Shown: piece by piece, positions 1-64,000 of the stretch
How positions within the stretch are numbered: position 1 is the stretch's first letter
How the letters are laid out: each line of letters begins with the position of its first letter
Source: a phage
Strand: one strand, 5' to 3'
Length of the DNA stretch: 64,000 nt
Assembly: GCA_009015555.1 (NCBI GenBank)
Contig: GCA_009015555.1_3613.1
Translations under genes and position numbers: made by a program
The notes under the pieces: generated by a model
The model's input: only the letters and a program-made list of their open reading frames with translations
The model's database searches: none
Told to the model about the DNA's origin: nothing

Positions 1-196
1 GCCGGAGATCATCGACATGCTTCCCTTGGTCACTCACCTCCGTGTGGTTGAGAACCAGGGTTACCCATTCGGTTTCAACGGTGACGCACAGGCATTTGGG
101 TTCGCATCGGTTTATGACTCAGAGCGTACCGGGGCAGGTGGCATGTCCACCCTAATTTATGTATCGGACGACGAGGAAGACTGGTCGTTCACGTGA
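1..196 (+). CDS. 3' end of an upstream gene truncated by the window edge (probably structural)
   Basis: Open frame from position 2 to TGA at 194-196, then GAGGAG RBS and ATG of the fibre gene at 207. Confidence 0.35.
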   Translation, partial: PEIIDMLPLVTHLRVVENQGYPFGFNGDAQAFGFASVYDSERTGAGGMSTLIYVSDDEEDWSFT

Positions 197-206
197 GGAG
201 ATTTTC

Positions 207-1862
207 ATGGCTAAACCAAAGGACCCTATTTACGTTTGGGCTGCTGCCGACGTAAACCTTCCAGGCACGGGTCGTCCTAACAAATCAAAACCTATTGACG
301 ACTTGCTCGCCAAGGGTTACGATAAAGGACAAAAGCCAGCAGCAGAAGAGTTCAACTATATCCTGAATATGTCCTCTGCCTGGGTTAACTGGATCGTCAA
401 CGAGAAGTTTCCAGAGCTTGAGGCAGAAATCGCCCGGCTCTTGGCAGAACTTGAAAACCGCATCAACCAGCAGTTGGCTGTTATCCGTCAGGATATTGCC
501 CAACTGAAGCAAGATGTCGCAGACCTTCGTCGGTATGTCGATCAGAAGGTTCAAGAACTGAAGCAAGAAATCCAAGGCGTCCGAAACGACCTGAACAAAC
601 TGCGTCAAGACTTTGATGCTGCGATTGCTCAAGTCAACGGACGAATTGATGACCTTGAGCCACGCCTTGTTCCAATCGGTGCCGTTATCCCTTGGCCTGG
701 GGCTACAGTCCCTAACGGCTGGTTGGAGTGTAACGGCCAGGTGTTTAATACCGGGACAAACCCTAAGCTGTATGGAGTCTTGGGGCGTAACGTTGTTCCT
801 GACTACCGTGGTCTCTTCCTGCGCGGCTGGGCACACGGCTCCGGTGCTAACGATCCTGATGCTGGTCGTGCTCTCGGTTCTGTTCAGGGTGACGCCATCC
901 GTAACATCACGGGTTACTTCCCTGCGGATATCGGTCAGTCAGGCTGGATCGGTCGTTACGTTGGTGGTGTGTTCCGGGACGATGGCGCACTGACCTCTGG
1001 TGACCAAGGATCTCGTAGTGGTGAAGTACGTAAGTATAGCCTCGATGCTTCCCGCCAGGTCCCAACGGCCCCGGAAAACCGTCCGAAGAACGTCGCGGTT
1101 ATGTACATCATCAAGACTGACCAGGCACAATCCTCCGGAGGCAACTCACCAACGGCGATCGTCGTCTCTCCAGACACAATCACCAACCGTGTAGGATACA
1201 CCGTCAAAGCGACTGCGAGTGTACTCCCTGCTTCCATCGCAGGTCAATACCCTGTAACATGGTCTACTCAAAATGCTGCGGTGGCAACGGTTGATGGTTC
1301 TGGCAACATCCGCCTTGTAGGGCCGGGTGAAACCAACATCATCGCTTCCATCTCTACCGGGATGAACGTAGCGATCCGTGTGACGAGCTATTCTGTTCTG
1401 ACCAGCATCTCCATTGCTGATCCGGGCCAGATTCCGGTCACAGAATCGAAGATGCTGGTTGTTACCAAAAACCCGGGGAGCGCGAACGAACCTCTGCAAT
1501 TCCTGTCAAATAACTCCGGTGTTGCGACTGTGAACGACGCAGGTTACGTAACTGGTGTTTCCCCGGGAAGTGCCACAATCACGGTTCGTGGTACTCTTTC
1601 CGGAGTGTCATCAACTCGTTCAGTGACTATTATCCCTGAGCAAGTGGAGGAGAGCGTACAGGACAACCGTCTCGGTGCGGTAGGATCTTACATCCCACCC
1701 GGCAACGAAATCAGTTGGACTTTCCAAGCCCCTCAAGGTTGTGCTCTGACAGGTATCATCGTACAAGACGTCGGGTCCAACTCCGCCGACAACATCGGTG
1801 GTGTTTATTACAAACCGATCCAGAAGAAAGTTAACGGCGTCTGGGTCACGATCACGGGGTAA
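207..1862 (+). CDS. tail fibre protein (tail-collar domain, coiled coil, Ig-like repeats)
   Basis: GAGGAG RBS 6 nt before ATG 207. Heptad-like coiled coil (LAELENRINQQLAVIRQDIAQLKQDV), tail-collar-like signature IGAVIPWPG..VPNGWLECNGQ..YP.L...LG..VPDYRGLFLRG, then two Big_2-like Ig segments. Confidence 0.8.
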   Translation: MAKPKDPIYVWAAADVNLPGTGRPNKSKPIDDLLAKGYDKGQKPAAEEFNYILNMSSAWVNWIVNEKFPELEAEIARLLAELENRINQQLAVIRQDIAQLKQDVADLRRYVDQKVQELKQEIQGVRNDLNKLRQDFDAAIAQVNGRIDDLEPRLVPIGAVIPWPGATVPNGWLECNGQVFNTGTNPKLYGVLGRNVVPDYRGLFLRGWAHGSGANDPDAGRALGSVQGDAIRNITGYFPADIGQSGWIGRYVGGVFRDDGALTSGDQGSRSGEVRKYSLDASRQVPTAPENRPKNVAVMYIIKTDQAQSSGGNSPTAIVVSPDTITNRVGYTVKATASVLPASIAGQYPVTWSTQNAAVATVDGSGNIRLVGPGETNIIASISTGMNVAIRVTSYSVLTSISIADPGQIPVTESKMLVVTKNPGSANEPLQFLSNNSGVATVNDAGYVTGVSPGSATITVRGTLSGVSSTRSVTIIPEQVEESVQDNRLGAVGSYIPPGNEISWTFQAPQGCALTGIIVQDVGSNSADNIGGVYYKPIQKKVNGVWVTITG

Positions 1863-1867
1863 TTAAC

Positions 1868-2383
1868 ATGCGTATGAATAACTTCAAACACTACAACCCG
1901 AAGGCGAAAGCCTTCGGGGACGGTGTTCAATATTTTTCTGATGACAAGGGCCGTGATTTTTACGAGAGTCTCGGCCTGTTTACCAAGAAATATGCGGTCC
2001 TTTTCGATGAGTTCGGAATGGTCCGCTTCTTGGTCAAGTCTGTGGATATTTCTATGACTTATCCATTGGGCCTGTCTATTTCTGACCTGAACAGCATCCC
2101 AAAGGACTTCGACATCATGAAGGGGCCTTGGATGTTCGATGGGAAGAAAATTACCAAGGTGGACTTCGACTTGGCTATCGGAACTGCCAAGCGTAAGAAA
2201 GCCATCATGGGGTCTCTGTCCAGCCAGATCACACCATTGGCTGATGCAGTGGGACTGGGTGAAGCAACAGAAGAGGAGATTGAGAAATATAATGCTCTTC
2301 TGAAACTTCGTGTTAAGCTAAATCGGATCTCTGATGACACTCCCGCGAGTGAAATTGATTGGTCTGAGTTCACCGCTGCATAA
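1868..2383 (+). CDS. putative tail fibre assembly chaperone
   Basis: Starts 6 nt after the fibre stop; size and position typical of fibre chaperones; no diagnostic motif. Confidence 0.45.
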   Translation: MRMNNFKHYNPKAKAFGDGVQYFSDDKGRDFYESLGLFTKKYAVLFDEFGMVRFLVKSVDISMTYPLGLSISDLNSIPKDFDIMKGPWMFDGKKITKVDFDLAIGTAKRKKAIMGSLSSQITPLADAVGLGEATEEEIEKYNALLKLRVKLNRISDDTPASEIDWSEFTAA

Positions 2384-2424
2384 CCTTTCAGGCCGGGTAT
2401 TTGCCCGGCCCCAGGAGAACACAC

Positions 2425-2763
2425 ATGGCTCTTGATATTATGTTGATTCTGAAGTCTCTTTGGGGTTTGGTGACTTTCCTTCTGTTGGGGGTACTCAAAA
2501 TCTTTTATTCCGACTTCAAGAAAATGCAGGAGAAGCAGGACGCTCTTGAAAAAGATCTGATTCGGCTTCGTGGTGAGATGGTCAGCAAAGATAGTATTGA
2601 TGACATCCTGGATCGTAAGATCAAGCATATCACCGACACTATTGGCGACATTCGTGCCGACATCACTGACATGCGGAAAGAGGCCAAAGAAGAGACTAAC
2701 GCTCTTCAGAAGGACATCCGCTCCGTACTTAACGTCATGTTGGAGAGTCGTCGCAACAAATGA
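2425..2763 (+). CDS. membrane-anchored coiled-coil protein
   Basis: AGGAGA RBS before ATG 2425; N-terminal TM segment then charged coiled coil. Track start 2401 is TTG inside a GC hairpin. Confidence 0.5.
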   Translation: MALDIMLILKSLWGLVTFLLLGVLKIFYSDFKKMQEKQDALEKDLIRLRGEMVSKDSIDDILDRKIKHITDTIGDIRADITDMRKEAKEETNALQKDIRSVLNVMLESRRNK

Positions 2764-3218
2764 TCACGTCCATTATTTTTGGACTCTGCTTCGTCATCCT
2801 GGCAACTCGCCCGGATGCCGGGGCCAAGATTATGGCGGGGCTTGGCCTCGCCTATCTTGTTCTCGAAAACCTGATGTTTTGGTTTTTCAGCGGGGCCGAG
2901 TTCTTCGACATCACGCTGTACTTTACCACAGCTTGGGCATTGGATTCAATACTTTTATTTGCCGTGGCACTCTTTGTCCGAGGGTATCGTCAGGTCGCTG
3001 TTTTGGCGCTGGCCCTGCCTCTGATGCTGGTACAAGTATTCGCAATCCAATATCCAATCTTATTCCCCGATTGGGTTTATTCCTTCGCCGTACAGGATGC
3101 ACACAGGTATTTCATCGAGGTGTTTATCTTCGTCTATTCCTGGAAGGACAATACAGTCTCCGAGTGGCTCAGAACAGGAACCGTTCTGGCACTTGTTATT
3201 GTTGCCCATCTGGTGTGA
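2760..3218 (+). CDS. multi-pass membrane protein
   Basis: ATGA overlap with upstream stop; four or more hydrophobic segments. Confidence 0.5.
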   Translation: MITSIIFGLCFVILATRPDAGAKIMAGLGLAYLVLENLMFWFFSGAEFFDITLYFTTAWALDSILLFAVALFVRGYRQVAVLALALPLMLVQVFAIQYPILFPDWVYSFAVQDAHRYFIEVFIFVYSWKDNTVSEWLRTGTVLALVIVAHLV

Positions 3219-3241
3219 CGCATTGATAATGAAGGTGTTCT

Positions 3242-3505
3242 ATGCTAAAATTCTTCAAAGACCTCGTAACTTCCCCCATCGAACCTGACAAGGCTTCCCA
3301 CACGAAGTTCTGGTCAAACGTGGGTATGGCGGCTATGACGGCAGTTTTCCTCTGGTACGGCTTCAACAACACCCTCCCGGAGTGGTATGTTTGGGTTTAT
3401 GCACCCACAGTAGTAGCACCTCACCTTCTGAGTGACCTCATCAATCTTCGTTGGGGTATTGCCAAGAAAGAGTCGGAAGTTTCCAACAACGAAGAATCCA
3501 AATAA
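3242..3505 (+). CDS. small membrane protein (one TM)
   Basis: ORF with a central hydrophobic helix (MAAMTAVFLWYGF), same strand as the fibre genes. Confidence 0.45.
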   Translation: MLKFFKDLVTSPIEPDKASHTKFWSNVGMAAMTAVFLWYGFNNTLPEWYVWVYAPTVVAPHLLSDLINLRWGIAKKESEVSNNEESK

Positions 3506-3517
3506 GAGGAGATTCGC

Positions 3518-6500
3518 GTGTCATCCAATACTGATATCATTGCCCTGTTGAGCAGCGATGCTGACAAGGCAGTTGACCAGATCATCGAAGACTCCAAACG
3601 TCTTCACATCGTGGTCAACGGGACGGGCACCGAGCAGGCTGTTGCAGAGGATGGGAGCTTGCTCCCGTCTGTTCGCAAAGCGCTGATCGACAACCTGTAT
3701 TTCAAAACCCCACCTCTTCCCTGGAGAAACGGTGGGTCTGTCAACGAGTTCAACCAGCTTTACTCCTTCACCGACGTAAGCGGGAACACCACTTGGTGGT
3801 ATGCGCCCGGAGCTACGGTATCAAACCCGGTTGTGATGCGTGACAGCCCGATCAATGACGGCAAGTTCAAGGTTTTCTTGGACAAAACCAACATCGCCGA
3901 TATCTATGCCCCTCTGAACTCTCCGAACTTCGTCGGTAACCCCCGTGTGCCTACCCCGGCCCCTGGCGACAACAGCCAAACCGTCCCGACAACCGGGTGG
4001 GTTCAGTCAGAGATGCAGGACCTGGAAGACCAGATCATTGCCTCTATGAAGGGTGATTTCGAAAACATCACCGTCCGTAACGATGCCGTTCTCAAAGACA
4101 CGTATATCAGCGGTGAGTTCATTGTCACCAGTGATAAGTTGTCCGCTGCCAGCGCCGAAGCAACCTTCCGTCGTATTCGTGTGGTCGGCACCGCAGACAA
4201 TACTGAGATCGCTTTTGAGCAGAACACCGCACCTCCAGCGGGGGCGAGCACAAAGACTAACATCAAGCCGTACACGATGTCAACAGGCATCTTGACGATT
4301 GACCAGTTGAAAGGAAAATCTGCCCAGATTGGTGATGTTGCTGTTGCCACGGACTCCCTGAATGTCGATGGGTACATGCGTGGGGATTACCTGCATCTGG
4401 AAGGTAACAACCGAAACAGCACAACCCGCCCTCAGTTGATCGTTGATGGTATTGCAGAGATCAATACGCTGCGGGTGACTGGAACCATCGAGGGTGTAAA
4501 AGCTGATGTTGATGGCTTGGATATTCATCCTCGTAGTGTTATCATCGACGAAGGTTTGACGGTTGGCAAAGATACCTCCCTGACAGGAAAGCTGACTGTC
4601 GGCGGTACAACCAAGGTGAATAACCTGGAGGTTACTGGAACCCTGTCTGGTGTTGCTATCAGTGTTGACGGTAAAGACATCAAGCCCCGCTCTGTTAACA
4701 CCGGGAACTTGGTTGCTACTGGCAACGTGCAGATCAGTGGGACGACCACTGCAACCGGGAAGATCACAACTCAAGATCTTGAAGTGCTTGGCACACTGAC
4801 AGCTAACCTCGACCTGTCCGGGTCGGATCTGAGTGTTGATAATATCAACGTTGCAGAAACCGCGACAATAAAGGATTTGGTGGTTACCGGAAAAACAACC
4901 GGGGTCAAAGGTGACGTTGATGGAACCTTGATCAAGCCTTCTTCTGTTCAGGCAACGGGCCTTGTGTCAGCAGGTTCATTGTCTACCAATGCAAATGCCT
5001 CTATCGGGGGTAACCTGACGGTGACTGGAGAGTTCCGTCCCGCCAGCATGGAAACAGGTGCAGTTGAGGCAGATAGTCTGGTTGTTAATGGTAACATTTC
5101 CCAGACGACAGGAACAACCTCTGTAGTCAACCTGGTTGTCACAGGAACGACAACTGGCGTAACAGCCGATGTCAATGGTGACGACATTTTGCCTCGCTCC
5201 GTGACTACTACTGCGGGGGTTAAAGTCGGAACCACCCTCGACGTAACTGGAAAGACTACCCTCGGAGATGTTGATTTCACTGGGGTTGTTACCGGGCTTG
5301 AACTTGATCTTTCTCAAAAGAACGTGACAGTTAAGTCAATTGCTGCTGTAGATCCTTCTGCATTTGGGGATGTGACGACAGATAATCTGACCAACAGCGA
5401 GAAGATCATCACTCAAGACATCCAAGTTCTGGGTGATATTCTGGATGCTGCGGGGAATCCTGTCAACACCTTTGATGTTACAGGCAAAGATATTCTGCCA
5501 AACAGTGTTCAATCTGCGACGTTTATTCGCGGAAAAACTCTGGACATCAGTGACGGTTCCACCCTCCGTGGCCCTGTCGAGTTCCGTAACGGGCTGACAG
5601 TAACTCTTGGAGACATCATGTCGCCCCAAGGGAAGGCAACGTTCAACGATGTACAGGTCAATGGTGCATTGACGGACGCTAACGGCAACGTCATCGGCTC
5701 CGTTGAAAGCATCAAGGGCAAGGACATTGAACCACGCTCCGTTGTGGCTACCGTGTCTGTACAGGCCCCTCGTCTCCAATCAACTGGGGATATTTTGGGC
5801 CAGAGCGCGACAATCACCAATAACGTCTCTGCGGGGACCTTGGGTGTTTCCGGGTTGACAAACCTGGCAGAAACTCGTGTGAATGCGAAGCTAACAGGGC
5901 AATCCACAGAGTTCGAAACTCTGCTCCTGAAGCGCGTTGCTGGTCAAGATACACCTCGCTTGGTTGTGCAGGGGGATTCAGATCTCCAGGGGGACCTGAA
6001 CGTCTCGGGGACCATTACCGGGATTGTTGACCTGACGGCTCAAGATATCCGTATGAACAGCCTTGTGCTCGCCGAGGATCTTTCTGCAAGGAATATTACA
6101 GGATCAGGCACGGTTCAGGGCGCTAATGGAATTTTCGGCCAGTCTTCCCAGCCCACCACCCAGTACGGTTTGCAGTCTCTTTCCAGCGCTAAGGTAGATA
6201 AAAACCTCGATGTTGGAGGAAACTTGCGGGTAACTGGGGCCATTACCGGAAGTATGGACTTCACAGGGAAGGATATTACCCCACGGAGTGTCGCGGCGTC
6301 AGCCGGAATCGGGGCCGTGGATATCACGGCATCCGGCACGACAACGACGAAGGACCTTGTGGTCACCGGGACGACAAGTTTTGCGGGAGACAGCGTTTTC
6401 AATGCAGGCCAGGTTAAGTCCAAGTTGTTCACCGTTGACATTGGTACTGATATCACTTCAGGATCGGGGTCTTGGATTCCAGACGGGCTTCAGTCCGTTT

Positions 6501-6742
6501 ATAACGTGACGGTTACCGCCGATACCGTTATCGGTTCCATTGCTCAGTTGCCGGGCGCGGGGACTTACTTCTTCTATATCGAGCAGGATGCTGTTGGGGG
6601 CCACACTGTGACCTTTGACCCAGCTTACCTCAAGATTGGTGATGGAGAAGTGGCTACAGCGCCAAACGCAATCTCTCTGGTCCAAGTAATCTACCGTGGT
6701 AAAGGTTCAATCTTCGACTACGTGATTCTTAACCGAGGTTAA
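3518..6742 (+). CDS. large tail fibre / adhesin with tandem ~30-aa repeats (1074 aa)
   Basis: GTG start after a purine-rich RBS. About 8 copies of TGx(T/S)GVxADVDGxDIxPRSV. Followed by a terminator. Confidence 0.8.
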   Translation: MSSNTDIIALLSSDADKAVDQIIEDSKRLHIVVNGTGTEQAVAEDGSLLPSVRKALIDNLYFKTPPLPWRNGGSVNEFNQLYSFTDVSGNTTWWYAPGATVSNPVVMRDSPINDGKFKVFLDKTNIADIYAPLNSPNFVGNPRVPTPAPGDNSQTVPTTGWVQSEMQDLEDQIIASMKGDFENITVRNDAVLKDTYISGEFIVTSDKLSAASAEATFRRIRVVGTADNTEIAFEQNTAPPAGASTKTNIKPYTMSTGILTIDQLKGKSAQIGDVAVATDSLNVDGYMRGDYLHLEGNNRNSTTRPQLIVDGIAEINTLRVTGTIEGVKADVDGLDIHPRSVIIDEGLTVGKDTSLTGKLTVGGTTKVNNLEVTGTLSGVAISVDGKDIKPRSVNTGNLVATGNVQISGTTTATGKITTQDLEVLGTLTANLDLSGSDLSVDNINVAETATIKDLVVTGKTTGVKGDVDGTLIKPSSVQATGLVSAGSLSTNANASIGGNLTVTGEFRPASMETGAVEADSLVVNGNISQTTGTTSVVNLVVTGTTTGVTADVNGDDILPRSVTTTAGVKVGTTLDVTGKTTLGDVDFTGVVTGLELDLSQKNVTVKSIAAVDPSAFGDVTTDNLTNSEKIITQDIQVLGDILDAAGNPVNTFDVTGKDILPNSVQSATFIRGKTLDISDGSTLRGPVEFRNGLTVTLGDIMSPQGKATFNDVQVNGALTDANGNVIGSVESIKGKDIEPRSVVATVSVQAPRLQSTGDILGQSATITNNVSAGTLGVSGLTNLAETRVNAKLTGQSTEFETLLLKRVAGQDTPRLVVQGDSDLQGDLNVSGTITGIVDLTAQDIRMNSLVLAEDLSARNITGSGTVQGANGIFGQSSQPTTQYGLQSLSSAKVDKNLDVGGNLRVTGAITGSMDFTGKDITPRSVAASAGIGAVDITASGTTTTKDLVVTGTTSFAGDSVFNAGQVKSKLFTVDIGTDITSGSGSWIPDGLQSVYNVTVTADTVIGSIAQLPGAGTYFFYIEQDAVGGHTVTFDPAYLKIGDGEVATAPNAISLVQVIYRGKGSIFDYVILNRG
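4440..6330 (+). repeat. in-frame tandem coding repeats inside the fibre gene
   Basis: Repeated protein motif V(T/D)G(K/D)DI(x)PRSV at irregular spacing; DNA copies are diverged. Confidence 0.6.
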
Positions 6743-6745
6743 TAC

Positions 6746-6771
6746 AGCCGCCTTCGGGCGGCTTTTATTTT
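6746..6771 (+). terminator. rho-independent terminator
   Basis: AGCCGCC-TTCG-GGCGGCT hairpin followed by TTTTATTTT, directly after the fibre stop. Confidence 0.8.
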
Positions 6772-6780
6772 GGAGGTATT

Positions 6781-7977
6781 ATGTTTCCTTTTGCTATTAT
6801 TCCACCGTTTGTTCTTTCAGGCAAGGAAAAAATCAAGCAGTTTTCGGTTACGTCTTACGACAGTATGGTCCTGACTGATAAGGGGAACCTGTATGTTACA
6901 GGATTCAACCGGGTGGGTGAGCTTGGTGTTGGGGACACAACTAACCGAAATAACCAATGGGTTTTGGTAATGCAGGACGTAAACTGGATTGCAAGCAACC
7001 GTGAGAAGCTGTGGGCAATTAAGAACGACGGTTCCATTTACACCCCGGATCTTCGGTCATCCAGTACAACTGCATATACTTGGCAAATCGACACGGTAGC
7101 ACCTGGAAGTATTGGGGATTTGTCTGGGGATAATATCAAGGAGATTTACAGCGACACAGAGAGCGTATATATCCTCAAAAAGGATGGTTCACTGTGGTAT
7201 CTGGGAAATAACTCTAAAGGCCAAGCTGGAAACGGGGGAACTTCCTTAACCACACGCTTTGTGAAGGTTTCAGATGGTGTGGTATCTTGGTCATCCAGTG
7301 GACCCACTGTTGTTTTCGTGAAAACAGACGGATACTTCTGGGGCTGCGGATCAAATTCCCGAAATATCATTTCCTCTGCTGGCAGCAGTATCACAACCCC
7401 TACCCGGATGTTTAGCACCACCCACGCTGACGGAGGTGTTGTAACAGATTACACGCTGGCCTCTGACCAAGCGTTTTTGATCAGATATAGTAATGGTAAA
7501 TATCGTACCAAAGGTCTCAATATCGGACAACTTCCTTCAGGGGATGCAAGTCCATACAATACCCTTACGGACGTTCCTGACGGATACACCCCCGGTGATG
7601 GAACGGAGCCTCTGGTAAGCAAAACAGGAGGGGTGTCGGCCTCTGGAACTTGGCCTAACTATAGTGGTCTTTTCTTCTACCATACGGGAGGGAAATTCAT
7701 AGTCACTGGTCAAGCAAGCGGGAGAATTTCCGGGACCAGCCAAACCAGCGGTACACTCTCAAACTGGACCAATGTCGATGCGGCAAGTGACGAGATCCCA
7801 TCTATCAAGGGAATGACCTTCGGACTGGGTTGGGTTGCTGCCTACAACGATACGCAGATTCTGTACTGGGGGTATACGGGAAACTCCTCTGCATATCCGG
7901 TTGTGGGATACCTAATGCCCGGACCTTCAAGGCTTGAATATGTGGCACGTTTTGCAACCCCGCCGATCGAGGCATAA
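6781..7977 (+). CDS. RCC1-repeat (beta-propeller-like) protein, probably fibre-associated
   Basis: GGAGG RBS. Repeated G-x-N-x-x-G-x-L/A-G-x-G motifs (GFNRVGELGVGD, GNNSKGQAGNGG, GLNIGQLPSGD). Confidence 0.65.
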   Translation: MFPFAIIPPFVLSGKEKIKQFSVTSYDSMVLTDKGNLYVTGFNRVGELGVGDTTNRNNQWVLVMQDVNWIASNREKLWAIKNDGSIYTPDLRSSSTTAYTWQIDTVAPGSIGDLSGDNIKEIYSDTESVYILKKDGSLWYLGNNSKGQAGNGGTSLTTRFVKVSDGVVSWSSSGPTVVFVKTDGYFWGCGSNSRNIISSAGSSITTPTRMFSTTHADGGVVTDYTLASDQAFLIRYSNGKYRTKGLNIGQLPSGDASPYNTLTDVPDGYTPGDGTEPLVSKTGGVSASGTWPNYSGLFFYHTGGKFIVTGQASGRISGTSQTSGTLSNWTNVDAASDEIPSIKGMTFGLGWVAAYNDTQILYWGYTGNSSAYPVVGYLMPGPSRLEYVARFATPPIEA

Positions 7978-8010
7978 TAAAAAGGCACCCTAACGGGTGC
8001 CTTTCTTTTT
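7978..8010. terminator. bidirectional rho-independent terminator between convergent blocks
   Basis: AAAAA-GGCACCC-TAAC-GGGTGCC-TTTCTTTTT: A-tract on one side and T-tract on the other. Confidence 0.8.
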
Positions 8011-8021
8011 ATCATGACAAC

Positions 8022-9254
8022 TTAGAAGGGGATGTCATCGTCGAAATCAACTTCCGGCGGAGTCATGTCGATATGACCGTTGCTGCTTGTCGCAGGAGTC
8101 GATTGTAGAGTCTCCGGTTTAGGGTCCACCTTAGGGTCAGGCTGGGACTGTGCAGTTTGTGCCACAGAGCCACCAGAACTTTGCTCACCCTTGACGTATG
8201 CAGATACGCCCGGGACAACCTCGCTCATGAGACCACGAGCATAAGCCAACAGCTTACCAGTGATCTCTTCTGGATTGTCGTTCTCACCAACCTGGATATC
8301 ACGGGTGGCGTTCAGAACAGCATGGCCCACCATCGCACCCAGATCGTAATCAGACATACCCTTGTTAGCCGGATCATTTGCAGCGTCCAGCTTCAGATGT
8401 TTGGTGACATCATGAACAACCTTGGCTACTTCCACCACCGGAGGGATAGTCAGACCGCTACGACGCAGGTTCAGGGCACCGTTCAGTGCATGGCCCGTTT
8501 CCATACCGGAGTTGTCCTTCTTGAAACCACCTTTGGAACCGCCCGCACCTGCACCAGCAGAACCTTTTGGACCGTAGGCTTTGAAACCTGACAATGTACC
8601 ATCCTCAGCACGTTGCCCTGCCAGGCGACCACCCACCTGAACTTGGGCGATCTGCTCTTTGTTCAGAACCACAGAGACTTCATTACCGTTCTCATCCTTC
8701 ACCACAGCGCCTGTATCGCTCAGGGAGAGGATTTCTCCGTAAACCTTAGTGGTTTTGCCACCTGGGGCGTTGGACGACGCAGAGGACGTCTGAGAGCCTC
8801 CTGCATTGCCTGCCGGGGCGGCATCACGGGCACCGGATTTGTCGGTAATAACGATCTTGGATTTCTTACCCTCCGGGGCAGAGCGTTCGTTGCCGTCACT
8901 ATCAGTCCACTTACGGATCTGGACAGGAACACGAATTGCCATACCCGGCTTCAGGTCAACCCATACTTCGCCTTCTTTTACCTGATACTGGCTTTCGTAT
9001 TTCATGTTCTTCACTTCGTGAGTTCCGAAGCTGATCCACACCTGATCTTCACCGTTTTTAACCAGCAGAGATGCACGGTGAGTGGCAACGATAGTCTTAC
9101 CCTTGTTCGGACCCTTGTTAATGGGGGTAATTTTCGGACTGCCGTCCTCGTTGATGCGTTTAATGTTGATACGTTCGATAGTACCAACAGCCAGGCTTAC
9201 CGTAGAGTTGTCGATCGGGTTAACTACTTCGGTAATTACTTTAACATCAGACAT
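8022..9254 (-). CDS. ssb: single-stranded DNA-binding protein
   Basis: C-terminus DFDDDIPF (bacterial SSB-type acidic tail); Gly/Ser/Ala-rich linker; N-terminal beta-rich region. Confidence 0.75.
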   Translation of the reverse strand: MSDVKVITEVVNPIDNSTVSLAVGTIERINIKRINEDGSPKITPINKGPNKGKTIVATHRASLLVKNGEDQVWISFGTHEVKNMKYESQYQVKEGEVWVDLKPGMAIRVPVQIRKWTDSDGNERSAPEGKKSKIVITDKSGARDAAPAGNAGGSQTSSASSNAPGGKTTKVYGEILSLSDTGAVVKDENGNEVSVVLNKEQIAQVQVGGRLAGQRAEDGTLSGFKAYGPKGSAGAGAGGSKGGFKKDNSGMETGHALNGALNLRRSGLTIPPVVEVAKVVHDVTKHLKLDAANDPANKGMSDYDLGAMVGHAVLNATRDIQVGENDNPEEITGKLLAYARGLMSEVVPGVSAYVKGEQSSGGSVAQTAQSQPDPKVDPKPETLQSTPATSSNGHIDMTPPEVDFDDDIPF

Positions 9255-9339
9255 TCACTTCTCCTTCGAGGATAAACAAGGCCCCAGAATTGAGGCCAGG
9301 ACAACAGGTTACCACATTTACTCAGAATTGCAAGGTGCC

Positions 9340-9525
9340 TTACCAGACACCGAACCAAACGCCGACCCCGTGGATAACACCGACCGGGGCGAAGATAGCA
9401 CCCGCAATCAGGAACAGCCACGACGCAGTTTTGATACACACCACAACGTGGGTGATCCATGCGACGATGGATGCGATTACGATTGCCAGCCAACCCAGAC
9501 CTAAACCTGCCAGTAACTTGTTCAT
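9340..9525 (-). CDS. small membrane protein (two TM)
   Basis: 61-aa ORF, almost entirely hydrophobic. Confidence 0.4.
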   Translation of the reverse strand: MNKLLAGLGLGWLAIVIASIVAWITHVVVCIKTASWLFLIAGAIFAPVGVIHGVGVWFGVW

Positions 9526-9537
9526 TTCCTCTCCTTT

Positions 9538-9915
9538 TTACAAATAGACGCGCTGCACCTCTTTGTCTGCTTGATCAAACATCAAGTTTGCAGCATTAAT
9601 GTCCTTAATCATCTCCTCCGTCATCTGATCCGGGCGCAATGCCCGCAGTGAACGTTTGAAGAGGACTTTCGGATCTTCAGTTACATCTCCCGACACATCG
9701 AACATCTTGATGATCATCTTCACCGGAACCTCACGAGAAATCTGTCCGCCGACGTTGATGGCGTATGTAGCCCCTACTTCAACTTGACGGTGGTCCAGTT
9801 CGTACATCAGATTCAGGTTAACGTATTTGTATTCGTCGCAGCGAGTAATGTTCTTCTGTGCCTGAACACAAACCCAGCCCGGCTCAACAAAAGTGTTATC
9901 GAAAATGCTCATCAT
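9538..9915 (-). CDS. hypothetical protein
   Basis: Track ORF in operon orientation; no motif recognised. Confidence 0.5.
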   Translation of the reverse strand: MMSIFDNTFVEPGWVCVQAQKNITRCDEYKYVNLNLMYELDHRQVEVGATYAINVGGQISREVPVKMIIKMFDVSGDVTEDPKVLFKRSLRALRPDQMTEEMIKDINAANLMFDQADKEVQRVYL

Positions 9916-9967
9916 GTCTTCCTCATCAGTTAATGTTGTGACCAGTATACCTACATTCCCGTAGAAG

Positions 9968-10621
9968 TCAACTTACTTTTGAAATTACCAGTTTTTGAAC
10001 GTAGCCCTGCAACAGGGCGTAAGTTACACCACCCACATAACTACCGCCGACAGAGAGTCTCTCTCCGGCACCGAACCAGTTGGGAACAGAAAAGTTCTGA
10101 ACTTCCCCGCTCACCATATTTCTCACACGGATCTGCCGAGAGTCCGGGTAAGTTTCGATCCGCAGATTAAAAACTTGGCCCTGATTACCATTGATCGAGC
10201 AACGAACATAATTTCCGCTGTTGTCTGTTGGGAACAATTGGTGCCCTCCAACCCCAACCATGCCATAATGCGCCAGTCCGGCGACGATCCTTGTGACGTA
10301 ATCGCCAGAACACCACACCATCTGGGTTGCAGAAGGACTAAGGCTTTGGAAAACAACCTCAATCACCATAGGATCTGTGGATAGATCCACTGAATACTGA
10401 GTTTGGAAATACCCTTGGCCTTGGGCAGGTATGAACTGCATGACCCTTCCAATCCCTGCAACATCGACTATCCTTGGGCCTGTGCCGACCAAAGAGAAGG
10501 TGTGGTTTTCAGACCAGTCCTTCAAAACAGTCTCGCCGAGAGATTGCCGTGTGGCATCCACGTAGAGAATGGCATCCTCTTTGCGAGATGACTTCCCTAT
10601 AATCATTATCTCGTTCATCAA
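9968..10621 (-). CDS. hypothetical protein
   Basis: 217-aa ORF; 4-nt overlap with the downstream gene. Confidence 0.55.
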   Translation of the reverse strand: MMNEIMIIGKSSRKEDAILYVDATRQSLGETVLKDWSENHTFSLVGTGPRIVDVAGIGRVMQFIPAQGQGYFQTQYSVDLSTDPMVIEVVFQSLSPSATQMVWCSGDYVTRIVAGLAHYGMVGVGGHQLFPTDNSGNYVRCSINGNQGQVFNLRIETYPDSRQIRVRNMVSGEVQNFSVPNWFGAGERLSVGGSYVGGVTYALLQGYVQKLVISKVS

Positions 10622-10989
10622 TTTCTCCGAGGTTTTAAAACACCTGATTTTGAAAGAGGGATCTCATCGGCATCTCTGCCTTTCTCTCCATCTTTCCCGT
10701 CCTTCCCGGCCTTTCCTGGTTTGCCCTCCGGGCCTGCCGGACCCGCTGGACCTGGCACATAAACATACTGCGGTTCAGTAAACGCTGCAATAAACAGCAG
10801 TATTGCCCAAGCAACACCATTCACCCACAGTGCAGGCCACATTGAAAAGAATACCGACAGCGCCAGAATCAACATCGTATTCCGATGTTCTCTCTTGCGG
10901 GCCACGAAGTAAGGGACCAGCCAGAACAGTACAAATACCCAGGCCGAGCCTGAGAACAACGACCACATCACATCGACAAACTCTGTCAT
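10618..10989 (-). CDS. membrane protein with collagen-like Gly-X-Y repeat
   Basis: Three hydrophobic helices, then GPAGPAGPEGKPGKAGKDGKDGEKG (8 G-X-Y triplets). Confidence 0.5.
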   Translation of the reverse strand: MTEFVDVMWSLFSGSAWVFVLFWLVPYFVARKREHRNTMLILALSVFFSMWPALWVNGVAWAILLFIAAFTEPQYVYVPGPAGPAGPEGKPGKAGKDGKDGEKGRDADEIPLSKSGVLKPRRN

Positions 10990-11282
10990 TTGATCAGCCC
11001 CTCTTGGATTTTAATTTGGAGGATCTCCGCATCGATCGAGTAGGTATTGCTGGTTCGGGTGTAATCTGCATCCCGGTATCGACACATCACACCTTTGGCC
11101 TCGCCGTCTCGCTGGACCACCCAGCTTGTGTCATAATTGGGTTGGCTCTTACACACCTTGTGTAATGCCACTACCTCGGTCGGCATCAGCGATTTCTTCG
11201 ACTCATAATGATCTGGTTTCCCGTCATCGAAAGGATTGCATCCCGAAAGCAGGAGCGCCGTTAATAAAATCAGTTTCTTCAC
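10986..11282 (-). CDS. lipoprotein
   Basis: GTG start giving KKLILLTALLLSGC (signal peptide plus lipobox). Track ORF begins 26 codons further upstream at a TTG. Confidence 0.5.
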   Translation of the reverse strand: MKKLILLTALLLSGCNPFDDGKPDHYESKKSLMPTEVVALHKVCKSQPNYDTSWVVQRDGEAKGVMCRYRDADYTRTSNTYSIDAEILQIKIQEGLIK

Positions 11283-11431
11283 ATCCACCCCCAGTATTTC
11301 GAAAGTTCTGTGGAGATCATGATCCCCACGACATAAGTCATTGAGAAAACCACGGTCCAATACATGAACCGGGTCCCAGCCATCGCTACCATAATGAACA
11401 ATATAACAAAAGTTTCAGGCGCGATCAACAT
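11279..11431 (-). CDS. small hydrophobic protein (50 aa)
   Basis: Hand-translated MLIAPETFVILFIMVAMAGTRFMYWTVVFSMTYVVGIMISTELSKYWGWM; stop overlaps the lipoprotein GTG (GTGA). Confidence 0.35.
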   Translation of the reverse strand: MLIAPETFVILFIMVAMAGTRFMYWTVVFSMTYVVGIMISTELSKYWGWM

Positions 11432-11844
11432 TTTGTTGCTCCCTTGCGACGTTTATCTTCATCTTCAATAGCCTCGTCTTCTGCCCGGGCCAAGATCTGA
11501 TAGATTGTCTCTGGATTGTCGAGGAACTCTGTATACTTCTTGATCCTCACTGCCAACTTGCCACGGATCTTACGCTCCTGCATCTGCTGGTTCTGCATGA
11601 AACCACGCTGGTACAGGATGAAATAGTATACCTGCTTTGCTCGATTACGATCGCAACCCAGTGCATGGGCGAAGTCATTGAAGCAGTCGCTGTCGTGTTT
11701 GACCATGAAAATGTCCCAGAACACCTCACGCGCTTTTGCAAGCTCCTCGGGAGTCACTTTTGGGAACTCCGGGTCGCCATAGCGTGGATGCTTTTTGCCA
11801 GCCCACTCGGGTTTTGCCGGATAAACTTTTCTTGTATTGCTCAT
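11425..11844 (-). CDS. hypothetical protein
   Basis: GAGGAG RBS before ATG at 11844; track start is an upstream TTG. Confidence 0.55.
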   Translation of the reverse strand: MSNTRKVYPAKPEWAGKKHPRYGDPEFPKVTPEELAKAREVFWDIFMVKHDSDCFNDFAHALGCDRNRAKQVYYFILYQRGFMQNQQMQERKIRGKLAVRIKKYTEFLDNPETIYQILARAEDEAIEDEDKRRKGATKC

Positions 11845-11910
11845 TTCATCACTCCTCAAGGTAAAACGTTATTCCACAGGATGGGGGCCGAAGCCCCCGA
11901 TATTACTTAC

Positions 11911-12603
11911 TTAATCACAGGACGAGGAACTTGAACCGCTGTCATACGAACTGGAGTCGTAAGAACTGCTGGAAGAAGAACCATAGCTCGAACTGCTGTA
12001 GCTGTCGTCAGAAGACGAGTAGCTTGAACTGTACGTTGAGGTCGCAGAGGAACTGCGGCACTCTTCCACCGGGGCAGGCTGCGCCGCCGGGGTGTCGTCA
12101 CTCAGGATCGCTCCGGCTGCATAGCCGTACATCGCCGCGTTTACGGGATCAATACCGTGAGAAACGACATGACCACCTGTGCTGTGCGGGGTATCGTCAA
12201 GACGTCGGCTTGGGGCCGGAGAACCGGACATCTTAGCCTGCTTGATGAACTGACGCTTCGCCTTCGGCGGTAGAGTCTTACCCTTCGCATACGCTGGCAG
12301 TTCCACACCTTTAAGCTGCTCGTTCAGAGGCTTTGGTGGGGTCTTTTCCACCGGGGCCTCACGAACAGTCTGGCGAGTTTCTACTGTCACCACGCGCTTG
12401 GTGTTTTCTGCTACATTTGCACTTACCAAGACTTGGTTCTTTTCCAGAGGCTCGTCCAGCGGACGGGTTTCAGCCTTGGTAAAGCGTACCTGACTTACGG
12501 TCTGGGCCTGAGATTGTTTGGCGATATACTCGTCAACCTTTGCGTCTTCGATCTTCGCCGGGGCGAACAGGGCTTTGATCCACGCCACAAATTTCTTGAT
12601 CAT
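11911..12603 (-). CDS. hypothetical protein with Ser/Tyr-rich low-complexity C-terminus
   Basis: 230-aa ORF; C-terminal SSYSSSDDSYSSSSYGSSSSSSYDSSSY. Confidence 0.5.
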   Translation of the reverse strand: MIKKFVAWIKALFAPAKIEDAKVDEYIAKQSQAQTVSQVRFTKAETRPLDEPLEKNQVLVSANVAENTKRVVTVETRQTVREAPVEKTPPKPLNEQLKGVELPAYAKGKTLPPKAKRQFIKQAKMSGSPAPSRRLDDTPHSTGGHVVSHGIDPVNAAMYGYAAGAILSDDTPAAQPAPVEECRSSSATSTYSSSYSSSDDSYSSSSYGSSSSSSYDSSSYDSGSSSSSCD

Positions 12604-12815
12604 ACTTTCTCTCCTTTCTCGTTGAGAACAGTTAGGTAATTGGTGCCCAGCAAGCCAGCGGAGATCAGATCATCAATACCCGCCTGCCCGGTAAGGCCGT
12701 CTTCGAAACAATCCTTCAGATTGTCGTTGTTGAGCATCCAGTTATTGGCGGCTTCCTCTGAAGTAAACAGAACGCCCTCCTGACCAACATCCCATTCGCA
12801 GAAAATCTCAAACAT
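12600..12815 (-). CDS. hypothetical protein
   Basis: 71-aa acidic ORF; ATGA overlap. Confidence 0.45.
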   Translation of the reverse strand: MFEIFCEWDVGQEGVLFTSEEAANNWMLNNDNLKDCFEDGLTGQAGIDDLISAGLLGTNYLTVLNEKGEKV

Positions 12816-12816
12816 C

Positions 12817-13146
12817 TCACTTCCTCCTCTTATTGTAAACTTCCCTCGCCCATTTCACAGCCGCTTCAAGTACGTCTCCGTGACATGGGTGGGGATGACA
12901 AAAGCATACCAGATCTTTACCTTCCAAATCAAGAAGATCTTCAATGGTAATTTTCCCGGTACGAATCTGTTCCCACAACCAAACACGGTAGCGTTCGATA
13001 GTGGCCCCTCTCGGCTCGTCTTTCGACAGCTTGAAGGGGTTTGCAAACTTAGACTGCTGTAGCCCGAAGTGGGGCATCCTGCGTCCTATGTATACAGCAT
13101 TATCCGGGATTACTTTACTCAGGTGGTAAAAGTTAAGGACCGCCAT
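12817..13146 (-). CDS. DUF4326-like protein
   Basis: Motif NPF...GK.L.CFCHP.PCHGD typical of a widespread phage domain of unknown function. Confidence 0.45.
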   Translation of the reverse strand: MAVLNFYHLSKVIPDNAVYIGRRMPHFGLQQSKFANPFKLSKDEPRGATIERYRVWLWEQIRTGKITIEDLLDLEGKDLVCFCHPHPCHGDVLEAAVKWAREVYNKRRK

Positions 13147-13436
13147 TATCGGTCGGCCTTTAACTTCTTGTCAACCTCCGCCACCATACGGTTCAGTTCA
13201 GCCATTTCTTCGTCCAGCTTCTTGTTGATAGGTTTCCCAAACAACCAGAATTTATCCTTCGCAAAGTCCACCTTGTCGGCTGTCCACTGGCAAAGGTCTT
13301 CCAACTTTCCCGCCAGGAAACTGCCAAAGGCAGCGAGCAGGCTGAACGGAATCAGTACCGCACGATGTGGGTTAAGCACAATGAGCGCCGTCAGCAGAAG
13401 AATGACTTTAGCAAACTTCGACAATACCTTCAACAT
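13146..13436 (-). CDS. membrane protein
   Basis: Two hydrophobic segments; start moved to an internal ATG to avoid overlap. Confidence 0.4.
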   Translation of the reverse strand: MLKVLSKFAKVILLLTALIVLNPHRAVLIPFSLLAAFGSFLAGKLEDLCQWTADKVDFAKDKFWLFGKPINKKLDEEMAELNRMVAEVDKKLKADR

Positions 13437-13437
13437 T

Positions 13438-13671
13438 TTATCGCTCCAAAAGTTCAACAGCTTGATTCACCAACGCTTGCAGTTTGAGAAGGCCCGCTTT
13501 GTCGAGGAGTATGATATCGCAGCCTTCATCATCCCCTCCTTGGTTCAACCCGAAAGATGAGGATGTTTTGCACACCCACACTTCGGTTTCCCCACCAAGA
13601 TCCCCGCCATCAATTTTGGCATGGTAGGTCTCAAACTCCGGACGGATACTTGGGTCAAGTACCAGCTTCAT
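13438..13671 (-). CDS. hypothetical protein
   Basis: 77-aa ORF, operon context. Confidence 0.4.
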   Translation of the reverse strand: MKLVLDPSIRPEFETYHAKIDGGDLGGETEVWVCKTSSSFGLNQGGDDEGCDIILLDKAGLLKLQALVNQAVELLER

Positions 13672-14072
13672 CAGTTCCCCTCCAAACGAACATGTGGGTC
13701 AGCAAGATCATCCAACCCGTAATCCCAGAGGTCCATCCCGAAGTGACGAACGCCATCCTCTGGCTCGTAGCCCGGTCGGGTGCATGGAGACACCCAAATA
13801 CCTTCGACATTTGCTTCGATAAGCCCCTCGACACCAATACGGCTGTATGTCAGATAAGGGACCAACACCGGGTCTTTTTCGCCGCAGCCGCAGTCACAGA
13901 CCCATGCTTTTCCTTCCCCGATATACGGAAGTTTCTCTGCCGGGATGAAATTTAACTGTGCCAGAGGGAATCTTTGGATCATCGCCGCCTGGTAGTCCGG
14001 GCCTACCAACCCGGATACGAAAGCATTGACTTCTTCAGATTGCTTCTCAACGAGTTCGCCGTTATTTAGCAT
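13671..14072 (-). CDS. hypothetical Cys-rich protein
   Basis: 133 aa; CDCGCG cluster. Confidence 0.5.
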   Translation of the reverse strand: MLNNGELVEKQSEEVNAFVSGLVGPDYQAAMIQRFPLAQLNFIPAEKLPYIGEGKAWVCDCGCGEKDPVLVPYLTYSRIGVEGLIEANVEGIWVSPCTRPGYEPEDGVRHFGMDLWDYGLDDLADPHVRLEGN

Positions 14073-14409
14073 CCAAAAGCTCCTTCTTGGTTTTGATTTC
14101 CTGATTAACTTTCACGTAAACATCCTTGGCGATCGGCTTGTAACAGCGGTTGTCAGAGAAGATGTACCCGGCCTGTTTGGCTTCGTACTTCTCACACGTT
14201 GCATAGTGACGCTTGTAATCACCGTAGTCCATACGAATGACCAGGGGAGACAAGATGAACCCCCAAAAAATAACCCCAACCCCCACACCTGCCAGTTTAT
14301 ATTTCCATGACTCACCGAGGCCCTGTACAAATCCAAAAAGTGCGCCTGCAATCACGAACACCAGGATAACTTCAGCGTTTTGCATCAAAAACTCAAAGAA
14401 ACCAATCAT
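14062..14409 (-). CDS. membrane protein
   Basis: Three hydrophobic segments. Confidence 0.45.
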   Translation of the reverse strand: MIGFFEFLMQNAEVILVFVIAGALFGFVQGLGESWKYKLAGVGVGVIFWGFILSPLVIRMDYGDYKRHYATCEKYEAKQAGYIFSDNRCYKPIAKDVYVKVNQEIKTKKELLDAK

Positions 14410-14419
14410 CTACTTCTCC

Positions 14420-14641
14420 TTAAAAATCAAACTGTTTAGTTAACTTTTTCATCGTGCCCTGATAAGACGGGTGTAGTTTGTAATTACACCCCTTCTCAAC
14501 ACACCAATCCGAAGCGGGGTTACGAAGCGCCACCAAACCACACCAGGCGCAGACTTGCTTGCCTGCGTGTTTGTCCAGATAGAAGTGGTGACGCTCATAA
14601 TGGTACTCTTCTTTCTGGCCCTTGTCTACCTTTTTCACCAT
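14420..14641 (-). CDS. zinc-ribbon-like small protein
   Basis: CAWCG ... CNYKLH spacing. Confidence 0.45.
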   Translation of the reverse strand: MVKKVDKGQKEEYHYERHHFYLDKHAGKQVCAWCGLVALRNPASDWCVEKGCNYKLHPSYQGTMKKLTKQFDF

Positions 14642-15309
14642 CCGAATTTCTCCGTTGGGAGGTAAACTTGCTGCTGATTACGCAGAACCAGCCGCAGATC
14701 TTTTTGTGGCTCAAGATAGTCAGTCTCGGTCACACGAATAAGGTATCGCCAGCCCGGCGCACGGGCCTGCTGTGCGGTGTGAAGTTCCCACCAGTCCCAT
14801 TCCACCACCTGCCCATCCGGTGCGTCGTAGGTGTCGAGAAGGCCCTTATTGTCCATCTCACAAACCTGACTGGAGATTCCGGCGTACAGGTTCGGGAGGT
14901 TCTCCGTCACGAGGTTGATGTTTCGTGAGGCAATGAACTTCGTCGGGCAATCTCCGCCGACAACCAGCAGGTGGTAACGAGGTGAGTCGGAACCGATCTG
15001 CATGTGGATGTGCGGAGCGCCGGAGGCCGGAGACAGAGACTTCCCGCCACGAGGAACGCCGTCCGTGTGCCAACCAGGGATCGCAGGGATCATACCCGGC
15101 ATTAGCATGTGGGTCTTCACGTCAACCACGATATGCTTTTTGTCGCCACGGATGTTCATCGCTTGCAGGGCGGCGCGGGTCACGTCCCCACCGAAGCGGA
15201 AAGCATCATCGAACGATGCGTTCCACAGGCCCTGTGTGTTCTTGATGTCGTCCTGAGACGGCTTCTCGATCTTATTGCCAAACTGTACTTCGCCACGGTT
15301 AAATTTCAT
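14635..15309 (-). CDS. hypothetical protein, possibly cupin / 2OG-Fe(II)-oxygenase-like
   Basis: H-x-D ... H spacing (WHTDG ... HIHMQ); weak, by eye only. Confidence 0.5.
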   Translation of the reverse strand: MKFNRGEVQFGNKIEKPSQDDIKNTQGLWNASFDDAFRFGGDVTRAALQAMNIRGDKKHIVVDVKTHMLMPGMIPAIPGWHTDGVPRGGKSLSPASGAPHIHMQIGSDSPRYHLLVVGGDCPTKFIASRNINLVTENLPNLYAGISSQVCEMDNKGLLDTYDAPDGQVVEWDWWELHTAQQARAPGWRYLIRVTETDYLEPQKDLRLVLRNQQQVYLPTEKFGW

Positions 15310-15318
15310 TTCGTCACC

Positions 15319-15567
15319 TCATTGATATTGGGCTTTCCAGGTAATTCGTCCGGTCTTGCATACAAACTTGTCTTCAACAACCAAGCCGCTGAAGGCACCG
15401 TCCGGGGCGTTGACCACGGAGTTGACCATCCGCTGCTCCCCAGTCTTTACACATCCGTCCTTGAAGTCTTGGTATTCCTGCATCAGGTAACCAACGAGAC
15501 CAAGTATAATCAAACCGCCGATGAAAGTAAACCACAATTTGAACCAAAAGTTACTATTTTTACGCAT
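15319..15567 (-). CDS. small membrane protein
   Basis: Start re-chosen at MRKNSNFWF..; one TM segment. Confidence 0.4.
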   Translation of the reverse strand: MRKNSNFWFKLWFTFIGGLIILGLVGYLMQEYQDFKDGCVKTGEQRMVNSVVNAPDGAFSGLVVEDKFVCKTGRITWKAQYQ

Positions 15568-15796
15568 CCGAACCCCCGAAGATCTTGTACGCCTTGCTGT
15601 AATCAATGTGCCCTTCCACAACGTGAGTCTCTTTCTTCAGGCACTTGCAGCAGATCCGGTACACATTCGTCTGCTTCGACTCCGGGACAACGTATGCCGG
15701 AGTGTCGTGGTGCCGAGTGACGTGCAGGTTCTGGGTTATTTCCCAAGTGTGGTCGCAGGTACGCTCTTTCTTTCTCTTTTTGCTGAACCAACCCAT
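15560..15796 (-). CDS. Cys-rich small protein
   Basis: CDH ... CCKC pattern. Confidence 0.4.
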   Translation of the reverse strand: MGWFSKKRKKERTCDHTWEITQNLHVTRHHDTPAYVVPESKQTNVYRICCKCLKKETHVVEGHIDYSKAYKIFGGSDA

Positions 15797-15797
15797 C

Positions 15798-16016
15798 TTA
15801 CACCCCCGGTGGTAAAGTTACGCCGCCGACGCTACGGCAGGCTGACAGGTACTGGGCTTGCGCCCGTCCGGCGTGAGCACGAAGCTCCTCATTCTCAATG
15901 TTCTGGCACTCAATGAACTGGAGCATTTCCCACAGTTTGTCGATAAGGACATCTTTCTTCAGGGATTTCCAGTGTTTGCGGAAGGCAACCTCATCTTCAC
16001 TCATCAGTCTTTTCAT
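15798..16016 (-). CDS. hypothetical protein
   Basis: Start re-chosen at an internal ATG abutting the upstream stop. Confidence 0.4.
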   Translation of the reverse strand: MKRLMSEDEVAFRKHWKSLKKDVLIDKLWEMLQFIECQNIENEELRAHAGRAQAQYLSACRSVGGVTLPPGV

Positions 16017-16384
16017 TACATCTTCCTCATTTTCTTGATGTTTTTTGGGGACACGTAAGAGATATTGTTGAAAATCTTCATCTCTTCGGTGGAAACGCAC
16101 ACATTGTCTGTTTCTGCACAGAACGTACTGCCGAGCCACACGTACATGCAGCGCTCATCGCCGATGCCGAAGCATGGCTTGTCCCGGAGGTCACCGAAGA
16201 TAAAGTTTTCATCCTTGTCCATCGGTTTCCCGTCAATAAAGATAATATACCCCTCGTCCTTTAGTTGCTGAATCTCAAAGGCCCGGTCAAAACCCTTCAT
16301 GAAGCGACGGTATGAAGACTTATTCATGAAATCACTTTCGTGGATGATTGCAGAACTTACCTGCGTGATTTTGGTGTTGGTCAT
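16016..16384 (-). CDS. hypothetical protein
   Basis: 122-aa ORF. Confidence 0.5.
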   Translation of the reverse strand: MTNTKITQVSSAIIHESDFMNKSSYRRFMKGFDRAFEIQQLKDEGYIIFIDGKPMDKDENFIFGDLRDKPCFGIGDERCMYVWLGSTFCAETDNVCVSTEEMKIFNNISYVSPKNIKKMRKM

Positions 16385-16452
16385 GTCTTTTCCTCTTTGT
16401 TGTCGATGAGAGGATTATGCGGGAAATCAGGAAGGAAGTCAACAATTTTGTG

Positions 16453-16481
16453 CAAATAAAAAGGCCACCCGAAGGTGGCCT
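16453..16481 (-). terminator. rho-independent terminator (minus strand)
   Basis: On minus strand GGCCACC-TTCG-GGTGGCC followed by TTTTTATTT. Confidence 0.75.
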
Positions 16482-16486
16482 TAATC

Positions 16487-16885
16487 TTATTCAGCGTCCA
16501 GCGCCGCCAGTTCCGCACGAAGCTCTTCTGGGGTCTTGGACTGAACTTCACGCTGCTCGGCTTCCGCCAGGGCGTTGATCAGTTTCTGACGCTGCGCCGC
16601 CTTGTTCTGCGCTGCAACGCGCTCTGCCGCTTCGGTCTCTTTCACGCCGATCACGTGCTTAACGATCTCCAGCTTCAGTTCCAGATCTTTACGCACGGCG
16701 TTTTTGTTCTGGGACAGGAAGGACTCTTCCTTCTCTGCATTGATCTGGCGGTTGATACCCTTCGCCACTTCATCCAGTTGGGTCAGAGACAGATCGAACA
16801 GGTCTTCAGTCGCCAGTGACGCGAAGCGTGGGGAAGCGAAACGGATTTTTGCACGTGCTGCGATTTCAAAGATGTTGGTAGACAT
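16487..16885 (-). CDS. hypothetical coiled-coil protein
   Basis: GAGGAG RBS; own promoter upstream and terminator downstream. Confidence 0.6.
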   Translation of the reverse strand: MSTNIFEIAARAKIRFASPRFASLATEDLFDLSLTQLDEVAKGINRQINAEKEESFLSQNKNAVRKDLELKLEIVKHVIGVKETEAAERVAAQNKAAQRQKLINALAEAEQREVQSKTPEELRAELAALDAE

Positions 16886-16917
16886 TGTATTTCTCCTCAG
16901 TAATTAAGTTCGGGTTC

Positions 16918-16946
16918 ATTATGGGGCCTTTCGGCCCCGCTGTCAA
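16918..16946 (-). promoter_or_regulatory. sigma70-type promoter with GC hairpin in spacer (minus strand)
   Basis: Minus strand TTGACA-gcGGGGCCgaaaGGCCC-CATAAT. Confidence 0.7.
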
Positions 16947-18956
16947 TTAAAAAATCACTTTCAGTGTGCGGGTGAATGCACCAGTCACTTTCACCGTCAG
17001 TTCGTTGCGCTGGGTATCAGAGAAGCCCAGGCCAGACAGTTGTTCGTCAGAGGCCGGAACCTTCATCTTACCTGCCAGATGCTCGAACACTTTACGGTGC
17101 TCGTTCAGTTCGTTACGCAGATACTCGTTGTAGAAACCGCGAGTAGTGCCCGGCTGTTTTGCGCCTTCCAGCATGAAGAAGTAATGCTTGTTACCAATCG
17201 CCTGACCGTCCCAGTGGTTCGGAGAGTTCATGATTACAGACACCTTCTGGAACTGCTCGGTAGCCATTCCCCACACATCTTTAGACTGCTTGCTGTGTGG
17301 CAGTGATTCAATGACCTCCACGCCACCTTTACGGGTGTAACGGAAGGTGATTACATCAACATCGCTACCGCGAGACATCGCCTGTGGACGACTAAACTCC
17401 AGCGTTGTATTGCCATGCTCCAGTTCAAGAGTGAAGCCAACACGGTCACGAGAACGAACATTGTACTGGTTCACCCACACCTTATAAATACCTTCTTCGA
17501 TCTGACTCTCGCGTTCGAAGATGATGTTCTCAACAGGGTTCAGATCATCATGCTTATCCATGCCGTTCATATCCAGGTCCAGATACGCACCGCCACCACG
17601 ACGATTACCGTAATACAGGTGCTCACCGCGAGGGGTACGCATATGCAGGTCAAGGTCATCGCCATTGTTCCACGCCAGAGAGATACGCAGGGCACCCTCC
17701 ACTTTACCACCCGCTGCTTTCACACGCTCTTTAATAGAGTCAGTAACTTCACCATTGTAAGACCAGGAGAAGTTGTTGTCCCACTTCAGCATGTTCGGAG
17801 CGTCCGGATATACCGGGGCCACCAGAGACACCAGGTTGCCAGTGTGGCGGTTCTCAACCAGCGCTTCGATGCTTGTTGCCGTCGGCAGAACTTCACGGAT
17901 GAATTTCTCGATGGAGATCTCTTCCACGTTAGCCGGGCCTTTAACAGGCTTCTTCGCCCCTTTCAGCAGGTCACCGAACACATCTGTGGCCTTCTGGGTG
18001 TTGCGGTCAGCAAACAGCACGTTGTTAACGGTCAGGTCTTCCAGTACAGCGTAGCGGCGAGGCAGAGAGTCCATCAGACCCAGTTGCTGAACCTTCTCCT
18101 GTGCTTTCTTGATCATCGCTTCGGTAACCAGCGCAGTCGGGCGCTTGTAGTTTGCCGGGGCCATAACCTTTTCCCAGCGCTTAACCGCAGATTCGATATC
18201 CATACCGCCGGACAGATCTTCCAGCAGGTTGCCGATCGCAGTATTACGGAACTTACCGCGCTCACCCAGCTTCAGGCCGTTTGTCCACACGAACGCTTCT
18301 TTACCTGCGGTATCCAGAGCATCGTATTTGTTCTTCAGGTCGAGGAACAGGTTGACGCTGGCGATCTGCTCGTTACCACGGTACAGGGAACCCTGTGCGT
18401 TCAGTTCGATGATCGTTTCTGCTGCGTCGGCAGTCAGTTCAATCAGGCTACGCTCCAGAACCTGCACGTTGCTACGAGAGCGGCTCAGGGCAGTTGCGAT
18501 ATCTGAGTTTGGCTTCACGAAGTTCTGCGGCAGAACGGCGTGGAAGTGGTTATACGTCACGACCTGATCGTTTTCCAGAACGTTGCTTTGTGCCGTACCC
18601 ACCTTAGTGGTGAAGTGCAGGAACTCGTCAGCGATCGGTGCTGCATGGATCAGCTTGGACAGCGAGTCAACCACCGCCTGGTAGTAACCCGGCACCTTGA
18701 TGTCCCAGATGGAGACACGCTTACCGTCAACGAAGGTCACCACACGACCAACATCACGGATGAATTGCTTACAGCAGTTGCAGTCGTACTCACGGCGCTC
18801 ACGGAACATCAGGTTGGTGCCCGCCGGGAATGAATCGAGATAATGGTTCCACACGACGTCTTTGTCAGCAGCCACTTCAAACAGGCCAGTTTTAGCCATC
18901 TTGGTCAGTTGTTTCTGGATAGCCAGTACGAAGTTATGATAGTTGTTAGTGCTCAT
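16947..18956 (-). CDS. large hypothetical protein (669 aa)
   Basis: Long uninterrupted ORF; N-terminal CNCC cluster; C-terminal Gly/Asp-rich region (WNNGDDLDLHMRTP ... LDLDMNG). No family recognised. Confidence 0.7.
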   Translation of the reverse strand: MSTNNYHNFVLAIQKQLTKMAKTGLFEVAADKDVVWNHYLDSFPAGTNLMFRERREYDCNCCKQFIRDVGRVVTFVDGKRVSIWDIKVPGYYQAVVDSLSKLIHAAPIADEFLHFTTKVGTAQSNVLENDQVVTYNHFHAVLPQNFVKPNSDIATALSRSRSNVQVLERSLIELTADAAETIIELNAQGSLYRGNEQIASVNLFLDLKNKYDALDTAGKEAFVWTNGLKLGERGKFRNTAIGNLLEDLSGGMDIESAVKRWEKVMAPANYKRPTALVTEAMIKKAQEKVQQLGLMDSLPRRYAVLEDLTVNNVLFADRNTQKATDVFGDLLKGAKKPVKGPANVEEISIEKFIREVLPTATSIEALVENRHTGNLVSLVAPVYPDAPNMLKWDNNFSWSYNGEVTDSIKERVKAAGGKVEGALRISLAWNNGDDLDLHMRTPRGEHLYYGNRRGGGAYLDLDMNGMDKHDDLNPVENIIFERESQIEEGIYKVWVNQYNVRSRDRVGFTLELEHGNTTLEFSRPQAMSRGSDVDVITFRYTRKGGVEVIESLPHSKQSKDVWGMATEQFQKVSVIMNSPNHWDGQAIGNKHYFFMLEGAKQPGTTRGFYNEYLRNELNEHRKVFEHLAGKMKVPASDEQLSGLGFSDTQRNELTVKVTGAFTRTLKVIF

Positions 18957-18989
18957 ATTTGAATCTCCTCAGTGAATGAAATGGGTTGC

Positions 18990-19274
18990 TTACTTAACTG
19001 TTACGAAGTTTACACCAGCTTGCTCAAGGATGTCAATACGCAATTGACGTTCTTTTCCACGGTAAATGTTTTTCAGGGCTTGACGCTGCTTTTCGAGGCT
19101 CTCGTACTCTCCTTCTGGGAAGATACGGATTACCGAATCAGCAGAGTAAATTCCAACACCCACGGCGTTGATCCCGCCCGTTTTTGTTAGCTTACCCTTT
19201 GTCACCAGGTAATAAGGATACAGGTCATACCCCACAATCGCCGTGACTGTCGGCAGCAGATCATCAGGATTCAT
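18990..19274 (-). CDS. hypothetical protein
   Basis: Start at internal ATG (MNPDDLL). Confidence 0.45.
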   Translation of the reverse strand: MNPDDLLPTVTAIVGYDLYPYYLVTKGKLTKTGGINAVGVGIYSADSVIRIFPEGEYESLEKQRQALKNIYRGKERQLRIDILEQAGVNFVTVK

Positions 19275-19455
19275 CAGCCTTACCCTCCACTTTTCCAATA
19301 TATGTCATATCCAGCTTGCTGCTGAATGTTTCGAGTCCGAGTTCATAAACCCCGTTCTCAACCAGACCAACACCCGGGATTTCGTGATTAATAACTTTTC
19401 CAGTGATGGTCCCGTCAGGGTGAACAGTCACCTGAGCCAGTGCTTTAAATGACAT
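19264..19455 (-). CDS. hypothetical protein
   Basis: 63-aa ORF. Confidence 0.4.
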   Translation of the reverse strand: MSFKALAQVTVHPDGTITGKVINHEIPGVGLVENGVYELGLETFSSKLDMTYIGKVEGKADES

Positions 19456-19612
19456 AATCCGTCTCCTTTATCTTCGTCAGATCTTTTATCAGTTGTGCCA
19501 GAGAATAATTCTTTGCCACCCACGTGTTGTCTTTGCCAACTCGTTCCGGGTCACCAAGATATTGCACTATTTCTTCCAGCGTGTCAAACGATTTGTTGTC
19601 ACGGGTTTTCAT
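19445..19612 (-). CDS. hypothetical protein
   Basis: Start at internal ATG (MKTRDNK). Confidence 0.35.
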   Translation of the reverse strand: MKTRDNKSFDTLEEIVQYLGDPERVGKDNTWVAKNYSLAQLIKDLTKIKETDYVI

Positions 19613-19895
19613 TTTTCCACTCCTGAAACTCTTCCCACTCATCGAACCAACGCTTGTACTTGGCGAAAGCGGCATTCGCCCGGTCCTCAGTCTTGAACTT
19701 TCCTTTCACCGGGTAAATGTCCAGTGCCATCACCAAGGTCGGGTCGATGCTGCTCGGCCCGGCGACCCAGATCTTCCAGTTGATGTCGAAAGGATCGTTA
19801 GAGTAATTCAGGCGGAGACCGTGTGGCTTCCAGTTTCGCCGGGCGAAGTATTCAACCGACTTGTCCAGAACGTCGAAGAAATCGTCTTTAGTCAT
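19599..19895 (-). CDS. hypothetical protein
   Basis: 98-aa Trp-rich ORF. Confidence 0.5.
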   Translation of the reverse strand: MTKDDFFDVLDKSVEYFARRNWKPHGLRLNYSNDPFDINWKIWVAGPSSIDPTLVMALDIYPVKGKFKTEDRANAAFAKYKRWFDEWEEFQEWKNENP

Positions 19896-20089
19896 TAGTC
19901 CTCCGCCGGGGCAGTTAACCCCGCCATGTATCGCCGGGCAACTTGGAGTCCCAACCTCTCCTGTGGGGTGGCCTCATTGAAACCCTCCCCCATCATCTGT
20001 CTCAGTTGGTACTGTGTCACGGCAGACTTGATAGTCTCCTCGTAGCACTCAATCTCAACTGTGAACTTCACAATTTTCTTCTCGGTCAT
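19895..20089 (-). CDS. hypothetical protein
   Basis: AAAGGAGG RBS; promoter just upstream. Confidence 0.5.
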   Translation of the reverse strand: MTEKKIVKFTVEIECYEETIKSAVTQYQLRQMMGEGFNEATPQERLGLQVARRYMAGLTAPAED

Positions 20090-20116
20090 GATGACCTCCT
20101 TTGTTTCGATGGGGCC

Positions 20117-20144
20117 ATATTACCAGAATGAATCTGGACGTCAA
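20117..20144 (-). promoter_or_regulatory. sigma70-type promoter (minus strand)
   Basis: Minus strand TTGACG-16-TAATAT followed by GGCCCC. Confidence 0.55.
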
Positions 20145-20159
20145 CACTTTTCTTCAGGT

Positions 20160-20187
20160 AATAAAAAACCGCCCCGAAGGGCGGTTA
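20160..20187 (-). terminator. rho-independent terminator (minus strand)
   Basis: Minus strand AACCGCCC-TTCG-GGGCGGTT followed by TTTTTATT. Confidence 0.75.
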
Positions 20188-20811
20188 TCTTTTCTTGGTT
20201 TCAATCTTGATTGAGCGCATCAAGCACCGGGAATGATACAGAGCTTGGTCTTGAGAACCGCCGATCATGAGATTAAAACTTGTCCCGTCTGCAAGATCTG
20301 GGATGGCTTTGTTGTTTATCGTTGGCGATCCATCAACAGTTACAGTGAGGCTCTTGTTAATAGACTCGAAGATTATCTCGTGATAAACACCTTTTGTCAC
20401 GGCGGGGCCTGCATTGACCCTGCTGGAATTATACCACCAGTCAAGGTATCCGTTACTCAGCATGTTGGCGATCCAAGTGCCAGACCCGTTTCCTTGAATA
20501 GATCTCCCCACAAATATCATTGGGTTTGTTGCCGCTGCCTTAACCTTCAGATTCATGGTGATCTTCCAGTCATTGTTTAGCAGCTTGTCTGGGGTGGTCC
20601 CTCCGCTCAATGCCCCATCTCCAACAAAATCCATCGCTGGCAGGCCCTCGTCGAGAACCGTCGCGGATGTTCCGGCGGTCCTGTTGAACGTTATCCCGCG
20701 ATCAGTGAATCCTGAGAATGTGCCCAAGGGATACTTGGTGAAGTCCAACTCGAACCAAGTGCTGTACTTTTTCGGATCTCCGCCCCCCGGCAGTACCAAC
20801 ATCTCTTGCAT
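20185..20811 (-). CDS. MQEML-family paralog 1; concanavalin-A/LamG-like lectin fold suspected
   Basis: N-terminus MQEMLVLPGGGD shared with three other genes; beta-rich with a LamG-like segment (LTVTVDGSPTINN). Confidence 0.6.
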   Translation of the reverse strand: MQEMLVLPGGGDPKKYSTWFELDFTKYPLGTFSGFTDRGITFNRTAGTSATVLDEGLPAMDFVGDGALSGGTTPDKLLNNDWKITMNLKVKAAATNPMIFVGRSIQGNGSGTWIANMLSNGYLDWWYNSSRVNAGPAVTKGVYHEIIFESINKSLTVTVDGSPTINNKAIPDLADGTSFNLMIGGSQDQALYHSRCLMRSIKIETKKR

Positions 20812-20825
20812 ATTGCCCCCTAAAA

Positions 20826-20851
20826 GAAAAGGGGCCGAAGCCCCCGGAATA
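20826..20851 (-). terminator. rho-independent terminator after the DNA polymerase gene (minus strand)
   Basis: Minus strand GGGGGCTTCGGCCCC followed by TTTTCTTTT. Confidence 0.7.
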
Positions 20852-20885
20852 CAAGCATTTTACCACAAATGTGTAAAAATAGCCA

Positions 20886-23522
20886 TTAGTGACAATCTCC
20901 CCAGCTTGTGCCCGTCAGGTATTCACCTGTGATGTGGACTGGAGATTTCATCATCTTAGCCGCCTGCTCCACGCACTTAACGACCATCTGCCCGACCGGG
21001 CAATGAATAATCGTGTACACGCCGTTCTCGTCCGGATCACACTTGAACTTACCTTCTTTCACACAGTGACCATCCAGAACCAGACCTTTCGCCAGGCACT
21101 GCTCAACAAAGGCTTTTGCGGTTGCCTCGTCGTTGAACTTCCATTCTTTCTTGAACTTGTGCGGCACTTCAAGCTGGTATTCATCGTGGTAGTAGATGAT
21201 ACGGCGGACGCCTTCATCATACCAGCCACGCTTAACCAACTGCCAGTGCAGCAGGATACCGACCAGATCGAACAGTGCAGCACCGCCGTTCTGCTGGTAT
21301 GCGTTCAGCAAGGAGTGTTTGGAGCGGGTGTAGATCTTACGACCATCGAGGCCGTAGATAAAGCGTTTCCCGGTCAACTCCCAGAACTTCTCAAGTGCTT
21401 CTTTACGACCTTTCAGACCGATGTTGCTATCCCAGAATGCGTCGATTACCGCCTGAGCCTTGTCGAGGGAAATACCCAACATGGAGGCGATCTTCGCGGC
21501 CTGGGCACCGTACATGATGCCGTATGTCACACCCTTACCTTCACCACGGGAAACCTTCTTACCCGCCGCTTTGGTATACGCTTCAGCGTTTCGGCTGTGG
21601 GCGTCACCTGATTCCATGATCCGGAGATATGCCCCGCCGTCGAACTCGTAGGCACCCCATGCTGCGATCATACCTTCGAGGTTTGAGCCGTCGATACCAA
21701 CCTGATATTTCCCTTCAGATGCCCGGAATAAGCCACGCATCTCTTTACCCAGTAAAACCTTCTCGTCTGGTTTAGGGACGTTAGCCACGATTGTGTGCTT
21801 ACGTCGCCCGGTGTTGGTGATCCCAGAATAACGCGCCGGGAGTTTACCGTCAATACGCAGTCGTGGGTGGTTCAGCCATCCTGTGTCAACCTTGTCTTCC
21901 TTGAGCGGGTCAAGTACAGAACGACGGTTACGCAGAGACAGCCACTTCACGATCTGCTTTGCCATATGACCGTCAACCTTCTCCAAGTTCGGACACAGGC
22001 CGCTCATATCTTTCAACTGCGGAGACGTAGGCAGGCCACGGGCCTTACGTCGCAACAGCTTGTACATCTTCTCTTTGTCCTGCCACGCCTTCGGGGTGAT
22101 GCCGAGGTATTCCAGAATAAGATCCCGGTATTCAACTTGGTCCAACTGCTCAATGTACTCACGGACAAGCCCATCGACCTCGTTATCGGGGCGTTGTTTC
22201 TTAAACTGGTCCTTCGTCACATCCTTACTGCGCCACAGGGTTGGCTTCCAGCCTGCATCACGGATAAGGAACTTCTTCACGTCATCTTGGTTACCGATAC
22301 GCATCGGAATCATAATGTCCGGCATGGTTTGGTTCTTCAGATCCAACATTGCCCGTGCCATGTCCTCTGGTGAGAGAGGGATCAGGGTCGTTTGCTTGTT
22401 GTTCTGGTCCCGGATAAACTGCGGCATCGCTGCCTCATCCTCGACACCATGCTCATTGCAATACTTGATTGCTGCCGCCGTCAGGCTACCATCGGCCTTG
22501 AAAGACTTCGCCGGGGGACCCTTAAAGTCGAGTGCCTCCCAGTTGACATTATACCCCAACTTCTCCAGCCACTTCCACCCAGTCCCGGACAAAGATCCAT
22601 CGCCCTTGAACGGCTTAGAAGGGAAGGTCGGTTGTGCTGACTTCGCCATCTCTTTCTTCGGGAGATGGGGTTCAACATCTCCCTCGATCTCTCGCATCAT
22701 TTGATCGATACGGTCACGAAGTTTAAGTGCCGCCTCTTCGTCGAAAGATACGCCCTGAATCTCCTGCTCAATCATCAGGTAGTCTGTCAGCATACCACGA
22801 CGCATGGCATTCTTCCAGTTGATCAGCTTGTACTTCTTGGCGTCCTTATCCTTATCTTCATCCTTGTACATGAAGCGTTTGTCATCTACCAGCTTGCCGT
22901 CGCAGGCGATCTCCTCCATGAGGGCCGTCCACACCATTTCGTTGATGATAACGTCTTCGATGATACGATCACAATACTTCCACAGCGGCAGGCCACGCCA
23001 GTCTTCGATTGCCACTTTCTGGTTGGCAACACGCATACCCCACGCCTCTAAGCCGTGAGGGCCGACAGGTTTCATCTTCCCGGTGACCGGGTTCTTTACC
23101 ATCTCCGGACACCCACGAGGAAGCGGTCGGTCTGGATAAAGAGTTCGAGACATTGACAGAGTGTCGAACAGGTTAACCTGCTTGCCGTTCAGGGTGCCCA
23201 TGCACTTAGGGTCGCCGAACATATCATACTGTGTTCCCAACATCTTTTTAAACAGACGAAGGTCGTAGCCGAACAGGTTGTGGATCGCGATGGATTTAGG
23301 CTCCGTCTTGAACCAATCGTTCAACTCCTCAAAGGTACGAATTTTGAAATTCTTGCCCTTCGATTGGATAAATTTCAACGCCTGATCGTACCCTTCCCGG
23401 TTGGGGTCGAGGAAGATATTCCAGTTATCGACCTTATACTCCTTGAACAGGATCACGTGAAGCTGGTCTACTTCTTCGAGCAGACCATTGGCTTCAGCAT
23501 CCCCTACAAACAACCCTTTCAT
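20886..23522 (-). CDS. family-A DNA polymerase with 3'-5' exonuclease domain
   Basis: Exo motif FVGDAEANG; motif A IDGSNLEGM; motif B R...KGVTYGIMYGA; motif C YYHDEYQLE. AGGAGA RBS before ATG at 23522. Confidence 0.9.
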   Translation of the reverse strand: MKGLFVGDAEANGLLEEVDQLHVILFKEYKVDNWNIFLDPNREGYDQALKFIQSKGKNFKIRTFEELNDWFKTEPKSIAIHNLFGYDLRLFKKMLGTQYDMFGDPKCMGTLNGKQVNLFDTLSMSRTLYPDRPLPRGCPEMVKNPVTGKMKPVGPHGLEAWGMRVANQKVAIEDWRGLPLWKYCDRIIEDVIINEMVWTALMEEIACDGKLVDDKRFMYKDEDKDKDAKKYKLINWKNAMRRGMLTDYLMIEQEIQGVSFDEEAALKLRDRIDQMMREIEGDVEPHLPKKEMAKSAQPTFPSKPFKGDGSLSGTGWKWLEKLGYNVNWEALDFKGPPAKSFKADGSLTAAAIKYCNEHGVEDEAAMPQFIRDQNNKQTTLIPLSPEDMARAMLDLKNQTMPDIMIPMRIGNQDDVKKFLIRDAGWKPTLWRSKDVTKDQFKKQRPDNEVDGLVREYIEQLDQVEYRDLILEYLGITPKAWQDKEKMYKLLRRKARGLPTSPQLKDMSGLCPNLEKVDGHMAKQIVKWLSLRNRRSVLDPLKEDKVDTGWLNHPRLRIDGKLPARYSGITNTGRRKHTIVANVPKPDEKVLLGKEMRGLFRASEGKYQVGIDGSNLEGMIAAWGAYEFDGGAYLRIMESGDAHSRNAEAYTKAAGKKVSRGEGKGVTYGIMYGAQAAKIASMLGISLDKAQAVIDAFWDSNIGLKGRKEALEKFWELTGKRFIYGLDGRKIYTRSKHSLLNAYQQNGGAALFDLVGILLHWQLVKRGWYDEGVRRIIYYHDEYQLEVPHKFKKEWKFNDEATAKAFVEQCLAKGLVLDGHCVKEGKFKCDPDENGVYTIIHCPVGQMVVKCVEQAAKMMKSPVHITGEYLTGTSWGDCH

Positions 23523-23611
23523 ACTCTCTCCTTTTTGGCATACCTCCACTCAGGATAGCCCAATGCCTCGTAAAGATCAACCTATCAATACCCGTCCTTG
23601 GGTGAATAATC

Positions 23612-24328
23612 CTAAAGTTTTTCGAACACGGGCCACCAGATCCCGTTGTTTACCGTCGTCTGCAAGTAGGTGTTGTCGAACTGCACATACTTAAAGGGGT
23701 ACGTTGCCGAGTCCGGGTAGTTAGTGTCAAACCTACCACGAATGAATGCCTTGGTGGTCAGGTTTCCTTTCACCATTGCCCCGCTTCTCGTAGACCCGGT
23801 GTAGTTAGGCTTCGTGACCTTCACCGACTCCGGGACAAAAAGATCATGAAAGTTGATGACCGCCTTTACCTGATCTGACAATGCCCACATATTGGGCACA
23901 AAAAGATCGTATTCCTGAACCGGAGTGAAGTCAGGAACATTTATGGTGGCAGAGGCTCCATAAACATCGTTGGGCACACCTGACATCAAGCGGACCCGGT
24001 AGGTATCCTGCCCAATGGTGATCTTTCTGTCCTGTGCTGTTGCTGCCACCCCTGGTGGGGTTATTCCAACACCGTCACTACCGAATACCGCCCCTTTGAG
24101 ATAAACAGCCTGGTAATTGTCCCGTCCGATGGGATGGGAGGGGACAATAATGGTCTTGCCTCCCTTTGTGTAAATGAAATATTTAAAGGAAGCCGCCTTG
24201 GCAAGTATATTCGCCGGGGCAAGATCTGCAACAAGGTCAGCGTGTGATATGAAGGAACCTTCTGAGAGAATCCCTACATACGTAGCCTCCGCGCCGGGCT
24301 TAGAGGCAACAATCAACATTTCCTGCAT
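23612..24328 (-). CDS. MQEML-family paralog 2
   Basis: N-terminus MQEMLIVASKPG; beta-rich. Confidence 0.55.
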   Translation of the reverse strand: MQEMLIVASKPGAEATYVGILSEGSFISHADLVADLAPANILAKAASFKYFIYTKGGKTIIVPSHPIGRDNYQAVYLKGAVFGSDGVGITPPGVAATAQDRKITIGQDTYRVRLMSGVPNDVYGASATINVPDFTPVQEYDLFVPNMWALSDQVKAVINFHDLFVPESVKVTKPNYTGSTRSGAMVKGNLTTKAFIRGRFDTNYPDSATYPFKYVQFDNTYLQTTVNNGIWWPVFEKL

Positions 24329-24507
24329 CAGCCCTCCAGTTTAACCATGCACGAACCGCTTTTCCATTTGCTTACGGTGCCCAGAACTTCGACCTTGGCC
24401 TTGTTCCCTTTGATCTGGCGGATGATCCCACCCTGAAGCTCATTGTAGCCCCAATAAATAGCCACCTTGTCGCCCTCTTTAAGAGGGGTCCCACGATAAT
24501 CAGTCAT
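24328..24507 (-). CDS. small hypothetical protein (59 aa)
   Basis: Hand-translated MTDYRGTPLKEGDKVAIYWGYNELQGGIIRQIKGNKAKVEVLGTVSKWKSGSCMVKLEG; AAGGA RBS; stop overlaps the next ATG. Confidence 0.35.
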   Translation of the reverse strand: MTDYRGTPLKEGDKVAIYWGYNELQGGIIRQIKGNKAKVEVLGTVSKWKSGSCMVKLEG

Positions 24508-24591
24508 TATGGTTCCTTATGTCCATGATGTACATGACAACACAAAGGAGGCCCACGGCCCCCAAGAAAACTAAACCAAACCAATCCGGCA

Positions 24592-25062
24592 TCAGTCCAC
24601 CTCAACAGGCTCGATGAAGTAGTTCTGGCCCTTCTTGACTTGCATGAAGGTCCCCTCTACCCAAGTACCTGAACCTTGAATACGTGTTTCCGAGATGTCA
24701 TACTTCGTGTTTGGATCACGTTTTCTGTGAAGCAGTTGGAGAATCAACTCCAGACTACTGAAGGAGATCTTGTATTCAAATCCCTCTTTGTCTTCAAAGA
24801 CCGCCACCGCAGAACTCCTTCCTTTCTCTGTGTGAGAAAACTGGAGAGACATCTTGCGGGTTTCGTGCTCTATCTCTTCTACACGTTTGTTTTCCGAACC
24901 GGGCCGGAACATATGAACAAAGTCACAGAGTGGGAATCGGGCAGCATACACCTCTTCTGCTTTTGGTGTAAAAGCAAATCCCTCCCATCCTGTGAACCAC
25001 TTCCCGCCTGACCCGGCTTCCGCCAAGGCAGGGTATGAACGTTTACGAAGTTTTCCCATCAC
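24592..25062 (-). CDS. hypothetical protein
   Basis: 156-aa ORF. Confidence 0.5.
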   Translation of the reverse strand: MMGKLRKRSYPALAEAGSGGKWFTGWEGFAFTPKAEEVYAARFPLCDFVHMFRPGSENKRVEEIEHETRKMSLQFSHTEKGRSSAVAVFEDKEGFEYKISFSSLELILQLLHRKRDPNTKYDISETRIQGSGTWVEGTFMQVKKGQNYFIEPVEVD

Positions 25063-26012
25063 AAACCTCCCGGTAATTTGTATTGATAGATCGTCTTCGA
25101 ACTATAACCAGATAGCCAGAAGAACAAGTCGCCCACCCTTAAACATGGGCAGTGGAACTGGTTTGTTGGGACAGAAGCTGTTGTTTTACTACCTGTCAAG
25201 ATATCGAACTGGTTAAGTACCGTACTGCTTTGTTGGACTGTATATATAACCCCTTTCCATACGCAAGACGGCATATCATAAGGGGTAAATCCCGGGCTTG
25301 TAACTTGTACTGTTGAGATCTGAAGGTTTGTCAAATCCACACGGAGGACATCCAGATATGGAGAGCCGTCACCCTCGCTTGTGTTCTTTATTGAACCCCC
25401 TCCGGTTATATAAACAAACCCGCCCATCAAAGTGGCGTCCCCACCAGACACCCCGTGAGAAAAAGCACCGGAAAGAACTACGTCTTCCCAAGCCAAGCCA
25501 TCTATCCGGCACCTGCGGATTGCATTGGATGAAAACCCGGTGGACTTGTAGACATTGGCAATAGAGTACACGTAATCGTCATCTACGTAAATAGCTCCAT
25601 AATCATAAGGCAAGGCGGGATAAGTTTTGTACACACCCGTCTCCAAGTTCAGGGATTCGATTACCCCTGTCTTTGTCCTGCCTTGTCCGAAGTAAAGAAC
25701 TCCCTTATGGAGATAACTGGCGGTATTCAACGGTATGGTTCTTCCAGCCACACCAGGGACCATACCTGAGTATGCCATGTCGCTCACATTGAAGGTGTGC
25801 AAACCATCTGCTTTCAGGACATAGATTTTTCCATTCCAATACCCGATCGCGACGGCTGCTGTGCTGGTAGGAGAAGAGCCTCCCAAAGTTCCACCACGGG
25901 ATTGGCCCGGCATCATGGCGGCTGATGCCGACACTAATGCCTCGTCAGCATTAACGTCATCCATGTCCACAGGCACCCCTTTCTTCCCTCCTGCCATTAA
26001 TAACTCGATCAT
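25059..26012 (-). CDS. MQEML-family-related protein (beta-rich, Gly-rich)
   Basis: N-terminus MIELLMAGGKKG resembles the MQEML..GG family. Confidence 0.55.
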   Translation of the reverse strand: MIELLMAGGKKGVPVDMDDVNADEALVSASAAMMPGQSRGGTLGGSSPTSTAAVAIGYWNGKIYVLKADGLHTFNVSDMAYSGMVPGVAGRTIPLNTASYLHKGVLYFGQGRTKTGVIESLNLETGVYKTYPALPYDYGAIYVDDDYVYSIANVYKSTGFSSNAIRRCRIDGLAWEDVVLSGAFSHGVSGGDATLMGGFVYITGGGSIKNTSEGDGSPYLDVLRVDLTNLQISTVQVTSPGFTPYDMPSCVWKGVIYTVQQSSTVLNQFDILTGSKTTASVPTNQFHCPCLRVGDLFFWLSGYSSKTIYQYKLPGGL

Positions 26013-26203
26013 TATTCCTCCACCAACTCGCCCGCGCCGTTGTACCGAGTGTTCCAGTCCCTCAGCACGGAATCGTACCCGTACTCAGATCTCTTTTCTG
26101 CCCCGCACCAGCCGCAGGTTATTACGTGCCTGTCTTGATAATGGGTATCTTCCCAGTAATCAGGTTGCTTACCACAGAAAGGGCATGGTTTAATATCAGT
26201 CAT
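26012..26203 (-). CDS. Lar-family restriction-alleviation-like zinc ribbon
   Basis: MTDIKPCPFCG ... CGWCG matches the Lar family signature (KPCPFCG). Confidence 0.5.
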   Translation of the reverse strand: MTDIKPCPFCGKQPDYWEDTHYQDRHVITCGWCGAEKRSEYGYDSVLRDWNTRYNGAGELVEE

Positions 26204-26570
26204 CGGACCACTCCTTGTCGTACCCGGCATCTTCACGGGTCATAGCGATATGCGGGGCATCGCACCCGTCATACCAGTTATCGACAAACATTTTCTCGGA
26301 CCCTTCTACGATGAACAGGCCCGCCTGCCGTAATTCCTCTTGCAGGTTGCCAAACATATTATCGTTCTGGTCGAAGATCACCAGGCCTGCATCATACGAC
26401 GGTCCGTCTTCATGACGGTAAACGACCATATCACCACTGTAAGTGATCTTCAGCTTGGAATCGATCTCGTCAAGCCTGTCGGAAACCTCTTGCCAAGAAT
26501 CCGTGTGCAGATTGCCCAGCGGAGGGTCTAACAGTGCAATGACGCCCACGGTTACACGTTGCTCGCTCAT
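26196..26570 (-). CDS. hypothetical acidic protein
   Basis: 124-aa ORF. Confidence 0.5.
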   Translation of the reverse strand: MSEQRVTVGVIALLDPPLGNLHTDSWQEVSDRLDEIDSKLKITYSGDMVVYRHEDGPSYDAGLVIFDQNDNMFGNLQEELRQAGLFIVEGSEKMFVDNWYDGCDAPHIAMTREDAGYDKEWSDD

Positions 26571-26585
26571 GAATACTCCTCTCTA

Positions 26586-27239
26586 TTAATCAAGAACAAA
26601 TGGTGCCGTCGGCACTGAGAAATTACCGTCGTAACGGGCCACCTTGCTGATACGGAATTGGTCAAGCCCACCAAACATAGTTTGTTCGCCGAAGCCGATT
26701 CTTGCAAAACGGCTTACGTCACTCCACCCTCCGGAAGCAAAGGACGTGGTGGTTGGTGCCACTTTACCGTTCAGATATAACTTCGTGACTCCCCCTTTGC
26801 TCACAATAGCCACATGTGTCCAGTTGGAAAGAGGCCAGTAGTTGGTACTAAAGCTCAAATAATTCTTCTGGTCCTGAAGATAAACCACACTTTGGTAAAC
26901 CTTGAGGCAACTCTGAGTACCTGTCCCAAAATACATCCACCAGGAAGAGGCAACTGAAGAGTTTCTTGACCAAAATTCGATAGTGAACTCGTCCTCTGGT
27001 TTGAAGACGAGATCTGTTTTCTCTGTCGCCATCATCTCAAAATAGCTGGCAGTGTTAGTACAGTCAAAGTATTTGTTGTTGAATTTTCCGTAACTTCCGG
27101 TGCCTACTGTTGCTACTTTTGAAAATTGCCGGGTAGGCTTGGCAACATCAATACCTCCCTTGTCTGCTTGCAGGAGAAGGAGAGTTTTATCTCCCTTCAT
27201 GCCGCCGCCTGCACCAGCCGCCAATAGGATTTCCTGCAC
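26586..27239 (-). CDS. MQEML-family paralog 3; LamG/concanavalin-A-like
   Basis: N-terminus MQEILLAAGAGGG; LamG-like segment SNWTHVAIVSKGGVTKLYLNG. Confidence 0.6.
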   Translation of the reverse strand: MQEILLAAGAGGGMKGDKTLLLLQADKGGIDVAKPTRQFSKVATVGTGSYGKFNNKYFDCTNTASYFEMMATEKTDLVFKPEDEFTIEFWSRNSSVASSWWMYFGTGTQSCLKVYQSVVYLQDQKNYLSFSTNYWPLSNWTHVAIVSKGGVTKLYLNGKVAPTTTSFASGGWSDVSRFARIGFGEQTMFGGLDQFRISKVARYDGNFSVPTAPFVLD

Positions 27240-27249
27240 TTTTTACTCC

Positions 27250-27921
27250 TTAATGATTGAAGTGGTAAACAGCCCGGGCAAACCCCTCTGGGGTCAGCGA
27301 TCGTAGCTGTTTGGTCCTCTCCGACTTACCACCTAAAAACTTCCAGCCCCAGAAGCAGCCTATATGAGGCACAGGCTTCTTGTCAGGCATCACAAAGCCA
27401 TTCCCTACCCAGAGGCAAGTTTTCTTTGTGTAGGCGTTCCTGTACGGCATTTTTGGGTGGTACGAGCCTTCAATCTGACTCAAGTACCCTCCATACTCGT
27501 AAGGGTCGAAATAATGATCCGGCTTGCGCCACAGCGTACTCATCTTACCCACCGGGTTCTCGACCATCCAAGGACAGCCAAAAACGTTAGCAACACGCTC
27601 TACCATTTTAGCATTATCTATCGACTCCATCAACTCCGATTTCGTCCGGGTATGCTTGGCCCCGGCTACAGACAGGTTGGTGCAGCTTGGAAATGCAAAG
27701 ATAATGTCCGGCTTCGGAATACCCGCTTTGGCAACGAAGGCTTCGAAGTCTTCATCGATCCAACAATTCACATACTGGATGTTGGGGTGCTCCCGGCGCA
27801 GTTCATACTGACCATGATCAGCGGTGTCTGCATTAAAGCAGAACACCTTCCAACCATTCAGGGCGTACTCATACCCCATGAAACCAGACCCATCAAACAG
27901 GCTCCAGACGACTTTAGACAT
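27250..27921 (-). CDS. putative divergent DNA (cytosine-5) methyltransferase-like protein
   Basis: Motif I-like LFDGSGFMG, PSC in place of PCQ (motif IV), ENPVG (motif VI). By-eye only. Confidence 0.45.
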   Translation of the reverse strand: MSKVVWSLFDGSGFMGYEYALNGWKVFCFNADTADHGQYELRREHPNIQYVNCWIDEDFEAFVAKAGIPKPDIIFAFPSCTNLSVAGAKHTRTKSELMESIDNAKMVERVANVFGCPWMVENPVGKMSTLWRKPDHYFDPYEYGGYLSQIEGSYHPKMPYRNAYTKKTCLWVGNGFVMPDKKPVPHIGCFWGWKFLGGKSERTKQLRSLTPEGFARAVYHFNH

Positions 27922-28168
27922 TACCAACCTCGCCGTGAATTGTGCAAGGGACAAATACATCACGTCCGAAACCATCGCGCATCTTAACTTTTTGGTAAGG
28001 GAACAGGATGTCGTCTTCATCTGCCGCGATCATGTTTTCGCCGTGTTCGATGTAAAAACGAAGCTGCCGGATCAGATAGATGGAATCTATACCGGAAGAG
28101 TCCAGCAGGTCCTCTTCGTCGTAATCTGCCATGATGCGCTGCTTATCCAGACGGACCCAATATTTCAT
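27914..28168 (-). CDS. hypothetical protein
   Basis: 84-aa acidic ORF. Confidence 0.45.
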   Translation of the reverse strand: MKYWVRLDKQRIMADYDEEDLLDSSGIDSIYLIRQLRFYIEHGENMIAADEDDILFPYQKVKMRDGFGRDVFVPCTIHGEVGNV

Positions 28169-28515
28169 TGCATTCTCTCCAAAATGATCCCTGCCTCTTT
28201 GGCCTCTTTCACAGGCACATATCCACCATGCCAGTCAAGGATGAACTCCTTGCCCTGGCGCACGAAGATTTGGTAGCGTCCGTTAACCGTCAACGCCGGA
28301 ACCTTGCGAGTTGTGCTGACCACTCTTACTGTACCACCCATCATAGCGTACCCCTCGCAATAAGTCCACCAAAAGACATCAGAACGGCGATAAAGTTGGT
28401 GGTAAACACCACCCGGCTCCAGATGCCGTCGCCATAAATCTTGGGCCAGTACACCGCAGTTAACATGAAAAACCCATTGGTAATCAGGAAGATCAGGTCT
28501 AAAATATCGCGGCAA
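28165..28515 (-). CDS. hypothetical protein
   Basis: 116-aa ORF. Confidence 0.45.
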   Translation of the reverse strand: MPRYFRPDLPDYQWVFHVNCGVLAQDLWRRHLEPGGVYHQLYRRSDVFWWTYCEGYAMMGGTVRVVSTTRKVPALTVNGRYQIFVRQGKEFILDWHGGYVPVKEAKEAGIILERMQ

Positions 28516-28516
28516 C

Positions 28517-28858
28517 TCATCGTTTAGCTCCTTTCACAGACACAACAACCAAGAACTGGAATACCGCCAAGACGCCCATCAAGAATAACCCTGCGATAGT
28601 GGCAAAAAATATGAACGGTAAACCGTATACCGATGCCAAAACGCAACCACCGATAAACCCAGCCACAATCACCTCAATGCCCTCCAAGATGAACATGGCT
28701 TCACATTTCTTGTACTGATCTCGTAAGATAAAGAACAGCGCCACTGCCGAGAAGGCTATGAGGTAAATAATTAGGGTTGTCGGTGAAGTGATGGGTTTCA
28801 GGATTTCCCACCACCAATCCTGTGCCGCCGTCATCAGCCCAATAATCCTGTCAATCAT
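28517..28858 (-). CDS. membrane protein
   Basis: Three hydrophobic helices. Confidence 0.5.
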   Translation of the reverse strand: MIDRIIGLMTAAQDWWWEILKPITSPTTLIIYLIAFSAVALFFILRDQYKKCEAMFILEGIEVIVAGFIGGCVLASVYGLPFIFFATIAGLFLMGVLAVFQFLVVVSVKGAKR

Positions 28859-29127
28859 GATCCATACCTCGCTTCATAAAGGAAAGTGTCCAAATCTGTT
28901 TTGTTGTCCCAGCCCGGCTCGGAGACAGGCATCAGCCAATCTACGTTGAGGATCAGCATATCCCCTTTGCGGTCGAAGGACTCCCACCAACCGAACTCGT
29001 CGGCCTTGCTCAGGAAGACCATCTTCCCGTGGAACTCTTTTGGCCCGGCGTAGACCAAGGCATACCCGCCGGAGAACAACGTCCCCTCGTGCAGGTTGCA
29101 AGGGTCTTTGCGTGAATCGTCAATCAT
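28855..29127 (-). CDS. hypothetical protein
   Basis: 90-aa ORF. Confidence 0.45.
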   Translation of the reverse strand: MIDDSRKDPCNLHEGTLFSGGYALVYAGPKEFHGKMVFLSKADEFGWWESFDRKGDMLILNVDWLMPVSEPGWDNKTDLDTFLYEARYGS

Positions 29128-29333
29128 TTACGTGGTTTCCTCTTTGAGGGTTGTGGTTCACAGACCCGCGCCCGGTAGCAACTGTACTCAACGTAGCGCC
29201 AGGTTTTCTTTAAGTGCTCGATCAGTTCTTTGAGATGTTCCTCGGTCCGGGCATAGCCGCACACATGATAACAGTCCCCGACTGACATCCGGCACTTCAC
29301 ACTGTAGTGTGTTTCGAAGTTCTTGTCAATCAC
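29124..29333 (-). CDS. Cys-rich small protein
   Basis: GTG start overlapping the upstream stop (GTGA); CYHVCGY ... CYRARVC. Confidence 0.3.
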   Translation of the reverse strand: MIDKNFETHYSVKCRMSVGDCYHVCGYARTEEHLKELIEHLKKTWRYVEYSCYRARVCEPQPSKRKPRK

Positions 29334-29470
29334 TTCAACAACTCCCCTATCGCCAGCCCGGCGATCAGAAGCTCCAGCATACCAACCATCATTGCAATCA
29401 CCCAAATCACCTCATCCACAGGTCGGCGACCAAAACAGTGTGCCAGCAGCGTCATGAAAAATGTGATCAT
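29330..29470 (-). CDS. tiny membrane protein (46 aa)
   Basis: Hand-translated MITFFMTLLAHCFGRRPVDEVIWVIAMMVGMLELLIAGLAIGELLK; ATGA overlap. Confidence 0.3.
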   Translation of the reverse strand: MITFFMTLLAHCFGRRPVDEVIWVIAMMVGMLELLIAGLAIGELLK

Positions 29471-29763
29471 AATCCAAGTTCCTCCGCAGAATAAATGTCG
29501 TTGCCCTCATAACCACGGAACAGTACCATCACTGGGTCACAGCGGCCCTTGGTAGACATGAAACGCGACTTCTCGGCATTCACCAAGTAAACATCTTTGT
29601 TCACCGGAAATGTCTTTGGCTGACCCATACCGGGCGTTGCCACCGTGATACGGCTGTGCTTAGGGATCTTCTTGACGACTTCGACCTGCTTGCCGACCAG
29701 CGACTCGATCCCTTCACGTTCTGCGACCATATCCCGCACTACCGGGACCAGTAACTTAATCAT
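29467..29763 (-). CDS. hypothetical protein
   Basis: Start at internal ATG (MIKLLVPV). Confidence 0.4.
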   Translation of the reverse strand: MIKLLVPVVRDMVAEREGIESLVGKQVEVVKKIPKHSRITVATPGMGQPKTFPVNKDVYLVNAEKSRFMSTKGRCDPVMVLFRGYEGNDIYSAEELGL

Positions 29764-29971
29764 CCACAACCTCCACTTCATCTTCAAACAGGCAAACCGA
29801 CAATCCATCGGTGTTCTTCACCACATAGTACACCGGGGTTCCATCGTAGCCACCATAGGGTACACCTTGAACTTCCAGAATATCCCCGACCTTAGTCCGA
29901 GTGAACAGGGCCGGGTGCGACCAGCAACGGTTCATGCTGGCTACCTTGACCTTGACTTTAGTCACAATCAT
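29756..29971 (-). CDS. hypothetical protein
   Basis: 71-aa ORF. Confidence 0.45.
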   Translation of the reverse strand: MIVTKVKVKVASMNRCWSHPALFTRTKVGDILEVQGVPYGGYDGTPVYYVVKNTDGLSVCLFEDEVEVVDD

Positions 29972-30057
29972 ATAACCTCCTACTGGTTGATAAGGGGAGT
30001 TTACAGGGGTTTTATCGGGGAGTCAAACGAAAAAAGGCCCCCGAAGGGACCTTTTTA

Positions 30058-30576
30058 TTATTCTGCCGCTGCTTCAGGCATTGCCTCAGCAACTTCCGGC
30101 TCCGGAGTGAATACACGGAAAGAGGTTTCTGTCTCGATAGAGAAACGGTCATTGTGCCGACGCAGAAATGCGTATACCGAACGGGCCTGCGTGTTTGCGT
30201 ACATGATCATATCTGCCGGGTGGAACTCCAAACAGGAGTGGCCTGACGCCTGCACACGCTGAATAACATTATTCGCCTGCACGGTGATCACTTGGGCGAT
30301 AAAGTTACGCAGTTCGGTAGATGCCGTTCCAGTACGAACAAACTCCGACAGGTGCGGATAAAGATATTGCGGCACATTCCGATCCAGCGGATAGAACTGA
30401 GAGTCGTTCGGCACAGACGTCGAGAAGGTCACCTTCACAGAGTTACCAAGATTCTGCAAGATCGCATTCTCAAAAGCGGTTGTCACAATATCGGTGATGT
30501 CCACAACCGCACCATTTTTCATCGGCGGGATGTCAAAATCGTTACGTTCGCCACCACGTTGACGTTCAATAATCAT
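30058..30576 (-). CDS. hypothetical protein
   Basis: GAGGTGA RBS before ATG at 30576; follows the primase-helicase after a GC hairpin. Confidence 0.55.
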   Translation of the reverse strand: MIIERQRGGERNDFDIPPMKNGAVVDITDIVTTAFENAILQNLGNSVKVTFSTSVPNDSQFYPLDRNVPQYLYPHLSEFVRTGTASTELRNFIAQVITVQANNVIQRVQASGHSCLEFHPADMIMYANTQARSVYAFLRRHNDRFSIETETSFRVFTPEPEVAEAMPEAAAE

Positions 30577-30613
30577 AATCACCTCGAAGTAAATGGGGCC
30601 GAAGCCCCGTTAA

Positions 30614-32686
30614 TTAAAATGGGCAGTCATCATCCATTTCATCAGGCATGTCCGGGACTTCCGGGATGTCTGGGATAACGACAGGTTTTGTTTGAACAGG
30701 CTCCGGAGTTTCCTCCTTCGTCTGTTCCTCTTCCGGAACTTCCAGGCCCAGATCCTGCTGTTCAACCTGCTGTTCCTTGGCCTCTTCCTGTGCTGCCAGG
30801 AACTGCTCGTCCGCCGGAGGGATGTCATCATCCGTCAGGTCAGATCCGGTCTTATCTTGGTTCTCCGGAGACAGAGGTTGTGCTGCACTTCCCGTCGGCT
30901 CCTGATAAGAATCGTTGCTCGGATCATGTTCCGGGTGGACCGCATACCACTCACGGAGAGTTTCGTATGGACTGTCCAAGAACCCCTCTGGCGGTTCCAG
31001 ATAATCACCTGTGTCGATGTCGTAGAACACCGGGAACTTACCAGCACGACCGTGCTTACGGTCATCCAACAGCACAAACCAAGAGGTGTTGCGCTGCTTC
31101 ATTGGAAGCTCCGGGTCCTTATTACGCTCAATACCTACCATGTAGTAGGTGTTACGCATCATTGCACGGGAACCAGCAAACTGTGCCGACTGAACCTGAC
31201 CACCGAACTCGTGAGGCTTACCAGTCTCCGGCTTGTTCAGGTGACAGAAGCAACAATACCAGAAGCCCAGTTCCTTCGCAAGTTTGGAGATTTCATCAGA
31301 GAAACGCTCCAACTCCACGTTCGCTTCGGATGCAGACATACCCTGCACCAGACGAGTGATCGGGTCAATGAAGATGTCCTCACAACCCTCTACGATAACC
31401 GCATGGCGGATAGCGCCCTTAACCTCGTCCCATACTGCACGACCGTAGTTGTTGTAGTAGATGATGTTGTCACCTACCTTGTCGGTAGCCTCAATCAGTT
31501 CTTCCTGTTTGAAGTAACCACGCTGACCCTCGAAGACTTCCTCACCCCAGATGTCCCGGTAAGTTCCGTCCTCTTGTGGGATCATCACCTTCTCTGCGTT
31601 CACGAAATCCTTGTGGTACAGCTTACCAGCGACCTTCTTACACGTGATCTCGTTCTCTTCCTCGAACTTGAACACTGCGGCCTTACGGCCCTCTGTACCG
31701 ATGATGTGCTCCACAAGCTGGTTAAGCCACTCGGACTTACCCATCTTAACCCCGGCACCGACGAACATACCTTCCCCGAGACGACGGCCCAACGTCAGGC
31801 GCGTCATTGTAGGCCAAGGCCATTTCTTCCCGAGTTTAGGGATCTCGTGTGCCTTCTCACGGAACTGAGAGTAGGTCGCAAAGCCGTCCGGCACGTACTC
31901 TTTAGGCTTCATCGCTGCCCAGAAAAGCTGCTGCGCCAAGCCCTTATTGTACATGTCACAAGGGTCCATGTCTTCAGGGATATCGACGACTTTCATCTGT
32001 GGGATGACAGAATACACTGCCGCCACGGCATCTTTACCCTTCATGATACCCTTGGCTTTCTCAGTTTCGTTCGCCCGGTCGGCGTCGAAAGCCACAATGA
32101 TCTCTTCGAACTTACTCAGGAGCTTATAGTTGTTCTTCTGAGACAGGTTCTGTACTGCGTTGGATGTGCCGTTGGAGATTGACACAACCGTGAAGTTAGG
32201 CTTACGGGCATTGCCGTCCTTCGATTTGTAGTTCTCGCGGAGAACCTGCCACAAAATCGCTGCATCGTACTCACCTTCGGTGATGAAGATCATACGCTTG
32301 GACGACTTGTTGGCACCTTCCAGGCCAAACAGATCACAGGCTACTGACTGGAAGCCGATGGTGCTGAAGTGGCCCTTCTGCTGCTTAGGGATGGTCAGGT
32401 CGCGCTTCTTAAAACCAACGATCTTTCCTTCCAAAGTATATGGAAAATAATGCGCTTCCGGCGTCATACCGTCCTTAGCAGACAGTTTTGTGCGAATACC
32501 GAAGCGTTCAGCCGTCTTCTCATCAATCCCGCGCTCTGGGATCGCCTTGAAGGGATACGTCTTTACATCTTCAACTGTCTCTTCAACTCGCTGCACTCCG
32601 CCTCCAAAACCACGGGTGGTTGACGCCTTCGGGTTGGTGTACCCCGTCTTATATCCACCGAACAACCCTTCACCAAATGTGCTCAC
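30614..32686 (-). CDS. bifunctional primase-helicase (T7 gp4-like: TOPRIM + DnaB-type helicase)
   Basis: GTG start. TOPRIM-like FITEGEYDA ... VAFDAD; Walker A GAGVKMGKSEW; acidic C-terminal tail. Confidence 0.85.
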   Translation of the reverse strand: MSTFGEGLFGGYKTGYTNPKASTTRGFGGGVQRVEETVEDVKTYPFKAIPERGIDEKTAERFGIRTKLSAKDGMTPEAHYFPYTLEGKIVGFKKRDLTIPKQQKGHFSTIGFQSVACDLFGLEGANKSSKRMIFITEGEYDAAILWQVLRENYKSKDGNARKPNFTVVSISNGTSNAVQNLSQKNNYKLLSKFEEIIVAFDADRANETEKAKGIMKGKDAVAAVYSVIPQMKVVDIPEDMDPCDMYNKGLAQQLFWAAMKPKEYVPDGFATYSQFREKAHEIPKLGKKWPWPTMTRLTLGRRLGEGMFVGAGVKMGKSEWLNQLVEHIIGTEGRKAAVFKFEEENEITCKKVAGKLYHKDFVNAEKVMIPQEDGTYRDIWGEEVFEGQRGYFKQEELIEATDKVGDNIIYYNNYGRAVWDEVKGAIRHAVIVEGCEDIFIDPITRLVQGMSASEANVELERFSDEISKLAKELGFWYCCFCHLNKPETGKPHEFGGQVQSAQFAGSRAMMRNTYYMVGIERNKDPELPMKQRNTSWFVLLDDRKHGRAGKFPVFYDIDTGDYLEPPEGFLDSPYETLREWYAVHPEHDPSNDSYQEPTGSAAQPLSPENQDKTGSDLTDDDIPPADEQFLAAQEEAKEQQVEQQDLGLEVPEEEQTKEETPEPVQTKPVVIPDIPEVPDMPDEMDDDCPF

Positions 32687-32862
32687 TTCTTACCTCCCTC
32701 TTTCGGAGATTCAACCATTGTGGCAACATAAATCGTACTGCCATTGGGGTTAGTTCCCACAGAAACAGACCCTTGCAAGGTGTAACCGTAATCCCTGATC
32801 CATTTTCGGATCTGGCGCTCTAACTCCACCGGGTGAGTATACACCAACAGTTTAACTTCCAT
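32683..32862 (-). CDS. small hypothetical protein (59 aa)
   Basis: Hand-translated MEVKLLVYTHPVELERQIRKWIRDYGYTLQGSVSVGTNPNGSTIYVATMVESPKEGGKK; stop overlaps the primase GTG. Confidence 0.4.
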   Translation of the reverse strand: MEVKLLVYTHPVELERQIRKWIRDYGYTLQGSVSVGTNPNGSTIYVATMVESPKEGGKK

Positions 32863-33137
32863 TAAAAACCCCCGTCTTCTTCCAAAAACGCACGTGACAT
32901 TTCGGCATCACGAATTTGAGCCGAGATCTCAGCATAAATCACTTGACGGGGAATGTCAATGTCCAGCACATCACCTTCGAAGTAGACGGAAACCGAAATG
33001 ATGTCGAGGTAATCCTCTGCATCCCAGTCGCTTGCGGCGTTGGGAATGCCCTTATACAGCATCACTTCGGCTTCGACTACAACTTCCTGTCCGAAATCCT
33101 TGTGAAAATATGGGAACTCTACAGTTGTGCTACGCAT
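32862..33137 (-). CDS. hypothetical acidic protein
   Basis: 91-aa ORF. Confidence 0.5.
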   Translation of the reverse strand: MRSTTVEFPYFHKDFGQEVVVEAEVMLYKGIPNAASDWDAEDYLDIISVSVYFEGDVLDIDIPRQVIYAEISAQIRDAEMSRAFLEEDGGF

Positions 33138-33172
33138 GATAACTCCTTATTGATGATTTCTTAACTGATCTG

Positions 33173-33364
33173 TTACTTCTTACCGGAAATTTGGTCTTCT
33201 CTGACCTGTGTCTTGACTCCATCCGGCATTTCGACCAGATAAGCATTGCAGGTCAGGTATTCCTGTTGAAGCAGGACCTTACCTTCCCCGCGATAATCCC
33301 AGCGCTGATTGCCCTGGTCAAAGAGAACAACGTCGTTGATCTCATAAGCAAAAACAGGTTTCAT
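33173..33364 (-). CDS. hypothetical protein
   Basis: 63-aa ORF. Confidence 0.4.
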   Translation of the reverse strand: MKPVFAYEINDVVLFDQGNQRWDYRGEGKVLLQQEYLTCNAYLVEMPDGVKTQVREDQISGKK

Positions 33365-33576
33365 CGGAACTCCACCGCAGATACCTTTTCGAAACCATCC
33401 TCTGCGAGGTGCTTTTCGAACAGCTTTAGTAAACGTTCAGGGGTCGTACAGGCGCTCCCCGGGTAAATCAACCACATATAACCCTCAGCGCAGTTCAGGT
33501 TGATGGCGTATCCCAGCCCTGCGGCCCGATCAAAATCCCCTTCACCCTTCTTCACCAAACAACGGACATCTTTCAT
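33361..33576 (-). CDS. hypothetical protein
   Basis: Start at internal ATG; ATGA overlap. Confidence 0.4.
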   Translation of the reverse strand: MKDVRCLVKKGEGDFDRAAGLGYAINLNCAEGYMWLIYPGSACTTPERLLKLFEKHLAEDGFEKVSAVEFR

Positions 33577-33842
33577 CTTGGCCTCGTATGTGAATGGTCC
33601 GGCACAACGTACTTGGAGATAACTCCGACCAGCTTGGTCCGGCACTGCTGGGTCGCACCATAGGTCTTAACGGTATCCATGATGTCGATCACCAGCTTGT
33701 TGAACAAATCCGGGCGGATTCGAGGAGTTTCACGCTCACGCTGTAAAAGCTCCTCAATCGCGCTCTCAGCGATTTCTGCCATTTGCTGGGCGTTTCCATG
33801 ACATGCCTCGTCAAAACGCTCCCAGTGGCGTTCTGCGGTCAT
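33573..33842 (-). CDS. hypothetical protein
   Basis: Start at internal ATG. Confidence 0.4.
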   Translation of the reverse strand: MTAERHWERFDEACHGNAQQMAEIAESAIEELLQRERETPRIRPDLFNKLVIDIMDTVKTYGATQQCRTKLVGVISKYVVPDHSHTRPR

Positions 33843-33849
33843 TCTGACC

Positions 33850-34014
33850 CTATTCTGCTGCTCGGTTTCCACGGACTTCGATCTCCAGCTTAATTGCCGC
33901 CAACATTTCTTCCAGTTCTGCTTTGTTCTTCTCCACACGGCGAAGATCATCACGGCCCAGATCACGCAGGGCCAGAAGGTGACTCATGGACAGATTGCTC
34001 AGGTCTTTAGTCAT
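33850..34014 (-). CDS. small coiled-coil protein
   Basis: Start at internal ATG with 8-nt overlap on the upstream stop. Confidence 0.3.
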   Translation of the reverse strand: MTKDLSNLSMSHLLALRDLGRDDLRRVEKNKAELEEMLAAIKLEIEVRGNRAAE

Positions 34015-34435
34015 TGAGAGACTCCTCATATTTTTCCACCAGAGCATCAACAAAGTACGCATGGTGAACCCACGCAGATGCACATCCGTCTTTGTGAAGC
34101 TCTTCGGAGATTTCTCTACGAAGTTCTGCCGCAGGACCAACAATATTGCGGACGTGTTTGTCAAACGACTCCCAAGCGTTGGCCCGGCCCTCTTTGCCGG
34201 GGTCTCGTTTCGTCGTGTCAATTACGAAACAACCCTCTCCCCGGCGAAGCTCGTCGGAAGCAGAACGGTACATGGACCCGGTTTTACCGGAGAAGAAAAC
34301 GGATTTCTCCGTCATCTTCGTGATCACTGCCATCTCGAATGGCTTGGCCCCGGCATTTCCCCGGGAAAAGGCGATGTGGTCACCCACACGCGCCTCGATT
34401 CCGAAACAGTCCTTAATCACCACACACCTCAACAT
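34007..34435 (-). CDS. hypothetical protein (start uncertain)
   Basis: Frame open 34007-34519; start placed at an internal ATG to limit overlap. Confidence 0.4.
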   Translation of the reverse strand: MLRCVVIKDCFGIEARVGDHIAFSRGNAGAKPFEMAVITKMTEKSVFFSGKTGSMYRSASDELRRGEGCFVIDTTKRDPGKEGRANAWESFDKHVRNIVGPAAELRREISEELHKDGCASAWVHHAYFVDALVEKYEESLND

Positions 34436-34631
34436 CAGTTTCGAAACAGTAGAAGCCCTCGCATACCGTGCCGTCTTGGCGGGTAAAGTTGACGATGACC
34501 TCATCGTCATCGGCGTCAACAGAGACTACGACGCCCTTATCCCCCGGACTAACCCCGTCGAGGCTATAATCTTCCAGATTTTCCGGATTGAAGATAACCT
34601 TTTCGCCTACCGCTACCAGTTTGTTGCTCAT
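34413..34631 (-). CDS. hypothetical acidic protein
   Basis: 72-aa ORF; ATGA overlap with the helicase stop. Confidence 0.45.
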   Translation of the reverse strand: MSNKLVAVGEKVIFNPENLEDYSLDGVSPGDKGVVVSVDADDDEVIVNFTRQDGTVCEGFYCFETDVEVCGD

Positions 34632-35989
34632 ACCTCACCTCCAAAAATTTCAGGGAATGTCTCATGATAGAACTTACGGACACCTTGGTCAACAATAATG
34701 TCCTTCACACGTAGGCGCTTCATCAGGCGAAGACCTTCGGTGCTCGTCGCTCGGGACAGCATAACATAGGCTTGGCCCGGCGTGAAGGTGCCGAAACCTA
34801 AATCAATGTTCACTTTACCCAGCGTCAGGCCCTGTGCTTTGTGTCCGGTGATAGCATAGCCCAATTTGAACGGGAACTGCAAGTATTTCCCGATCTCTTT
34901 GTCAACCAGTACGGTCTGCTTCTCCATCACCTTGACAGTCTGCTTGGTGCCGTCTTCCAGTTCGATCTCCTTTTCAACCTGGACCATCTTTTCTTCCGGG
35001 ACCTGTGTCACGTTGGTCCACTCGTACTTGCCGATGTGGATCGGCTTTCCGTCAATGTCCACGATGACAAAAGTCTTGGCGATTTTCTTGATGATCCCCA
35101 CCGTACCGTTGACGTAATCTGGCTCCTTTTTCTTCTGGTCGTTGTCGTTAACAACAATCATGACCTTCAGACCTTCTTTCAGGTTCAGAACTTCGTTGAC
35201 CGGACGCTCCGGGAACTCGCCCGAGATCTTGGCTTCGAACACATGAGGCTGGGCCTTGATCTTCTCAAACTCCCGCTGGTTGATTTCCTCTGCGAGTTTG
35301 TTGGTGGTCGTTAAAGTCACCGCCCCTGGCAGGGCCGGGCCGAAACAGTGTTGGTTGAAGTAATCAACCGCCGCCCCGACGTTATTACCCACACGGATGT
35401 TGTTCAGGTGTTGAGCGAACACAGGATCAGACTGGCGGTGTACCTTCGGAAGATACGCATTGGTAAAATCCAGTTGGTTCCAAATATCCGAACCGAACGG
35501 GATTTCATTGCCGTGCAGTTCACGGAACATCGCCGTCTCTTCGCGCTTCAGAACAGGCTTGATCTGGAAACCGTCGCCAAACATGATGACCTGAAGGCCA
35601 CCGAAAGGCTTGTTTACCTTGCGGTGATAACGCAGCTTCATGTCGATCTCCCGCAGCTTGTCGCTACGAATCATGGAGATTTCGTCGAACACGATAGCGT
35701 CCAGCGCATTAGATGCCATCAGCATCGCAGGCTTCTTGGACTTCGCTTTGTAATCTTCCTTGGTGGTAACACCAAACGTCAGACCAAAAGCCTTGTGAGC
35801 GGTGATCCCTGAAATGTTCAGCGCCGCAATCCCTGTCGGTGCAACGAACAGGAAACTGTCAGCGAAGAACTCACGCAGAGTGGCAATCATCAAGCTCTTG
35901 CCAGATCCACCTGGCCCGGTGATGAACACGTTATCACCCGCCATGATGGCTCGCATTGCTTCTTCGTTACCAATTACTGTTTTACCCAT
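34628..35989 (-). CDS. SF1 DNA helicase (Dda/RecD/Pif1-like)
   Basis: Walker A GPGGSGKS; Walker B VFDEISM; further helicase-like motifs toward the C-terminus. Confidence 0.85.
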   Translation of the reverse strand: MGKTVIGNEEAMRAIMAGDNVFITGPGGSGKSLMIATLREFFADSFLFVAPTGIAALNISGITAHKAFGLTFGVTTKEDYKAKSKKPAMLMASNALDAIVFDEISMIRSDKLREIDMKLRYHRKVNKPFGGLQVIMFGDGFQIKPVLKREETAMFRELHGNEIPFGSDIWNQLDFTNAYLPKVHRQSDPVFAQHLNNIRVGNNVGAAVDYFNQHCFGPALPGAVTLTTTNKLAEEINQREFEKIKAQPHVFEAKISGEFPERPVNEVLNLKEGLKVMIVVNDNDQKKKEPDYVNGTVGIIKKIAKTFVIVDIDGKPIHIGKYEWTNVTQVPEEKMVQVEKEIELEDGTKQTVKVMEKQTVLVDKEIGKYLQFPFKLGYAITGHKAQGLTLGKVNIDLGFGTFTPGQAYVMLSRATSTEGLRLMKRLRVKDIIVDQGVRKFYHETFPEIFGGEV

Positions 35990-36174
35990 TACGCCTCTGC
36001 CTCAAATTTGGTGGTGCCAATGATTTTGGCCTCACTGATTTCAATATTCGTGTGGCCTTTCTTTGCCAAACGGCTGGCCTTCAGTGTTGCCGCCTGCGGA
36101 TCGTCAACTTTGGCGCGAACGCTTTGACCATAACCCGCATCGGATGATACCAGAAAAACAGACTTCTCTTCCAT
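35989..36174 (-). CDS. hypothetical protein
   Basis: 61-aa ORF. Confidence 0.4.
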   Translation of the reverse strand: MEEKSVFLVSSDAGYGQSVRAKVDDPQAATLKASRLAKKGHTNIEISEAKIIGTTKFEAEA

Positions 36175-36183
36175 ACACTCCCC

Positions 36184-36372
36184 TTAATCGTGAGCCAAAC
36201 AAGCAGTGATTACAGTTGCCAAGAGGAACATCAAGGCTCCCCACCCCATCAAATACGGGACCTGGGATGAGAACTGTGCCATCATCTCAGGGAAAAAGAA
36301 CTGTGCGCCCCAGCGGGCCGGGAATATCCAAACCAGCATGAATGTAATGAACAGAATGATAAGATTTCTCAT
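36184..36372 (-). CDS. small membrane protein (two TM)
   Basis: 62 aa, two hydrophobic helices; immediately downstream of the wall hydrolase. Confidence 0.4.
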   Translation of the reverse strand: MRNLIILFITFMLVWIFPARWGAQFFFPEMMAQFSSQVPYLMGWGALMFLLATVITACLAHD

Positions 36373-36902
36373 GTCGCCTTTTCCTCTTTTGGTTTATAAA
36401 ACACATGGTAGCCGATAGTGGCTGTTTTCGTAAAGAACTTTCTCCAGTATGGCTTGACCTTCTTCGTGTGGAAGTGAGTCGCACCATGTGTTGGGTCCAG
36501 CTTGTTGTACAATACCTCATTATTCCGGATCTTGTAAAGGAATCTCGCAATATCTTGTGCGACCATCCAAGACTCCCGATCCCTGACTGCATAGCCGTTT
36601 CTTGCCATTGTCCAGGAAAATTGTGCAGATTGATACACAACCTTCCTGACTGACCCGGGATACCCGTCGTGCTTTAGCCTGTTCAGAGTAACAAATCCAA
36701 CCGCCATCTGTCCACTGATATTTTCCCCACGCGACTCGAAATAAATATTGCAGGCCAGTGCGTTGACCGACGAGTCATTGTTTTTGCACACATGAACAAC
36801 CGGGGCGAGCTTTTTCTTCGGTGCGTTATCTTTTGCCAAAGCAGATACTGGGGCGAAAGATAAAGCGCTGGCTGCGAATAGTGCAGCGATGCTCTTTTTC
36901 AT
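36369..36902 (-). CDS. secreted cell-wall hydrolase (SleB/CwlJ Hydrolase_2 family)
   Basis: Signal peptide MKKSIAALFAASALSFAPVSALA; NIYFESRGE ... GQMAVGFVTLNR ... YQSAQFSW conserved block. Confidence 0.75.
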   Translation of the reverse strand: MKKSIAALFAASALSFAPVSALAKDNAPKKKLAPVVHVCKNNDSSVNALACNIYFESRGENISGQMAVGFVTLNRLKHDGYPGSVRKVVYQSAQFSWTMARNGYAVRDRESWMVAQDIARFLYKIRNNEVLYNKLDPTHGATHFHTKKVKPYWRKFFTKTATIGYHVFYKPKEEKAT

Positions 36903-36951
36903 CCAAACTCCTAAATGAGAAAGGCCCAGTTTATCACTGAGCCTTTAGAAG

Positions 36952-37332
36952 TCAAGCCTTTTTGGAGGCTTGAGCGAGAACTCCCTTCTTAACATCTTCC
37001 CAAAGAGAATTGAGGAAAGGGTCGTTGGTGATCACGTCGGCATACCAAGGGCCGTAGATACGGTACACGGAATCGACGGTGATCGCGTACAAATGCCCAG
37101 AATGGACGGCAAGGCCAGTCACGTAGCCAGTACGCACTTGGGTCCCATCCTTACCTGTCTTCCGGCGCTTCGCCTCATTGAACTCGATATAACCTGTCAA
37201 TGTGACAATCTTCTCCGGGACCTGAAGATCCGGGAGTTTTTCGTGGCTAAGGACCTGATTCCCAGATTTACATCCCTCCAGGCACAGATTTCCGCCGTAC
37301 TTCTTCCCGTACTTACGGGCAAACTCAGCCAT
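36952..37332 (-). CDS. hypothetical protein
   Basis: Start at internal ATG (MAEFARK). Confidence 0.45.
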   Translation of the reverse strand: MAEFARKYGKKYGGNLCLEGCKSGNQVLSHEKLPDLQVPEKIVTLTGYIEFNEAKRRKTGKDGTQVRTGYVTGLAVHSGHLYAITVDSVYRIYGPWYADVITNDPFLNSLWEDVKKGVLAQASKKA

Positions 37333-37855
37333 TTTGATCGTGGACAATTTCACTCTCCTTCAGAACATAAATGGTCACATCGAAGTCTCTCAGGCGACCT
37401 TCAATCATCCGAGATATGATACCCCAATCGCCACCTGCGAGTCCAGCCCCTATTTTTGGTAGCCCGATACGAAGGTCTTGGGTACTCATATCCAGAGTAC
37501 GACACTTGGCATGGAGAGATACCGCCATTGCAGACAGGGCCGAACGCAATGCCCAGTAATCGAGGTCCATCTTACCCTCTCTGCGCCCGGTGAAGGTGTA
37601 TTGACCGTACAGATTGTAAACCAGTAAACCATTTTTGCAGAAGGCCGACGACAAAGTTCCCAGTTTAGCCCGATCACCACGGGTGGTCATTTGGTCTGCC
37701 GTCCACGCTTCCGGAAAAGCTGACGCAATCTTTGGGGCAATACCAGACTTCATGGTATTCATGCAGTTACAGCAGTGGGCTATCACGTTTACCTCTCCAG
37801 CCTGCGCCGCAGAGATCAGATCGCCCACACGGTATGTCATTTTACCACAAGGCAT
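37325..37855 (-). CDS. macro-domain protein (ADP-ribose binding / ADP-ribosyl hydrolase-like)
   Basis: VNVIAHCCNCMNTMKSGIAPKIA resembles the macro vvNAAN..l.gGgGva.aI block; later GLPKIGAGLAGG resembles fPaIstGiyG. Start chosen at MPCGK. Confidence 0.65.
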   Translation of the reverse strand: MPCGKMTYRVGDLISAAQAGEVNVIAHCCNCMNTMKSGIAPKIASAFPEAWTADQMTTRGDRAKLGTLSSAFCKNGLLVYNLYGQYTFTGRREGKMDLDYWALRSALSAMAVSLHAKCRTLDMSTQDLRIGLPKIGAGLAGGDWGIISRMIEGRLRDFDVTIYVLKESEIVHDQNG

Positions 37856-37856
37856 A

Positions 37857-38069
37857 TTAAAGTTCACCCCGCTTCGCCTTCTGGCACATCTGGAGAACGT
37901 CATAGCAAGACTGCTTGACGATCCACGGCTCGCCACGGTACAGGGTAATCAGGGTTCCCTTGCGGTCTTTCCCTTCTACTTCGGTCACCTGCGGGTGAAA
38001 CTCCCGGATATTTGCAACATCGAGGCAGATTGGTTCTTCAGACGCTAGTTGGTTCAGGTATACGAACAT
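37857..38069 (-). CDS. hypothetical protein
   Basis: 70-aa ORF. Confidence 0.4.
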   Translation of the reverse strand: MFVYLNQLASEEPICLDVANIREFHPQVTEVEGKDRKGTLITLYRGEPWIVKQSCYDVLQMCQKAKRGEL

Positions 38070-38077
38070 AAACCCTC

Positions 38078-38344
38078 CTACAGGTATTGATTTTCAAGCC
38101 ACTGCGCCGCCTCATCAGGGGACTTGCAGTCTCGCTTTTCGTTGATGGTGAACCAGCCGTCAACACAATGACACGCCCAGTCCTCTTCATCCTCTTCCTC
38201 AGCACGTTCTTGAACCTCAACGTGCCAAGTGCCGTCCCAGTTCTGGTCGATAATTACCTGAACCTCATTGTGGAGTTCTTTTTCCACACGGTCAGCAACT
38301 TCATTGAACTGATCCATAATATCAATTTCATTTTCCACTTTCAA
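38078..38344 (-). CDS. hypothetical acidic protein
   Basis: 88-aa ORF; acidic stretch EEEDEEDW. Confidence 0.45.
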   Translation of the reverse strand: MKVENEIDIMDQFNEVADRVEKELHNEVQVIIDQNWDGTWHVEVQERAEEEDEEDWACHCVDGWFTINEKRDCKSPDEAAQWLENQYL

Positions 38345-38705
38345 TCTCCTTCAGTTTGAGAGACAGAGCTTCAACTTCCCTCTTGAGGTCCTCAGCCAAC
38401 AGCGTTGTCCGGGACCACTCTCGGGCTTTCTCCATGAGTTGGCGACCAATAGCGAGCGCCTCAGTGGCGCACACAATTTCACCTTTGCTGTAACGAACTT
38501 TCACAGTGCTGTTGTATGGAACATCACACCAACCGACCGCCCCAAGGTTAGTGTAGTGGCTGAATTTGTACGGCCCCCACACCTTCCCCGTCTTTTGGTT
38601 AAAGACCCAGAAGTCATCACCCCGTTTCAGTTGCGGGTTCCAACTTTTGTCGATCTCTTCCTGATAGCGATAATCGGTCGGTTTGTATTCAGGACGTCTT
38701 GACAT
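38328..38705 (-). CDS. hypothetical protein
   Basis: 125-aa ORF. Confidence 0.5.
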   Translation of the reverse strand: MSRRPEYKPTDYRYQEEIDKSWNPQLKRGDDFWVFNQKTGKVWGPYKFSHYTNLGAVGWCDVPYNSTVKVRYSKGEIVCATEALAIGRQLMEKAREWSRTTLLAEDLKREVEALSLKLKEIESGK

Positions 38706-39150
38706 GTTTGCCTTCTCCGGTCCCCATGCAATTCAGTTCTCGGCCTGTACGCATCTCTAAAAATGCCTTCAGGTCCCCAAACTTCCCTGTTGCCACCGCT
38801 CCTGCTGGCGCTCGGTTGTAGTCCCAAGTGTCCTTCGCCTCCTCGATATCACCAACCCGAGTTTCGACCTGCTTACGGAATTTGTATGCAGAGAACTTCG
38901 ACTTGATTTTTCTGGGCGGTACATAACGCATCGTATCACAGAACCCACCGTGCAGACGGACCTTGTTCTGGTGCAACTTAATGCAGCGTTTTGTGTACTC
39001 TTCGAACTCCACTTTGAACGCCGGGTGAATCAATTCTTCAGGGGCCGTAATCGTCACTTCACGGTAATTGCCGTTACCGTCATTGTGGTAAACGATCTCG
39101 GGCTTACCCGCCAGAACTGTCACCTCAAAATCTTCAATCGTAAATTTCAT
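38689..39150 (-). CDS. hypothetical protein
   Basis: 153-aa ORF. Confidence 0.5.
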   Translation of the reverse strand: MKFTIEDFEVTVLAGKPEIVYHNDGNGNYREVTITAPEELIHPAFKVEFEEYTKRCIKLHQNKVRLHGGFCDTMRYVPPRKIKSKFSAYKFRKQVETRVGDIEEAKDTWDYNRAPAGAVATGKFGDLKAFLEMRTGRELNCMGTGEGKHVKTS

Positions 39151-39193
39151 CTAAAAAGCCCTCTCTGTTTCCAATGAGGGCAGATTACATGAC

Positions 39194-39382
39194 TTACTGG
39201 TCGGTGTCAACCTTTTCGATAAACACAATGTCGCCATACTTCAATTTACGACGTTTGTCTTCGTCCTGCTCTTGGTTCAGGTTGAATGAACCCTTACCAT
39301 TAGAACGACGCCAGCCAGATGCTCCCGTGAACTGCTTCAACAGGGCCGCAAAGTCTTCTTTCGTCACTTCAACCTTGTGCAT
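39194..39382 (-). CDS. hypothetical protein
   Basis: 62-aa ORF. Confidence 0.4.
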   Translation of the reverse strand: MHKVEVTKEDFAALLKQFTGASGWRRSNGKGSFNLNQEQDEDKRRKLKYGDIVFIEKVDTDQ

Positions 39383-39705
39383 TACAGGCTCCCCGGCAGT
39401 ACCAGTTTAGGACCCTCGCCCTTCTTAGATTCACGGATACGCTCACGAACGTATACCTCGATGTCCGTCGGACGCCACAGTTCAACAGCGACAACCTGGA
39501 ATCGACCAATGTGGGCACCCGGTTGTTTGTCCATGTGGTTAGCCATCAGTTTGGCGCTGTCTTCGTCAGCAAACACAGCTTTCACCACAATCGGATGACC
39601 GTCATCGGTCTGCCCGAGGCTCATGGAAGGCACATTGTGCCCGGCGGCGGTGTCGTCGATTGCATACATCAGGGTGGTGCCGCCAACGTTATTAGTCAGT
39701 TCCAT
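39382..39705 (-). CDS. hypothetical protein
   Basis: GGAGA RBS before internal ATG (MELTNNV). Confidence 0.4.
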   Translation of the reverse strand: MELTNNVGGTTLMYAIDDTAAGHNVPSMSLGQTDDGHPIVVKAVFADEDSAKLMANHMDKQPGAHIGRFQVVAVELWRPTDIEVYVRERIRESKKGEGPKLVLPGSL

Positions 39706-39910
39706 CAATTTTCTCCACTTTGCTACCAAAAGAGGCCATAAAACAACGGCCCTCGTCTCCACCGAACGGGATCATCACGGTCCCGCCGATGATAATTGCA
39801 TCATCACTTGCCAGGATCGGCTGGCTCATGATCGGCTTGCCGAACAGGTCGCAATCACACACGTATTTGAACGTGTCGCCAACCTTGATGTCTTGTGCCA
39901 ACACTTGCAT
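39692..39910 (-). CDS. hypothetical protein
   Basis: Start at internal ATG (MQVLAQD). Confidence 0.4.
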   Translation of the reverse strand: MQVLAQDIKVGDTFKYVCDCDLFGKPIMSQPILASDDAIIIGGTVMIPFGGDEGRCFMASFGSKVEKIDGTD

Positions 39911-39914
39911 CCGA

Positions 39915-40034
39915 TTACCCCACGCAGACTTCGTACCAGCCGCATTTTGTGCATTCACGAACAAAAGCGTGTACGCTGCCCTTGGTAATGAACTTATGCT
40001 CACAATTTTGCTGCTTCACAGATTTTACTGTCAT
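39915..40034 (-). CDS. tiny zinc-ribbon-like protein (39 aa)
   Basis: MTVKSVKQQNCEHKF ... CTKCGWYEVCVG; ATGA overlap with the upstream stop. Confidence 0.3.
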   Translation of the reverse strand: MTVKSVKQQNCEHKFITKGSVHAFVRECTKCGWYEVCVG

Positions 40035-40375
40035 ACAACACCCCTCGGTTTTACCAGTTCCAGATCTGATTGCGGGATGAAGTAGAACCCGCTGCGATAG
40101 AACCATTCGTACCCGTCGCTACCTTCCTGTACCTCGGCATCGCTCACATAAAACGACTTGCCGTTGAACTTGTCACGAACAAAGTCGCCACGGGTAAAGC
40201 CCGGGATGCCACACTTACGAACGTGATAAAGCTCATGACGAACTCCCTCGAACGCCCCACGCAGATCCATAACCTCACGAAGCTCGAACTCTACGTCCTC
40301 TTCGTCGTTACCGATCCCGTGGATTTTGGCATCAATCCGGGTCAGCAGGTCCTCTACTGTAGCCCAATCTGTCAT
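40031..40375 (-). CDS. hypothetical protein
   Basis: 114-aa ORF. Confidence 0.5.
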   Translation of the reverse strand: MTDWATVEDLLTRIDAKIHGIGNDEEDVEFELREVMDLRGAFEGVRHELYHVRKCGIPGFTRGDFVRDKFNGKSFYVSDAEVQEGSDGYEWFYRSGFYFIPQSDLELVKPRGVV

Positions 40376-41103
40376 CCTTTGTCCTCCAACTCCAGAGGCT
40401 TCATGCCCAGCGCCTTGATCCCGGTGCGGGTGATCAGGCTGTTGAGGGACGCTTCAATCTCTGCATTGGCACGGGCCATGACCGTCTCCGAGTGCTCAGT
40501 GAAGGTATGGAGTGCATATGCCGTTACTTCTGGCAGCTTGGCATGAATGGTCTGGAACTTCTCCATCGCCGCCTGCAACTCTCCCTTGTTGGCCTTGCCT
40601 TTGGCAATCAATGCCGACAGCGCTTCCAGACCCTCTGCATGGCGTTTCATCATGATCTTGAGGGATGCCTCAATCTCACGGTTGGCCTGCTCGGTACTGG
40701 TGTTCTGCCCATCAATCAGAGGAAGGTTACCCTGCCCATGAGGGGTAATGTAACGCAAGGTACACGGTACACCATTCCCGCTGTGGGATGCAACCAAACC
40801 TGCCCACTGGTAAGCTGTCAGTTCCAGTTCCAGCACACGCCCTCCACGGCTCTGTGGCTGGCTGCGGTAATTAGGAATACCGTAGGCCGTCTCTTCATAC
40901 GCCAGGTCGATACGCAGCGCTATGCGCTCATTGTGGATGATGTCCGAACCAAACATCTCCGTATTGCCACCGGACGGGTGGGTCAGGGTGATGCGACCAT
41001 ACGCCGGGTGCTCTTGGATAATACGATCACAACCTGAACCCGTCATTTCAGAACGGATCGTTGGTCGTTCCTTCGGGTAAGGTTTGAACTCCTCTTTACT
41101 CAT
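40372..41103 (-). CDS. hypothetical protein
   Basis: 243-aa ORF; ATGA overlaps on both sides. Confidence 0.55.
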   Translation of the reverse strand: MSKEEFKPYPKERPTIRSEMTGSGCDRIIQEHPAYGRITLTHPSGGNTEMFGSDIIHNERIALRIDLAYEETAYGIPNYRSQPQSRGGRVLELELTAYQWAGLVASHSGNGVPCTLRYITPHGQGNLPLIDGQNTSTEQANREIEASLKIMMKRHAEGLEALSALIAKGKANKGELQAAMEKFQTIHAKLPEVTAYALHTFTEHSETVMARANAEIEASLNSLITRTGIKALGMKPLELEDKG

Positions 41104-41303
41104 TTCGCCACCTTAATTACATAGTCGGAAGTTTTCTTGGTGGTTTTCGTCTCACCGTAATGGGAATACTCTACGATGACCATCCCCATACCTTTAGAAA
41201 ACCCTTTCACGGTGCCACGGGTCAAGGCGTGGCGGTTATATTCGGTGAAGGCGACATCATCACCCTCTTTCAGTTCATTGCCCACAAAATCACGCATTTG
41301 CAT
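41100..41303 (-). CDS. hypothetical protein
   Basis: GAGGAG RBS before internal ATG (MQMRDF). Confidence 0.4.
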   Translation of the reverse strand: MQMRDFVGNELKEGDDVAFTEYNRHALTRGTVKGFSKGMGMVIVEYSHYGETKTTKKTSDYVIKVAK

Positions 41304-41535
41304 TGGCTCGTTGCTCCTCAAAGAACAGTTGGTCTGCCAGTGCATTAAGGTGATCCGCCATCTGGCGGGCCTGCTCACGGGTAAGTCGGATACCTGCACT
41401 ATCACGGTCCCCGTTTTCAATGTCTTTCATCCAGAGTTGGATGAGAATCATACCAGGGTTCGCTTTTGATTCCATCACCTCGATGTCACCACGATAGAAA
41501 CGAGTATCTTCTTTCAAATTCAGGTACTTTTCCAT
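41290..41535 (-). CDS. hypothetical protein
   Basis: 81-aa ORF. Confidence 0.45.
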   Translation of the reverse strand: MEKYLNLKEDTRFYRGDIEVMESKANPGMILIQLWMKDIENGDRDSAGIRLTREQARQMADHLNALADQLFFEEQRANANA

Positions 41536-42731
41536 TATTTCTTCCCCTTACGTTTAAATTTATTGTGGCCCTTACCACGGCGGAGTCGCCCCTGCTCCCA
41601 GTCACGTGCTGGCTTGTCCAGCTTCGCAATGTTGGCGAAGTCTTTGAAGTTCCACGTGTCGAAAGAGTCAACACATACAGACAGGCCATGCTGATCTGCG
41701 ATAATCCGCTTCACCATCCCGCTGATTCCGCCGCCACCGACAATTGCGACCCTGCGGAGCTTGCTTTCGTACATCTCGATGGCTTTCTCCACAGAGATCT
41801 CGTCAAGCTGCGACATGTCGAGGTCTTCCTTCTTGGCACCGTACATCAAAGAGTACAAAGCAGTCTTCAATGCAGGCTTGGTGCCGAAGTAGATCTGCAC
41901 TTTATACTTTCTTGCGAGCGCTGTCAACTGAGACATTACGTCTGCCGCCGCACGGGCCACAATGTTGGCATCGGGGATTGCTTCGATGAACATAGGTGGC
42001 GCAGGCCAGCCGATCATCTCTTCAATTTCTTTGTTGCGCTCCAGAGTCTCTTGCAGGCGCTTCATCTCTTGTGCCTCTTCCACCAGGTCGGTGATCTTGA
42101 AGATCATCGGATGCTTACGGACCTTCAGCGCCGGGTCATCGCCGGAGATGTGCAGGTCCGGGCGAGGCAGGTCGGCCTTGCAGAGTTCTTCCAGACGAGA
42201 CCAATCCATCTCGCTCTCCATGCAGATAAAGGCATCACCATCTTTAGGTGGCATGTACGTCTTGTTCAGGCGTGGCATGTGGTGCATGTCCGGCAGGAAC
42301 GGATAATCGAAACGCCCGGTAGAGCTACGGCCCTTGAGGATCTCGAAGGTTACAAATTCCTCTTTCGGTGCATTGACCTCATCAAAACAAACCAAGTTGA
42401 TGTCACGAACTTCCGGCATGTTGGCAATCTTGTCCTTGAGAGCTTCACGCTGCTCGGCGGTCTCGACCCCGTGCGCCGCACAAACCTGGTCAATGTCGAT
42501 AACCAAAGTGCGATTACGGATATCCTTCGGCAGGTCAGAATAGTCGATGCCAGACACGGCGTCTTCGACAACCTTTTTCGCCTTCTCCATATCAAATCCC
42601 AAGCCCAACTCACGTTGCTTACGGATGTTTTCCATGTGGTTCTTGAAGAACGGATCTTCAACGAAGACATCATCTGCCAGCGCGGAACGAACTTCTTCGA
42701 AAGTCTGACCTTGGGATTTGTAATTGTTCAT
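41535..42731 (-). CDS. hypothetical protein (398 aa) with Gly-rich GGGGISG loop
   Basis: Start MNNYKSQ with GAGGAAA RBS and own promoter; track start lies inside the promoter. VAIVGGGGISGMV near the C-terminus. Confidence 0.6.
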   Translation of the reverse strand: MNNYKSQGQTFEEVRSALADDVFVEDPFFKNHMENIRKQRELGLGFDMEKAKKVVEDAVSGIDYSDLPKDIRNRTLVIDIDQVCAAHGVETAEQREALKDKIANMPEVRDINLVCFDEVNAPKEEFVTFEILKGRSSTGRFDYPFLPDMHHMPRLNKTYMPPKDGDAFICMESEMDWSRLEELCKADLPRPDLHISGDDPALKVRKHPMIFKITDLVEEAQEMKRLQETLERNKEIEEMIGWPAPPMFIEAIPDANIVARAAADVMSQLTALARKYKVQIYFGTKPALKTALYSLMYGAKKEDLDMSQLDEISVEKAIEMYESKLRRVAIVGGGGISGMVKRIIADQHGLSVCVDSFDTWNFKDFANIAKLDKPARDWEQGRLRRGKGHNKFKRKGKK

Positions 42732-42763
42732 CGGTGTTTCCTCATTTGTGTTGGTATGGGGCC

Positions 42764-42792
42764 ATAATACAGGCCCCATTTATTACTGTCAA
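42764..42792 (-). promoter_or_regulatory. sigma70-type promoter with -10 inside a hairpin loop (minus strand)
   Basis: Minus strand TTGACA-17-TATTAT; -10 flanked by GGGGCC / GGCCCC inverted repeat. Confidence 0.65.
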
Positions 42793-43052
42793 CCGAATTT
42801 AATGATTTCGGTAAACAAAATGTACACGATCTGCGGGATGAGGATCACAACATAGATTCGGATTGGCATCCAAGCCACAGTTTTCCACGTGTAACCTTGT
42901 CGCAGGCCCTTATTGAACAGGGCGCGGACGCGCTCATAGATGCAATAGACTTCCACACAGAACAGCCATAATACCCCGATCAGTCCGAAGGTCAGCAGGG
43001 TAATCAGTGCGCCAGCAGGTTCAGCGGTGAAAAACGCGATTACAGCTTCCAT
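42789..43052 (-). CDS. membrane protein
   Basis: Three hydrophobic helices. Confidence 0.45.
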   Translation of the reverse strand: MEAVIAFFTAEPAGALITLLTFGLIGVLWLFCVEVYCIYERVRALFNKGLRQGYTWKTVAWMPIRIYVVILIPQIVYILFTEIIKFG

Positions 43053-43327
43053 TATTTAATCTCCTCAAGATTGGATTCACATTGGTAAAAATTAAAAGCC
43101 GGGACGTAATACACCCAAGAGTGCAGTAAGTCCGACCAAAACATCCCTTCAACTACGAACTGATGCCCGGCGTACCCGGCACCTGAACTCCCATCAAGCC
43201 GCAGGATGTCCCCACAGCAATACTTCGGCATCCCGTACAAGGAGATGCTCTGGCGGTCATGCCCATACAGTTCACGACCGAAGAACTTTTCCAGGAGGTC
43301 TGGCCCAGTCTCTACGATCTCACCCAT
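43052..43327 (-). CDS. hypothetical protein
   Basis: Start at internal ATG. Confidence 0.4.
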   Translation of the reverse strand: MGEIVETGPDLLEKFFGRELYGHDRQSISLYGMPKYCCGDILRLDGSSGAGYAGHQFVVEGMFWSDLLHSWVYYVPAFNFYQCESNLEEIK

Positions 43328-43586
43328 GATACACCCCGTCAATGGTGGTAACAGACTGCTGCGGTGACTTACCTGCCTTAGTGCGGGATGTCACCTGTGC
43401 GTTCGGGCAGTACACCACATCGAGGGAGTTCTCATACTTCCCTTCCATGTGGTAGATCTTGCAGCCCTTTTCCAGCAGGTCCTTCGGGAGGACATAGCTG
43501 TCAGTGGATTCACGGGTGCTGGCGTCGCAACCAGCCAGGACGAAGCCCATCAGTGCAGCCATCAGAATCAGTCGTGTACGTTTCAT
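43320..43586 (-). CDS. lipoprotein
   Basis: MKRTRLILMAALMGFVLAGC: signal peptide plus lipobox. Confidence 0.55.
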   Translation of the reverse strand: MKRTRLILMAALMGFVLAGCDASTRESTDSYVLPKDLLEKGCKIYHMEGKYENSLDVVYCPNAQVTSRTKAGKSPQQSVTTIDGVYHG

Positions 43587-43816
43587 GCTCTTTCCTCCAA
43601 GGTTAGGCGGTCGTTAACAGGTTTCTTGATCACATCGTACCCTTTAGTTTTCAGGTACAGGGCGCAGTATTGCTCCAGCAGCGGGGAGAACCAACCCATC
43701 CCATGCTCCAGTTCATCCACGCCTACCACAAAGCCAATGAGGCGTTTGTCCGGCTCGTTAGTCTTTGGTGCATTCGACAGGCGCAGGTTAATCTGTCCAG
43801 TCAGATCTTCTTTCAT
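43583..43816 (-). CDS. hypothetical protein
   Basis: 77-aa ORF. Confidence 0.45.
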   Translation of the reverse strand: MKEDLTGQINLRLSNAPKTNEPDKRLIGFVVGVDELEHGMGWFSPLLEQYCALYLKTKGYDVIKKPVNDRLTLEERA

Positions 43817-44109
43817 GATGCCTCCGGAAACGAATAAAAGGTTCTCACAACCACAATCTCAAGGTTAATACCCGGATTGTCTCTTGTCAAGGCTTCTTTT
43901 TTCCTTTCTGCATTTTTCAGTTTGGAGAAAACTTGGAACTTCTTGTTGATGACCGGAAGGGTGTCAGACCCAACCATCTTTATCGCAAAGTACACATCTC
44001 CGCCACGCAACCCTTGGCCCAGCTTATGCTGGAACCAGGCGTTGAACTCATCAGGCGTGGTGTCAATACCTGCGAATCTTTTCAGCCACAGCCTCAGCTT
44101 ATTCATCAT
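43813..44109 (-). CDS. hypothetical basic protein
   Basis: Start at internal ATG. Confidence 0.45.
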   Translation of the reverse strand: MMNKLRLWLKRFAGIDTTPDEFNAWFQHKLGQGLRGGDVYFAIKMVGSDTLPVINKKFQVFSKLKNAERKKEALTRDNPGINLEIVVVRTFYSFPEAS

Positions 44110-44626
44110 AGTCCCCTTTCGCATAACGTGGGCCACGAAGTTCAAGGCCCGTCTTATCCAGTGAATGTGGGGATATCATGCCATTACTGTTCCAGAACTT
44201 CAAGTCTTTTTTCACCTGCTCCGCCTTTCGGTCCACGAAAGCCGCAACGATGTCGGGGTTTGTCTTCGGCATTGCCCGGTACACAGCACTGCGGGCATTT
44301 TCAAACTGGTCCTCGATAATCTTCAACTGATCCATCATTTCCAGTTCGTCCATTGCCTCTTTACACACGCAGCAATGACCTTTGGAGAAATACTCCCGGC
44401 TATCCTTGAAGTGGTCCCAACGCTCACCTTGGATAGGGAGGGCCATACGCCCACAGTAAGCACAGACGTGGGTAGATTTGTCAGACAGGACGGTGGTAGG
44501 GCGGATGCCTTCCTTTGTACTGTTCCAGCCGTAATGGTGACCTTCCCTGCCATACATATAAGAGAAGAATTTATAGGCGCGTTCATCGACGTGCTCTTCG
44601 TCACGATTTTTGGTACGTTCGAACAT
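44099..44626 (-). CDS. Cys-rich hypothetical protein (first gene of the leftward block)
   Basis: AAGAGGAA RBS; promoter upstream; CAYCG ... HCCVCK. Confidence 0.55.
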   Translation of the reverse strand: MFERTKNRDEEHVDERAYKFFSYMYGREGHHYGWNSTKEGIRPTTVLSDKSTHVCAYCGRMALPIQGERWDHFKDSREYFSKGHCCVCKEAMDELEMMDQLKIIEDQFENARSAVYRAMPKTNPDIVAAFVDRKAEQVKKDLKFWNSNGMISPHSLDKTGLELRGPRYAKGDYDE

Positions 44627-44658
44627 ATTTTCGTTCCTCTTTTGTGTTTGATGGTGGG

Positions 44659-44687
44659 ACTATACCGAGTCTCGATCGGGAAATCAA
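44659..44687 (-). promoter_or_regulatory. sigma70-type promoter heading the leftward block
   Basis: Minus strand TTGATT-17-TATAGT; spacer contains CGATCGAGAC, the motif repeated at 55.5-55.7 kb. Confidence 0.6.
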
Positions 44688-44750
44688 CCCTTGCATCGTG
44701 TTTTTGTTCATGGTACTTTATTGTTCACTCAACATGAACAGGAGATTACT

Positions 44751-45314
44751 ATGAACAAAGTATTATCCCCGGCAGAGCAGCTTGCCATGATGATTAAGTT
44801 GGCTGCAACACACCACATGCAACAGTTTGATAAGGGCGGGCGTCCTTATGTTCTGCACGTCCTGAAGGTAATGCACTACCTTAAGGTAAAGGATGACGAC
44901 GAACTGAACTGTATTGCCGTGGGCCACGACATCGTTGAAGATACCCCGGTACAACCCTGCGATTTGGAACGGCTGGGTATGTCCAACAGGGTTATCTCTG
45001 GGATCGCTCGGCTGACCAAGGTAGAAGGTCAGACCCACGGCGAATACCTCAAAGGTGTCCTGGAGAGTTATGATGCCTGCCGTGTTAAGCTGGCAGACCT
45101 GCGTCACAACACCGATATCCGCCGTCTGAAAGGACTGCGTAAAAAGGACTTGCAGCGAATCCAGAAATATCATAAAATGCACATGCAGATTAAAGACATG
45201 ATCGCATGGTACGAAAACAACCATTTGAGCATGTTCTCTTTCCCGGGCGATTATTTTTCTGCCCGTGATGAGCAGGTGAAATCAATCATGGAGAAAGAAT
45301 ACGATGCGGATTAA
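44751..45314 (+). CDS. HD-domain phosphohydrolase, (p)ppGpp-hydrolase (SpoT/RelA HD)-like
   Basis: AGGAG RBS. H..H ... GHDIVEDT, resembling the HD motif of alarmone hydrolases. Confidence 0.65.
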   Translation: MNKVLSPAEQLAMMIKLAATHHMQQFDKGGRPYVLHVLKVMHYLKVKDDDELNCIAVGHDIVEDTPVQPCDLERLGMSNRVISGIARLTKVEGQTHGEYLKGVLESYDACRVKLADLRHNTDIRRLKGLRKKDLQRIQKYHKMHMQIKDMIAWYENNHLSMFSFPGDYFSARDEQVKSIMEKEYDAD

Positions 45315-45465
45315 GGTTTTAGATGCCCCTCTGGGGCATAAATTCGACCCGGACAAGCACTATCTGGTTTACGGGACACACGGCTATGCCTTCGTTTTTG
45401 ATGACGACTGTGAATCTTGCTTTTTGAGCGATATGGAATGGGAGGAAGTGACAAGTGAAAGTTGA
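45304..45465 (+). CDS. small hypothetical protein (53 aa)
   Basis: Hand-translated MRIKVLDAPLGHKFDPDKHY..; overlaps both neighbours. Confidence 0.3.
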   Translation: MRIKVLDAPLGHKFDPDKHYLVYGTHGYAFVFDDDCESCFLSDMEWEEVTSES

Positions 45466-45661
45466 AATCATTGAGCGCGGTACTGAGGTGATCTTGGTAA
45501 GCCGAGATACTGCGGTCAACCCGGGGTTTATCGTCCCCCGCAAAAACGAGCGAATCTGCGCCCACGGAGATAACTATTTTGTCCGTGAGGTTAACCATTA
45601 CTACTACCGTGCCATCCCTGGTGAAGATGATTTCATTGAGATTTTGGTGGAGGCAGAATGA
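45455..45661 (+). CDS. hypothetical protein
   Basis: GTG start 7 nt after GGAGGAAG. Confidence 0.45.
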   Translation: MKVEIIERGTEVILVSRDTAVNPGFIVPRKNERICAHGDNYFVREVNHYYYRAIPGEDDFIEILVEAE

Positions 45662-46188
45662 AAAAGACACTAAGCATTAAACCTGTTATCTCCACATACC
45701 TCGGTTGTCCTGACCGATACGGGAGTGCCGAGGTTATGGACGATGGTGATTGGTTGGACCTCGAAGAGGACAAGCAATACCCTATCACTCGTTTGGGTTG
45801 CCTGATCAACGGCAAAGAGCCGGAGGAGACGTACTGCATGTACTACTTCCTCCAAGCAATGAAGCCCGGCTATAAGGGCGATTATCAGGACGGTTGGACG
45901 TGGAACACGTTCTTTACCTGTTCCTGCGGTCACGGCGGTTGCGCCGGGTATCACGAGAACGTCCGTATCCACCGTAAAAAGGCTACCGTCCGGGTCATGG
46001 GTAAGGTATCCGACGGTTATAAAAACGGCGTGGTGGGCACTGGGGAGGCCGTGGTGTACTTCGATAAGAAGGAGTGGGATGCGGTCCGTGATTACTACAT
46101 GGACCTGTTCCGCAAGAACCCGGATGGCATCTTCCAGGATAACGAAATCTTCTTTACCGGGCGTTACGGCCTGAAAGCATGGGGTTGA
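45658..46188 (+). CDS. hypothetical Cys/His-rich protein
   Basis: 176 aa; CSCGHGGCAGYH. Confidence 0.55.
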   Translation: MKKTLSIKPVISTYLGCPDRYGSAEVMDDGDWLDLEEDKQYPITRLGCLINGKEPEETYCMYYFLQAMKPGYKGDYQDGWTWNTFFTCSCGHGGCAGYHENVRIHRKKATVRVMGKVSDGYKNGVVGTGEAVVYFDKKEWDAVRDYYMDLFRKNPDGIFQDNEIFFTGRYGLKAWG

Positions 46189-46190
46189 GA

Positions 46191-46805
46191 ATGAAGCGTA
46201 CCAAAGTAATCAACAAGGCGCGATTCCGTAAATCCTTTCTGGGGTTTGCTGTCGCGGCTGTTGTAACCTTCACCCTGTCCGGCTGTGAGCAAGCTGACGA
46301 AACGGTGAAACTGTACATGAACTCTGAGCAGTGTGCCAAAGAAAGCGGAAATACGCTCGAACAGTGCCAAACTGCGGAGAAAGAGGCCCAGAAGGTTGCC
46401 GCAGAAACGGCACCGAAATTTGGGACGTATGCCGAGTGTTACGAAGAGTTTGGCAGTATGTGCCAACATAACTCGGCGGCTGCTGCCAGTACGGGCGGGG
46501 AATCCCCGTGGATGCCTCTGATGATGGGTTACATGCTGGGCAATATGATGGGGTCAAGTAACTCCTATCACGCAGCACCGATGTACCAGAGCCGTTCTGG
46601 TCAGTGGGTTGACAACAAGGCCCGGTCTTACGACGTGAAGCCGGGGAAATCGTTCAAAGTAACGAAGTCTGCCATTAAGCCAAAGGTTGAGGCACCGCGA
46701 TCCACTTGGTCCGGTTCCAAATCCGGCTTCTCCTCGTCAAAGACAACCACCCGTGGCGGGTTCGGTTCCTCTGTGGGGCGTAGTAGCAGTTCTTTTGGTG
46801 GATAA
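46191..46805 (+). CDS. lipoprotein
   Basis: MKRTKVINKARFRKSFLGFAVAAVVTFTLSGC signal plus lipobox; Gly/Ser-rich C-terminus. Confidence 0.55.
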   Translation: MKRTKVINKARFRKSFLGFAVAAVVTFTLSGCEQADETVKLYMNSEQCAKESGNTLEQCQTAEKEAQKVAAETAPKFGTYAECYEEFGSMCQHNSAAAASTGGESPWMPLMMGYMLGNMMGSSNSYHAAPMYQSRSGQWVDNKARSYDVKPGKSFKVTKSAIKPKVEAPRSTWSGSKSGFSSSKTTTRGGFGSSVGRSSSSFGG

Positions 46806-46810
46806 AAGTA

Positions 46811-46838
46811 TTGACTTATCAGATGGCCCATATATAAT
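46811..46838 (+). promoter_or_regulatory. sigma70-type promoter with -10 inside a palindrome
   Basis: TTGACT-16-TATAAT; the -10 sits in the loop of GGCCCAT...ATGGGCC. Confidence 0.65.
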
Positions 46839-46870
46839 GGGCCTCATTGACAACAAAGAGGAGAAATTCA

Positions 46871-48109
46871 ATGCAGCAGACTTACAAACGTACTGACCAA
46901 ACCATGTTTAAGAAACGAATCAGTATCCGACAGATGGAAGATCTGATCCGCCTTGGTGCCCGTATCGGTAAAACCACTTTCTTCTTCGGTGGTGCAGGTC
47001 TCGGTAAGTCCCAAAAAGTGTTGCAGGTAGCCAACAACATGTTCCCCCACCGCATCGGGGACAACCTGTGTGACGTTCGCCTGTCCGACAAAGAGCCGCA
47101 GGATATTGCAGGTATCCCGGTCCCGGTAACCTATTTCGATCCGGTTCAGGGCAAAGAAGTTACCCGTACTGTGTACGCATGTCCGAGCTTCTGGCCTACA
47201 GACCCGAACTGGGAAGGTATCGTATTCCTGGATGAACTGCCGAACGCAATGCTGGGCACTCAGCACTCTGCGTATCAGGTTATTCTGGACCACGTTGCAG
47301 GTGACCACCGCTTCCCGAAAGGTTGTGTGTTCGTTGGTGCAGGTAACCGTGACACCGATAACGCAGGCACCACCGAAATGCCTGGGCCGCTGGTTAACCG
47401 TATGATCATGGCAGAGGTTGAATACAATCTGGATGTGTGGATTGAGGACTTCGCAGTCCCATTCAAACTGCACCCACACGTAATCGGCTTCCTGAAGCAG
47501 TTCCCGGAGCATTTCTACACTGGTGACGTAGAGAAGCGCTCTACTCCGGTGTTCGCATCACCTCGTCAGTGGAAAACTGTTTCTGACATTCTGTACGATT
47601 ACGAAGTACAGAAGAATGAGTACATCACCGAGATCGCTATCGCGGGTTCTGTTGGTGAAGGTCTGGAAACTGCGGTTCTTGCGTACCACTTACGTGCCGC
47701 TGAACTGCCGAAAGTTGAAGACATCTTCTCCGGTAAGGTGAAAAAGCACGAACTGTCTCGTGAGAAGAACGACCTGGTTTACGTACTGGCACAGACCTGC
47801 TTACGTCAACTGGAGAAAGAAGTGATGGACAATGGCATGAATGATGAGATCTTCATCGAACGTGCTTCTAACTTCCTAAACTTCATGTTCAACAACTATT
47901 ACAAGGCGAACAAAGACACCATGATCGCGCTGATGATTGGTATCTTCCGTGCATCCAATACGGATCAACAGGCGATCCTGAGCCTGAACCCGAAACGTAC
48001 CAAGATGATCCCGGCGCTGCGTAAGAACTGCGAAGCTGTTATGACTATCGTAATGGAGTATCAGACTCGTTATGGTAAAATCATGGAGGATTTCAACGTT
48101 AAAGGTTGA
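46871..48109 (+). CDS. MoxR-type AAA+ ATPase
   Basis: GAGGAG RBS. Walker A GGAGLGKSQ; Walker B VFLDELPNA. Confidence 0.8.
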   Translation: MQQTYKRTDQTMFKKRISIRQMEDLIRLGARIGKTTFFFGGAGLGKSQKVLQVANNMFPHRIGDNLCDVRLSDKEPQDIAGIPVPVTYFDPVQGKEVTRTVYACPSFWPTDPNWEGIVFLDELPNAMLGTQHSAYQVILDHVAGDHRFPKGCVFVGAGNRDTDNAGTTEMPGPLVNRMIMAEVEYNLDVWIEDFAVPFKLHPHVIGFLKQFPEHFYTGDVEKRSTPVFASPRQWKTVSDILYDYEVQKNEYITEIAIAGSVGEGLETAVLAYHLRAAELPKVEDIFSGKVKKHELSREKNDLVYVLAQTCLRQLEKEVMDNGMNDEIFIERASNFLNFMFNNYYKANKDTMIALMIGIFRASNTDQQAILSLNPKRTKMIPALRKNCEAVMTIVMEYQTRYGKIMEDFNVKG

Positions 48110-48133
48110 CATCACAATATAAGCTGATAGAAT
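48106..48133 (+). promoter_or_regulatory. candidate promoter ahead of the VWA gene
   Basis: TTGACA-16-TAGAAT overlapping the MoxR stop codon. Confidence 0.4.
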
Positions 48134-48167
48134 GGGGTCATCTTTCGAGATGGCCCCTTTTTCTTTT
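48134..48167 (+). terminator. terminator-like hairpin / leader stem-loop
   Basis: GGGGTCATC-TTTCGA-GATGGCCCC followed by TTTTTCTTTT, between the MoxR stop and the VWA RBS. Confidence 0.6.
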
Positions 48168-48176
48168 GGAGGAAAT

Positions 48177-49733
48177 ATGTTCGACAATATCATGAGTGCC
48201 GAGGAGCTTGAGCTTGCCAACGCCAATACAGAAGAGGCAGAGAAACTCCTTGAGGCTGCAAGTCTTCAACTGATGCGCTACAAACCTTTCTATGGTGTTA
48301 TGTTGGCGTCAATGCCGATTATCCGTGCCACAGAGACCATCAACACGATGGCTACCAATGGGCGCGACCTGTTCTATTCTCCGGAATTTGTTGCCGGGAT
48401 GTGCGATAAGCGCAAGGCGCTGGTAAAACAGCGCATTGACCAGCAAATCACCGACAAGAAGAAGAATGCTGAGATGAAGTTGATGATCGATGTGTTCTAT
48501 CGTAGAAAGACTGCCCGTGAGGTGGCCTTGGTGTTGGAGCACGAGTGTGATCACGTGGTTTCTGAGCACATGTACCGTGGAAAGGGTTACAACTTCGCGC
48601 TGTTCAACATTGCTGCCGACCACCGTATCAATACGAACGCTGTTCTTAACCACACAACGAATAATGAAATGGGGACAGCGTGGTTCCCTCTGGGTGCCAA
48701 AACAGTGTTCGACCCAGGCAAAGAGTTCGGCTTCATGAAGTGGGCATACTGTGACTTCCAGTATGCAGATATGTATGCCGAGCAGATCTATGAGCTTCTC
48801 GTTAAGCAGACCCCTCCCCCTCCGCCGAGCGGTGGTGGCGGTGGTGAATCGGGAAGCGGAGAGGAAGGTCAAGGTGATTCCGGTGGTCAGGGTAATGGCC
48901 CAATGGGTACTGACCAACACCCGAATGCAGACGGGACCTTCAGTGAGCAAGATGGGGAAGACGATCTGTCCAAAGCAATGGGCACTGACCCGGGGGCTAT
49001 GAAGCCGCTGACCCAGGATCAAAAGAACTATAACGACACGGTAATGCGTCGGGCAATCGAGAACGCTGTTCAGGCAGCGGGCAAGGGAGCGCCAGCGGAT
49101 GCTCGTAAGTTTGTGGAGGAGGCAGGAAAGCCGAAGGTTAACTACCTGCGACTGTTACGTCGGACAATTGAGCGGCTGTTCAAAGACAACGTTTCATACC
49201 GTCGTTTAAACCGCCGTAGCTACTCCCTGACGCGATCTTTACGTCAAGCAGGGCATCTTACTTCCCGGCAGACGATCGGCCTTCCTTCGTACACTAAGGC
49301 TAAGACAATCCGTGCTCACGTATTCTTCGACGTGTCTGGATCTTTTACTGATGATTTGCTGGCTCCGACCAAACGTGAGATCAAGGGCCTGTGCAACCAG
49401 TACGAGGACTTTGAGGTCACTATGGCGGCATGGTCCACAAAGGTTGGTAATATCTGTACTTACACGAAGAAGAACCTGAAGGAGATTGATAACTACAAGA
49501 TCAAGACTACCTACGGGACCGATGTACAGTGCGTGTTCGAATGTCTTGATAATCTTGACAAAGAACCCGATCAGATTGTAATCTATACAGATGGTTACTT
49601 CTCTGATGTGTCCAATGTTAAAAACTGGGCCGAGAAGTATGGCAAGAAGACGCTGTGGATCATCCTGGGCCGTCACGGACCGGAATGGACCCCTCCGTTC
49701 GGCACTGCCATCGACTTCGACAAATATCTGTAA
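48177..49733 (+). CDS. von Willebrand factor A (VWA) domain protein with MIDAS motif
   Basis: GGAGG RBS. MIDAS D-x-S-x-S (VFFDVSGSF) and TDG (IYTDGYF); Pro/Gly-rich linker. Confidence 0.8.
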   Translation: MFDNIMSAEELELANANTEEAEKLLEAASLQLMRYKPFYGVMLASMPIIRATETINTMATNGRDLFYSPEFVAGMCDKRKALVKQRIDQQITDKKKNAEMKLMIDVFYRRKTAREVALVLEHECDHVVSEHMYRGKGYNFALFNIAADHRINTNAVLNHTTNNEMGTAWFPLGAKTVFDPGKEFGFMKWAYCDFQYADMYAEQIYELLVKQTPPPPPSGGGGGESGSGEEGQGDSGGQGNGPMGTDQHPNADGTFSEQDGEDDLSKAMGTDPGAMKPLTQDQKNYNDTVMRRAIENAVQAAGKGAPADARKFVEEAGKPKVNYLRLLRRTIERLFKDNVSYRRLNRRSYSLTRSLRQAGHLTSRQTIGLPSYTKAKTIRAHVFFDVSGSFTDDLLAPTKREIKGLCNQYEDFEVTMAAWSTKVGNICTYTKKNLKEIDNYKIKTTYGTDVQCVFECLDNLDKEPDQIVIYTDGYFSDVSNVKNWAEKYGKKTLWIILGRHGPEWTPPFGTAIDFDKYL

Positions 49734-49741
49734 GGAGAATT

Positions 49742-50119
49742 ATGTCACAGTATGGTTATCAATTAGAGTGTGGTCGCCGGGGGGCGACCCTCTCTGTGTT
49801 CCGTTTGGATAAGGCTGGGCAGGTAGAATACACCTGGCGATCGATGTTCAACAGCCGGGGTATGGAAGTTGTCAGGGCCAATGCCGAGGGTATCGAGACA
49901 GAACTTGCCCATTTTGAGACATTCCTTTACCCGGATCGTGTAGACGAGGATGAACTTGCCTTTGTGGATCTTCTGTCGATGTCTCCGGTAAAAGAGGATC
50001 ATGATTTCATTATGCTGTGCTCTTTCTTGGTTGCCAAGTGGGCAGCGGGACATAACGAAGAGATGTTGCATGATGCTATTCGCCCGACCCTGAAAAAGTG
50101 GGCAGAAAAGACAACATAG
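49742..50119 (+). CDS. hypothetical protein
   Basis: AAGGAG RBS before ATG 49742. Confidence 0.55.
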   Translation: MSQYGYQLECGRRGATLSVFRLDKAGQVEYTWRSMFNSRGMEVVRANAEGIETELAHFETFLYPDRVDEDELAFVDLLSMSPVKEDHDFIMLCSFLVAKWAAGHNEEMLHDAIRPTLKKWAEKTT

Positions 50120-50359
50120 TATGTAGCCCTGAAAGGCACACGAAGTAATAATAGATCTAACACCTTCGCTACGCTCACCCATCCGGGCCTACGGGGTGTT
50201 GATCTGATCTTATAATAAAACTTCCCCACTCACATTCGTTCGGAGTCAGTTTTATTAAATTTCTTCGAAATTGTATTGACACCAACATTTCTCTCATGTA
50301 TCTTTGTGTTCAAGGGAGAGAACTCCCACACACAACAAACAACATGAAGGAGAGATAAT

Positions 50360-50602
50360 ATGAGAGTTCGACAGCATCGCGGTTCACTGGTGGAAAGCCT
50401 GAAGACTGTGAAACAGATCCCAGCCACCAAAGAGGCTCTGGCAGATCATATCAACATGGTGATGGACTTCCCGGTGAAGTTTGGACCAGGCTCGATCAGC
50501 CTGATCTACCAGGGTGTTGATGATCGTATTGGGTGGAAGACCTATATGATCACGGTTGCAGGTCTGGGTGTGTTTGGATATTGTGATGAGGAGGTCAAAT
50601 GA
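50360..50602 (+). CDS. hypothetical protein
   Basis: GAAGGAGAG RBS. Confidence 0.55.
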   Translation: MRVRQHRGSLVESLKTVKQIPATKEALADHINMVMDFPVKFGPGSISLIYQGVDDRIGWKTYMITVAGLGVFGYCDEEVK

Positions 50603-50908
50603 CCGTACTGATTGCAGGTATTGCTTTGACACTTGTTGTGGATTTCTTCTACTCAAAATATCGAAGGAATCCATATGGAACTTGGGGATAAGATCTATAA
50701 GGGTCTTGTAATCCTCGGTGGGTCTATGCTACTGTTAGGCGTGATCGGAAAGATCATTGTGTTTGTTATCCAAATCTGTGGAGGTTATAATGGGTAATAT
50801 CAAATGGTGGGCACTTATGCCTGCGGCAAACGAAGATAAGGGTGGCGACGGTAAACGTGCCCCGGCACAGCAGTATTTCTGGTGGCCTTCCAACATTCAG
50901 CCGGGGGC

Positions 50909-51262
50909 ATGATGGAGCACATTTACTTCTATCTCCTCTGGGTACTGTTCTCAGTGGTCGGCATCTGGCGTATGTTGTCCCTGATGTCCGTTTCTGGTCG
51001 TGTAGGCAATGATGACCGGGTAATGCTCTTTTTTATGCTTACCCCGGCTTGCTTTTTGATGACACCCGTGCTACTGTTCGTAGAGTTGATGTTCTGGGTC
51101 GGCAGGAAGATCGATAAGTTCAGAGAGTCCCCTCGTTACGTGACGTGGAAGATCCAACGCCAAATCCGTAAGCGCCGCCGGGGGCCGCTGGTCCGTGTTG
51201 TTGAGCACCTGCACAATAAACGTAAGGAGAAGACACGTGAAGAAGACGTACCTGAAGTATAA
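50909..51262 (+). CDS. membrane protein with basic C-terminus
   Basis: Start at ATGATG; three hydrophobic helices then RQIRKRRRGPLVR. Confidence 0.45.
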   Translation: MMEHIYFYLLWVLFSVVGIWRMLSLMSVSGRVGNDDRVMLFFMLTPACFLMTPVLLFVELMFWVGRKIDKFRESPRYVTWKIQRQIRKRRRGPLVRVVEHLHNKRKEKTREEDVPEV

Positions 51263-51395
51263 GTGGCGGTTCTGGGAGCATACCCTTGTCTTTACCGGGT
51301 GGTTGTTCGGTTACGGGCATGATGCCTATTACGGCGTGAAAAATAGCCGCAATAAAGCATACTTTGCCTATGCTTTCTACAAGGAACGGGTATGA
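51237..51395 (+). CDS. small aromatic-rich protein
   Basis: GTG start 5 nt after AAGGAGAAG. Confidence 0.4.
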   Translation: MKKTYLKYKWRFWEHTLVFTGWLFGYGHDAYYGVKNSRNKAYFAYAFYKERV

Positions 51396-51634
51396 ACCTT
51401 GGGAAAAACCAAATCGGGGTCCTGAAGTGTCTCAGCGACGGTCGTTACGGCTATATCGCCTTCCCCTGGGGCTGTGGGTGGGTGTGGAACACACGCCAGG
51501 GAACCATCAAGATCCTTGAGACCCTTGTCAAAAAGGGTCTGGTGGAGAAAGGGACATATACAACCGAAGAGGGTAAAACTTACCCTCAATATACCATCTC
51601 CCGCACCGGGAAAGTGTATATTCTCGGCAGATAA
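51392..51634 (+). CDS. hypothetical protein
   Basis: 80 aa; ATGA overlap. Confidence 0.5.
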   Translation: MNLGKNQIGVLKCLSDGRYGYIAFPWGCGWVWNTRQGTIKILETLVKKGLVEKGTYTTEEGKTYPQYTISRTGKVYILGR

Positions 51635-51665
51635 CAGCACAATCCTATTGATAAAGGAAGAAATA

Positions 51666-51863
51666 ATGGCTAAACTAACTAAACCCCAGCAAAAATTCCT
51701 GCTGGCTGCACTCGGTGGTGACCACAATCGTGACCTGAAGGGAAAGGTTCAGGACAACCTGGCTTCCCAAGGACTGATCCGTTATCTCCCGCCGTTTGGC
51801 TGGGTACTCACCGCAGAAGGCGGGGAAATTGCCCGTGAACTGGAGGCCCGCCGTGCAGATTAA
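51666..51863 (+). CDS. hypothetical protein
   Basis: AAAGGAAG RBS before ATG 51666. Confidence 0.5.
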   Translation: MAKLTKPQQKFLLAALGGDHNRDLKGKVQDNLASQGLIRYLPPFGWVLTAEGGEIARELEARRAD

Positions 51864-52392
51864 ACGTTCCACAATCGAAAAGATCCGTATCGAAGACATT
51901 CAGGATTCCCACCGTCTCGACCCGGTTGAGGTTATTGTGGAAAACTTTGAACCGGGCACTGGCAAGATTACCATCTCTTGCTACGGGCAGGTCTGGACAG
52001 GCTTCTGGGGCAGCATGGGCGGCACAGTGGAGGAGTTCTTCCAGCGTGTGTCCAATGACTACCTGATCGACAAGATGTCTGATTACCGAGCCACTGAGCC
52101 GGACCCGGACAGAGACCCGGACTACCTGAAGTCTTTAATTCTGAAACACCGCCGTTCCGGAGACATCACCAAAGACCAAGCCAAACAGGCGTGGTACTAC
52201 GTTGATAGCTACGGCCCGGATCGTAACTCTTTGTGTTACGGTCATGTGCCGGAGGAGTTGCGGGTCATCGAGGGGATGTGTGAGCCGTGGCACATTGACT
52301 GGCCTAAAATGCCAAGCCACCAATACGCATACCTGGAGCGTATTCTTGATCTCGTTCGTGAAGTTATAAAACCCGGAGGAAACAATGAATAA
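51853..52392 (+). CDS. hypothetical protein
   Basis: GTG start after GGAGG, overlapping the upstream stop. Confidence 0.5.
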   Translation: MQIKRSTIEKIRIEDIQDSHRLDPVEVIVENFEPGTGKITISCYGQVWTGFWGSMGGTVEEFFQRVSNDYLIDKMSDYRATEPDPDRDPDYLKSLILKHRRSGDITKDQAKQAWYYVDSYGPDRNSLCYGHVPEELRVIEGMCEPWHIDWPKMPSHQYAYLERILDLVREVIKPGGNNE

Positions 52393-52594
52393 GGTACGCT
52401 GTACGTATGTCGAAGAGGATATGGAATGCCACTTCACCGTAGGTAAAGAATATGCCTGCAAGGTTGACGAGTCAGCGGCAGATCCTAACTCAATGATCGT
52501 TGTTGGGGAGGATAAAGAGCGGTGGTATGCGGAGCGTCTCGACGACAAAAACGCCGCTTTGCTGGGGATGTTTGTAAAATTTGAATTTATTTAA
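52385..52594 (+). CDS. hypothetical protein
   Basis: 69 aa; overlap with upstream stop. Confidence 0.5.
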   Translation: MNKVRCTYVEEDMECHFTVGKEYACKVDESAADPNSMIVVGEDKERWYAERLDDKNAALLGMFVKFEFI

Positions 52595-52597
52595 TTA

Positions 52598-52625
52598 AAG
52601 GGGTTGACTTCGGTCAACCCCTTTT
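52598..52625 (+). terminator. rho-independent terminator
   Basis: AAAGGGGTTGAC-TTCG-GTCAACCCCTTTT. Confidence 0.8.
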
Positions 52626-52671
52626 GCTATTCTTAGTCCATCGAAACGAAACAGAGAAAAGGAACGACAAG

Positions 52672-52902
52672 ATGAGCATGAAGAAAAAAGCAAATGACCT
52701 GGCTCGTGTCGCAGTACAGAAAGGCCACATCGAGGCAGTTCGCCGCTTGCAGCAGGCTTTCGAACTGGAACTCCGCGCCGCAGGTGTGAAGGGAGAGGAA
52801 GTGAACAAGGCACTGGCAATCATCAATGCCAACATCGGGTTCTACGAAGACAAGATCGGCGGCGAGTATGACAACGCACTGTTCGAGATGGAGGATCTGT
52901 AA
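52672..52902 (+). CDS. hypothetical protein
   Basis: AAAAGGAA RBS before ATG 52672. Confidence 0.55.
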   Translation: MSMKKKANDLARVAVQKGHIEAVRRLQQAFELELRAAGVKGEEVNKALAIINANIGFYEDKIGGEYDNALFEMEDL

Positions 52903-53264
52903 TGGATATTCGTAAAATCGTCCCGCAGTTCATGGTTCGCCAGGGCCTCGGCGACTGCGAGTGCCACATCAACGACTCCTGTGACTGTATGCCGGAACTG
53001 ATCCTAACCCGCAACGGCCTGTCCGGGTTCGGTGTGGCTCACTGGACGTACACCGACGAGACCTGCCCGAAGTCCATCGACTCATGGGGAAAGGCGTACT
53101 GGTGTGAGTTCCTCGGCCTGCCCGGCTTCTGGGCTATGGGTGAGGATGATGCAGCAGAAACTCTGCTGGAACGTCTTGACATGATGGGGCAGAGTGCTAC
53201 AATCAACTTCCGAAATACAAAACAGGCGTCCGCCGTGATTGCCGAACTGGAGAAGAACAAATGA
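52902..53264 (+). CDS. Cys-rich hypothetical protein
   Basis: 120 aa; CECHINDSCDC. Confidence 0.55.
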   Translation: MDIRKIVPQFMVRQGLGDCECHINDSCDCMPELILTRNGLSGFGVAHWTYTDETCPKSIDSWGKAYWCEFLGLPGFWAMGEDDAAETLLERLDMMGQSATINFRNTKQASAVIAELEKNK

Positions 53265-53602
53265 GCCACATTTTCGACAATATCCGCAACATCGAAGCCC
53301 AAGCAGAGATCTGCGAGAAAGACCAGCGCCAGTACATGGCGATGCGTTCCGGCGGTGCGGAGCGCTGGGAACTGGATGCGTTCATCCCCCGCATGGATGA
53401 TAACGATCACCACTTCACCCAAACGGTGCGGGAACTGAGTCTCGACAACCCGGCGCAGATGGTTCGCTTCATCAAGGCCATCAAGGCCCTCGGTGCCGTT
53501 GAAGCACTGGAGCGCATCCAAGAGGGCCAAGAGTTCTCCAACTGGGTAAACCTGGGTCTGGAGTCATGGGTAAACCGTATCACTGCGGAGGCACACGAAT
53601 GA
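53261..53602 (+). CDS. hypothetical protein
   Basis: 113 aa; ATGA overlap. Confidence 0.55.
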   Translation: MSHIFDNIRNIEAQAEICEKDQRQYMAMRSGGAERWELDAFIPRMDDNDHHFTQTVRELSLDNPAQMVRFIKAIKALGAVEALERIQEGQEFSNWVNLGLESWVNRITAEAHE

Positions 53603-53823
53603 AGTTGATTAGTCAGAAGAATGCGTGTAAACTCATTGACAGGGCCTATGCTCTTAACCGGGCACACCCTCAGTTACGAGTAGGCCAGAACCTGTGGAAC
53701 TACGTCAACGAAGATTTTCCTGACGTGGCTAATATGTTCCACGGGACGGTGAACGATTTCTTTTATCAAACCAACGCCGCATTGGCGGTAGAAACTTTCC
53801 TTACCCATTACGTGGAGAAATAA
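53599..53823 (+). CDS. hypothetical protein
   Basis: Start MKLISQK; ATGA overlap. Confidence 0.5.
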   Translation: MKLISQKNACKLIDRAYALNRAHPQLRVGQNLWNYVNEDFPDVANMFHGTVNDFFYQTNAALAVETFLTHYVEK

Positions 53824-53824
53824 C

Positions 53825-54097
53825 ATGAAAGACCTGAAGATCACACGCACTATCAGCACCGGGGTAATGTTCTTCGTTCCTCATGACGAAGACCGTTATG
53901 ATGAAATTGAAACCACGATCCTGAATGAGTTTATCGATCTGGATTGCGGGTCTGTCGCGCTTCACACCGATGATGCCGAGTTCTGTCAGTATTACCTAAC
54001 TGCCGACATCGGGGATGAGGAAGAGTTCCACAAGGTGTGCCAGTGGCTTCTGAAGCGTATGGAAGAACTGGGCACCACATTGGACTTCGTATCATGA
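53825..54097 (+). CDS. hypothetical acidic protein
   Basis: 90-aa ORF. Confidence 0.55.
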   Translation: MKDLKITRTISTGVMFFVPHDEDRYDEIETTILNEFIDLDCGSVALHTDDAEFCQYYLTADIGDEEEFHKVCQWLLKRMEELGTTLDFVS

Positions 54098-54366
54098 TCG
54101 CCTACGACAAGTACGGTAAGATGACGCCGGAGTTCCAGGCTTACCAACAAGAGGCTTGGGACAAGCTGCGGGCCATTGCCGGGCAACTGACGAAGCAAGC
54201 CATTGCCAGTGGTGTTTGTCCTAATGCAATGCGGGATACAATGACCAAGGCCATCGAATGCGGCTGTGTTGTTGCAAGCGCAGAGGTCTTCGTCGAAGAC
54301 AATAAGAAGGAAGTGCCTCACAGAGGCTCTCCTGACTGGCACATGGGTCTCGTGAAGGGTCTTTGA
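54094..54366 (+). CDS. hypothetical protein
   Basis: Start MIAYDKY; ATGA overlap. Confidence 0.5.
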   Translation: MIAYDKYGKMTPEFQAYQQEAWDKLRAIAGQLTKQAIASGVCPNAMRDTMTKAIECGCVVASAEVFVEDNKKEVPHRGSPDWHMGLVKGL

Positions 54367-54424
54367 TAAATCATACCGGGAGAGGCTTGCGCCTCTCCTG
54401 ATGCGTTACAGGAGCTTTTAGAGC

Positions 54425-55264
54425 ATGTCCTCATTTGATGCAGCTTTTCTACACGGTGTCGCTGATTATTCCAAGGGCACCAGTCCAACGCCCGAGATCC
54501 CCGATTGGAAAAATTTACAGCGGCGGCTGTCTGATGTCCAAGATACTTTGCTGAAGGAATGGCAGAGCAATGATTCTGTAGCTTCCGACATCAAAGACAT
54601 AGCCAGTGATTTTGACTTTGATTCTTCTCTTGAGGATTTTGTTTACAGGGCCAACGAAAAGATAGATACTTTGCACCGCGCTGTGCGTGATTCGTGTTAC
54701 GATCTGAAGATGAACTGGGACCCGGATGGAATGACCCGTGACCAGATGGTGACCTTTGTCGAAAACTTGAAGGACCAACTTGAAGAGTACCTACCACAAT
54801 CCCACATAATGAAAGATGTGGTTATGGGTTGGTACGGGTACAATGTGGCCCGGTTTGTTCAGGATTACCATGCACTGGGTCAAGCCTGGTTGTCATATAC
54901 CCACGATGATACGTACATGGGGGATCTGGAAGATTCCAAACTTGGAGACTTGACCATCAAGGCGTGTTCGAACGGCATCCTCCGATTATCCACCCAGTGG
55001 GTGCCAGGCTACCTGTACTTTACCAGTGATAATAAGATTATCCTTGGGGGTGAGAAGCACAGTCTTGCCATGAAAGTAGAAGAGTTCAGGACTTTCTTTG
55101 ATGACTGGAAGCGACCAACGGAAGAAGAGATTGCCCTGTTTGATGTCCTCAACCCTGGGGCCAACTGGTCTGTGTTCAGATACTTGAGGGATTACGAAGG
55201 GAAGAACTACATCTCGAACGTGAAACCGATCACATTGCAGGTGTCGGTTAGCACCAAGCTGTGA
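54425..55264 (+). CDS. hypothetical protein (279 aa), last gene before the repeat region
   Basis: Long ORF; no motif recognised. Confidence 0.6.
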   Translation: MSSFDAAFLHGVADYSKGTSPTPEIPDWKNLQRRLSDVQDTLLKEWQSNDSVASDIKDIASDFDFDSSLEDFVYRANEKIDTLHRAVRDSCYDLKMNWDPDGMTRDQMVTFVENLKDQLEEYLPQSHIMKDVVMGWYGYNVARFVQDYHALGQAWLSYTHDDTYMGDLEDSKLGDLTIKACSNGILRLSTQWVPGYLYFTSDNKIILGGEKHSLAMKVEEFRTFFDDWKRPTEEEIALFDVLNPGANWSVFRYLRDYEGKNYISNVKPITLQVSVSTKL

Positions 55265-55440
55265 TATTTGTGGGCCAAGGACGGCTCAGTTTTCAGATCG
55301 GATTTCGATTTGATATTTGCCTGTGATATTTGCGCCGATATTTGAAATCAGATTTCAATTCGAAATTCAATTTGAGATTTTATTTGAGATGGCCCGCCGG
55401 GCCGGGACTCAGATCAGATTCCTTTTTCAGATTTACTCAA
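55263..55440. repeat. cluster of short A/T-rich direct repeats (GATATTTG / GATTTCGA / ATTTGAGAT)
   Basis: gtGATATTTGtg ... GATTTCGATTTGATATTTGcctgtGATATTTGcgccGATATTTGaaatcaGATTTCAATTCGAAATTCAATTTGAGATTTTATTTGAGAT. Confidence 0.7.
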
Positions 55441-55564
55441 CAATGTACCAGCACACCCGGCCCCGGTCAAGGGCTAATGTACCATAAATGTTACATTAAG
55501 GGGCTTATGCACCACTAACGGCACATATACGTTACAATACGGGAGTTATCTCTGGTCAAAAAAT

Positions 55565-55735
55565 TTGAGGGTCTCGATCGGTTTTTCGTTTTGCCGATCG
55601 TATTCTCTGCCCGCCGGGCCGGACTGGGGTCTCGGTACAGAAAGCAGGGTCTCGATCGAAAACTCAATTTCGAGATCGTATTCTCGATACAGGTACAGGT
55701 CTCCGCCCGGGGTCTCGATCGAGATTTCATTTTCA
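55565..55735. repeat. three ~45-bp direct repeats GGGTCTCGATCG-N-CGTATTCTC
   Basis: GGGTCTCGATCG at 55569, 55647 and 55710, each followed 14-18 nt later by CGTATTCTC; GCCCGCCGGGCCGG blocks in between. Confidence 0.75.
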
Positions 55736-55769
55736 AAAACGTATTCTCAAAATCTATACAGAGGTGAAA

Positions 55770-55895
55770 ATCGAAATGAGAATTTTTATCATTCACGTTA
55801 GGCCCGAGGCGAAATGAGAATCGTTCTCATTTGCAAATTGAAATGATAATTATTCGCATTTACGTAGTTGAATGAGAATCATTCTCATCTCCAGA
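55770..55895. repeat. four palindromic repeats GAAATGAGAAT-n-ATTCTCATTT
   Basis: Four copies, two of them perfect palindromes (AAATGAGAA-TCG-TTCTCATTT; ATGAGAAT-C-ATTCTCAT). Confidence 0.75.
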
Positions 55896-56164
55896 ATAGC
55901 GGGCACCCCCGGTGATTGTCTCCGGGTCATTTCTCCCCGCTATGTGTATAATATAGCCCAACCCCGGCCCGGTTGCAAGCGTCTTTACAGTTCTTTACAA
56001 AACTATTTTGGACGAACTACCGGCGATCCACCTTCCGACCTGGCCCCGGTGCCCGGTACGTTAGCCCCGCCTTTTCGCCGTGGGGTGGCGTCTCCTCTCC
56101 TGTATGTGTACATTATGGACTAGCCCCGCCGGGCCGTCAATACCAAAACGAAAATAAATTTTTC

Positions 56165-56193
56165 TTGACCTGCCAGGCAAGCCGGGCCACAAT
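56165..56193 (+). promoter_or_regulatory. sigma70-type promoter
   Basis: TTGACC-17-CACAAT ahead of ORF 56223. Confidence 0.55.
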
Positions 56194-56222
56194 GCAGGCA
56201 CACCAACAAAGGAGATCGACCG

Positions 56223-56555
56223 ATGCAACAGACGAAATATTTTATTGAAGGTAACGCCGCCGCCCACGCCGGGCAGATCCGCGCCTGCCGCTACAATAAA
56301 GAAGAGAACCGCCGCGAATGGTTCGCCGGGTTCGATAGTGTGGATCGTGGTTTCGCCGTGTTTAAGATCCTGCCTGGTCCCGGCGCTGTTAAGCTGGCGG
56401 ACCTGGACCCGGTTTATATTGGTGGCGTCAAGCAATGCCAGGATCGCGCCGTCACACTGCAACAGGCGGACCGCGCCGGGCAATATGTGATCTATGATAT
56501 GACAACGGGCAAGCCGTACCAGGAAAGCACAAAATTAAATTACAAAAAGATTTAA
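56223..56555 (+). CDS. small early-type protein (110 aa)
   Basis: AAGGAG RBS; own promoter; no homolog recognised. Confidence 0.6.
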   Translation: MQQTKYFIEGNAAAHAGQIRACRYNKEENRREWFAGFDSVDRGFAVFKILPGPGAVKLADLDPVYIGGVKQCQDRAVTLQQADRAGQYVIYDMTTGKPYQESTKLNYKKI

Positions 56556-56563
56556 AATAATGC

Positions 56564-56592
56564 TTGACGGGGCCAGCGATAGGCCCCATAAT
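56564..56592 (+). promoter_or_regulatory. sigma70 promoter with GGGGCC...GGCCCC spacer hairpin
   Basis: TTGACG-gGGGCCagcgataGGCCC-CATAAT. Confidence 0.75.
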
Positions 56593-56647
56593 TCACCACA
56601 TAGCGACGCACACCGCGCCGCGCTAACAGAAGAGAGAGACCGTTATC

Positions 56648-57088
56648 ATGTTACATTCAATCAATAAAGAACAACGCCTTTACGTTATGCCTTGCGGGAA
56701 TGGCTTTACCTGCTACGGGTTCGACGTGTTAGACAAACGCGCCCGCGCCTTGTCTGCCTGGTACTTTGAACAGAATCCGCAAGCTATCGCACAGATCCCC
56801 GCCCGGATTGGCACTAAAAAACATTTTAAAGCCTGCCAGGCAGTGATCCAGCAGGTGGGCCGCTATTGCACCCATAAGGGCATTAAATGCCCGGTTGAAT
56901 TGTCGCCACAATTAAAAGGCCTGGAGGGTCGCCGGGTTGAGGTTGTCACCATGTACGGCGAAAAGCGCCGCTTTATTGTGGGCCGTTCTACTGGCTGGCT
57001 GGTCACTCATCTGGAGATCCCCCGCGCCAACAGTAGCGGCGGTATGAGCGCCGAAAAACAATACAAATCTGTAACCGTCATAAAATAA
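56648..57088 (+). CDS. small early-type protein (146 aa)
   Basis: Own promoter and a conserved leader shared with ORFs 60528 and 63616. Confidence 0.6.
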   Translation: MLHSINKEQRLYVMPCGNGFTCYGFDVLDKRARALSAWYFEQNPQAIAQIPARIGTKKHFKACQAVIQQVGRYCTHKGIKCPVELSPQLKGLEGRRVEVVTMYGEKRRFIVGRSTGWLVTHLEIPRANSSGGMSAEKQYKSVTVIK

Positions 57089-57101
57089 TTTAAAAATAGT
57101 A

Positions 57102-57130
57102 TTGACACCGGGGCCACCTGGCCCCATACT
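57102..57130 (+). promoter_or_regulatory. sigma70 promoter with spacer hairpin
   Basis: TTGACA-ccGGGGCCacctGGCCC-CATACT. Confidence 0.7.
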
Positions 57131-57180
57131 ACAAACAAGCCCGGCAAATGGTGCCCGGCAAAATCAGAGAGTAAAAGAAA

Positions 57181-57402
57181 ATGGCTAAAGTAACCTATAA
57201 AAAATCACGTGGCATTTCCTCTGTTAACCTGGCGGCGGTTGTAACCCTGCCCGCATACCGTACCCGCGACGAGGCCCGCGCCGTTGCCAGTAAGATCCGC
57301 GCCGCTGGCGTGACCCCGACAACGCCAACCAAAACGGCGGACGGCTGGCGCGTTACCGCAAAGCATAACGGCGGCACACTTTCCCGCAACACTCACCGCT
57401 AA
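57181..57402 (+). CDS. small early-type protein (73 aa)
   Basis: Purine-rich RBS; own promoter. Confidence 0.55.
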   Translation: MAKVTYKKSRGISSVNLAAVVTLPAYRTRDEARAVASKIRAAGVTPTTPTKTADGWRVTAKHNGGTLSRNTHR

Positions 57403-57409
57403 CCAATTG

Positions 57410-57434
57410 CAGGCCCCCGCCGGGGGCCTTTCGT
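57410..57434 (+). terminator. GC hairpin with weak T-tract (possible terminator or processing site)
   Basis: GGCCCCC-GCCG-GGGGCC followed by TTTCGTGT. Confidence 0.4.
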
Positions 57435-57448
57435 GTGGAGTCAGTACC

Positions 57449-57793
57449 ATGACCAAACAGATCCCCGCTGTCCAGATCACGCCGCTTTTCCGTTGCCATA
57501 TCTTTTATGACTGTAATGATCTTGCGGGGCAATGGATCGGCGATACCGATCAACAATATGATTTCCCGGAATGGGACGAACTAAACCGCCGTGTAAGCAA
57601 CGCCGCACACAATGCCGATCCTGATAGCCTGGCGGACGTGGAACACTTCCCCGGCGGGGCCGCTTGCTTTCCTTATATTGAGATCACCGCGCCAACGTGG
57701 GCGCTATGTAAAGCGATGAGCGACGCCGTGATCCGTTGCATCCTGGACAATGGCGGGATCGTCGAACCAAAAGACAACGGAATAAATATTTAA
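57449..57793 (+). CDS. small early-type protein (114 aa)
   Basis: GGAG RBS; no promoter of its own. Confidence 0.5.
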   Translation: MTKQIPAVQITPLFRCHIFYDCNDLAGQWIGDTDQQYDFPEWDELNRRVSNAAHNADPDSLADVEHFPGGAACFPYIEITAPTWALCKAMSDAVIRCILDNGGIVEPKDNGINI

Positions 57794-57812
57794 ATTATTT
57801 TGCTTTTGGGGG

Positions 57813-57841
57813 TTGACGCCCGGCGGCGCTTCCCCCATAAT
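57813..57841 (+). promoter_or_regulatory. sigma70 promoter with GC-rich spacer
   Basis: TTGACG-17-CATAAT, flanked by GGGGG / CCCCC. Confidence 0.7.
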
Positions 57842-57894
57842 ACACCACATAGGGCGACGGAATAACCCGCCGCCAAAAACCAAAAGGTAACAGT

Positions 57895-58134
57895 ATGCAA
57901 ACCGTAATGATTAGCCACCCGGATCACGCTTCAGATTTCTACGCACCGATCTACGCCCCGCTTGAATGGCAACGCCAGGGCCTGCAAAAAACCGCCACGG
58001 GCTATGGCACCAAGATCCCCACGTCCTATATGTTGGACTATCAAGGCAAGCGCCGCCGGATCTATGTTGACCAGTACAGCAACGCCGGGCACACTTACAT
58101 AATGATCAAAGGCGAAAAAATTACAGTTTGCTAA
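57895..58134 (+). CDS. small early-type protein (79 aa)
   Basis: AAAAGG RBS; own promoter. Confidence 0.55.
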   Translation: MQTVMISHPDHASDFYAPIYAPLEWQRQGLQKTATGYGTKIPTSYMLDYQGKRRRIYVDQYSNAGHTYIMIKGEKITVC

Positions 58135-58143
58135 AAATAATTG

Positions 58144-58172
58144 TTGACCGGGGGCCGGGTAGGCCCCATAAT
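58144..58172 (+). promoter_or_regulatory. sigma70 promoter with spacer hairpin
   Basis: TTGACC-gGGGGCCgggtaGGCCC-CATAAT. Confidence 0.75.
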
Positions 58173-58212
58173 ACCAGACATACCAAACAGACAAGAAAAC
58201 GAGGCTTACAAA

Positions 58213-58443
58213 ATGAATCTGACTACTATCGGCGCTAACCAAACCATGATCACCCTGGCCGACGGCTCACAGGTTTTCTTTTCCTACAATACCCCGGTTG
58301 CGGCATACCTGCCCGGCGTGGGCTATGTAGTGACCGCCAAAAAGCACAGCGCCACCACGTCAAAACATGTTAATGCTTGGGCTGGCAAAGGTTGCGACAC
58401 CCGCCCACAGGAATTTTTTGATAATCTCATTAAATCCGCTTGA
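58213..58443 (+). CDS. small early-type protein (76 aa)
   Basis: GAGG RBS; track start 58141 lies inside the promoter. Confidence 0.55.
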   Translation: MNLTTIGANQTMITLADGSQVFFSYNTPVAAYLPGVGYVVTAKKHSATTSKHVNAWAGKGCDTRPQEFFDNLIKSA

Positions 58444-58469
58444 CGTTTGAATTATGCCGGGGTTATAAT
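58440..58469 (+). promoter_or_regulatory. sigma70 promoter with -10 in a hairpin loop
   Basis: TTGACG-18-TATAAT; GCCGGGG-ttataat-TCCCGGC. Confidence 0.7.
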
Positions 58470-58519
58470 TCCCGGCATAGACAAGCGAAAGCAAACAACC
58501 AAACCGAAAGGATCACACA

Positions 58520-58900
58520 ATGAACATTATCAACACTGTAAACGCCGCCGACATCAAAGAAATTTCCGTAACTGGTAAACGTTGGTTCCAGCGTAGCTAC
58601 GGCAACACTTATCACAGCGTAAGCCTGGGGGCGCTGGTATCCGTTGAAGTGGCGGACCGCTTAGGCGCTAACAAGTACGGCAACAAAAGCGGCGACGTGT
58701 GGATCGACCTGGCTTATGTTGGTTTCGCCTATGGTTATGATCGCGGGTTCGAACAAACCGCATTAAGCGCGATGATCGAGGCGGTGAAGGATGCCCCGGC
58801 GGCGTGGCGTGGTATGTCCTACGCTTGCCAGGCGGCGGCGGATCTCGGGGTTGTCTACACTGATAACGTTTATGATGTTAGCCGCAAAAAAGATTTATAA
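58520..58900 (+). CDS. small early-type protein (126 aa)
   Basis: AAAGGA RBS; GYDRGFEQTAL segment loosely resembles GYNREDAAFQEAI in ORF 59264. Confidence 0.6.
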   Translation: MNIINTVNAADIKEISVTGKRWFQRSYGNTYHSVSLGALVSVEVADRLGANKYGNKSGDVWIDLAYVGFAYGYDRGFEQTALSAMIEAVKDAPAAWRGMSYACQAAADLGVVYTDNVYDVSRKKDL

Positions 58901-58906
58901 TTTTGG

Positions 58907-58936
58907 TTGACACGGGGCCGGGTTAGGCCCCATAAT
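58907..58936 (+). promoter_or_regulatory. sigma70 promoter with spacer hairpin
   Basis: TTGACA-cGGGGCCgggttaGGCCC-CATAAT. Confidence 0.75.
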
Positions 58937-58968
58937 ACCCCCACACCAACAGAAAAGAGATTGACACC

Positions 58969-59178
58969 ATGATCAACGAACAGCAAGTAAACGACGTTAA
59001 ACATGAGGCTTACCAGGTGGCGATCCGTAGTGGTTCCCGCGCCGCCTTCAATCTGGTTATTGAGTTGTACCCTGAACAGGCGGAAAATATTTTAATGCAG
59101 GTTTCCGTATTACTGGAAGCAACAAAGCACACCAAATTAAGCGCCGGGATCGATAAGCTGGCAAAAAGTTTAAAATAG
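58969..59178 (+). CDS. small early-type protein (69 aa)
   Basis: AAGAGA RBS; own promoter. Confidence 0.55.
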   Translation: MINEQQVNDVKHEAYQVAIRSGSRAAFNLVIELYPEQAENILMQVSVLLEATKHTKLSAGIDKLAKSLK

Positions 59179-59181
59179 TTG

Positions 59182-59211
59182 TTGACTCTTACCCCGTCCC
59201 GCTGGCATAAT
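59182..59211 (+). promoter_or_regulatory. sigma70 promoter with -10 in a hairpin loop
   Basis: TTGACT-18-CATAAT; GTCCCGCT-ggcataat-AGCGGGAC. Confidence 0.7.
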
Positions 59212-59263
59212 AGCGGGACTGATTAAGAGAAACACCACAAACCAAACGAAGAGAGAAAACATT

Positions 59264-59650
59264 ATGAACGCTACTTACGATTTTTCCAACATGGTTGTAA
59301 CTTCTGGCGACCTGGGCAAGGCCCGTAACCAAAACAATTTTTACAAGGCCGTTCACCTGGTCGGGCTGGTAGACAATGAGATCAAAGATCTGGCGGAGGT
59401 CCGCTTCTACGGCACCGGGAAAACTAACACGGCGATCCTTTGGATTCACTCCCCGATCCTGGGTCTGTATGGTTCGGAGTTTGGCAAGGCTGGCGGCTAT
59501 GGCTATAATCGCGAAGATGCAGCATTTCAGGAGGCGATCCGCAAGATGGGGGTTAAGGGTGACGGATACCATACGCCCCGCGATTTTTTCGAGGCCCTTG
59601 CTAAATATCTTGGGGTTGCTGTATACTCTGTTATTGAATCCCATGCTTAA
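59264..59650 (+). CDS. small early-type protein (128 aa)
   Basis: AAGAGAGAAA RBS; own promoter. Confidence 0.6.
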   Translation: MNATYDFSNMVVTSGDLGKARNQNNFYKAVHLVGLVDNEIKDLAEVRFYGTGKTNTAILWIHSPILGLYGSEFGKAGGYGYNREDAAFQEAIRKMGVKGDGYHTPRDFFEALAKYLGVAVYSVIESHA

Positions 59651-59659
59651 TGGTGTATA

Positions 59660-59971
59660 ATGACAATCGTAACTCTGATTTGTTTAGCACTGGCGGCGCT
59701 TTATTGCGTCGCCACTCACAAAGCCGCACTATGGCGAAAGGGTCAAAAAATGTACGGTTATTTTGAATACGAGTACAAAGGGGAGAAGGGATCAAGCCGG
59801 GACTATGGCGCAATGTGTGAGATCGATATGGTTGGCGCTATGAACTACCGCCAGGAGTTGGGCGCGGTGATCACTTATGAGGTTTACGACTCCTCAGAAG
59901 AGAAGATCGGAGAAATAATCGATCAACGTTACTACATGGAACAACAGCAAAACAAACGCCGGAGAAGATGA
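59660..59971 (+). CDS. hypothetical protein with N-terminal hydrophobic segment (start uncertain)
   Basis: Track ORF; alternative start at MYGYFEYEY; no clear promoter. Confidence 0.4.
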   Translation: MTIVTLICLALAALYCVATHKAALWRKGQKMYGYFEYEYKGEKGSSRDYGAMCEIDMVGAMNYRQELGAVITYEVYDSSEEKIGEIIDQRYYMEQQQNKRRRR

Positions 59972-59973
59972 GA

Positions 59974-60108
59974 ATGATTCACACTAACATTAACCGCGAT
60001 AAACAACCGCGCCGCGCCCGTCTCTCATACGCTGAAGCAGGCGAGCGCCTGCAACGTGAGAAGGCCAACAAACAACAGCGCCGTAAAACGCGCTATAACT
60101 GGGAGTAA
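59974..60108 (+). CDS. tiny Arg/Lys-rich protein (44 aa)
   Basis: Hand-translated MIHTNINRDKQPRRARLSYAEAGERLQREKANKQQRRKTRYNWE; GGAGAAGATGAGA before the ATG. Confidence 0.35.
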   Translation: MIHTNINRDKQPRRARLSYAEAGERLQREKANKQQRRKTRYNWE

Positions 60109-60143
60109 GCGCCCCGGCATGGAAACACCAGGCCAAACAGTTT

Positions 60144-60170
60144 AAACCGCACAGGGGGCCGCTTAGGCCC
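60144..60170 (+). terminator. rho-independent terminator
   Basis: GGGGGCC-GCTTA-GGCCCC followed by TTATTTTTT. Confidence 0.75.
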
Positions 60171-60184
60171 CTTATTTTTTATCT

Positions 60185-60424
60185 ATGGGGTACACAATGC
60201 AAAACCTTTTAACCTTAACAGATTTTATCCGGGCTATGGGGTCCCGTCCGATGGGGTTTAGCGCCCTTTACCTGGTAACCGATGGCAAAGGATACCGCGC
60301 CACCTGCAAAGCGCTTGCCGCCGTTGCGGCCCGCGAAGGGGTCAAGATCTCCACGGGTCAAGCCTTGGTAGTTGACCCGGCGACATTGGCAACGGCGGAG
60401 GCGATCCGGGTCACTGTAAAATAA
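60185..60424 (+). CDS. small early-type protein (75-79 aa)
   Basis: ATG at 60185 or 60197; no promoter of its own. Confidence 0.5.
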   Translation: MGYTMQNLLTLTDFIRAMGSRPMGFSALYLVTDGKGYRATCKALAAVAAREGVKISTGQALVVDPATLATAEAIRVTVK

Positions 60425-60448
60425 TTTAAAATATTTTCATCCTGGGGC

Positions 60449-60477
60449 TTGACGTCCGGCCCCGGTTCCCCCATAAT
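60449..60477 (+). promoter_or_regulatory. sigma70 promoter with GC-rich spacer
   Basis: TTGACG-tccGGCCCCggttcccc-CATAAT. Confidence 0.75.
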
Positions 60478-60527
60478 CTAACCCATAGCGACGCACACCG
60501 CGCCGCACTAACAGAAGAGAGACCGTT

Positions 60528-60962
60528 ATGACTTCCCCAATTTTCCGTATCAAATCAGGTTTATCCGTTTACGCACTGGCTTGCGGCTATATCCAAGAGA
60601 TCGACACAAAGATCACCGGGAAAAATATCCGGGTACAGCTTTTAATGGAACACGGCGCTTTTCACGTCAAGGCACATGATTTTGATGACGTGGGCCGGAT
60701 CGAGTGGGTTGTTGAAGATCAGATCGGCGACGCCCGCACACAATGGAAAGCGCTTGTTAATCAGCTTTTCGGGGAAGTTATCCGCACAATCAAAAAAGAT
60801 AAGCGCTACACCGTAACCCGTGAATTTTCCGGCGACCCTTGCGGGGCCTTGTATGTTACCCGTTTTTGTGGGGAATTTGTAAGCCGTGCCGACACAATCC
60901 CCGGCGCATGGGTAAAAGCCGCCGAACACAACGCCGAAAGAATGAAAAATTATCAAAAATAA
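60528..60962 (+). CDS. small early-type protein (144 aa)
   Basis: Shares the conserved leader with ORFs 56648 and 63616. Confidence 0.6.
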   Translation: MTSPIFRIKSGLSVYALACGYIQEIDTKITGKNIRVQLLMEHGAFHVKAHDFDDVGRIEWVVEDQIGDARTQWKALVNQLFGEVIRTIKKDKRYTVTREFSGDPCGALYVTRFCGEFVSRADTIPGAWVKAAEHNAERMKNYQK

Positions 60963-60964
60963 TT

Positions 60965-60993
60965 GTTGACCGGGGCCGGGTTAGGCCCCATAA
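60965..60993 (+). promoter_or_regulatory. sigma70 promoter with spacer hairpin
   Basis: TTGACC-GGGGCCgggttaGGCCC-CATAAT. Confidence 0.75.
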
Positions 60994-61025
60994 TACCCCC
61001 AGACAAACAAACCGGAGTTAGACCA

Positions 61026-61178
61026 ATGAAACAATATCTTGTAAACATCCCTGGCGTGGCTGGCCCGTTGAAAGTTTATGGCTATGATGAGCAGGACGCA
61101 AGAAAGCGCCTACGTGATCGGGAAGGTTTCGGATCACGCCTCCCACGTGGCACAAAATTTTATTTGCAAAACGCTTGA
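61026..61178 (+). CDS. tiny basic protein (50 aa)
   Basis: GGAG RBS; track start 60963 lies inside the promoter. Confidence 0.45.
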   Translation: MKQYLVNIPGVAGPLKVYGYDEQDARKRLRDREGFGSRLPRGTKFYLQNA

Positions 61179-61203
61179 CGTGTGGTTATGCCGTCGCCTA
61201 TAA
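61174..61203 (+). promoter_or_regulatory. sigma70 promoter with -10 in a hairpin loop
   Basis: TTGACG-18-TATAAT; ATGCCGTC-gcctataat-GACGGCAT. Confidence 0.7.
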
Positions 61204-61257
61204 TGACGGCATAGACAAACGAAAGCAACACCAGACAACCAAACGAGGGTTAAAATT

Positions 61258-61515
61258 ATGTTTGAAGTATTCGCCGGAATGTGTTTTTATGCCGCCGCCG
61301 CTTTAAAACAGTGTGATGATTACACCGTTGAAGCATACGACGATCAGTTAACTTGCGAGATCGTCGCCAACGGCTACCGCCAGGACCCGCGCTGGATTAA
61401 TCCGGCTTGTATCCCTGGGCCGGAAGTTGAAGCAATGCCGGAAGGTGAGCCGCTATTAGAACCGATCCCGGCGGCTAATCACTTGAACGTAAACCCGGCG
61501 CAAAAAGAGTATTAA
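61258..61515 (+). CDS. small early-type acidic protein (85 aa)
   Basis: GAGGG RBS; own promoter. Confidence 0.55.
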   Translation: MFEVFAGMCFYAAAALKQCDDYTVEAYDDQLTCEIVANGYRQDPRWINPACIPGPEVEAMPEGEPLLEPIPAANHLNVNPAQKEY

Positions 61516-61521
61516 AAGCGC

Positions 61522-61551
61522 TTGACGCCGGGACGGTTCCCGGCTTATAAT
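61522..61551 (+). promoter_or_regulatory. sigma70 promoter, CCGGGA...TCCCGG spacer palindrome
   Basis: TTGACG-CCGGGAcggtTCCCGGC-TTATAAT. Confidence 0.8.
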
Positions 61552-61588
61552 CTCAGACATACCAAACAGGCAAATGAGGCCGCAAATC

Positions 61589-61795
61589 ATGACACGTTAT
61601 TTTGTTACTCGCAATGTTTACCGCTTAGAAAATGGCAACGTTTACCGCTGGAGTGGGGCGCGTGGTGGCTGGTTGCACCGTGACGGCTTTACCCCTTCAG
61701 ATCTCACCGATGGGACCGTGATCGGCGCGGTTGAGGTATCAGAAGAGGAAGCAAACCGCCGGATCTCTGAATTGTTAAAAGGCGGTGCAAAATGA
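61589..61795 (+). CDS. small early-type protein (68 aa)
   Basis: GAGG RBS; own promoter. Confidence 0.5.
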   Translation: MTRYFVTRNVYRLENGNVYRWSGARGGWLHRDGFTPSDLTDGTVIGAVEVSEEEANRRISELLKGGAK

Positions 61796-61971
61796 AATCA
61801 TCTTTACTTTTCGCCCTGGTTGACATCGTGATCGGCAATGGTTGCGGGCAACATACATTTATTGCTAACCGCCCCTATCCGCTAAAGTCATTGCAGGCTG
61901 ACGCCCGATTAACAGCGGCACAGATCCGCCGCTACTTTCGGGAACCACACCCGGCAAAGAATGCAAAATAA
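61792..61971 (+). CDS. small protein (59 aa), translationally coupled
   Basis: Hand-translated MKSSLLFALVDIVIGNGCGQHTF..; ATGA overlap. Confidence 0.4.
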   Translation: MKSSLLFALVDIVIGNGCGQHTFIANRPYPLKSLQADARLTAAQIRRYFREPHPAKNAK

Positions 61972-61974
61972 TTG

Positions 61975-62004
61975 TTGACGCCGGGCACCGTCCCGGCTTA
62001 CAAT
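61975..62004 (+). promoter_or_regulatory. sigma70 promoter, GCCGGG...CCCGGC spacer palindrome
   Basis: TTGACG-CCGGGCaccgTCCCGGC-TTACAAT. Confidence 0.75.
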
Positions 62005-62034
62005 GACCCCACACAAACAAACGAGGCTTTAAAC

Positions 62035-62340
62035 ATGCAACAGGCTAACACTCTTTTCATTCTGGCAAACGTAGCGGATCACGTCGTGGCGTCGCTGTCC
62101 AACGTAGCGGGCACCGTCCAGATCATTTGTCGTCATATGGATGACAAAGCGCCGAACCGCTTACAAATCAACGTAGACCGCGACGGGAAAGAATTTGTGA
62201 TCTCTTATGACGCTATCTATAATGGCAACCGGATCACGCAAGCCAAAAGCCAACCGATCCCCGCCGATTTTATCCAGCAAGTGATCGCCGAAATCGTAAA
62301 CGACACGATCCCAGCGGGGGCGCTGTATGAATCCGCATAA
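62035..62340 (+). CDS. small early-type protein (101 aa)
   Basis: GAGG RBS; track start 61972 lies inside the promoter. Confidence 0.55.
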   Translation: MQQANTLFILANVADHVVASLSNVAGTVQIICRHMDDKAPNRLQINVDRDGKEFVISYDAIYNGNRITQAKSQPIPADFIQQVIAEIVNDTIPAGALYESA

Positions 62341-62482
62341 ACTCTTAATCACCAGTTACCCCAGCAAGGCGGATCGCCGTGAAACTTTGGACCGCTTAAC
62401 GCGCTACTATCAGGAGGCCGGGCACAATAAGACAACCGCCCGCGCCCTGGCTAAAAAGCGTTTGCGATTTGGTAAAAATTAG
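62327..62482 (+). CDS. tiny basic protein (51 aa)
   Basis: Hand-translated MNPHKLLITSYPSKADRRETLDRLTRYYQEAGHNKTTARALAKKRLRFGKN; overlaps the upstream gene by 14 nt. Confidence 0.4.
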   Translation: MNPHKLLITSYPSKADRRETLDRLTRYYQEAGHNKTTARALAKKRLRFGKN

Positions 62483-62483
62483 C

Positions 62484-62513
62484 TTGACGCCGGGAACCGT
62501 CCCGGCTTATAAT
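62484..62513 (+). promoter_or_regulatory. sigma70 promoter, GCCGGG...CCCGGC spacer palindrome
   Basis: TTGACG-CCGGGAaccgTCCCGGC-TTATAAT. Confidence 0.8.
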
Positions 62514-62564
62514 CTCTCACATAGCGCGGGGGATGGTCCCCGCATTATCTAAGAGGTTATGAAT

Positions 62565-62717
62565 ATGTTTACTTTGATGACTTGGGAACACGAAACAAGC
62601 TCCCCGATCCGCCGCACTTTTGAAGACCTATGCGCCGCTTATCGCCTGGCGCAAGGCGGTTATTATAAGGCCCAAATCATTGATGAAAACAATGTGATCA
62701 TGTACGAATTTAAATGA
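62565..62717 (+). CDS. tiny protein (50 aa)
   Basis: Hand-translated MFTLMTWEHETSSPIRRTFEDLCAAYRLAQGGYYKAQIIDENNVIMYEFK; AAGAGG RBS 8 nt upstream. Confidence 0.45.
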   Translation: MFTLMTWEHETSSPIRRTFEDLCAAYRLAQGGYYKAQIIDENNVIMYEFK

Positions 62718-62746
62718 TTGACATCCGGCCCGAAAGGGCCGATAAT
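62718..62746 (+). promoter_or_regulatory. sigma70 promoter with spacer hairpin
   Basis: TTGACA-tccGGCCCgaaaGGGCC-GATAAT. Confidence 0.7.
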
Positions 62747-62777
62747 GACCCACACCAACAAAAGAGAGACCGTAAAA

Positions 62778-62984
62778 ATGATTACAATGATTCTGCAAAA
62801 GTCCCGCCTGATTGATGTTACTGTTACCCTGTCCGCTTGCGGTGAATCATCCCGCCGGGCCGATCATTACCAGGTTACCGCTGTAAGCGACAACGGCGCG
62901 ATCCTTCTCTCTGAAGCGACCCCCGCGCTACATGAGGCATTTTTGACCTATTCGAAGTGGAAAGGGCCGGAAGAAATAAAATAA
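62778..62984 (+). CDS. small early-type protein (68 aa)
   Basis: Track start 62718 lies inside the promoter; start taken at MITMILQ. Confidence 0.5.
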   Translation: MITMILQKSRLIDVTVTLSACGESSRRADHYQVTAVSDNGAILLSEATPALHEAFLTYSKWKGPEEIK

Positions 62985-62991
62985 AAAGTAG

Positions 62992-63020
62992 TTGACGGCG
63001 GGGCCGATAGGCCCCATAAT
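62992..63020 (+). promoter_or_regulatory. sigma70 promoter with spacer hairpin
   Basis: TTGACG-gcGGGGCCgataGGCCC-CATAAT. Confidence 0.75.
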
Positions 63021-63052
63021 ACCCCCACACCAAACGAAATAGGATTCACAAA

Positions 63053-63307
63053 ATGTTAAAATTCATCAAATCACTTTTCACCCGCACCGCCCCGGCTTGC
63101 AAGTTGCCACCGCTGGAGGCGCAAGGCGTGATCGCTCGCAAAGTCTCAGAACTGTTTATCATTTCATTGGTTCACAATGGCGGCGACTGTTACGAAATCA
63201 TCGAAATGGGCCGCTACACCAACACCGGATCAAGCCGTGTCCGCTACGGTGAACACCGCGCCCGGAATCATTTTGATTCTGTATGCTGTATGGTTGGTGC
63301 AAAATGA
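63053..63307 (+). CDS. small early-type protein (84 aa)
   Basis: AGGA RBS; own promoter. Confidence 0.55.
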   Translation: MLKFIKSLFTRTAPACKLPPLEAQGVIARKVSELFIISLVHNGGDCYEIIEMGRYTNTGSSRVRYGEHRARNHFDSVCCMVGAK

Positions 63308-63516
63308 TCGCGTTTACCTTTGAGCGCCTGCCGGACACCTCCCCCCGCTGGGGGGAGTGTGAAGAGGTTGTGATCCTTGCCCGCGATGAGGCGCAAGCCT
63401 GGCAGATGTTAGGGGAATATGTAGCGGCGCACACGTTGCCAGCCTGGAAGCTGGCAGAACAAAAGCCAGCCGCGCCCGGCGTGATCTTTTTCACGTCCTA
63501 CACGTTAGGCGTTTAA
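63304..63516 (+). CDS. small protein (70 aa), translationally coupled
   Basis: ATGA overlap with the upstream stop. Confidence 0.5.
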   Translation: MIAFTFERLPDTSPRWGECEEVVILARDEAQAWQMLGEYVAAHTLPAWKLAEQKPAAPGVIFFTSYTLGV

Positions 63517-63533
63517 TCTTTACAAAACTATTG

Positions 63534-63563
63534 TTGACGCCGGGCACCGTCCCGGCCTATAAT
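63534..63563 (+). promoter_or_regulatory. sigma70 promoter, GCCGGG...CCCGGC spacer palindrome
   Basis: TTGACG-CCGGGCaccgTCCCGGC-CTATAAT, followed by the conserved leader. Confidence 0.8.
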
Positions 63564-63615
63564 TCACCACATAGCGACGCACACCGCGCCGCGCTAACAG
63601 AAGAGAGATCGTAAA

Positions 63616-63984
63616 ATGAGCAAATACACCCCGTGGGAACCAATGTATAAAATCAGCCTGGTTGAGTGCAGCAAAAACGAACTGGATGGAATTGTCCGCG
63701 CCGCTACCGCCGTGATCCGGGGTCTTAACTTCAAACACCTGAGATTCAAAGAAGTAAAACAGATTTTCGAGATGCCGGATCACAAGGCCGCTTCCCGCTT
63801 GGGTCTTACTGTAACCTCGCAAGGGCTTTACAAAGATCACGACCTGAAAGGGCCGCATGTTTGGCTTTTGGCTTGCGCCGTGGGCCGTACCATCGCCGAC
63901 ACCATAAAGAGCATGAAAGCGTTACGCGATGCCGCAAAGGCCCGCCGGGCCGAACTGGAAACAATGATCAGCACTAAATGCTAA
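63616..63984 (+). CDS. small early-type protein (122 aa)
   Basis: Shares the conserved leader with ORFs 56648 and 60528. Confidence 0.6.
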   Translation: MSKYTPWEPMYKISLVECSKNELDGIVRAATAVIRGLNFKHLRFKEVKQIFEMPDHKAASRLGLTVTSQGLYKDHDLKGPHVWLLACAVGRTIADTIKSMKALRDAAKARRAELETMISTKC

Positions 63985-63991
63985 AAATAAA

Positions 63992-64000
63992 GTTGACGCC
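63992..64000 (+). promoter_or_regulatory. start of another promoter of the same family, cut by the window edge
   Basis: AAAATAAAGTTGACGCC at the last bases, matching the -35 context of the family. Confidence 0.4.

Follow-up and report, generated by a model that had tools for sequence, protein, structure and literature searches.

Initiator proteins such as RepE of the F plasmid, pi of R6K, and the RepA proteins of pSC101 and P1 read iterons and also autoregulate their own promoters, and in each of these iteron systems (incC/incA in the case of P1) a related operator is located at the rep promoter. In E. coli, bioO, a single operator of ~40 bp that is bound by BirA, lies over two divergent promoters. 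The p4 sites of phi29 are located in a divergent early/late control region, in which a phage protein switches divergent promoters. The rV5-like phages are common candidates for therapy and biocontrol; to our knowledge, their gene regulation and replication control are essentially unstudied. The promoters described so far in these phages are generic sigma70-like ones only (PMC7344957). The study of phage CB7 counted 13-21 sigma70-like promoters per Certrevirus genome (CB7, CR3, CR8, and CR9) and gave a Certrevirus early promoter consensus of AAAA-N3-TGTTGAC-N19-TATAAT, with no mention of the unit or the array that we describe below (PMC7344957). Among the papers that could be searched, neither these two elements nor the Fur-like boxes next to them were described anywhere.

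The DNA analyzed here, referred to as the window, is a stretch of 64,000 nucleotides (GenBank assembly GCA_009015555.1, contig GCA_009015555.1_3613.1) whose sequence places it among the CR3-like phages of the genus Certrevirus (Vequintavirinae). It shares 92% identity with Cronobacter phage CR3 over positions 44000-46000 and 99.8% over positions 55200-56100, and window position 44669 has its counterpart at CR3 69047. The homologous 14-20 kb were compared from twelve relatives (CR3, PBES02, CR8, CR9, phiTE, CB7, DU_PP_I, P7_Pc, POP15, KaOmega, F1M1E, and PcCB7V), giving 13 genomes with the window, and the CR3 genome was taken complete (149,273 bp).

A 40-bp bipartite unit in four copies

A first, sequence-only reading of the window had reported that a 10-mer found three times in a repeat region near 55.5 kb recurs once in the promoter that heads a long leftward gene block. 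GTCTCGATCG indeed occurs exactly four times in the window, always on the + strand (44669-44678, 55571-55580, 55649-55658, and 55712-55721), compared to 0.17 occurrences expected from shuffled sequences, and 0 of 100 shuffles reached four. The sites had been located correctly, although the coordinates 44667-44677 given for the promoter copy are off by two bases at the start and one at the end, and 55569, 55647, and 55710 are the starts not of the 10-mer but of longer GGGTCTCGATCG heads. A genome-wide count in complete CR3 also exceeded chance, with the 10-mer found at the four homologous places only (0.29 expected). Taken alone, the 10-mer is weak evidence, because its three copies at 55.5 kb all belong to the head of a single direct repeat and hence are not independent; with these array copies counted as a single event, the chance of one further match is ~0.15-0.3.

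The promoter match gains its significance because it runs over an entire 40-bp unit. This unit is bipartite, GGGTCTCGATCG-N16-ATCGTATTCTC, with (G)ATCGTATTCTC as the array consensus of the tail; its consensus cores, CTCGATC and CGTATT, have 19 bp between them (roughly two turns of the helix), and the 16-bp spacer consists of phased A/T tracts. In the window, the array units are 75% identical to unit 1, taken as the reference, with heads and tails invariant. The promoter site, which has the same orientation as the array units, reads GAGTCTCGATCG-GGAAATCAACCCTTGC-ATCGTGTTTTTG in the window and GGGTCTCGATCGAGAAATCAATACTTGAATCGTATTTTTG in KaOmega. The KaOmega site is identical to array unit 2 at 30 of 40 positions, and this 75% equals the level at which units 2 and 3 match unit 1.

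To score candidate sites, a position weight matrix was derived from the array units of the 13 genomes (25 distinct ones), with the promoter copies left out. By this array-trained matrix, no sequence beyond the array scores higher than the promoter site in CR3 (14.0) or in the window (15.1); the best match in random 149-kb genomes was at least 14.0 in 0.7% and at least 15.1 in 0.3% of 300 simulations. Scores of 22.6-35.6, as obtained for the promoter sites of PBES02, CR9, phiTE, and KaOmega, were reached in 0 of the 300. When only positions 13-40 were scored, which removes the shared 12-mer, the site still ranked within the top 9e-4 of positions in the window, 2e-4 in CR3, and 2e-5 in KaOmega. 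The whole genome of phage GAP31 (147,940 bp) served as a negative control and yielded no fourth copy with this matrix, the best non-array score being -1.1. The recurrence of the unit at the promoter is not chance, and 12 of the 13 Certrevirus genomes keep it at both loci.

The unit has weak dyad symmetry: inverted CGATCG and (G)ATCG motifs have their centres 20 bp apart, and the symmetry is perfect in unit 1 only. Positions that vary in the array also vary at the promoter, and at head positions 1-4 there is no co-variation between the promoter copy and the array; for example, the head reads GGTACTC at the promoter of both phiTE and POP15, compared to GGGTCTC in the phiTE array and GTTCTC in the POP15 array. 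In phiTE and CB7, the tail is missing from array units 1 and 2, implying that the two halves of the unit may not always act together.

Table 1. Unit copies and associated features in the window; array sequence classes, including those of other lineages, are listed last
Feature	Coordinates	Strand	Sequence	Basis or context
Leftward sigma70-like promoter	44659-44687	-		Consensus scan (9/12 matches), hexamers conserved
Fourth (promoter) copy of the unit	44667-44706	+		Array-trained matrix, simulations, alignment
Rightward sigma70-like promoter (putative)	44691-44719	+		By-eye reading, conserved in alignment
80-aa PadR/MarR-like winged-helix protein	51392-51634	+		Rightward block
Non-coding control region, 958 bp	55265-56222			No annotated gene in CR3, CR8, PBES02
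Array unit 1	55569-55608	+	GGGTCTCGATCGGTTTTTCGTTTTGCCGATCGTATTCTCT	Repeat family D1, conserved in 13 genomes
Partial head between units 1 and 2	55627-55641	+	GGGTCTCGGTACAG	Family D6, alignment-conserved
Array unit 2	55647-55686	+	GGGTCTCGATCGAAAACTCAATTTCGAGATCGTATTCTCG	Repeat family D1, conserved in 13 genomes
Second partial head	55698-55708	+	GGTCTCCGCCC	Family D6, alignment-conserved
Array unit 3	55710-55749	+	GGGTCTCGATCGAGATTTCATTTTCAAAAACGTATTCTCA	Repeat family D1, conserved in 13 genomes
rV5 repeat class			ACTCGATCT...GGATTTTCT	
Hena1 repeat class			ACTTGAGRGGTTTTTCAAA...TGGATTTTC	Class pattern ACTTGAGRGG...TGGATTTTC
arall repeat class			TTATTTAAAGTTTTT...AAAATGAAAAGTTCAA	
Further array sequence class			TCTCGATCG...CGTATT	

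The divergent promoter region at 44.7 kb

The intergenic region 44627-44750 divides the first gene of the leftward block (44626-44099) from an HD-phosphohydrolase gene (44751-45314). The leftward sigma70-like promoter has a -35 element TTGATT (44687-44682) and a -10 element TATAGT (44664-44659) separated by a 17-bp spacer; it lies upstream of a gene on its own strand, whose start at 44626 is preceded by AAGAGGAA. Upstream of the HD-phosphohydrolase gene, a putative rightward promoter can be read as TTGCAT (44691-44696), a 17-bp spacer, TGg, and TACTTT (44714-44719); it was unlisted in the consensus scan, which missed it because its -10 element is weak. Both the sequence and the scan place the 10-mer within the 17-bp spacer of the TTGATT-17-TATAGT promoter, where the sequence-only reading had put it. 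The unit extends further, with the head (core CTCGATC, 44671-44677) in the leftward spacer, the tail (core CGTGTT, 44697-44702) in the rightward spacer, and both -35 hexamers, 3 bp apart, between them. It overlaps the spacer and -35 element of the leftward promoter (44665-44687) and the -35 element and part of the spacer of the putative rightward one (44691-44706). A single element is located over the -35 to -10 cores of both divergent promoters, with the rightward one as read by eye.

The ~35-kb leftward block contains, in CR3, genes for a helicase, a primase/helicase, and a DNA polymerase. The promoter at 44687 is the first of this block and rather weak, and many more sigma70-like promoters are present on the block's own strand; its description as a master promoter was not borne out. 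Like the Certrevirus early promoters, the 44.7-kb pair is of the host sigma70 type; however, its hexamers (TTGATT/TATAGT and TTGCAT/TACTTT) are weaker and do not include the TGTTGAC -35 motif, and the 40-bp unit is found on this pair only.

In the alignment of the 13 genomes, 12 show no change in CTCGATC, in either -35 box, or in most of the tail, and conservation covers the whole intergenic region at 44.7 kb, beyond the unit itself. The conservation of CTCGATC and the tail is not explained by sigma70 contacts, because these positions fall in promoter spacers; in an orthologous promoter taken for comparison (56165-56193), the spacer varies among the same phages. The invariant CTCGATC and AT.GT.TT fall exactly where the array unit carries the most information. 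The cassette is kept where the genes to its left differ (CR9, KaOmega, and F1M1E) and where those to its right differ (phiTE, CB7, PcCB7V, and DU_PP_I). The exception is P7_Pc, in which the left half of the divergent region has been exchanged (2592-2707 of its segment): the unit head is gone, and both the first leftward gene and the leftward promoter are different. P7_Pc retains an array that is 99% identical to that of the window and is viable though the promoter copy is lost, and it could be used experimentally as a naturally occurring deletion of that copy.

A second operator-like motif is present at 44707-44740, consisting of TGTTCATG (44707), TGTTCAC (44723), and an inverted CATGAACA (44733). 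It overlaps the putative rightward -10 element as well as the 5' leader, and CR9 is the only one of the 13 genomes in which it is not conserved.

The array, its non-coding region, and their distribution

The array consists of three 40-bp direct repeats with start-to-start spacings of 78 and 63 bp, accompanied by two partial heads (Table 1). It is located in a non-coding region flanked by a 279-aa gene (54425-55264) and a 110-aa gene (56223-56555), and this region lies at the left edge of a dense run of strong early promoters that begins at ~56.1 kb. The region also holds TGATATTTG repeats and A/T-phased repeats of the GATTTC type, as well as two -10-like elements, a conserved segment of ~125 nt, and two kinds of palindrome, namely 24-bp ones and four that resemble Fur boxes. 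Over positions 55200-56100, the window is 99.6-99.8% identical to CR3, CR8, and PBES02, compared to ~92% (CR3) for coding DNA 11 kb away, and DU_PP_I matches the right 77% of this interval at 98.8%. Judged from these identities, either very strong constraint or a recent recombinational spread of the segment would account for the pattern.

Several elements of the region were recorded in their own right. At the left edge (55259-55340), a (T)GATATTTG motif is repeated in 3-4 copies and is kept in KB57, GAP31, and Hena1 (segments 2240-2275, 2180-2215, and 82-115, respectively). Positions 55476-55530 contain a 24-bp palindrome, TAATGTACCAT-AA-ATGTTACATTA, and a related element, TTATGCACC…GGCACATA. 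The ATGT…ACAT arms of both resemble operators of the PadR type, and a connection to the PadR-like product of the gene at 51392-51634 would be speculative. The Fur-box-like palindromes (AATGAGAATnnTTCTCATT) form a cluster of four copies at 55772-55892 with spacings of 38, 29, and 29, and a further one is found at 59964-59988. There are 32 matches of at least 13/19 to GATAATGATAATCATTATC in the window, 11 of which fall within the 120 bp of the Fur-like cluster; one copy in rV5, GATAATGATAATCGTTCTC, matches at 17 of 19 positions as counted by eye. The cluster is conserved across genera (relatives' segments 2500-2660 and 2770-2815), directly upstream of a -10-like TATAAT, and such an arrangement may link early phage transcription to the iron status of the host.

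The ~125-nt segment (55975-56105) includes …CTACCGGCGATCCACCTTCCGACC…GCCCCGCCTTTTCGCCGTGGGGTGGCG…; a search with 55860-56110, which contains it, returned 355 phage records at 70-99% identity from several subfamilies (Vequintavirinae and Stephanstirmvirinae). It has no Rfam match, and a structured-RNA reading of its two consensus hairpins was not adopted, as only 2 pairs show compensatory change, which is insufficient; by its sequence, the segment could be an sRNA or a cis element. More generally, Rfam searches of the window at the gathering threshold and of 55200-56300 at E <= 5 returned no credible RNA family, and no tRNA gene was found in the window. ToxI and the pseudo-ToxI of phiTE are tandem head-to-tail repeats of ~36 nt that are transcribed as RNA. 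We rejected ToxI-like type III antitoxin repeats as an identity for the array, given that its units are not tandem and have no Rfam match; compared by eye, the units show no resemblance to the ToxI repeat. In phiTE (phiTE_079, segment 13340-13775) and CB7 (13249-13671), the non-coding region carries an insertion with a minus-strand ORF, which is absent from the window and CR3. Its product, read from the DNA, shares the motif …GWQGGTVHQVA..TGL… with that of a minus-strand ORF, likewise read from the DNA and lacking an annotation, which occupies the corresponding position in phAPEC8 (segment ~1000-1150, -) and arall (~900-1030, -).

Outside Certrevirus, unit 3 is ~89% identical in Mydovirus (e.g., KB57 and Raoultella Ro1) and in other Klebsiella and Escherichia phages. 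The order of elements is common to Mydovirus KB57 and Seunavirus GAP31, whose units read GGGTTCTCGATCG...CGTATTT, and the same layout is found in rV5, Henunavirus Hena1, and the Stephanstirmvirinae phages phAPEC8 and arall. These distant lineages still have three bipartite repeats at similar spacing, but of different sequences (Table 1). In rV5, Hena1, phAPEC8, and arall, the repeats change, with little difference in the Fur-like boxes or the 125-nt segment; this contrast argues for a phage-encoded, co-evolving binder rather than a host factor. The promoter copy is found in Certrevirus only; GAP31, the sole other genome scanned in full, has the array without it. This pattern suggests that the array is older and the promoter copy a later acquisition, and that the link between the two loci is specific to Certrevirus rather than general to all genera.

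A proposed shared binding factor, its rivals, and known systems

Since the recurrence is not due to chance, the whole unit is shared, and both loci are conserved, a common binding factor is a plausible and the most economical reading of the sequences. The sequence-only reading had proposed that one regulator controls both loci; the whole-unit match, conserved in 12 of 13 genomes, argues for this proposal, but searches by domain, structure, and phage distribution found no cognate repressor or regulator for the unit. From the unit and its conservation, we infer a binding protein, its encoding by the phage, the direction of regulation, and a function for the array, and we assign a probability of roughly 0.55 to the following combination: one phage-encoded, sequence-specific protein binds the four units and represses both divergent promoters, with the array as the ancestral locus. 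A single protein of this kind, most likely phage-encoded, would recognize all four units. Bound at 44.7 kb, it would block RNA polymerase at both promoters together, as repression or as a timed shut-off, because the head and the tail lie in opposite spacers and flank both -35 hexamers. The protein would have its primary and ancestral binding locus in the array, and the promoter copy would have been recruited later, in Certrevirus. The spacing of about two turns and the phased A/T tracts suggest that the two half-sites could sit on one face of the DNA in a bent complex. With only four sites in 149 kb, a dedicated regulator or initiator fits better than a promoter class. The array itself could act as a replication origin, in line with the iteron idea, or serve the regulation of the early region as a hub or sink. 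The observation is stronger than could be known at the first reading, at which one regulator was plausible, as it still is, and the labels 'master promoter' and 'iteron' were overstated.

The search for the protein covered both loci and the window. The ten proteins that flank the two loci received no functional assignment and no recognizable DNA-binding domain from Pfam or PHROGs. The 175-aa product of the first leftward gene is highly conserved, with an invariant CxxC...CxC motif and a confident structure model, for which no structural analogue was found. The product of the 279-aa gene upstream of the array, acidic by inspection, was dropped as a candidate; the position of this gene is kept in GAP31 and KB57, with sequences that are barely alignable (E 0.001-0.009) and fast-evolving. 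The only DNA-binding candidate found in the window, and a weak one for the binder of the unit, is the 80-aa PadR/MarR-like protein (Table 1). Its Pfam PadR match (E = 1.2e-3) is below the cutoff, its AlphaFold2 model has a pLDDT of 71, and its top Foldseek matches are PadR/MarR regulators (TM 0.6-0.75); according to the model, it is probably a DNA binder. It is found in Certrevirus only, apart from a partial match (63% coverage) in Yersinia phage JC221, with 46-48% identity in CR9 and F1M1E and 91% in KaOmega. Its gene is absent from phiTE, CB7, and P7_Pc, all of which retain the array, and this mismatch in distribution rules it out as a general array binder. GAP31 encodes two small winged-helix proteins of the HTH_36 type annotated as 'replication initiation protein', which were not retained as a model for the binder, no homologue being detectable in the window or CR3.

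The rival that survives best, though unlikely, takes the array as a replication origin, its units as iterons, and the promoter copy as the site through which the initiator autoregulates its replication-gene block. Three direct repeats inside a long, highly conserved non-coding region, lineage-specific as iterons are, with a further copy on the promoter that heads the helicase, primase/helicase, and DNA polymerase block, would fit such a design, and the rV5 study could not define an origin for these phages (PMC3606486). However, the units are 40 bp, bipartite, and irregularly spaced (78 and 63 bp), neither locus in the window is adjoined by an initiator-like gene, and the first genes downstream of the promoter copy vary between phages. 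No DnaA-box cluster was found, the sole match with <=1 mismatch (55943) coinciding with a -10-like element, and the DNA is AT-rich only locally (64-72% in 50-bp windows). The array had been called iteron-like from the sequence; it is a direct-repeat cluster in non-coding DNA, but in size, phasing, and DnaA boxes it fails the comparison, and the term holds as a resemblance only. A different intergenic region of ~2 kb that is reported to be insertion-free in the Vequintavirinae phage Bas54 (10.1101/2025.11.20.689424) would also speak against an origin at the array; we set it aside as evidence, because it separates oppositely transcribed genes and is probably another locus.

A broader reading, which we consider doubtful, sees in the ~1-kb non-coding region a control hub, possibly the replication origin, that appears common to several groups of large enterobacterial myoviruses (Vequintavirinae and Stephanstirmvirinae) and is made up of the three sites, the Fur boxes, and the ~125-nt segment. 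The three lineage-specific bipartite sites would then serve a co-evolving, unannotated phage initiator or regulator, and the constant host Fur boxes and the conserved ~125-nt segment would complete the hub; in Certrevirus, this protein would also govern the divergent promoters of the replication block. If true, early transcription or replication would be coupled to the iron status of the host as well as to a dedicated phage factor.

Binding of the units by a conserved protein of the Enterobacterales, e.g., an unrecognized transcription factor or a protein of the Dam/SeqA type that reads GATC sites in pairs, appears improbable to us. A GATC is embedded in the CGATCG of every head, with another at a distance of 20 bp in units 1 and 2, probable host Fur-like boxes adjoin the array, and the units are common to phages of Cronobacter, Pectobacterium, Klebsiella, and Enterobacter. 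Yet no promoter copy has the second GATC, and most of the phages lack it in unit 3; nor does the region show any enrichment of GATC, with 9 sites in 958 bp compared to 6.5 per kb in the window. The repeats also differ between rV5 and phAPEC8, both phages of E. coli, with unchanged Fur-like boxes, and we know of no host-factor consensus that matches the 40-bp unit. As a separate observation, GATC is over-represented in complete CR3 (940 sites, ~583 expected), which encodes several DNA methyltransferases.

It is still more improbable, in our judgment, that the cassette is a duplicated array unit kept only as promoter elements, with no factor shared between the loci. The restriction of the promoter copy to Certrevirus, the remodelling of the unit spacer into two -35 hexamers, and the conservation of the entire intergenic region, unit included, agree with such a remnant. 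The invariant CTCGATC and AT.GT.TT do not: they match the information peaks of the array at spacer positions that sigma70 contacts leave unexplained, and the promoter varies where the array does. Finally, chance recurrence of the 10-mer, for which a single extra match would suffice, is effectively refuted by the scores of positions 13-40 and the genome-wide simulations, given a match that spans 40 bp, is conserved in 12 of 13 genomes, and has the orientation of the array.

The four-site element ties a conserved non-coding hub to the promoters of a replication and nucleotide-metabolism block and offers a concrete entry point, as the 40-bp unit can be used as bait for its predicted binding protein. 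The two-locus layout is a built-in test, in which a mutation at one locus affects the other only if the factor is shared. If the array were an origin or a master switch, it would be relevant for the engineering of rV5-like phages; if it were the ordinary operator of a minor regulator, the interest would be local.

Compared to the iteron plasmids and P1, the arrangement is alike in having a direct-repeat cluster in non-coding DNA and a related copy on a distant promoter, in the expectation that one protein reads both, and in its lineage-specific repeats. The iterons are 17-22 bp and regularly phased on the helix, whereas the units described here are 40 bp, bipartite, and irregularly spaced, and recur at the promoter as a whole instead of in part. 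No initiator gene, DnaA boxes, or clear unwinding element was found here, and the setting is the 150-kb genome of a virulent myovirus. The phi29 p4 sites are likewise several and bipartite, with half-sites split by an A/T-rich, bendable spacer; they differ in sequence and lie within one short intergenic region. As in bioO, an element of ~40 bp is located on the core of two back-to-back promoters, and joint repression would be possible. However, bioO is an imperfect palindrome whose repressor is known and which has no distant array, whereas the unit has weak symmetry and three further copies 11 kb away.

Follow-up and report, generated by a model that had tools for sequence, protein, structure and literature searches.

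Four TGTTCA copies over a predicted promoter of a Certrevirus phage: a putative operator-like quasi-palindrome

Between two divergent genes of the phage genome described here, direct and inverted copies of a short motif, TGTTCA, are found immediately upstream of a gene for a small alarmone hydrolase. A sequence-only reading had proposed that these repeats are an operator or a leader stem-loop by which this gene is controlled. The question raised by the locus is whether the copies act at the level of DNA, at the level of RNA, or not at all.

The divergent junction and its genes

The window, that is, the whole stretch of 64,000 nt that was analysed, belongs to a phage of the genus Certrevirus (Vequintavirinae) near the Cronobacter phages CR8 and CR3. 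The region from 43800 to 45700 matches 25 Certrevirus (Vequintavirinae) records, showing 88-94% identity to CR3, PBES02, and CR8, and the intergenic stretch is 98.5% identical to that of CR8. Blastn searches detected the region in the same 25 records only, with no hit in E. coli, and scans of IMG/VR and JGI metagenomes yielded just one further variant. A gap of 124 bp separates the leftward ORF at 44099-44626 from the rightward ORF at 44751-45314. To the left of the gap, genes are oriented leftward over about 36 kb, genes to the right are oriented rightward, and the minimum of the cumulative GC skew falls at about 44 kb, exactly at the strand switch. The same split into four blocks by gene orientation has been described for phage CB7, and GC skew is known to track gene orientation and transcription direction in these phages (PMC7344957). 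Comparisons among relatives revealed homology breakpoints at both edges of the intergenic region, at about 44618-22, 44691, and 44758.

The first gene of the leftward block (44099-44626, minus strand) specifies a product of 175 aa with a CxxC ... CCxC cysteine pattern. Judged from this pattern the product is possibly a zinc ribbon; its PHROG matches are solely to families of unknown function. The first gene of the rightward block (44751-45314, plus strand) is predicted to encode a small alarmone hydrolase of 187 aa, since the product contains an HD domain of the RelA/SpoT type and no synthetase domain. It matches the N-terminal region of TIGR00691 (model positions 3-135, E 2.3e-10), and the closest solved relative is Aph1 (PDB 7smg, E 1.3e-16), a (p)ppApp hydrolase (PMC10083569). 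The protein falls into phrog_990, metal-dependent phosphohydrolase, and matches Pfam HD_4 below threshold. The designation "(p)ppGpp-hydrolase-like", which had been given from the letters of the sequence, is therefore correct as to an RSH-type HD hydrolase but approximate as to the substrate, because the closest solved relative hydrolyses (p)ppApp. Small alarmone hydrolases have been implicated in counter-defence, directed at toxic alarmone synthetases, and in regulating the stringent response.

Relatives differ in the gene following the shared leader, which indicates that the operon has a mosaic first gene, the breakpoint being located at about 44758. After the shared leader, MNKVLSP begins the 187-aa hydrolase and MNKLTFG a protein of 413 aa, and the module of promoter and leader including ATGAACAA precedes a third gene start, MNTELRP, as well. 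In phiTE-type phages (PcCB7V, L002 3452-4693; CB7, phiTE, DU_PP_I) it is the 413-aa protein that is driven by the same promoter and leader, and its HD domain is C-terminal (residues 241-366). Seunavirus and Mydovirus harbor a separate gene of about 340 aa ahead of the HD gene, annotated as thymidylate kinase in KB57 and as hypothetical in SSE121 and EspYZU15.

Predicted promoters of the intergenic region

For promoter prediction, the intergenic plus strands of 17 phages were scored with an approximate sigma70 matrix, and the scores are rough. The set comprised Certrevirus phages, two Seunavirus phages, Mydovirus KB57, UPEC06 and SSBI34, which are Vequintavirinae with records lacking a genus, and FBKp34 of the Stephanstirmvirinae. 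In the window, the top-scoring site on the intergenic plus strand is a predicted sigma70-type promoter at 44691-44719, consisting of a -35 element TTGCAT (44691-96), a spacer of 17 bp, TG at 44711-12, and a -10 element TACTTT (44714-19). This arrangement is that of an extended -10 sigma70 promoter (TTGnnn, 16-18 bp spacer, TGn, TAnnnT), and promoters of the form TTG-17-TGnTAnnnT are used by host RNA polymerase. The site is shared by all 17 phages and hence by several genera, with the -10 element ending 29-34 nt before the ATG. It is the best site in 15 of them and the second best in POP15 and phiTE, where TCGACA-17-TATTTT further upstream scores 10.6 versus 10.2 and 9.4 for the shared site. 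For FBKp34, promoters are annotated at the equivalent positions on both strands.

An alignment of 15 distinct versions of the region was also prepared, the columns of which were then classified by assigned role. TTG, TG, T-12, A-11, and T-7 are invariant in this alignment, and the other positions of the -10 element differ (TACTTT, TACCTT, TATCGT, TATCTT, TAAATT), as would be expected if this element is functional. The transcription start is predicted at about 44726/7, inside a CAC that is invariant in the 15 relatives. From this position the leader should comprise about 24 nt.

A leftward promoter, TTGATT-17-TATAGT, was found by the promoter scan at 44659-44687 on the minus strand. The two -35 elements are arranged back to back, 3 bp apart, and the pair AATCAAyyCTTGmAT is conserved across Certrevirus. 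A looser version, TCAAnnCTTGA, is present in four out of six more distant relatives examined, the exceptions being FBKp34 with GTCAACCCTTGACA and SSBI34, in which the -35 elements are further apart. The spacer of the leftward promoter also contains a conserved palindrome, TCTCGATCGGGA (TCTCGATCGAGA in CR3), at 44670-44681, which makes the divergent region rich in elements with symmetry.

Repeat search and alignment identified a further unit of 40 nt, (G)GGTCTCGATCG-N18-CGTrTT, at 44667-44706 on the plus strand. It covers both -35 elements, ends where the first TGTTCA copy begins, and has its core palindrome, TCTCGATCG(A/G)GA, in the spacer of the leftward promoter. This is the fourth copy of the unit in the window; the other three are located in the non-coding region 55568-55748. 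In CR3, the core GTCTCGATCG occurs at four sites matching the 40-nt copies, to which a search with one mismatch adds one at about 109.97 kb. The stretch 55520-56000 as a whole is non-coding over about 0.5 kb; its counterpart in CR3, between CR3_127 and CR3_128, measures about 1 kb. It may serve as an origin or in control. It contains the three 40-nt direct repeats, GGGTCTCGATCG-N18-CGTATTCTC, at 55568, 55646, and 55709, and four palindromes AATGAGAATCnTTCTCATT at 55775, 55813, 55842, and 55871. These palindromes resemble iron (Fur) boxes, but none is within three mismatches of the 19-mer consensus, and Fur boxes at 55.8 kb were dismissed. At the second divergent junction of CR3 (138053-138418), an AT-rich gap of 365 bp contains repeated (T)AAGATC motifs along with AT palindromes, and this junction resembles an origin more than the present locus does.

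Sigma70-like early promoters have been described for Certrevirus (PMC7344957). Compared with the published consensus, AAAA-N3-TGTTGAC-N19-TATAAT, the rightward promoter has weaker hexamers, a TG extension, and the TGTTCA copies. For phage rV5, a bidirectional promoter was expected at the divergence of genes 81 and 82 and none was reported there (PMC3606486); this junction may be the counterpart of the present locus. Elsewhere in the window, between 56500 and 63600 on the plus strand, many small early ORFs are preceded by members of a series of near-consensus sigma70 promoters (TTGACr ... yATAAT). The spacers of these promoters contain an inverted repeat rich in GC, GGGGCC...GGCCCC, which runs into the -10 element, examples being those at 56564, 57102, 57813, 58144, 58907, 60449, 60966, and 62992.

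Arrangement and conservation of the TGTTCA copies

The three repeats placed by the sequence-only reading, TGTTCATG at 44705-44712, TTGTTCAC at 44721-44728, and CATGAACA at 44733-44740, were all verified, as was their location just 5' of the ribosome binding site. The Shine-Dalgarno sequence AGGAG (44740-44744, plus strand) is situated 6 nt 5' of the ATG at 44751. A fourth copy had been overlooked, ATGAACA at 44751-57, which overlaps the start codon. The description of the stretch as a leader applies in part, but most of it is predicted core promoter. Copy 1 (TTTTTGTTCATG, 44705-44710, plus strand) occupies positions of about -22 to -17 in the rightward promoter, within its spacer, and the ATG at its 3' end leads into the TG of the extended -10 element. 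Copy 2 (ATTGTTCAC, 44722-44727, plus strand) spans about -5 to +1, its final CA being the predicted transcription start. Copy 3 (44735-44740, minus strand; CATGAACAGG on the plus strand) is found at about +9 to +14 and directly abuts the Shine-Dalgarno sequence on its 5' side, and copy 4 (44752-44757, minus strand; ATGAACAAA on the plus strand), at about +26 to +31, belongs to the start codon and codons 2-3. For parts of each copy a simpler explanation is thus available. With the start at about 44726/7, copies 1 and 2 would be outside the mRNA, and since the promoter is placed alike in 17 phages and annotated accordingly in FBKp34, the copies as a set appear to straddle core promoter and start.

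The four copies are mirror-symmetric about 44731, with a spacing of 17-13-17 bp and the orientation ++--. They are part of an imperfect palindrome at 44703-44759, with arms of 25 nt (44703-27 and 44735-59) that are 80% complementary and separated by a 7-nt centre. The palindrome includes the -10 element, the Shine-Dalgarno sequence, and the ATG in addition to all four copies, and it is at its edge, about 44758, that nucleotide homology to the phiTE-type phages stops. The hexamer TGTTCA as such is not enriched in the window (54 matches versus 43.8 expected). When both strands were searched for any hexamer present in at least four non-overlapping copies within 60 bp, only two places in the 64 kb emerged, one of them being this locus, and dinucleotide shuffles produced a mean of 0.1 such clusters per window.

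A small ORF is also formed by the sequence around copy 3. It extends from 44734 to 44754 (ATG AAC AGG AGA TTA CTA TGA, MNRRLL*, six codons), has its start codon some 8 nt away from the 5' end predicted for the transcript, and terminates in a stop codon overlapping the hydrolase start (ATGA). It is open in every relative with copy 3 and missing in CR9, and may be a mere by-product of the ATGAACA repeat.

Conservation of the copies was assessed in the alignment of the 15 versions. Copy 1 shows a single change, G to C in the CR9 lineage (TCTTCA). Copy 2 occurs as TGTCCA in phiTE and as CGTTCA in AGFS01061535, neither of them compensated in copy 3, and is replaced in the CR9 lineage. Copy 3 is intact in 13 of the 15 relatives and likewise replaced in the CR9 lineage. 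Copy 4 is invariant, even in combination with a different downstream gene, and the Shine-Dalgarno sequence is invariant as well. Free variation was observed in the 7-nt centre (44729-33) and in the spacer between Shine-Dalgarno sequence and ATG (44746-50). The TGTTCA positions without any other role (19 columns) have a mean of 1.05 non-consensus sequences per column and the remaining unassigned positions (35 columns) a mean of 3.77, that is, the former are about 3.6 times less variable than their neighbours; because the sequences are related, these averages are descriptive and stand apart from any formal test. The CR9 lineage, represented by CR9 and an IMG/VR contig, retains the promoter, the Shine-Dalgarno sequence, and the gene with copies 2 and 3 replaced. 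The element therefore appears dispensable for basal expression. In Seunavirus, Mydovirus, SSBI34, and FBKp34, the promoter position is kept, and the repeats and a significant hairpin are absent.

Operator-like element and rival explanations

It is possible, and tentatively preferred here, that the four TGTTCA(Y) copies represent a putative operator-like quasi-palindrome which would act at the DNA level over a sigma70-type promoter. The reading is favoured because of the position on the core promoter, the symmetry at the level of DNA, the conservation of half-sites around a variable centre, and the joint loss of copies. A DNA-binding protein encoded by the phage or the host would occupy the inner inverted repeat TGTTCA-N7-TGAACA, which is centred at about +5 and whose half-sites are largely conserved, and possibly the two outer half-sites too. 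Binding would block RNA polymerase at the rightward promoter, for example to shut off the operon once the early phase is over or when the host is in a particular state. The operator option of the sequence-only reading gains from copies distributed from about -22 to +31 around the predicted start. Also in its favour are the rarity of such clusters in shuffled windows, the retention of the promoter-leader module ahead of three gene starts, the similarity of copies 3 and 4 to the tor box, and the conserved palindrome in the leftward promoter. Other observations speak against it. The window and the 149-kb CR3 genome each contain the exact inner repeat a single time; matches with one mismatch do occur elsewhere in CR3. 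Since the palindrome is unique in CR3, there is no regulon that would back a dedicated regulator. No DNA-binding family was recognized among the ten neighbouring ORFs; with the exception of the hydrolase and of one match to a membrane-protein family, their PHROG matches were solely to families without known function. Neither of the outer copies is accompanied by an inverted partner close by, and an offset of 17 bp places neighbouring sites on different helical faces.

The control at the RNA level that had also been envisaged would require that the arms of the repeat are transcribed together. For the main transcript this is not supported, since the 5' arm of the proposed stem-loop, 44721-27, is located at or upstream of the predicted start. 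Copies 3 and 4, the only ones in RNA from the predicted promoter, share one orientation and are unable to form a helix together, and the mRNA from the predicted start (44727-44790) lacks significant structure (-11.5 kcal/mol, z -1.07). The stem-loop itself (44718-44745) is weak (-4.5 kcal/mol, z -1.1, a stability equalled by 26 of 200 shuffles), and its stem is disrupted, uncompensated, in phiTE and AGFS01061535. A more elaborate version, which we consider improbable, is a translational gate of the type known from e, soc, and I-TevI of phage T4, in which Shine-Dalgarno sequence and AUG are paired with an upstream arm that holds the promoter, so that RNA begun inside the hairpin escapes repression and long RNAs from upstream promoters on the same strand are subject to it. 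Applied to the present locus, RNAs begun upstream of 44703 would fold a 57-nt hairpin burying Shine-Dalgarno sequence and AUG, and RNAs from the promoter inside the 5' arm would lack that arm and be translated; in a weaker form, the inner stem-loop alone would act in a longer leader started upstream. The full palindrome indeed folds well as plus-strand RNA (44697-44765, -22.4 kcal/mol, z -5.0, none of 200 shuffles as stable), pairing the Shine-Dalgarno region and the AUG. In fold z-score this start ranks 6th among 113 predicted gene starts in the window, which is unusual and not unique. The -10 element is inside the 5' arm as in the T4 cases, and in some relatives the second sigma70-like site TCGACA-17-TATTTT (TCGAnA) would start transcription at about 44712, with copies 2-4 in the leader. 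In the window, however, the corresponding -10 candidate is TGTTTT and lacks the key A. The minus strand folds nearly as well (-18.4 kcal/mol, z -4.45), which identifies the symmetry as a property of the DNA; the plus-strand hairpin is more stable by about 4 kcal/mol through G-U pairs, one of which, 44712-44750, is converted into G-C in CR3. The Shine-Dalgarno sequence itself is paired merely by weak U-G and A-U pairs. A long plus-strand transcript has no obvious source, because the genes over about 36 kb upstream are on the opposite strand, unlike those of the T4 cases, and because no good plus-strand promoter was found within 3 kb upstream (42-44.7 kb scanned). Nor does the alignment of the 15 versions contain compensatory changes supporting the helix, again in distinction from T4, and the middle of the long hairpin, -10 element against Shine-Dalgarno sequence, shifts without compensation. 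Hairpin z-scores of -3 to -5.5 are confined to one Certrevirus subgroup, consisting of CR3, CR8, PBES02, KaOmega, and SS-2025; they are not significant in phiTE-type phages or other genera, UPEC06 having a marginal hairpin (z -2.3) of different sequence. A scan of 44300-45100 against Rfam gave no family match, the lone hit being a chance snoRNA (E 4.3), and an intrinsic terminator was rejected since the terminator scan was empty here and no T run follows either arm.

The copies may also have no separate function, each being kept for a local reason such as a T-rich spacer into the TG of the extended -10 element, a CA start, the 5' context of the Shine-Dalgarno sequence, or a favourable ATG-AAC-AAA start, their likeness then being the relic of an old local duplication, either inverted or a tandem one of 17 bp. 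This is the main rival, held somewhat less probable than the operator: 5 of the 24 TGTTCA positions coincide with promoter, Shine-Dalgarno, or ATG positions, the arms resemble a 17-bp tandem repeat in that CATGAACAGGAGATTAC and TATGAACAAAGTATTAT agree at 11 of 17 bases, and TGTTCA is missing from the homologous T-rich spacer of Escherichia phage UPEC06, TTTTATTTTCAT. In CR3, ATGAACAA is a frequent gene start, and many matches to TTGTTCAT are present on the minus strand. The uniqueness of the site and the fact that CR9 manages without copies 2 and 3 also fit. On the other hand, chance is a very unlikely source of four copies in exact mirror symmetry, and a duplication, if neutral, ought to have decayed in lineages which differ by 15-20% here, whereas the 19 positions without other role are the less variable ones. 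In CR9, copies 2 and 3 are gone together and copy 1 is altered, which looks like the loss of one unit. Quite improbable is a structural or replicative role of the DNA, as a cruciform or unwinding site or as a component of an origin or of a boundary for recombination, where the two largest opposed gene blocks diverge. The skew minimum, the breakpoints at the intergenic edges, and the 40-nt unit shared with the origin-like region at 55.6 kb can be cited for it. Yet GC skew is non-specific as evidence for an origin, because it follows transcription direction (PMC7344957), the 40-nt unit fails to explain the TGTTCA copies because it ends where they begin, arms of such limited complementarity around a 7-nt centre are poor for cruciform extrusion, and the other divergent region of CR3, AT-rich and GATC-rich, is the more origin-like of the two.

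Among known systems, the half-site is similar to the tor boxes of TorR in the divergent torR-torCAD region of E. coli and Salmonella. The tor box is CTGTTCATAT in boxes 1, 2, and 4 and CCGTTCATCC in box 3 (PMC9239176). The copies match this decamer in 6-9 of 10 positions, copy 3 in 9 (reverse complement CTGTTCATGT, the sole copy reaching this value), copy 4 in 8, and copy 1 in 7. A TGTTCAT core is common to both, and in each case four copies are present in a divergent region of about 125 bp. The four boxes of E. coli torR-torC, however, are direct, spaced by 10/21/22 bp, located upstream of the torC core promoter, and activating, while two direct and two inverted phage copies, spaced by 17/13 bp, are situated on and downstream of the core promoter. 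As orientation, spacing, and position all differ, membership in the tor box class was rejected. Because of the resemblance of the half-site, a host regulator of the OmpR/PhoB type (winged-helix) is regarded as a lead, not a conclusion. Motifs for GlpR, DeoR, PhoB, and ArcA, and likewise for CusR, DnaA boxes, IHF, and CsrA, were considered informally and dropped since half-site or spacing did not seem to fit. It would be surprising if the quasi-palindrome were a switch tying expression of the alarmone hydrolase to a signal. In one version, a host regulator of the OmpR/PhoB type, e.g. TorR, would bind the tor-box-like half-sites, and early expression of the phage would then be coupled to the respiratory state of the host. 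In the other, the element would be an operator on DNA and a hairpin in read-through RNA, leaving the hydrolase untranslated except from its own promoter.

Palindromic operators overlapping promoters are well known, such as those of P22 Arc/Mnt at the divergent promoters Pant/Pmnt and the LexA boxes. Like these, the phage element has inverted half-sites over spacer, start, and early transcribed region of a divergent sigma70 promoter, with conserved half-sites and a variable centre. It differs in consisting of four half-sites, spaced 17-13-17, instead of one compact operator of 17-21 bp, in being a single site in the genome, and in that no cognate protein was found. By analogy, the element would work most like a promoter-overlapping operator. 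From these analyses, the earlier observation is confirmed and extended; its operator reading is plausible, and a leader stem-loop is unsupported for the main transcript.

To our knowledge, transcriptional control in phages of the Vequintavirinae is almost unmapped. The analysis places a conserved pair of predicted back-to-back promoters at the divergent junction, the rightward one of which, ahead of the small alarmone hydrolase, carries a conserved symmetric element over its core. The locus exemplifies a familiar type of element in a lineage-specific form, with a putative function. If nothing binds there, the promoter is an ordinary one that carries a repeat of historical origin; binding of a protein to the element, if it occurs, would provide a handle on when the phage turns this operon on or off.

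Follow-up and report, generated by a model that had tools for sequence, protein, structure and literature searches.

A phage gene within the 64-kb window (the whole 64,000-nt stretch of DNA that we analyzed) encodes a small protein predicted from its sequence to be a stand-alone, metal-dependent 3'-pyrophosphohydrolase of the Aph1-like type. On balance, and with only modest confidence, we favor a counter-defense function in which the enzyme removes 3'-pyrophosphate from the adenosine products made by toxic small alarmone synthetase (toxSAS) defenses of the host. This explanation draws on the enzyme's family, the residues around its active site, the status of the gene as an orphan, and the behavior of an orthologue from Salmonella phage PVP-SE1. 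The features to which we refer are collected in Table 1.

Table 1. Coordinates of the hydrolase gene, its immediate surroundings, and the coding positions of its main protein features within the window
Feature	Position	Strand	Remarks and basis
Hydrolase CDS, 187 aa, ATG to TAA	44751-45314	+	Orthologue of CR3_108 / CR3_gp108; Aph1-like HD domain plus C-terminal extension
Ribosome-binding site, AGGAG	44740-44744	+	6 nt 5' of the ATG; direct sequence reading
Divergent intergenic region, 124 bp	44627-44750		Between the leftward gene and the hydrolase gene; ORF layout
Upstream gene, leftward	44099-44626	-	ORF layout
Downstream ORF, 53 aa	45304-45465	+	11-nt overlap with the hydrolase stop; phrog_15304, E 3.5e-34
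N-terminal active-site segment: H22, D27-K28-G29 (base recognition), H36 (metal ligand, RelSeq H53)	44814-44858	+	Alignment
HD metal motif H59-D60 and catalytic E63-D64 (GHDIVEDT)	44925-44942	+	Columns invariant in 60 members
D116 (metal ligand), N120 (ribose contact), D122 and R125 (Aph1 D116/R119)	45096-45125	+	Invariant in the 60-member alignment
K139-Y140, equivalent to Aph1 signature K133-Y134; pyrophosphate-side contact	45165-45170	+	Alignment
C-terminal extension, residues 150-187: end of a long helix plus a further helix, 165-181	45198-45311	+	AlphaFold2 model, alignment

Genomic setting of the hydrolase gene

The source phage is a Certrevirus (Vequintavirinae) with ∼93% nucleotide identity to Cronobacter phage CR3, and its close relatives have Cronobacter, Enterobacter, and Pectobacterium as hosts. 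The open reading frame is a genuine gene and not a chance ORF. Its product has 2662 homologues at E ≤ 1e-5, matches to it occur in 284 phage records, and it shares 97% amino acid identity with its CR3 counterpart within a surrounding region of ∼93% nucleotide identity; the codon differences from the CR3 gene comprise 16 synonymous and 5 nonsynonymous changes. In some relatives from Pectobacterium the catalytic half is gone, so that on some hosts the gene is dispensable; a natural truncation is present in DU_PP_I/IV. The program-made ORF list begins the hydrolase at an upstream TTG (44691), but we prefer the ATG because it is the annotated start in CR3 and is preceded by a ribosome-binding site.

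The first-pass annotation had described the gene as the first of its block, and the layout bears this out: the plus-strand block starts here, and the upstream gene lies on the minus strand. The small downstream ORF, which is annotated at the corresponding place in P7_Pc and DU_PP_IV, overlaps the hydrolase stop codon, so the two genes are probably cotranscribed. The promoter of the rightward block presumably lies in the divergent intergenic region. A sigma-70 consensus scan of that region returned no plus-strand site that met the criteria; the sole site was on the minus strand, at 44687-44659. Direct reading of the intergenic sequence also revealed the pattern TGTTCA-N11-TGTTCA-N7-TGAACA.

Assignment to the RelA/SpoT hydrolases

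Based on its sequence and modeled fold, the protein is a single-domain hydrolase of the RelA/SpoT superfamily (RSH), that is, a small alarmone hydrolase. The family call made at first pass, from a resemblance to SpoT/RelA and to stand-alone alarmone hydrolases, was right; profile, sequence, and fold searches all agree on it. The NCBIfam profile TIGR00691 (spoT_relA) matched the hydrolase region at E 2.3e-10. In a phmmer search of the PDB, the best solved-structure match was Aph1 (7SMG; E 1.3e-16, residues 12-149), followed by RelSeq (1.2e-8), Mesh1 (3e-4), and PaSAH (0.085), with further Rel and SpoT matches. An AlphaFold2 model (pLDDT 92.4, pTM 0.88) gave the same picture, as all 31 of its Foldseek matches in the PDB at E ≤ 1e-3 were small alarmone hydrolases or Rel/SpoT proteins. 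The model matched 7SMG with a TM score of 0.90 and an rmsd of 1.6 Å over 139 columns (30% identity), compared with TM scores of 0.56 to 0.70 and rmsd values of 3.6 to 12 Å for all other small alarmone hydrolases and Rel/SpoT proteins.

The profile check that had been proposed at first pass (HD_4/SpoT) was divided. The spoT_relA model matched as described above, whereas Pfam HD_4 (PF13328) scored 15.8 bits, under its gathering cutoff of 27.2, and covered residues 16-73 alone. This subthreshold score reflects the limited sensitivity of the model for this clade and is no argument against homology. Pfam and NCBIfam searches of the 187-aa protein detected no RelA_SpoT synthetase domain, and PADLOC returned no match.

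The weak HD_4 score, together with the generic database label of “metal dependent phosphohydrolase,” might suggest that the protein belongs to an unrelated HD subfamily, such as the dNTP triphosphohydrolases, cyclic-nucleotide phosphodiesterases, or tRNA-repair phosphatases, and that its likeness to alarmone hydrolases is superficial. We regard this as extremely improbable. The protein retains the ED pair specific to RSH enzymes and N120, the ribose contact; several close homologues have precomputed PF13328 matches, and Pfam, NCBIfam, PDB sequence, and Foldseek searches gave no match to dNTPases, HD-GYP proteins, or other HD families. The placement in an unrelated subfamily against which the first-pass annotation had warned did not occur in the profile searches, where the hits were all RSH hydrolases. 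Given that the significant sequence and fold matches are exclusively of this kind, an unrelated HD family (a dNTPase, for example) is ruled out as the identity of the protein.

We mapped individual residues by aligning the protein to fragments of Aph1 and RelSeq in MAFFT, taking residue roles from PMC10083569, and judged conservation in an alignment of 60 family members. The H..H and GHDIVEDT pattern that had originally drawn attention to the gene is present in full, as H21-H22, H36, and G58-H59-D60-I-V-E63-D64-T65. The HD-type metal site is complete: H36, H59-D60, and D116 align with RelSeq H53, H77-D78, and D144 and with the Aph1 residues, and E63-D64 and N120 align with RelSeq E81-D82 and N148. 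H59, D60, and D116 are invariant among the 60 homologues, and H36 is conserved in at least 90% of them. As judged by alignment, every catalytic residue is retained.

Likeness to Aph1 and predicted substrates

Aph1 of Bacteroides caccae is the best match in both sequence and fold, and the proteins are alike in being phage encoded. The Aph1 signature residues D24/R96/D116/R119/K133/Y134 correspond to D27/G102/D122/R125/K139/Y140 in the protein reported here, with five of the six retained. Among the 60 homologues, R125 is invariant and D27 is conserved in at least 90%. The one departure is at R96, the sole signature residue located away from the active site (PMC10083569); this position is Gly here, in PVP-SE1 gp220, and in PcCB7V. 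The homology spans the family-defining region of Aph1, Y90-E143, with residues 12-149 of our query aligned to Aph1 9-143 and 19 identities falling across Y90-E143.

At the base-recognition positions, Asp (D27) stands where Rel enzymes have an Arg that contacts guanine (RelSeq R44, TtRel R43), and the position of RelSeq T151 is occupied by Arg (R125), as in Aph1. An Arg of the Aph1 R119 type is proposed to leave the guanine O6 carbonyl without space, and double mutation of D24 and R119 in Aph1 led to a gain of ppGpp hydrolysis (PMC10083569). All 12 purified Aph1 homologues hydrolyzed ppApp, and just 2 had modest ppGpp activity, the other 10 being ppApp only; for Aph1 itself, ppGpp activity was undetectable (PMC10083569). 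The sequence evidence points to adenosine-based, (p)ppApp-type substrates over (p)ppGpp. A substrate prediction from the signature alone may be wrong, because the PVP-SE1 enzyme shares the PbcSpo subfamily with ATfaRel, an enzyme of dual specificity.

The alternative of a mainly (p)ppGpp-directed hydrolase, which would collapse the host stringent response and keep transcription, translation, and nucleotide synthesis at full rate, deserves consideration. The protein and the SpoT/Rel hydrolase domains share a superfamily, its relatives in POP15, Ro1, and BIS47 are annotated as guanosine-3',5'-bis(diphosphate) 3'-pyrophosphohydrolases, and ATfaRel degrades ppGpp in addition to ppApp. Furthermore, phages can be restricted by the stringent response and reportedly have ways to counter it (bioRxiv 10.64898/2026.01.27.700999). 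Against this stand the loss of the guanine-stacking Arg to D27, the Aph1-like R125, the ppApp-only behavior of most tested homologues, and the fact that Aph1 is far closer than any ppGpp hydrolase in sequence and fold. We therefore consider a (p)ppGpp or stringent-response label unlikely, because the guanine-contacting Arg is D27, the guanine-excluding R125 is kept, and the nearest characterized relative is Aph1.

More broadly, the protein has the HD fold and the catalytic residues in common with the SpoT/Rel hydrolase domain and with the Mesh1 and PaSAH types, but it differs from them in its replaced guanine-recognition residues (R44 to D27, T151 to R125), its more compact core, and its lack of a synthetase or regulatory domain. 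It also differs from Aph1 in some respects. The protein reported here has ∼37 additional C-terminal residues, an extension that alignment and homologue length classes show to be missing from Aph1 and from the ∼150-aa phage homologues. Aph1 is a tetramer assembled via its termini from compact eight-helix protomers without extra terminal helices, whereas our model combines a core like that of 7SMG with an added C-terminal helix (residues 165-181). Other small alarmone hydrolases have a helix at the equivalent position, and it is said that a tetramer of the Aph1 kind could not accommodate it.

An orphan gene

The genomic settings of the two enzymes differ as well. Aph1 is part of a prophage toxin-immunity module, MuF-Apk2/IapK (Tis1-like)/Aph1, whereas the gene reported here stands as an orphan in the genome of a large myovirus of virulent type. 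We call it an orphan, and not a self-immunity gene, because our searches of the window, CR3, and PVP-SE1 turned up neither an alarmone synthetase nor a MuF toxin.

Protection of the phage from a (p)ppApp-making toxin of its own, as Aph1 acts beside MuF-Apk2 and IapK, is exactly what Aph1 homologues do in temperate phages (PMC10083569, PMC12226406). The canonical module occurs in Pasteurella phage Pmp13 as portal, MuF-toxin, small ORF, and HD protein, the last with 35% identity to the hydrolase studied here. We searched for such a partner in several ways. CR3 has 43 proteins of 137 aa or more that lack an annotation; Pfam assigned 8 families among these, and no RelA_SpoT-type or other synthetase family was included. 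Queries of six-frame ORFs from the 64-kb window and the CR3 genome with E. coli RelA, both at full length and as the synthetase region alone, gave nothing under E ∼1 in phmmer, and the Pmp13 MuF-Apk2 toxin had no phmmer match in the window, CR3, or PVP-SE1. These were single-sequence and Pfam searches that a very divergent synthetase could escape, and Pfam misses the Apk2 toxin domain itself. The annotations of CR3 and PVP-SE1 contain no MuF gene, the neighbors of the hydrolase carry no alarmone-synthetase or toxSAS-type domain, and the gene is surrounded by small genes of early type, outside the head module. Self-immunity to a phage-borne synthetase toxin is thus largely ruled out by the RelA, Pfam, and MuF-Apk2 searches, and we consider it highly improbable.

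The PVP-SE1 orthologue and toxSAS neutralization

Salmonella phage PVP-SE1 gp220 (YP_004894027) shares 56.6% identity with the hydrolase over residues 4-155. In our alignment, gp220 carries the same catalytic residues and the same five of six Aph1 signature residues, and the two loci share a layout of divergent junction, hydrolase, small genes, and MoxR-like ATPase. By sequence and gene order, gp220 is the positional orthologue of the hydrolase reported here. Both proteins come from Vequintavirinae phages and stand alone without a synthetase partner. They differ in that gp220, at 169 aa, has a 7-residue N-terminal extension and is without the 165-181 helix, and its gene is second in its block, overlapping a preceding thymidylate kinase gene, whereas the gene here is first.

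When coexpressed, the PVP-SE1 hydrolase neutralizes the toxicity of CapRel, PhRel, PhRel2, FaRel2, and FaRel (Jimmy et al. 2020, PMC7229694), and the same study assigned the enzyme to the PbcSpo subfamily along with ATfaRel. Because the main text of PMC7229694 gives no accession, we infer, rather than state, that gp220 was the construct used. A second PVP-SE1 hydrolase as the protein tested in 2020 is ruled out, given that searches with a family HMM, Aph1, and RelSeq each returned gp220 alone as an RSH-hydrolase-like ORF in that phage.

Two other enzymes, ATfaRel from Cellulomonas marina and PaSpo from Salmonella phage SSU5, are likewise described as single-domain RSH hydrolases. Both are product-degrading (type IV) toxSAS neutralizers, with activities that include removal of 3'-pyrophosphate from tRNA. 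Unlike the orphan gene here, that of ATfaRel adjoins its toxin gene, FaRel, and PaSpo is a member of a different hydrolase subfamily. Small alarmone hydrolases restore aminoacylation of tRNA that has been pyrophosphorylated by FaRel2 (bioRxiv 10.1101/2021.04.30.441581). CapRel systems are found in Enterobacter, a host genus of this phage's close relatives (PMC13423816).

The orthologue's phenotype also bears on whether the substrate could instead be another adenosine metabolite phosphorylated at the 2' or 3' position, such as NADPH, pAp/PAPS, or a novel signal of the adenosine-3'-pyrophosphate kind. The enzyme would then serve the nucleotide or cofactor economy of the phage, or quench an immune signal, instead of countering toxSAS. 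MESH1-type enzymes are NADPH phosphatases and bind PAPS, and two such structures, 5VXA and 9CHY, are among our fold matches. Metabolic promiscuity has been reported for a small alarmone hydrolase that is an orphan in bacteria (PMC9765508), and this phage does manipulate nucleotide pools, as its NAD-salvage and MazG-like genes indicate. However, the protein resembles Mesh1 only weakly (E 3e-4; TM ∼0.65, rmsd of >6 Å), and what has been demonstrated for the orthologue is toxSAS neutralization. We consider such a substrate quite unlikely.

Proposed role and significance

Returning to the counter-defense explanation, we propose that the gene would be expressed from the leading position in a rightward operon and that the enzyme would strip the 3'-pyrophosphate from two kinds of toxSAS product. 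The first would be (pp)pApp, from FaRel/Tas1-like enzymes, and the second the pyrophosphorylated 3'-CCA adenosine of tRNA, from CapRel, PhRel, and FaRel2-like defense toxins. Once the pyrophosphate was gone, ATP pools and tRNA charging would recover, and abortive infection would no longer halt phage production. We infer that the protein reported here has the same activities and that counter-defense is the reason for the gene's retention.

The first-pass annotation had proposed that the protein degrades host alarmones, either blocking the stringent response or removing nucleotide signals of abortive-infection systems. Removal of abortive-infection nucleotide products agrees with the data on the PVP-SE1 orthologue (PMC7229694), whereas D27 and R125 make the stringent-response half of that proposal less likely. 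The literature that we searched contained no knockout-during-infection test of any phage small alarmone hydrolase; on infection-level tests of such enzymes, or on Vequintavirinae in connection with ppGpp, it yielded only a Pseudomonas phage genome description.

In a more speculative variant, the hydrolase would belong to a set of phage functions dedicated to the protection of tRNA 3' ends, acting on pyrophosphorylated tRNA or an unidentified adenosine-3'-pyrophosphate immune signal and on no free alarmone. These phages encode a CCA-adding enzyme and 18 to 24 tRNAs, and PVP-SE1 has RNA ligases besides. The Certrevirus-specific C-terminal helix would then bind RNA or a partner. We regard this variant as tentative and unlikely; if true, it would make the protein a broad-spectrum, product-erasing anti-defense enzyme.

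Phages are believed to use small alarmone hydrolases to erase what abortive-infection systems of the toxSAS type, such as CapRel, FaRel, and PhRel, produce, and in the literature searched, the support for this role comes from coexpression rescue in E. coli alone. Given the Aph1-like identity of the protein, adenosine 3'-pyrophosphates replace (p)ppGpp as its expected substrate; this identity also pinpoints D27 and R125 as residues to mutate. Beyond this shift and these target residues, the conceptual novelty is small, as toxSAS neutralization by the PVP-SE1 counterpart has been known since 2020. The gene reported here provides a clean, orphan, and, as far as its sequence indicates, catalytically intact example of a phage small alarmone hydrolase, for which natural loss-of-function relatives exist for comparison.

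Gene context and conservation

We placed the start of the hydrolase gene at the ATG based on the annotated start in the closest genome (Cronobacter phage CR3) and on the ribosome-binding site, although in a mechanical ORF list the frame reaches back to a TTG at 44691. Because the upstream gene lies on the other strand across a 124-bp divergent intergenic region, the hydrolase is the first gene of a rightward block, as the first-pass annotation had claimed. The adjacent 53-aa ORF probably shares its transcript, given the overlap with the hydrolase stop; four small genes separate the hydrolase from a MoxR-like ATPase. No sigma-70 consensus promoter was found on the plus strand upstream of the hydrolase. 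An array of one hexamer, twice direct and once inverted, is a candidate operator or phage-specific promoter element. Cys-rich motifs in the upstream protein (CAYCGR ... GHCCVCKE) are suggestive of zinc binding; a Pfam search with this protein returned no match. The DUF1190 protein, encoded two genes upstream of the ATPase, combines a lipoprotein-like N-terminus with a Gly/Ser-rich tail.

Features of the hydrolase locus in the window
Feature	Coordinates	Strand	Description
Upstream neighbor	44099-44626	-	175 aa; phrog_13698, function unknown
Hexamer array	44695-44738	+	TGTTCA-N11-TGTTCA-N7-TGAACA, just 5' of the ribosome-binding site
Ribosome-binding site	44740-44744	+	AGGAG, 6 bases 5' of the ATG
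Hydrolase ORF	44751-45314	+	ATG to TAA, 187 aa
Downstream ORF	45304-45465	+	53 aa; phrog_15304 (E 3.5e-34); overlaps hydrolase stop by 11 nt
DUF1190 protein	46179-46805	+	208 aa; PF06693 (E 8e-35)
MoxR-like ATPase	46868-48109		
Terminator-like hairpin	48134-48157		Strong; 3' of the MoxR-like ATPase

The 2.2 kb around the hydrolase shares 92.7% identity with CR3. For other Certrevirus (Vequintavirinae) phages, whose hosts are Cronobacter, Enterobacter, Klebsiella, or Pectobacterium, the identity is 80 to 92%. CR3_108, listed as a “putative metal dependent phosphohydrolase,” has 97% amino acid identity to the window protein, and the two genes differ at 16 synonymous and 5 nonsynonymous codons, a ratio that indicates purifying selection. 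More broadly, the family comprises 2,662 proteins at E ≤ 1e-5 in a metagenome and genome collection. Matches occur in 284 phage records, including Aeromonas T4-like phages and temperate phages of Streptococcus, Pasteurella, and Aggregatibacter. The corresponding PHROG families are 990, 30929, and 37235.

In Pectobacterium phage PcCB7V (L002:5752-6993), the equivalent gene is a 413-aa ORF, a version also present in CB7 and phiTE as judged by coordinates. The shared first three codons (MNK) are followed by an in-frame insertion of ∼226 codons matching HNH homing endonucleases (phrog_953, E 2.4e-73) and then by a hydrolase domain with 63% identity to the window protein. The ORF looks like a homing-endonuclease gene joined in frame to its host gene; the termini of the insertion ruled out an intein. 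Pectobacterium phage DU_PP_IV (L011:2406-3369) retains the HNH part at 99% identity, but has lost fusion residues 202 to 293 and with them the His/His-Asp metal site. What remains of the hydrolase C terminus lies in a different frame and is recorded as a “metal dependent phosphohydrolase” of 118 aa (PHROG 37235). The hydrolase has thus decayed in this lineage and is dispensable on some hosts.

Family, fold, and base pocket

The motifs underlying the original proposal of an alarmone hydrolase (H21-H22, H36, and G58-H59-D60-I-V-E63-D64-T65) are present in the protein, and profile searches bore out the family. NCBIfam spoT_relA matched over the hydrolase region (E 2.3e-10), whereas Pfam HD_4 scored 15.8 bits, under its gathering score of 27.2. 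Among solved structures, the top sequence match was Aph1, a (p)ppApp hydrolase from Bacteroides caccae (7SMG; E 1.3e-16, residues 12 to 149), followed by RelSeq (1.2e-8), several Rel/SpoT proteins, Mesh1 (3e-4), and PaSAH (0.085). An AlphaFold2 model built from 60 homologues (pLDDT 92.4, pTM 0.88) superimposed on 7SMG in Foldseek with a target-normalized TM of 0.90 and an rmsd of 1.6 Å over 139 columns, versus a TM of 0.56 to 0.70 and an rmsd of ≥3.6 Å for PaSAH, Mesh1, RelH, SpoT, and Rel. Since the spoT_relA, solved-structure, and Foldseek matches were all of the RSH hydrolase type, an unrelated HD enzyme is extremely improbable. In alignment with Aph1 and RelSeq, the catalytic set is complete (H36, H59-D60, E63-D64, D116, and N120, equivalent to RelSeq H53, H77-D78, E81-D82, D144, and N148), and these columns are invariant or nearly so among the 60 homologues.

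The Aph family is defined by the Aph1 C-terminal region and the signature D24, R96, D116, R119, K133, and Y134; all 12 purified members hydrolyzed ppApp, only 2 showed modest ppGpp activity, and the double mutation D24R/R119A enables Aph1 to hydrolyze ppGpp (Ahmad et al. 2023, PMC10083569). The corresponding window residues are D27, G102, D122, R125, K139, and Y140. Five of six positions are thus kept, including both specificity residues, and the exception replaces R96, the sole signature residue that the same study does not put near the active site. Among the 60 homologues, D122, R125, and Y140 do not vary, and conservation is ≥90% for D27 and K139, whereas RelSeq has Arg (R44) and Thr (T151) at the D27 and R125 positions.

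These base-pocket residues speak against a mainly (p)ppGpp-directed enzyme that blunts the stringent response. Such a role is plausible in principle, since the stringent response can restrict phages, and ATfaRel, of the same PbcSpo subfamily, also degrades ppGpp; we consider it possible but doubtful. Still less likely is activity on a different adenosine phosphate (e.g., NADPH or pAp).

Unlike Aph1, the window protein has ∼37 additional C-terminal residues, with a confidently modeled helix at 165 to 181. This extension is specific to Certrevirus hydrolases. A C-terminal helix of the kind seen in other small alarmone hydrolases would be incompatible with the Aph1 tetramer (PMC10083569), so the oligomeric state may differ from that of Aph1.

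An orphan hydrolase

In temperate phages, Aph1 genes follow those for the toxin MuF-Apk2 and for a small immunity protein of the binding type (PMC10083569, PMC12226406). Pasteurella phage Pmp13 (L013:2683-4935) has such a module beside its portal gene: a 540-aa MuF protein is followed by a 72-aa ORF and then by a 144-aa HD protein with 35% identity to the window hydrolase. Pfam recognizes the MuF domain of this toxin but not its C-terminal Apk2 domain, so screening with Pfam will overlook (p)ppApp synthetase toxins of this class. Nothing comparable was found around the window hydrolase, and the neighbors checked lacked relevant domains. Pfam searches of 43 unannotated CR3 proteins (≥137 aa) yielded only 8 families and no synthetase, and phmmer queries with E. 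coli RelA and the Pmp13 toxin found no match among ORFs from all six frames of the window, CR3, and PVP-SE1, within searches that would miss a very divergent synthetase. These results argue against self-immunity to a phage-borne toxin, which we regard as very unlikely, and the hydrolase is best described as an orphan gene.

A probable role in counter-defense

Salmonella phage PVP-SE1 (genus Seunavirus) is also a member of the Vequintavirinae and has an equivalent layout: after a divergent junction, thymidylate kinase comes first and the hydrolase next, and a few small genes lead up to a MoxR-like ATPase. Its orthologue gp220 (YP_004894027) is 56.6% identical to the window protein (residues 4 to 155) and carries the identical five of six signature residues. 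A PVP-SE1 hydrolase neutralized all five validated toxSAS (CapRel, PhRel2, FaRel2, PhRel, and FaRel), and the authors proposed that such enzymes could let incoming phages bypass alarmone-based defense (Jimmy et al., PMC7229694). The main text of that paper gives no accession; we infer that the construct was gp220, since family HMM, Aph1, and RelSeq queries each hit a single ORF of this kind across the PVP-SE1 genome.

Four of these five toxins pyrophosphorylate the 3'-CCA adenosine of tRNA, and the small alarmone hydrolases MESH1 and ATfaRel restore aminoacylation of such tRNA (bioRxiv 10.1101/2021.04.30.441581); removal of the modification has also been ascribed to the hydrolase of phage SSU5 (PMC11559606). 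An adenine-selective 3'-pyrophosphohydrolase would suit both (pp)pApp and the tRNA A76 3'-pyrophosphate. CapRel-type systems are reported (PMC13423816) in Enterobacter, a host genus for close relatives of the window phage. In the literature searched, no phage small alarmone hydrolase turned up that had been tested at the level of infection.

CR3 outside the window (L007: 10122-11438, 44372-48373, 39550-42282, and 33702-34064) and PVP-SE1 (L009 and L010) also encode a tRNA nucleotidyltransferase (CCA-adding enzyme), 18 to 24 tRNA genes, nicotinamide phosphoribosyltransferase and PRPP synthetase (NAD salvage), and a MazG-like pyrophosphatase; two RNA ligases occur in addition in PVP-SE1. Together with the hydrolase, these genes resemble a tRNA-repair/anti-depletion set.

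The annotation in close relatives, the family, fold, and counter-toxSAS idea, and co-expression tests of an orthologue are already known. New here are the Certrevirus-specific extension, the evidence of orphan status, and the assignment of Vequintavirinae hydrolases to an Aph1-like, adenine-type group. On balance, we lean toward an Aph1-like enzyme serving counter-defense against toxSAS: a metal-dependent hydrolase that would strip 3'-pyrophosphate from adenosine substrates made by host toxSAS and so would act by erasing the toxins' product.
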